A DNA stretch of 16,121 nt, taken from NCBI GenBank assembly GCA_027050205.1, contig JALUCS010000039.1, positions 1-16,121 on the forward strand. The letters are read 5' to 3'. The stretch is from a candidate division WOR-3 bacterium (lineage in GTDB: Bacteria; Hydrothermota; Hydrothermia; LBFQ01). The notes beneath the pieces are model-generated. The model did not search any database. It was not told where the DNA came from and saw only the letters and a list, made by a program, of their open reading frames with translations. Both the position numbers and the translations under genes were made by a program. How positions within the stretch are numbered: the stretch's first letter is position 1; each line of letters begins with the position of its first letter. This document shows, one piece after another, positions 1 to 16,121 of the stretch.

Positions 1-35
1 ATACCCATTAACGAAAGCGCGAGGAACCTCCTCAT
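1..35 (-). CDS. 5' end of a gene running off the window (MRRFLALSLMG...), probable secreted/membrane protein
   Basis: ATG at 35-33 preceded by TAGAAT (48-43) with a 7-nt spacer, as at other genes here. The N-terminus has basic then hydrophobic residues, like a signal peptide. Only 11 codons are visible. Confidence 0.6.
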   Translation of the reverse strand, partial: MRRFLALSLMG

Positions 36-91
36 CTTGGGTATTCTAACCCCGTCCCTAGGGATTCCTTTCGCTCTTATACTCCTTCCCC

Positions 92-1114
92 ATGAAAGCA
101 GCATACATAGAGAGTTTCGGGGGACCGGAGGTCATAAAGTACGGGGACCTACCCACACCGAAACCGGGTCCGGGGGAGGTCCTGGTTAGGGTCAGGGCCG
201 TCAGCGTCAACCATCTGGACATATGGGTCAGGCGGGGAATATACAGGGACCTGAAGATGCCCCACGTCCTCGGCAGTGACGTCGCTGGCGTCGTTGAGGC
301 GGTAGGTCCGGGCGTCCGGAACGTCAAGGTGGGGGAGAAGGTGGTACTGAATCCGGGGACGAGCTGTGGGACCTGCGAGGCCTGTCTGTCCGGCAGGGAC
401 AACCTCTGCAAGGAGTACAAGATACTGGGGGAACACGTTTGGGGAGGGTACGCCGAGTACATAAAGGTCCCGGCGGCCAACATCCTCCCCTACCCGGAGG
501 GCCTGACGTGGGTTGAGGCGGCGGCCATCCCCCTTACCTTCCTGACGGCCTGGCACGCCGTAGTCACGAGGGGCCAGATAAGACAGGGGGAGACCGTATT
601 GGTGATGTCCGGAGGGGGAGGGGTGGGGAGCGCCGCCGTCCAGATAGCCAAGCTCTTCAACGCCTTCGTCATCACCACCGTAGGTTCGGACTGGAAGGTT
701 GAGAAGGCCTACGAGCTGGGGGCCGACCTCGTCATAAACTGGCGGAAGGAGGACCTTGAGAGAGCCATAAGGGAGAAGGTGGGGAGGGTGGACCTCGTAA
801 TAGACCACACCGGACAGGAGCATACCCAGAGGCTCATAAACGTGACGAAGTGGGGCGGGAGGATCGTTATGTACGGGGCGACGAGCGGCTACAGGGCGCA
901 GATAGACCTGAGGCACATCTTCTACCGGCAGGTCTCCATAATCGGCTCCACGATGGGGAGCAAGGGTGAACTCTTCGGCATCCTCCGGTTGGTTGAGAGG
1001 AGGAAGCTCCGCCCCGTCATATACAAGGTGCTACCCCTGGAGCAGGCCCGCGAGGCCCACAGGCTCCTTGAGAGCTTCTCGCCCTTCGGTAAGGTGGTCC
1101 TGGAGGTGGGATGA
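92..1114 (+). CDS. Zinc-binding medium-chain dehydrogenase/reductase (quinone oxidoreductase-like)
   Basis: 340 aa with MDR N-terminus (MKAAYIESFGGPEV), structural Zn motif CGTCEAC-x7-C and Rossmann GGGGVG. Catalytic-Zn positions read VNHLD/GSD rather than C/GHE. Confidence 0.92.
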   Translation: MKAAYIESFGGPEVIKYGDLPTPKPGPGEVLVRVRAVSVNHLDIWVRRGIYRDLKMPHVLGSDVAGVVEAVGPGVRNVKVGEKVVLNPGTSCGTCEACLSGRDNLCKEYKILGEHVWGGYAEYIKVPAANILPYPEGLTWVEAAAIPLTFLTAWHAVVTRGQIRQGETVLVMSGGGGVGSAAVQIAKLFNAFVITTVGSDWKVEKAYELGADLVINWRKEDLERAIREKVGRVDLVIDHTGQEHTQRLINVTKWGGRIVMYGATSGYRAQIDLRHIFYRQVSIIGSTMGSKGELFGILRLVERRKLRPVIYKVLPLEQAREAHRLLESFSPFGKVVLEVG

Positions 1115-2037
1115 TGAGGGGACCCGCCCCCTTCCGTCTGGAGGAGGACACCCTCTACGTCCTTGACCAGAGGCTCCTGCCCAGGAGGGTGGCATACAGG
1201 AAGGCCAGAGACGCCTTCGCCGTCGCCCGTCTGATAAGGAAGATGGTCGTAAGGGGCGCCCCTATGATAGGCATAGTGGCCGCCTACGGCCTGTACCTCC
1301 AGCGACTTAAAGGGAGACGCCTTAGGGAGGGGTGGGAAGCCCTGAAGGGGGCGAGACCTACAGCCGTAAACCTCCACAACGTCCTTGGAGAGGCCCTGCC
1401 CCTGGTGGAGAGGGAGGCCCCACCGGAGGAGTTTCTGAAGTTCGCCCGGATGGTGGAGGATAGGGAGAGGAGAATAAACGAGGCCATCGCCGAGAACGGC
1501 CTGCGGTTCTTCAACCGCCCCCTGAGGGTGATTACCTACTGCAACACTGGGATGTGGGCCACCCCCTACCCCGGAACCGCCCTCGGTATAATACGCTGGG
1601 CGCACAGGAGGGGGTTGGTGAGGCACGTCTTCGCACCGGAGACCGCCCCGTACATGCAGGGGGCAAGGCTCACCGCCTACGAGCTTCAACTTGAGGGCAT
1701 ACCCTACAACGTCGTCCCCGACAACCACGTACCCTTCCTGATTGAGAGGGGGATGGTGGATATAGCGATCGTGGGGGCTGACCGTATAACCTCCGACGGG
1801 TACGTCTTCAACAAGATAGGGACCCTCTCCATAGCCCTAGCCGCGAAGCGCTTCGGCATCCCCTTTGTGGTAGCGGCACCCACCACCACCTTTGACCCCA
1901 ACCCCTACAGTGAGGACATAGTGGTTGAGAGACGGACGGACGTACCGAGGGAGGACTACCTCTACTACGCCTTTGACGTAACGCCCCCGGACCTCGTGGG
2001 GGCTATAGTGAGCGAGAAGGGGGTATGGAGACCTTAG
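1111..2037 (+). CDS. mtnA: S-methyl-5-thioribose-1-phosphate isomerase (eIF2B-alpha family)
   Basis: Motifs LDQRLLP, MVVRGAP, ARPTAVNL, CNTG, QGARLTAYEL, VGADRI, NKIGT, AFDVTP. GGAGG at 1102-1106 and ATGA overlap with the upstream stop; the start could be 1114. Confidence 0.9.
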   Translation: MMRGPAPFRLEEDTLYVLDQRLLPRRVAYRKARDAFAVARLIRKMVVRGAPMIGIVAAYGLYLQRLKGRRLREGWEALKGARPTAVNLHNVLGEALPLVEREAPPEEFLKFARMVEDRERRINEAIAENGLRFFNRPLRVITYCNTGMWATPYPGTALGIIRWAHRRGLVRHVFAPETAPYMQGARLTAYELQLEGIPYNVVPDNHVPFLIERGMVDIAIVGADRITSDGYVFNKIGTLSIALAAKRFGIPFVVAAPTTTFDPNPYSEDIVVERRTDVPREDYLYYAFDVTPPDLVGAIVSEKGVWRP

Positions 2038-3305
2038 CCCTTTCCCTCATCGGGGGAGGGTTGGCCGCCCTCATAACCGTTGCCCTCCTCTACCTTGGTC
2101 CCGTAAAGGGCCTTGGGGTGGTTTCCTTCCTCGTCGTAGCCGCCCTCACCCTCCTCCTACCCTTCCACGCGTACCTCCTCCTCGTCTCCCTGAAACCGGC
2201 CATAGACTCCCTCTACCATCTCCGCTTCGGCTTCCTGAAACTGACGCAACTCTTCTCCGTCTACTCCATAGTCATATGGGCCACCATCCTGTTCCTCCGC
2301 CGCTCCGTAAGGGGGCCAACGACGTATATGGACGTTCTCCACCTCCTCCTGCTCCTCCCCGTCCCCTTCATCCTCCTCTTCTCTCCCAACATCGGGGGCA
2401 TAGACCTCGCCTTGAGGATACTCTCCGGGTGGGGGTTCTACTTCGTCGTCAGGGATACGGACCTCAAGGACGCCCGGTGGATAGAGTGGGCCTTCCTCCT
2501 ATCCGTCCTCTTCCCCGCCATCGCTGGCACCATGGCCGTCCTCGGACACCTGCCGAACGGCTTTCAGGAGGGGGCATTTGAGAGGCTGAAGGGCCCCTAC
2601 CACGACGCCACGGCCTTCGGCTTTGAGCTTATCCCCGGCTTCCTAATTCTCCTCCACCGACTGGGTAAGAGGTTCAACCCCCTTGAGTTTGCCTTTATGC
2701 TGCTTCTCCTCTACCTCCTCTACAGGACCTACACCCGCGCCCTCTGGGTCTCTGTCTTCCTGTCCGTTGCCTTGATGCTCTTCCGCAAGGGTAAGGGGAG
2801 TAAGGTCGCCCCCGGTCTCATCTTCGGCATAATCGTAGTGGGCCTTCTCCTCTTCTATCCGGAGATATCGGCCCGGTTCTCCCAGCACGGGGTGGGGACG
2901 GACCCCGACTCCTTCAACGGCCGTATGCTCATATGGAAGGAGGGTTTCCACCGCTTCTTCTCCCTCAACCCCCTCGCCACCTTCTTCGGCTTGATAACTA
3001 CGGGGAAGCCCATGGGCCTCTACCTCCACAACACCTACCTTACCTTCCTGATTGATACGGGGCTGTTCGGCTTCGCCATCTTCGCCCTCTGGCTGTGGGG
3101 GGTGATAAGGTTCGCCCTCTCCTACCGGGGGAAGTACTCCGTCCTCCTAAGGACCTCCCTGATCTTCGTCCTCGTAAGCGGTCTAACGAGCGGCGGCATC
3201 CTATACCCCAACTTCCAGTGGTTCTTCCTAACCGTCCTCGGCCTGGCTATGAACGACTACCGCTCCCTTCACTTCGGGAAGACCACCTCCAGCTCCAGGG
3301 TCTGA
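2025..3305 (+). CDS. O-antigen ligase/polymerase (Wzy_C/WaaL) family membrane protein
   Basis: Many hydrophobic segments; motifs RLKGPY, TYTRALW, SFNGRMLIW and HNTYL..LIDTGLFG are typical of this family. Confidence 0.82.
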   Translation: METLALSLIGGGLAALITVALLYLGPVKGLGVVSFLVVAALTLLLPFHAYLLLVSLKPAIDSLYHLRFGFLKLTQLFSVYSIVIWATILFLRRSVRGPTTYMDVLHLLLLLPVPFILLFSPNIGGIDLALRILSGWGFYFVVRDTDLKDARWIEWAFLLSVLFPAIAGTMAVLGHLPNGFQEGAFERLKGPYHDATAFGFELIPGFLILLHRLGKRFNPLEFAFMLLLLYLLYRTYTRALWVSVFLSVALMLFRKGKGSKVAPGLIFGIIVVGLLLFYPEISARFSQHGVGTDPDSFNGRMLIWKEGFHRFFSLNPLATFFGLITTGKPMGLYLHNTYLTFLIDTGLFGFAIFALWLWGVIRFALSYRGKYSVLLRTSLIFVLVSGLTSGGILYPNFQWFFLTVLGLAMNDYRSLHFGKTTSSSRV

Positions 3306-4960
3306 CCTCCCCTCTTCACCGTCACCACCGTCCTGTCGCCGGGTCTGTACCTCATCAGGGCGTCTATGTAGTCGTAGATGTTGCTTATGGGCTTGCCACC
3401 GATGGAGACTATGACGTCCCCGGCCATTATCCCGGCCATCTCCGCCGGCCTTCCGGGTACCACGCCGTCCACCTTGACGCCCTTTATCCTGCTGGCGTAG
3501 GCGGGTATTATGCCCAGCTTCACCTTGAGCTTACCTACCCTCCCGCCCCTCGGGGCCTCCTCCTTCACCTTCACGTACTCCAGCTTCGGGAGGGCCATCA
3601 GGCTGTCCAACACTTCGTCCGTTATCCTGACTATGGCTGCTATGCCGGGGTAGTTTATCTTATCCGGCGTATCGGAGGGTTTGTGGTAGTCCTCGTGGGC
3701 CCCGGTGAAGAAGTGCGCCACGGGTACCCCCTTCAGGTAGAAGGACGTGTGGTCGCTGGGTCCCACCGCACCGGCCCCGAGGTTCAGTTTGTAGCCGTAG
3801 TGGGCGACCACATGGGCTATGAGGCTGTCCAACCCCTTGCCGCTGTAGGCACCGAGGACGGAGAAGGTGGAGTCCCTCATCCTCCCCACCATATCGTAGT
3901 TGAGGTAGGCGATGGCGCTGTCAAGGGGCAGGAGGGGGTGCTGCGTGAAGTACTTGGAGCCGAGCAAACCTATCTCCTCACCGCTCCAGAACATGAAGGC
4001 GAGGGTCCTCTTCGGCCTCTCCTTCGCCCAGGTCCGGGCCAGCTCAAGGACGGCGGCCACACCGGAGGCGTTGTCGTCCGCCCCGTGATGTACGGCGTGG
4101 GTGTCGGGACGGAGGGAACCGCTCCCCGGCCCCCCCCATCCGAGGTGGTCGTAGTGGGCGCCCAGGCCTATCCACCTCCCACTCTCGCCGGGGAGGACGG
4201 CTATGACGTTGGCGGTCTTCACGTACTTCTTGCGGAGCTTCACGCCCACAGATACCGTCTTACCCGTCCGGAAGCCCACCTTCTCCCCCCTGACCATCCG
4301 GGCGTACAGGCTGTCAAGGGAGGTGCCGAGGATGTCCCTGGCGACGTTCCTCTTCACCATAACGGCCACGATGCCGGAGTTCTGGAGGTCCCTCGCCCGG
4401 AGGGGGCGGAGTTCGTCCTCGTGATCCGGGGGATTGACCAAGATAACCGCCGCCGCACCCTTCTCCCGCGCTATCCGGAGCTTTACGGGTATCGGGGCGA
4501 AACGGTCGTACTTGCTGCTGTCAGGGTGGGAGTAGCGGAAGAGGACGACGACCTTACCCTTCACGTCCAAACCCTCGTACTCGTCGTAGGTGCTGTCGGA
4601 TATACCCCAACCTACGAATACGGCCTCCGCCGAGGCGCTGCCGTCGTCCGAAAAGCTCAAAGGCAGGAAGTCCTTACCGAGTTCGTAGGCCTTCCGCCCG
4701 ACCTTTAGGTAGGTCAGGGGCCTCTTGAAGATCAGGAACCTCCTCTCGTATGCCAGCGGCTCAAGGGAGACGAGGGCGTCAAAGGGCTGCACCTTAACGT
4801 TGTAGCCGTAGGACTTGAGCTTCCTGACGATGTATGCCCTCGCCAGCTTCTCCCCCCTGCTGCCCGTAAACCTCCCCTCAAGGCTGTCGGAGGCGAGGAA
4901 ATACACGGTCTCCTTTATGCTGTCTATGGAGGGCGGTAAAACGCCGACTAACAGGAGCAT
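3269..4960 (-). CDS. M28 family aminopeptidase with PA and C-terminal PDZ domains
   Basis: Motifs LASDSLEGR, GAHYDHLG, GADDNASG, GEEIGLLGS, NYDMVGR, SDHTSF, DYHKPSD; PA insert (DVKGKVVV); PDZ (LGIIP...PAEMAGIMAGDVI). Start moved from 5014 to ATG 4960 because TACAAT lies 6 nt upstream and 5014 overlaps the GT2 gene. Confidence 0.9.
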   Translation of the reverse strand: MLLLVGVLPPSIDSIKETVYFLASDSLEGRFTGSRGEKLARAYIVRKLKSYGYNVKVQPFDALVSLEPLAYERRFLIFKRPLTYLKVGRKAYELGKDFLPLSFSDDGSASAEAVFVGWGISDSTYDEYEGLDVKGKVVVLFRYSHPDSSKYDRFAPIPVKLRIAREKGAAAVILVNPPDHEDELRPLRARDLQNSGIVAVMVKRNVARDILGTSLDSLYARMVRGEKVGFRTGKTVSVGVKLRKKYVKTANVIAVLPGESGRWIGLGAHYDHLGWGGPGSGSLRPDTHAVHHGADDNASGVAAVLELARTWAKERPKRTLAFMFWSGEEIGLLGSKYFTQHPLLPLDSAIAYLNYDMVGRMRDSTFSVLGAYSGKGLDSLIAHVVAHYGYKLNLGAGAVGPSDHTSFYLKGVPVAHFFTGAHEDYHKPSDTPDKINYPGIAAIVRITDEVLDSLMALPKLEYVKVKEEAPRGGRVGKLKVKLGIIPAYASRIKGVKVDGVVPGRPAEMAGIMAGDVIVSIGGKPISNIYDYIDALMRYRPGDRTVVTVKRGGQTLELEVVFPK

Positions 4961-4988
4961 CCGAAGATTGTACGGGGGTACGGGGTGG

Positions 4989-5882
4989 CTACTTCCAGTA
5001 GTGGGGGTAACCACTCAAGATGGGCAAGAGAAAGCGGGGGAGGAAACGGTGGTTGTATCCGAGGAGTAGGCCGAAGAGCCGGGCGGCGTTTTCAACTACG
5101 GCGTACGGTATCCACAGCGGATGGTTCTCGGCGAGGTACATCAACTCCTCCAAGAAGAAGCGGAGGGTGTCCCCCCTGCCTCCGTACCTCCTAAGCCAGC
5201 GGTTCTCGGCGTAGAAGACTCCTATAGCGAAGTACCTCCGGAATATACCCCAAGGGGTGAAAGTGTGGGCGTGGATGACGCGGGCCTCGGCGTTGTACAT
5301 CGTCCTGTACCCGGCCAGTATGAGCTTGGCGGCTACGTAGAGGTCCTCGGAGAGTATCACCCTCGGAAATCCCCCCACCTCCAAGAGCTTCTCCTTGAGG
5401 TAGGCGGCGCAGACGTTGGAGTTCGTGAAGGCCCTAAGGCCGTAGCGAGGAAGCATACTCCTGTCCTTCACCTCCGACTTCTCCGGATAGCTGAAGAGCC
5501 GGAAGAATACCTCCGGGGGAGGGGTGCCGGGAGGGGGAACGTGCCGGGCGTAGGCGAGGACGACCTCCCCCTCAACTATGGGCCGTATCAGGGTCTCCAG
5601 GGTGTCCTCCCGCTCCGGTAGGGCGTCCTGGGACATAAAGACCACGATGTCCTCCGAGGCGAGACGGAGACCGAGGTTCCGGGTGAGGCCGTGGTTGAAC
5701 TCCTCCCGCCTTATCCGCAGCAGGCGGTCCGCCCACCTCTCCGCCACCTCCGGCGTAGAGTCATCGGAGGAGGAGTCTATGACGATTATTTCAGTCTCAA
5801 CCGTCTGGCTGCGTAGTGACCGTAGGAGGGCGGGTAGGGTCCTCTCCCCGTTAAGGGTAGGTATCACTACGGACACCCTCAC
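4989..5882 (-). CDS. Family 2 glycosyltransferase (rhamnosyltransferase-like)
   Basis: Motifs VSVVIPTLNG, IDSSSDDST, FNHGLTRN, FMSQDA, SEDL. The GTG start overlaps the trpS stop. Confidence 0.9.
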   Translation of the reverse strand: MRVSVVIPTLNGERTLPALLRSLRSQTVETEIIVIDSSSDDSTPEVAERWADRLLRIRREEFNHGLTRNLGLRLASEDIVVFMSQDALPEREDTLETLIRPIVEGEVVLAYARHVPPPGTPPPEVFFRLFSYPEKSEVKDRSMLPRYGLRAFTNSNVCAAYLKEKLLEVGGFPRVILSEDLYVAAKLILAGYRTMYNAEARVIHAHTFTPWGIFRRYFAIGVFYAENRWLRRYGGRGDTLRFFLEELMYLAENHPLWIPYAVVENAARLFGLLLGYNHRFLPRFLLPILSGYPHYWK

Positions 5883-7060
5883 GGGCGGAATATGGCCTCC
5901 CTTACCTCCTCCATAGTGCGTTCCGCCACCTCCTTAGCCCTCTTGGAGCCTTCTACGATCACCTGTAGGACGTCCTCGTCGCTGTAGCTTTGGGCCTTCT
6001 CCCTTATGGGCGTCAGCCTCTCTATAAGGACCTCCGTCAGCCTCCTCTTACAGGCCACACAACCCAACTCCCCGGCCCGGCAGGCCCTCTCTATCTCGCC
6101 CACTTCCTCCCGGTTGAATACCCTGTGCATATGGAAGATGGGACACACCTCCGGACGGCCGGGGTCGTTCCTTCGCACCTTCATGGGGTCGGTTATGCTG
6201 GACTTGACCTTCTTCTCTATCACCTCCGGGGGGTCGCTAAGGAATATGGCGTTGTTGTAGGACTTAGACATCTTCCTCCCGTCCGTCCCCAGTATCTTTG
6301 GCGTCTCGGTCAGGAGGGGTTCCGGTATAGGGAAGATGGGGGCGTAGGTACGGTTGAAGTCCCTCGCTATCTCACGGGTTAGTTCCAGGTGGGGTAGCTG
6401 GTCCGCCCCGATGGGTACCACCTCCCCCTTGTACAGGAGGATGTCGGCCGCCTGAAGGACGGGATAACCGAGCAGGCCGTAGGACACCTCGGAGGGAATG
6501 GCGGCCTCGTCTAAGGAAACCTCGCCCGTTATCTTCTCAAGGACCTCCTCCTTCGTCCGGTTTATTACGCTGCTCAACATCCTCTCGGCCTTTTCCTCGT
6601 CCTCCTCCCTGACGAACTTCAGGATCTGGGGGAGCTCCTTCTCCACCTCCAACTCCTCAACCTTCAGTTGCATCTTGGTGTAGCCCTTCCTCTTACGCAA
6701 CTCGGCGAGTTTCTCCTTGAAGGTGGGATTCCTAAGGAGTCTCGGCACGGAGACGAGCATAGAGAAAGCCAGGTGCAACTCCGTGTGTTCCGGTACGTAG
6801 GACTGGCGGAAAACCGTAGCCTTTTCGGGATCTATTCCCACGGCCAACCAGTCCCTGACCATACCTAAGACGTTGGAATTTACCTCCCTCGCCTTCGTAG
6901 GGTCGTCCGTCAGGGCGTGCCAGTCGGCTATCTCGTAGTAGCACTCGTACTCGTCCTGGAGCTTCACCCAGTTGGTAAGGACACCGGCCAGATGTCCTAT
7001 GTGCATACGCCCTGTGGGTCGCATACCGGACAGGATGACCTTCTTACGCTTTTCGGCCAT
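5879..7060 (-). CDS. trpS: Tryptophan--tRNA ligase (with internal insertion)
   Basis: Motifs SGMRPTG, HIGH, YPVLQAADIL, GADQLPHLE, KMSKS. Confidence 0.96.
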   Translation of the reverse strand: MAEKRKKVILSGMRPTGRMHIGHLAGVLTNWVKLQDEYECYYEIADWHALTDDPTKAREVNSNVLGMVRDWLAVGIDPEKATVFRQSYVPEHTELHLAFSMLVSVPRLLRNPTFKEKLAELRKRKGYTKMQLKVEELEVEKELPQILKFVREEDEEKAERMLSSVINRTKEEVLEKITGEVSLDEAAIPSEVSYGLLGYPVLQAADILLYKGEVVPIGADQLPHLELTREIARDFNRTYAPIFPIPEPLLTETPKILGTDGRKMSKSYNNAIFLSDPPEVIEKKVKSSITDPMKVRRNDPGRPEVCPIFHMHRVFNREEVGEIERACRAGELGCVACKRRLTEVLIERLTPIREKAQSYSDEDVLQVIVEGSKRAKEVAERTMEEVREAIFRP

Positions 7061-7083
7061 GGGACGTTGATTTTAAAGGAGAG

Positions 7084-7578
7084 TCAGTTCTCTCTGCCCT
7101 TGAGTAGGATGTAGTGGAGTATAGCCTCCGCCTCCCTCAAGGTCAGCCTCTGGTCGGGCATCTGGACGCCGTACCTCTTCAGGAGGTCCCTCGCCACGGA
7201 GTCGTACCTCTGCATGCTGTCGGGTCTAAGGAGCATCAGGAGGGTCCAGCGGTAGTCCCTCACCCTGTCTATCCCCTTCAGGTCGGGACCGACGAGGTCC
7301 CCCTCACCGACGGTGTGGCACACCCTACACCCCCTCGTCTGGAAAAGCTCCTCCCCTTCCCTCGCGAGGCTCGGATCCGGGGCTTCGGGCCACTCCTTGG
7401 GTAGATCCTCGTAGGTCCACCTATCCGAGGTATCCACCCTCTCCGCCGTAGGTGTTGCCGGAGCCTCCTCCCTCACCGTCCTCGGATTCCGCCTTAGGCC
7501 CTCCACGAAGAGGTATAAAATCCCTAAACTGCCAAGCCCAACGAGGAGGAGGACAAAGCCCACCTTCCAGATCCTCAC
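7084..7578 (-). CDS. Membrane-anchored monoheme cytochrome c
   Basis: N-terminal hydrophobic helix, CRVCH heme motif, GPDL, distal Met (QMPDQ). Confidence 0.88.
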   Translation of the reverse strand: MRIWKVGFVLLLVGLGSLGILYLFVEGLRRNPRTVREEAPATPTAERVDTSDRWTYEDLPKEWPEAPDPSLAREGEELFQTRGCRVCHTVGEGDLVGPDLKGIDRVRDYRWTLLMLLRPDSMQRYDSVARDLLKRYGVQMPDQRLTLREAEAILHYILLKGREN

Positions 7579-7597
7579 TCCGTATTCTAACGTCGCA

Positions 7598-8710
7598 TCA
7601 GGCCAGCTGGTGCCTCGCTAAGACCAACCGCTGTACCTCGCTCGTACCCTCCCCTATCTCCAGTATCTTGGTATCCCTCCAGAGCCTCTCCGCCTCACCC
7701 CATACGGCCCCCTCCGGCCCCAGGATGTCAAGGAGGATATCTACGGCCTTCATAGCATACTCCGAGGCTACCAACTTGGCGACGGCGGCGTACTTGGTGT
7801 AGCGTTTGCCCGTGTCCTTCATGTCGGCCGCTAGGTAGGTGTAGAGGCGGCTGGTCTCCAACATACTCAAGAGGTCGGCTACCCTGAAGGAGTAGTACTC
7901 GTCGTGCTGGAGGCCGTTGGCCTTGACGTACTCCGTAGCCAACTCCAAGGCCCTGGCCACCGTACCCACACCCATAGCGGCTATCCCCACCCTACCGGCG
8001 TCCAAAGAGGCGAGGGCGTACTTGAGGCCCGCCCCCCTCTCCCCTATGAGGTTCTCCTTGGGGACGAAGACGTCGTCAAAAGCCAAGGCGCTGGTTACCG
8101 AACCCCTCCACCCCATCTTGTCCTCGTCCTTCAGGACTTGGAAACCCTCGGAGTCGGTGGGTACCAACAGGGCGCTTATCCCCCTCTTGCCCTTCTCCGG
8201 GTCGGTCTTGGCCATCACTATCACGAAGTGGGCGACGGAACCGTTCGTGATGAACTGCTTCTGGCCGTTTATCCGAAACCCCCCTTCAACCTCCTCCGCC
8301 CGCGTCCTCAAGGCTCCCGCGTCAGACCCGCAGCACGGTTCCGTGAGACCGAAGGCCCCGATGTACTCACCCGTGGCGAGGCCGGGGAGGTACCTCTCTT
8401 TCAGGTGTTCCCCGGCGAAGTTGTTTAGGAAGTTGACGACGAGGCCAGAGGTAACGGCGAAGGTGACGGCCGTGGAGGGACATACCCTCGTAAGCTCCTC
8501 TATGAAGACGGCGTAGTAGCGGGTCGGGAGGCCGAGACCGCCGTACTCCTTGGGGACGGTTATCCTGCCAAGGCCGGCGTTGAAGACAGCCTTAACGCTC
8601 TCCCGCGTGAACCGGTCCTCAAGATCCACCTTCATAGCGTTAGGGCGGACGTACCTCTCGGCTACGTCCCTCACGTACTCTCGGAACTCCTCCAGATCCC
8701 TGAACTCCAT
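7598..8710 (-). CDS. Acyl-CoA dehydrogenase (short/branched-chain type)
   Basis: Motifs FGLTEPCCGSDA, INGQKQFITNG, KMGWRGS, LDAGRVGIAA, EIGEGTSEVQR. Confidence 0.94.
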   Translation of the reverse strand: MEFRDLEEFREYVRDVAERYVRPNAMKVDLEDRFTRESVKAVFNAGLGRITVPKEYGGLGLPTRYYAVFIEELTRVCPSTAVTFAVTSGLVVNFLNNFAGEHLKERYLPGLATGEYIGAFGLTEPCCGSDAGALRTRAEEVEGGFRINGQKQFITNGSVAHFVIVMAKTDPEKGKRGISALLVPTDSEGFQVLKDEDKMGWRGSVTSALAFDDVFVPKENLIGERGAGLKYALASLDAGRVGIAAMGVGTVARALELATEYVKANGLQHDEYYSFRVADLLSMLETSRLYTYLAADMKDTGKRYTKYAAVAKLVASEYAMKAVDILLDILGPEGAVWGEAERLWRDTKILEIGEGTSEVQRLVLARHQLA

Positions 8711-8744
8711 AGGGGGTATTCTACCCCCGCATCGCCCTCCGTAT

Positions 8745-8760
8745 CGCCCTTATAATATCC
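8745..8760 (+). promoter_or_regulatory. Putative tRNA-Asn promoter (-10 TATAAT at 8751-8756) within motif CGCCCTTATAATATCC
   Basis: Consensus -10 hexamer 11 nt before the tRNA; the identical 16-mer lies upstream of ssrA. Confidence 0.75.
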
Positions 8761-8767
8761 ACCTCGC

Positions 8768-8840
8768 GGGTCCGTAGCTCAACAGGCAGAGCACCCGGCT
8801 GTTAACCGGGGGGTTGCAGGTTCGAGTCCTGCCGGGCCCG
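8768..8840 (+). tRNA. tRNA-Asn (GTT), CCA not encoded
   Basis: Cloverleaf: acceptor GGGTCCG/CGGGCCC, D arm GCTC/GAGC, anticodon arm CCCGG-CTGTTAA-CCGGG, T arm GCAGG-TTCGAGT-CCTGC, discriminator G. Confidence 0.96.
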
Positions 8841-8846
8841 CTTATT

Positions 8847-9563
8847 TTGTTCGGATTCTTAGATTCCGGCCTTGGAGGTTTGGTATCCCTCCGTGAGTTC
8901 CGAAAGTACTCCGGCGGCGAGGTAATCTATCTCGGCGACCTCAAACACCAGCCCTACGGTGCCAGGCCGAGGAGTGAGATAGTGGCCCTTACGGAGAGGG
9001 CGGTCTCCTTCCTCCTTGACATGGGCGCCGAGGAGATCTTCATCGTTTGCAACACGATGGCCGCCAACGCCCTCGGATCCCTCCGGAGCCGCTTCAACGT
9101 CCCTATATACGGCATAACCGAGTGGGTAAAGTTCTACACGCCTCCGAAGGATAGGAGGATCGTCGTAATCGGCACGAGGGCCACCATAGAGTCCGGGTAC
9201 TACCAGAGGACCCTCAAGGCGGAGGGGATACCCGCCCCGGAGTTGGCATTGCTCATAGAGGAGGGACACTGGGACGACGATGTGGTGAGGGCCTACCTCA
9301 ACTCCCTCCTTCCCGAAGGGAGTTACGTCCTGGTACTCGGATGTACCCACTACCCTGTCCTCATCCCCGTAATAAGGGAGTTGAGGCCGGAGGTTGAGAT
9401 CGTAGACCCCGCCGAGATCCTCTTCAAACACCTCCGCAGGGAGGGAGGGGAGTTCTTCGTCCACGTCTATCTTACGAGGGAGAACCCAAAGTACGAGGAG
9501 TTTTTGGTACGTTTAGGGTACGAGAGGGATGTTTTTTCTCTTAATTTCGTCCCAGATTATTGA
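8847..9563 (+). CDS. murI: Glutamate racemase
   Basis: Motifs DSGLGG, YLGD..HQPYG, catalytic CNT and LGCTHYP. The ORF-track start (8814) lies inside the tRNA, so TTG 8847 is preferred; the start is uncertain. Confidence 0.9.
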   Translation: MFGFLDSGLGGLVSLREFRKYSGGEVIYLGDLKHQPYGARPRSEIVALTERAVSFLLDMGAEEIFIVCNTMAANALGSLRSRFNVPIYGITEWVKFYTPPKDRRIVVIGTRATIESGYYQRTLKAEGIPAPELALLIEEGHWDDDVVRAYLNSLLPEGSYVLVLGCTHYPVLIPVIRELRPEVEIVDPAEILFKHLRREGGEFFVHVYLTRENPKYEEFLVRLGYERDVFSLNFVPDY

Positions 9564-10662
9564 TAGTATCGCAGTTTTTGGGAATAGATGGACATCTACG
9601 GACTACATCCTCAAGTACGCTGGGGTTAAGGTCGGAGACACCCTGACGGACTCCCTCCTTTACACCGTAAAGCGGCGGCTCTGGCAACTCGGCCTCTTCA
9701 GGGGTGTGAGCGTGGAGGACAGCAACGGTGTCCTGAAGATAGAGGTGAAGGAGACGTGGTACATTTACCCCTTCCCCTACGTCAACGTATCCACGACGGA
9801 GTTCAGCCTCGGTCTGGGCGTCCAGCACAGCAACTTCAGGGGCAAGGGGGAACACCTCTTCTTCCTCGCCGCCGCGGGCAGCCGCAAGATCCTAACGGCG
9901 GGTTGGGGTACTCCCACCCACAGGATGGTTGAGAACGTCCTCTCCGTTGAGGGGGGGAAGGAGTCCTACAGGTCCTTCATATACCGAATGCCCATAGACC
10001 GGTACTTCCTCAAGGTGAGGTTCAGGGGCCGCCTGAAGGGTGGGTGGCAACTACGGATGGGCTTTCTGGGGAGCGAGGTTACCTCCGATAGCACCCACCT
10101 ACTATACGGTGGGGACCCCGACCGCTTCCTCTCGTTGGAGGCCCACCTCTACCGGGACGTACGGGACTGGGAATCCTACCCCCGCAGGGGGTACCTGTGG
10201 AGGGTGGGAATGGTATCCTACACGGGAGACTTCGCAGCCTGGGTGTACGGTACGGACTGGGAGGGGTACCGCACCTTCGGCAGGCTGACGGTGGTCCCGT
10301 TCCTCTCCGTATGGAGGGTCTTCGGGGAACTGCCGGTCTATCTCCGGTTGCCCTTCGTAGGGACCTCCGAGGTCGTGAGGGGTAGCTACCCTCCCAACCG
10401 ACTCGTCGGGGCCGAGCGGGACGTAGCCTCCCTTGAGGTCAGGTACCTCCTCTTTGAGGACCTACCCTTCGTCTCCCACCTCGTTGAGGGGGGTCTTGCC
10501 GCCGTACTCTTTTTGGACGCCGGGCGTCTGGACACCCTCCGGGCGGCCGTGGGTGGGACCGGTGGTATGCTCTACACCCCCTTCGGCAGCTTCACCTTCC
10601 TGGTGGGCTACGGTACCGGTGGGTTGAACCTCTTTGCGGGGAGCAGCCAGCGGATATTCTGA
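9529..10662 (+). CDS. Omp85/BamA-TamA family outer-membrane protein (single POTRA + beta-barrel)
   Basis: POTRA-like N-terminus (IAVFGN..T...I...RLWQLGLF..V....IEVKE), HSNFRGKG, DWESYPRRG, VRG motif, FLDAG and C-terminal Phe. Confidence 0.8.
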   Translation: MFFLLISSQIIDSIAVFGNRWTSTDYILKYAGVKVGDTLTDSLLYTVKRRLWQLGLFRGVSVEDSNGVLKIEVKETWYIYPFPYVNVSTTEFSLGLGVQHSNFRGKGEHLFFLAAAGSRKILTAGWGTPTHRMVENVLSVEGGKESYRSFIYRMPIDRYFLKVRFRGRLKGGWQLRMGFLGSEVTSDSTHLLYGGDPDRFLSLEAHLYRDVRDWESYPRRGYLWRVGMVSYTGDFAAWVYGTDWEGYRTFGRLTVVPFLSVWRVFGELPVYLRLPFVGTSEVVRGSYPPNRLVGAERDVASLEVRYLLFEDLPFVSHLVEGGLAAVLFLDAGRLDTLRAAVGGTGGMLYTPFGSFTFLVGYGTGGLNLFAGSSQRIF

Positions 10663-10691
10663 AGGGAGACCGCCCTTAGAATCCGAGTCTT

Positions 10692-10955
10692 ATGGAGGTT
10701 GAGAACCTCATTGAGGAGGTGAAGTTCTACATAATGAACCGCCGGTACGGCGAGGCGGAGAGGCTACTCAAGGATGCCCTCAAGGAGCATCCGGACAACG
10801 AGGAGTTGCTCTACAACCTCGGCCTCGTGTACGAGCTGCAGTCCGAGGGGAGGAAGGCGGTGGACGTGTACCGAAAGATAGTGGAGTCCTTGCCGGCCGG
10901 CAGGCGTAGGGAGGATGCCCTGCGTAGGTTGAGGAAGTTGGAAGGCTACTTCTGA
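10692..10955 (+). CDS. Small tetratricopeptide-repeat protein
   Basis: TPR pattern YGEAERLLKDALKEHPDNEELLYNLGLVY; TAGAAT 9 nt upstream. Confidence 0.82.
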   Translation: MEVENLIEEVKFYIMNRRYGEAERLLKDALKEHPDNEELLYNLGLVYELQSEGRKAVDVYRKIVESLPAGRRREDALRRLRKLEGYF

Positions 10956-10957
10956 AG

Positions 10958-12157
10958 ATGCTCTGGAGCGAGAGGGTAGAGACCTTTACGCTCAAGAACG
11001 GCCTAAAGGTCCATCATCAGCCCTACCCCGAAGCCATATCAGGGATAGCCCTCCTCTACAGGGTAGGTTCCGCCTACGAGAAGGTGGGGAAGACGGGCAT
11101 AGCCCACATCCTAGAACACCTTATGTTCAACGGGACGGCGAGGTACGGTCCCTTCAGCGACTACGTGGAGGCCTGGGGTGGGTACGACAACGCCTTCACG
11201 GACAGGGACATAACCCTATACCACACCGTCGTACCGGCCAACCGCCTGTTGCACCTACTGGAGTTGGAGGCCGACAGGATGACGGGCCTCACCTTCAACA
11301 ACTTCCGGGCGGAGAAGTCCGTAATCCTTGAGGAGTACCTCCTAAGCGAGAACGAGGACGACGAGAGGCTCTGGACGGAAGTCTTCGCCGCCCTGTGGCC
11401 CGACTCCCCCTACTCCAACCCGGTGAGCGGGTGGCCGGAGGACGTGGCCAACCTCACCTTGGGGGACGTAATGGAGTTCTACAGGCTGCACTACACCCCC
11501 AACAACGCCCTACTGGTCGTAGTATCTCCCCACTCCACCGAGGAGGTTGAGAGGATGGTAGAGGAAACCTTCGGTGCCATACCGCCGGGTCCGGACGTCA
11601 GGCCCCCCAACCACGGACCCCCTCCCTACCCGTGGCGGAAGGACGTGGTCGTCAAGTTGAGCCGACCGAAGCGGTTCGTCCTCGCCTACCGCCTTGGCAG
11701 ACCCTCCCTCCGCTACAACACCGCCCTCAACCTCTTCACCCGCATCCTTGACCTTGAGAGGTCCTCCCCTCTGTGGCCCCTCGTAGAGGAAGGTCGCCTC
11801 GTCACCTTCAACGTCAGGAACTACGAGTACGAGGGAGGAAACGTCTTCGCCGTGATAGGGGAGGTGGAGCCGGATAGGGACGTACCGAGGAGGGAGATAG
11901 AGGAGGCCATAACCACCTTCGTACCGAGGGAGGACGTCCTAAGGAGGGTGAAGCGGATGTTTAAGAGCGAGTTCGTGTTCAGCTACGAGGAGGCGGAGAG
12001 CGTGAGCGTCAATATAGCCCTCACATCCTACCTCTTCGGTCAGGTCCCCACCCTCCGGGAGAGCTTGGACCTCTACTCTTCCATTACACCGGAGGAACTG
12101 GTGGAGATAAGGGAGGGGCTTCGCTCCTCTCCCTCCGTCCTGGTCAGGTACCAATAA
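10958..12157 (+). CDS. M16 (pitrilysin/insulinase) family zinc peptidase
   Basis: Motifs TLKNGL, VGSAYE..GKTGIAHILEH (inverted HxxEH), NAFT, ELEADRM, EKSVILEE, HYTPNNA. Confidence 0.92.
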   Translation: MLWSERVETFTLKNGLKVHHQPYPEAISGIALLYRVGSAYEKVGKTGIAHILEHLMFNGTARYGPFSDYVEAWGGYDNAFTDRDITLYHTVVPANRLLHLLELEADRMTGLTFNNFRAEKSVILEEYLLSENEDDERLWTEVFAALWPDSPYSNPVSGWPEDVANLTLGDVMEFYRLHYTPNNALLVVVSPHSTEEVERMVEETFGAIPPGPDVRPPNHGPPPYPWRKDVVVKLSRPKRFVLAYRLGRPSLRYNTALNLFTRILDLERSSPLWPLVEEGRLVTFNVRNYEYEGGNVFAVIGEVEPDRDVPRREIEEAITTFVPREDVLRRVKRMFKSEFVFSYEEAESVSVNIALTSYLFGQVPTLRESLDLYSSITPEELVEIREGLRSSPSVLVRYQ

Positions 12158-12163
12158 AAAAAG

Positions 12164-12237
12164 CGCCCCAGGAGGGACTCGAACCCCCGACCTACGGCTT
12201 AGGAAGCCGCCGCTCTATCCTGCTGAGCTACTGGGGC
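12164..12237 (-). tRNA. tRNA-Arg (CCT), CCA not encoded
   Basis: Reverse complement folds as GCCCCAG/CTGGGGC acceptor, GCGGC-TTCCTAA-GCCGT anticodon arm and GGGGG-TTCGAGT-CCCTC T arm. It is followed by a T7 run. Confidence 0.96.
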
Positions 12238-12251
12238 GCCTGAAAGGGAAG

Positions 12252-12620
12252 TGGAGGCGGCGGGAATCGAACCCGCGTCCGAACGGGCTACTTGCCCCCG
12301 GGTGTTTTACAGGCTTAGCCCCTTCTTTCCATTTACGTCCCGGCTTGTGGGCATCGGGGCCTCTCCCGTAAAACCGGGACGCCTCCTCTTTGATACCTCC
12401 TAACCCGGAAGAGGAGGAAGACCGGGATAGGAGGCCTGCCCTAAGGGACCCCCCATCGGGCGCCGGGCAGGAAGCCACCCGTGGGAGGCTGGCGGTCATT
12501 ACGCCGCCAGAGCGTAAGAAGCGTTCGCACTTATTTTGTTTTTGGGCTTGGTAACGGGGTTGCCCGACCCCGGCCTGCACCCGGCAGGCTTTCACCCGCC
12601 GTCGAGACCTTTTCGCCCCC
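12252..12620 (-). ncRNA. ssrA: Transfer-messenger RNA (tmRNA)
   Basis: 5' GGGGGCGAAAAGGTCTCGAC and 3' GGGTTCGATTCCCGCCGCCTCCA ending in CCA; G3-U acceptor pair; internal tag frame ending ALAA-stop. Confidence 0.96.
12499..12528 (-). other. tmRNA tag reading frame: ANASYALAA*
   Basis: ATAAGT then GCG AAC GCT TCT TAC GCT CTG GCG GCG TAA (TGA follows); typical resume context and YALAA degron end. Confidence 0.9.
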
Positions 12621-12650
12621 AACTCGGATTGTCATACCTTAGCCTTAGGC

Positions 12651-12666
12651 GGATATTATAAGGGCG
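12651..12666 (-). promoter_or_regulatory. Putative ssrA-tRNA-Arg promoter (CGCCCTTATAATATCC)
   Basis: TATAAT about 34 nt upstream of the tmRNA 5' end; the 16-mer is identical to 8745-8760. Confidence 0.72.
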
Positions 12667-12667
12667 T

Positions 12668-13777
12668 TCAGGGTGTCAGTAGGGGGTGCCTGTCCTTCAG
12701 GTAGGACACCACCCTCTCCACCTCGTTCCACACCCCCTTACCCGACCCCGTCGGCTCATCTAAGGCCAAACTCTCCAACTTTACGCCGTACTCCTCTGCC
12801 AACCCCTTCCACTCCTCCGGGACGCCCTCGTCCAACTCCGAATCCGATAGGACGGCCAAGGCCCACGTCCAGGCCTTGACCACGTTCCCGATACGGTATC
12901 CCCCTCCCCCTAATGCCACCCAAGGTAGGTTTAGGGACCGTATGTAGCGGAGGACGTGGAGGTAGGAGTTGAGGGTCAGGTTCCAGTGGGTCAGGGGGTC
13001 TCCGGAGAGGGCGTCGGCTCCGAGCTGCGTGACTACGGCGTCGGGGCGGAACCGCTCAACCGCCGGTGCCACCACCTCGCCAAAGGTGTAGGTATAGACG
13101 TCGTCCCCGGCCCCTGGCGGGAAGGGTACGTTGAGGGTATAGCCGTACCCCCTCCCCTCGCCCATCTCGTACTCGTACCCCGTACCCGGAAAGAGGTAGC
13201 GGCCGCTCTCGTGGGTACTGACGGTGAGAACGCGATCGTCGTAGTAAAAGGCGTACTGCACCCCGTCCCCATGGTGGGCGTCTATGTCAAGGTAGAGGAC
13301 CCTATCGTACCGTTCCAATAGGGTGTAGATGGCCATAACCGGGTCGTTCAGGTAGCAGAAACCGGAGGCCCTGTCGGGCATAGCGTGATGGAGTCCCCCG
13401 GCCATGTTGAAGGCCCTCTCCACCTCACCCTCTGCTACGGCCCTCGCCGCCAGATAGGAGGCCCCGGCCACGAGTCTGGAGTAGTCGTAGATACCGGGAA
13501 AGACCGGATTGTCCCCGTATCCGAGTCCGTACGCCGCCATGTAGTCCCTGTATTCCCCATCGTTGGCCGCCTTCAGGACCTCCAGGTAGTCGGCAGTATG
13601 GAACTTGAGGAGCATCTCCTCCGGTATCACCTCCGGCCTAATCTTCCTCACCTTCCCCATCAGGCCCTTCATCTCCTGCATCCTCTGGGTCAGGAACAGG
13701 CGGTACGTCTTAAAGGGGTGGGTGGGGCCGTAGGAGTACCGCCAGAAGGGGGACGTATCCAGGAAGGCCACCCGCAT
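12668..13777 (-). CDS. acuC: Zn-dependent histone deacetylase-family protein, AcuC-like
   Basis: Motifs YSYGPTHPF, GDNPVF, GGLHHA, SGFCYLND, DIDAHHGDG, HESGRYLFPGTG, GGGGY. Confidence 0.9.
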   Translation of the reverse strand: MRVAFLDTSPFWRYSYGPTHPFKTYRLFLTQRMQEMKGLMGKVRKIRPEVIPEEMLLKFHTADYLEVLKAANDGEYRDYMAAYGLGYGDNPVFPGIYDYSRLVAGASYLAARAVAEGEVERAFNMAGGLHHAMPDRASGFCYLNDPVMAIYTLLERYDRVLYLDIDAHHGDGVQYAFYYDDRVLTVSTHESGRYLFPGTGYEYEMGEGRGYGYTLNVPFPPGAGDDVYTYTFGEVVAPAVERFRPDAVVTQLGADALSGDPLTHWNLTLNSYLHVLRYIRSLNLPWVALGGGGYRIGNVVKAWTWALAVLSDSELDEGVPEEWKGLAEEYGVKLESLALDEPTGSGKGVWNEVERVVSYLKDRHPLLTP

Positions 13778-13885
13778 AAGGTAATTCTAAACTGGGTATC
13801 CCTCTGGAAGGCACCCCTTCAAAATCCGCAAGCGGCATTACGCCGACGGGGTGATACTTTACCCACCGCTTGGTACCGAACAACG

Positions 13886-13973
13886 CACTTTCAAAAACTG
13901 AAAGTTAAACTTTAGGAAATTGATACTTACACTTTAATAAACTGAAAGTAGCATTTTAAGATTCTTGCAATTC
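13886..13973. repeat. Block A: four tandem degenerate 22-bp units
   Basis: cactttcaaaaactgaaagtta / aactttaggaaattgatactta / cactttaataaactgaaagtag / cattttaagattcttgcaattc. Unit 1 contains a perfect ACTTTCA-N5-TGAAAGT inverted repeat. Confidence 0.75.
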
Positions 13974-14163
13974 ATCCTATACCGTCCATTCGGATTTAGG
14001 ATTCCACCGATGGAATGACGATTGCGACGAAGACTCATCAAACGGGACGGGTCCGTACGGCATACCTCCGAACGGCATCGGGAAAGGTCTAATCTTACCG
14101 GGTTCAGATGGGAGACCGACGACCCTCTTAAGGTGGGCATCACTCCGTCCGCAGAATACCCGT

Positions 14164-14254
14164 TCGCACCTTAAAAAACCGTAAATCGTACCTCAAGAAA
14201 ATGACAATCGCACCTCAAAATTATCTCAACTCTGTTGCAAGATTTTGATCCGTC
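14164..14254. repeat. Block C: 22-bp-period degenerate units
   Basis: TCG(C/T)ACCT(T/C)AA starts at 14164, 14186 and 14208, an exact 22-bp period. 14167-14188 matches block A unit 1 at 15/22. Confidence 0.7.
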
Positions 14255-14407
14255 AAATGCCGAAGGTTGAAACCGGGCCTTGTGAGGTGCTATTGGGAAT
14301 CATCAATCCGAGTTCCGACACCTACAGTGCAGGGACGACCCCCTGATGAGGTATCACTGCATCAGCCGAACGCTCCTCCTTCCGTGAAGGCACAGTCCTC
14401 CCAAATA

Positions 14408-14517
14408 CCTCTTCAAAGACCGTAAGTCTGACTTCAGGGAACTGATACCCACGCTTTATGAAACTGCAAGCTTAACTTCAAGATTTTTGCAACCTACTTT
14501 GCAGAATTTTAATCCCT
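14408..14517. repeat. Block B: degenerate copy of block A
   Basis: 14408-14495 aligns without gaps to 13886-13973 at about 60/88 by hand count. Confidence 0.75.
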
Positions 14518-14554
14518 ATCTCCAGGGTCGGCCTTGATGCACCATAGGTCGGTC

Positions 14555-15109
14555 CTACCCGGTCTGCAGTTTGGCCTCAACTATCTCTGCTATCACGTGA
14601 AGGAGGAGGCGGTGGACCTCCTGGATCCTTTGGGTGTCCTCCGTGGGTACGGCGAGGACGACGTCCCCCTTCACCTTTCCCCCTCTCCCCGTGAGGTATA
14701 TGACGCCCATTCCCTTCCTCTTGGCCGCCTCCACCGCCCGGTTCACGTTCTCCGACCTCCCCGACGTTGATATGGCCACTAAGACGTCCCCCTCCCCACC
14801 GATGGCCTCCACCTGCCGGGCGAAGACCTCCCCGTATCCGTAATCGTTGGCTAACGCCGTAAGGACGGCGGTGTCTGCTGTCAGGGAGATGGCCGGTAGG
14901 GGGGGCCTGTCCCCCTTCAGCCTACCGACGAGTTCCCCGGCGAAGTGTTGGGCATCCGTGGCGCTACCCCCGTTCCCACACACCAACACCTTCCCCCCCT
15001 TCTTCAGGGCCGAGGCTATCAGGTCGGCCGCCCTCTCCACGTCCCCCTCCATCTCCTCTATGGCCTCAAGGACGGCCTTCAGCTCCCTAAGGGCTTCCCG
15101 AAAGGCCAA
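14555..15109 (-). CDS. gmhA: D-sedoheptulose 7-phosphate isomerase (SIS domain)
   Basis: Motifs CGNGGSATDAQH, ANDYGY..VFARQV, ISTSGRSENV, RIQEVH. TTG start with GGAGG upstream, 1 nt after the yjbQ stop. Confidence 0.93.
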   Translation of the reverse strand: MAFREALRELKAVLEAIEEMEGDVERAADLIASALKKGGKVLVCGNGGSATDAQHFAGELVGRLKGDRPPLPAISLTADTAVLTALANDYGYGEVFARQVEAIGGEGDVLVAISTSGRSENVNRAVEAAKRKGMGVIYLTGRGGKVKGDVVLAVPTEDTQRIQEVHRLLLHVIAEIVEAKLQTG

Positions 15110-15110
15110 C

Positions 15111-15509
15111 CTACCCCTCCATCACCTTTACGTATACCCTCCGGCTCCTGGGACCGTCAAACTCGCAGAAGAATATCCCCTGCCACGTCCCCAGTACTAT
15201 ATCCCCGTCCTCAACTATCAGGGTTATGGAAGGACCGACCAAGACGCTCTTTATGTGGGAGTCGGCGTTCCCCTCAAGGTGCCTGTAGTGCCTATCGGCG
15301 GGTACGAGTTCGGAGAGATGCTCGTTTATGTCCAGCCTGACGGAGGGGTCGGCGTTCTCGTTCACCGTCAGGGCTGCCGTCGTGTGAGGGCAGTAGAGGA
15401 CGCATATTCCGGACTTTACCCCGCTCTCCCTGACGATCCTCCGGACCTCCGAGGTTATGTCCAAAAGCTCGTTCCGTTTGGACGTTCTTACGTTGATGGT
15501 CTTCAGCAT
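15111..15509 (-). CDS. yjbQ: YjbQ/UPF0047 family protein (secondary thiamine-phosphate synthase-like)
   Basis: Motifs [43 protein letters not shown]. Start moved to ATG 15509 (TAAAAT 8 nt upstream; usual family length). Confidence 0.9.
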
Positions 15510-15968
15510 AGGCCAGAATTTTACCGACGTCGCGCTGACGGGGAGACCGCACCGTTCAGTCACCTTACGCCGGTAGGGGGATGGGCGTATCCGGACTCGG
15601 TGAGGGGTAATTTTGGGTTTAGGAACTTACGTCAGATTTAAAGATAAAACCGACGTTATAATATGCATCGTGTTTATCCCAAAAATTGGGCCAAATTTAC
15701 CAATACGACTAAAAATTGGTATTACTCCAATAGAAGACCGTCCCATCCGTCACTAAGCCGAAAGCTGCATTTTAACCCGAATCTATCCGTTGGTCCTTTA
15801 TTTTAGCTTTTATGCTACCTATCGTATCATTCAATTAACTAAACCTTCAAAAATTTTGCATAATATGCGGTTTTATTTTTGCTTACAGCCACAAATTTGA
15901 TAATGAAATGTTGATTAGTGTAAGTTAAAAGAAGTTAAAAGTAATTCCATATTTTATCAAAGATGCAG

Positions 15969-16121
15969 GGTTGTGTTGAATAATTACAAAATTTTATGCT
16001 TTGTCCAAAAAGTGAGGGGGTGGTAGTGGTCGGGGATAGAATAGAGGGATATGAAGGAGAAGAAGGAGAAGAAGAGGGACTGGAAGAAGTACAACGAGCA
16101 GTTGGTAAGGAGGGGAGAAAT
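15969..16121 (+). mobile_element. Left end of an IS5-family (IS903-group-like) insertion sequence
   Basis: GGTTGTGTTGAATAATTA (15969-15986) matches the IS903 terminal IR GGCTTTGTTGAATAAATC (recalled from memory) at 14/18, and a transposase-like ORF start follows. Confidence 0.75.
16051..16121 (+). CDS. IS5-family transposase, N-terminal fragment (runs off window)
   Basis: MKEKKEKKRDWKKYNEQLVRRGE has the W-x2-YN-x2-L-x2-RG N-terminal signature of IS903-group transposases. An in-frame TAG at 16042 fixes the start. Confidence 0.78.
   Translation, partial: MKEKKEKKRDWKKYNEQLVRRGE

Follow-up and report, generated by a model that had tools for sequence, protein, structure and literature searches.

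The gap between the acuC-like and gmhA-like genes of the window (the whole 16,121-nt stretch of DNA that was analyzed) holds three copies of an ordered 88–110-bp module, here called blocks, each built of phased 22-bp units. The module is dispersed through the genome in association with IS1-type ends, block-bearing elements elsewhere in the genome are flanked by 8-bp target duplications, and the phased core of the module is under strong constraint. We propose that the blocks sit inside non-autonomous IS1-type MITEs and likely serve as a docking array that aids their mobilisation, an explanation whose chances as a whole we consider about even. Its mobile-element part is highly probable, and the function of the array as a transposition enhancer is plausible, with chances slightly short of even.

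Blocks and IS1-type ends in the acuC-gmhA gap

The intergenic gap is 777 bp long, and its AT-rich blocks A, B and C start at 13886, 14167 and 14408, with the spacings of 281 and 241 bp reported in a first-pass annotation of the window. The 22-bp period described there was reproduced, the autocorrelation at lag 22 reaching a z of 5.7 over 13780–14550 against 200 dinucleotide shuffles, and 5.0, 5.5 and 4.4 inside blocks A, B and C, respectively. A perfect dyad at 13887–13905 and a 6/7 copy at 13931–13949 are both present in the sequence as described. The lone unit noted at 13814 is also genuine: it scores 21.9 bits by the unit-1 matrix (median of real first units, 23.4), a score equalled or exceeded at 63 of 4.1 million genome positions, and first units like it occur in blocks on contigs C60 and C70. 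The ungapped identity of 60/88 is real for A and C, not for A and B to which it had been assigned; A/B and B/C both match at 48/88, and the maxima among shuffles were 42 (A/B) and 41 (A/C; 2000 shuffles each). The features of the gap and its flanking genes are as follows.

12668..13777, minus strand: acuC-like deacetylase gene, flanking, outside the element (PF00850, E 1e-84)
13814..13833, plus strand: lone first-type 22-bp unit, truncated where an IS1-type end starts (21.9 bits)
13834..13855, plus strand: IS1-type terminal inverted repeat facing block A (22 bits by the end matrix)
13856..13885, plus strand: linker from the end to block A, common to a subfamily of copies (C132, C56 and C24 at 78–91%)
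13886..13973, plus strand: block A, four phased 22-bp units with the perfect dyad at 13887–13905 (block score 99)
13998..14047, plus strand: relic IS1-type end, equivalent to the right end of a ~226-bp family, reversed (end score 20.6)
14115..14160, minus strand: IS1-type right end, its tip 6 bp ahead of block B (end score 22.4)
14167..14254, plus strand: block B, four units, more degenerate (block score 51.7; 21/28 top-conserved columns)
14332..14374, minus strand: degenerate IS1-type right end, a segment of the "homologous spacer" (end score only 7.2)
14408..14517, plus strand: block C, four units and a fifth tail unit (block score 80.7)
14555..15109, minus strand: gmhA-like SIS-domain gene, flanking, outside the element (PF13580, E 4e-33)

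We found no credible gene in the gap, in agreement with the first reading: none of its four short ORFs has a Pfam match, and Rfam gave no match inside the gap up to E 5. The exclusion of a CRISPR array and of a coding repeat likewise held. The spacers between the blocks had been called homologous, which is correct above chance for two ~45-bp segments, 14118–14160 and 14332–14374 (local alignment score 31 versus 18.5 ± 3.0, reached by 3 of 500 shuffles). Elsewhere in the spacers there is no likeness above chance, since the score left after removal of these segments was equalled in 226 of 500 shuffles. Both segments are IS1-type ends. A decayed insertion sequence, which the first-pass annotation had set against its own reading, is therefore present in part, in that the DNA between the blocks bears IS1-type ends.

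The ends in the gap can be traced to elements elsewhere. The 13834 end aligns with the termini of autonomous IS1 copies of the same genome and of congener G002, and the homology of the gap to copies on C56, C84, C83 and C60 begins at this end. The relic end at 13998–14047 is 72–82% identical to sequences on C118, C93, C7, C115, C40 and C110, duplication-flanked elements on C127 and C60 cease to be homologous at or within 3 bp of 14160, and the 14332–14374 end aligns with 14118–14160 and with an end on C114. The ends at 13834, 13998 and 14160 also align with the element ends on C31, on C40 and in G002. No pair among these three has matching flanks that would represent a target duplication; the three blocks are thus assigned to IS1-type MITEs by homology alone, and with four ends and no duplication the gap reads as a decayed mosaic, presumably of several insertions whose duplications were lost. 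Block A, which has the second best score of all 92 blocks in the genome and matches 28/28 top-conserved columns, has its nearest relatives on other contigs at 76–77% identity.

Contigs of a sister strain (runs X2, X3 and X4 from two studies, none of them flagged as the possible source run; about 93–95% identical) keep the acuC-like gene, the end ahead of block A, the block B region and the gmhA-like gene. A contiguous contig from run X3 extends from acuC across the linker at 13856–13885; block A itself is not resolved in these contigs. At block C, the sister contigs join 14363 to 14559 via 27 letters, of which 21 align with the tail of the fifth unit, 20 of them matching; the first four units are absent and the tail is kept. 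Because this tail is retained, it is simpler to assume that the sister strain lost block C, and the joint does not provide a clean empty site. Among congeners the gene neighbours differ, with changed upstream neighbours of the acuC-like gene in four congeners and a changed downstream neighbour of the gmhA-like gene in G004 and G016. Gene order is poorly kept in the genus in general: in all congeners examined, acuC, gmhA and an InsA-like gene (see below) differ on one side in the gene next to them.

Several other features of the window were recorded. A second AT-rich gap (15560–16121, 35% GC) has an IS1-type end at 15718, and sister-strain contigs skip 15590–15682. From a motif, we take the ORF starting near 16052 to resemble the N-terminus of an IS5-type transposase; its 24-aa piece has no Pfam match. 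A tRNA gene (12164–12237) and a tmRNA gene (12249–12620) lie in tandem on the minus strand adjoining the acuC-like gene. The tryptophanyl-tRNA synthetase ORF (5879–7060) has, by eye, an apparent charged insertion of about 70 residues after LLRNPTFKEK, and the ORFs at 3269–5014 (peptidase-like) and 9529–10662 (outer-membrane-like) have very short hydrophobic N-termini.

Genome-wide distribution of the blocks and of IS1-type elements

An iterated 88-bp matrix detected 92 oriented blocks of four to five units each in the assembly of 2.05 Mb, compared with none in reversed DNA. According to a crude gene caller, 91 of the 92 are intergenic, distributed over 71 gaps whose gene orientations mirror those of all long gaps. 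The blocks are spread evenly over the contigs (chi-square p 0.95); contigs of at least 20 kb, 1.42 Mb in all, contain 51 block gaps, roughly one every 28 kb. No ties to gene starts or strand were found. Units resemble the same unit of other blocks (61% identity) more than the other units of their own block (52%), and this position specificity indicates that the block spread as an ordered module. Unit positions 4–5, 10–12 and 17–18 are conserved and the flanks almost unconserved. The first-pass annotation had proposed same-face dyads for a dimeric protein; conservation recurs at fixed unit positions across blocks, and the proposal survives in conditional form.

The distribution bears directly on the other proposal of that annotation, a locus-specific origin-, iteron- or centromere-like array or a set of repeated promoter-plus-small-RNA units, which we now regard as very improbable. 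A period of 22 bp does equal two helical turns, and one block-bearing gap lies about 1 kb from a PF00308 (DnaA-family) match on C93; that match is nevertheless on another contig and near only 1 of the 71 gaps, the blocks are dispersed and evenly spread, the GC-skew test showed no switch at the gap, and block C is dispensable, being absent in the sister strain. As for RNA units, the gap has no sigma-70 promoter, terminator or Rfam match, and the blocks have no tie to gene starts or strand. A structured small RNA was rejected from folding z-scores of −0.5 to +1.3 (6 strands), and so was compensatory pairing, which is not consistent: 3 of 18 dyad pairs exceeded z 2.5, none of them by more than 6 points, and one was strongly negative.

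The autonomous partner of the family is likely at hand. C31:1269–2174 is an autonomous IS1-family element of 906 bp with matching ends and a perfect 8-bp duplication, encoding InsA (zinc ribbon, HTH) and, in the −1 frame behind an A-run, InsB (PF03400). Further InsA or InsB copies lie on C40 (a frameshifted copy), C123 and C61. With the end matrix, 275 IS1-type ends were found above 14 bits, compared with 22 in reversed DNA. Among 191 inward-facing end pairs within 2.5 kb, an 8-bp duplication is perfect in 8 and has one mismatch in 8 more, and lengths of 7, 9 or 10 bp show no such peak; one perfect 9-bp case exists besides the 8-bp set. The duplication-flanked non-autonomous elements number 16 (15 with an 8-bp duplication and the 9-bp case), and 11 of them carry the array at a two-unit score above 20, where the reversed control peaks at 15. 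These represent 10 distinct blocks, two elements being nested, and the interiors otherwise look unrelated by eye. The autonomous C31 element and the remaining 5 of the 16 have no array, so the array is not required for transposition.

IS1-type ends also accompany the blocks in general, being present in 58 of 71 block-bearing gaps versus 66 of the 240 long gaps without a block. Only 32 of the 92 blocks are flanked within 450 bp by inward ends on both sides, and upstream of the 18 blocks without a nearby end the sub-threshold relics of ends score better than in reversed controls (p 5e-5). At 3 of 17 reconstructed empty sites a block is already in or near the target, indicating that some blocks are older than the insertions. 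Flank swapping between copies was not detected (0 cross matches, 1.3 expected, among the 275 ends genome-wide). The best-defined group is a ~226-bp non-coding family of 14 copies. Family members outside the window have the attributes of IS1-type MITEs: matching ends, 8–9-bp duplications, short length, no coding capacity, multiple copies, intergenic location and an autonomous partner. Three further arrangements were seen. First, C87:25896–26758 is an 863-bp element with a perfect duplication, and nested in it is a block-bearing element of 274 bp that has a duplication of its own. Second, on C110 the insertion point of a 227-bp element coincides exactly with the start of another block. Third, copies on C118 near 33700 and on C104 near 48000 have the ends of the ~226-bp family with a different AT-rich interior and no block.

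Gaps with more than one block are co-oriented in 16 of 17 cases, and the blocks in them are not local duplicates. Local tandem duplication was rejected since identity is 0.561 within a gap (23 pairs) versus 0.569 between gaps (643), and only 2 of 37 blocks have their best match in their own gap. Nested or compound elements can explain part of the co-orientation, and the remainder is unexplained. Replichore polarity was not supported: neighbouring gaps concur in 18 of 27 comparisons (p 0.06), and skew proxies were matched in 31/60 and 26/61. IS1 is listed as unbiased in PMC3971601. An end tip lies 0–6 bp ahead of unit 1 in 6 of 92 blocks; at least 3 of the 6 share one junction sequence and are therefore not independent events, and an insertion hot spot at the block start was discarded.

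The two-unit pattern has 46 matches here and none in 6 congeners. Allowing two mismatches gave 1–3 matches each in 12 of 40 other genomes, comparable to the reversed control, and 14 such loci in relatives all score below zero by the block matrix. The exact four-unit pattern (8 matches in this genome) gave no match in genome_contigs and metagenome_contigs, nor did the three-unit pattern (8 matches in this genome) in viral_contigs, in searches whose exact patterns miss diverged arrays and whose collections may lack records very close to this genome. Scanning genome_contigs for InsB confirmed none of 71 candidates, and no GmhA match in the metagenomes exceeded 59% identity. Three of 6 congeners and 1 of 5 sister-genus genomes carry related IS1 transposases; the ~226-bp block-bearing element was found in none of the 6 congeners.

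Constraint on the phased core and candidate binders

The ~226-bp family was retrieved by a left-end profile seeded from 8 block-bearing copies, without use of the block, and 2 of the 16 copies obtained were dropped for their different interior; including them, conservation remains higher in core A/T columns (p 0.0014). The core was defined as the seven unit positions with the top ranks in other blocks. In the 14 copies, core A/T cells changed in 2 of 357 cases versus 141 of 1056 other A/T cells, making the core about twentyfold more constrained, in a count of cells that are not phylogenetically independent. A/T cells in the ends of the family changed more than the core (25/265). Column-wise cross-validation on 12 copies gave a weaker result (13/336 vs 31/360, p 0.012). 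Private changes do not differ significantly in a low-power test (core 2/357 vs 18/1056 other A/T, p 0.19), and hence the whole excess lies in changes shared between copies. On sequence comparison, this points to selection among copies that go on spreading.

An inert origin of the pattern has to be weighed here. The array could be minisatellite cargo, as BrickBuilt (see below) may be, with the apparent constraint arising from A/T mutational bias and unit-to-unit conversion. In the family, A/T columns do change less than G/C columns (0.11–0.12 vs 0.17–0.19), whole units and whole blocks are lost, and several mobile copies lack the array. The twentyfold difference nevertheless persists when the comparison is restricted to A/T columns, and the 61% same-unit versus 52% within-block identity gives no evident sign of local homogenisation. 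We consider this explanation improbable.

A host-level explanation is that the blocks are lineage-specific, chromosome-wide sites selected for a nucleoid or regulatory protein, beside which IS1-type elements insert and which they capture as passengers. The target duplications differ at 12 of 144 positions (8%), and at this rate more than 2 core changes would be expected after insertion, which leans to host-level selection. Core match is equal in blocks without ends (0.855) and with ends (0.861), both sets being matrix-picked, so that the core appears retained where the ends have decayed. The even spread at about one block gap per 28 kb, the 3 of 17 empty sites with a block in or near the target, and the co-orientation of 16 of 17 multi-block gaps without local duplication also agree with host sites. 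Against them, the 46 two-unit matches here face none in 6 congeners, block C was lost in the sister strain, and one family copy has lost exactly one unit. Furthermore, copies exist with the subfamily end and without a full block, the blocks are unrelated to gene starts, gene strand or skew, and private core changes are not significantly depleted. Host sites are accordingly possible though rather unlikely.

Several candidate binders and structural explanations were not supported. First, IHF-site arrays: 15 of 67 blocks reach at least 8 of 9 positions of the IHF consensus, versus 12.3 in shuffles. Only two HU/IHF-family genes were found in the genome (G000); the second, C93:78096–78365, encodes a divergent protein with a basic C-terminal tail and lies about 1.6 kb from a block. 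Second, we take the 5-5-5 dyad to resemble Lrp/AsnC sites. Lrp/AsnC operators were nonetheless discarded because PF01037, found in 6 of 21 genomes searched, was not found in G000 (93.5% complete) or in 11 family members. Third, intrinsic curvature is not indicated, the AA/TT signal peaking at 7.5, 5.5 and 22 rather than at 10.5–11. Fourth, the units have no similarity to IS1 ends of which they might be degenerate copies. Finally, the gene of a stand-alone InsA-like protein, another candidate binder, is also present in genomes without array matches. This 86-aa gene (C61:464–721) has a zinc ribbon and HTH, no InsB and no scored ends. It is divergent from the same neighbour in G000, G002, G004, G006 and G009 at 77–95% identity, lies behind an invariant 19-bp upstream stretch, and looks like a domesticated IS1 repressor.

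Comparison with known elements and meaning of the array

The closest counterpart is BrickBuilt, a MITE found in Porphyromonas gingivalis (PMC4596501), likewise intergenic, species-restricted and non-autonomous, with ends derived from a resident IS. Both have internal tandem repeats with a unit length close to two helical turns (23 nt in BrickBuilt, 22 here), and both ends are kept in few copies (4/19 in BrickBuilt, 32/92 here). BrickBuilt has IS5-type ends, in contrast to the IS1-type ends with 8-bp duplications described here. Unlike in BrickBuilt, the number of units here is fixed at four to five; the units are specific to their position and only about 52% identical to others of their block, and one module occurs in several otherwise unlike element interiors.

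The C31 element and IS1 of Escherichia coli (PMC12428005) share insA/insB, a −1 frameshift at an A-run, a zinc finger plus HTH, imperfect ends and duplications of 8–9 bp. According to the portion of that source available, InsA overproduction suppresses IS1 transposition, a preliminary mini-IS1 is reported to transpose, and host factors such as IHF are cited for transposition; no internal phased array in IS1 is described there. Unlike E. coli IS1, the elements in the window encode nothing, and the autonomous C31 copy is without the array. The Correia/NEMIS MITE of Neisseria carries an internal IHF site proposed to facilitate transposition (PMC2229807, PMC10969869), and the blocks are alike in carrying an internal, here putative, site for a protein. 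Correia/NEMIS has one IHF site, whereas each block has four to five phased dyads, in which the IHF consensus is not enriched over shuffles.

In the docking-array explanation that we prefer, a dimeric DNA-binding protein would dock on 15-bp dyads spaced two turns apart on one helix face, and would help the short elements be mobilised by the resident IS1 transposase. The array would be an aid rather than a requirement, given that the C31 copy and 5 of 16 non-autonomous elements are without it, and constraint would act mainly on copies that spawn further copies. A more specific version, which we put forward only tentatively, is a portable cis-acting enhancer combined with a homing address: a dimeric protein would coat the four or five dyads, boost synapsis of ends ~200 bp apart, and steer block-bearing elements beside existing blocks in the same orientation. 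Such a role would explain the common module in unlike interiors, the frozen core in spreading lineages and the 16/17 co-orientation.

MITEs bearing minisatellites are already known, and in the available text of the comparison papers the function of their internal repeats is not shown; in the literature searched, we came across no account of arrays of this kind in IS1-type MITEs. If the array is inert, the blocks are an ordinary decayed repeat family. The family shows that phased 22-bp dyad arrays, which in one window resemble origin or centromere sites, can spread by mobile DNA in one lineage, and the strong constraint on the core makes the old suggestion that the interiors of bacterial MITEs aid their own mobility directly testable.
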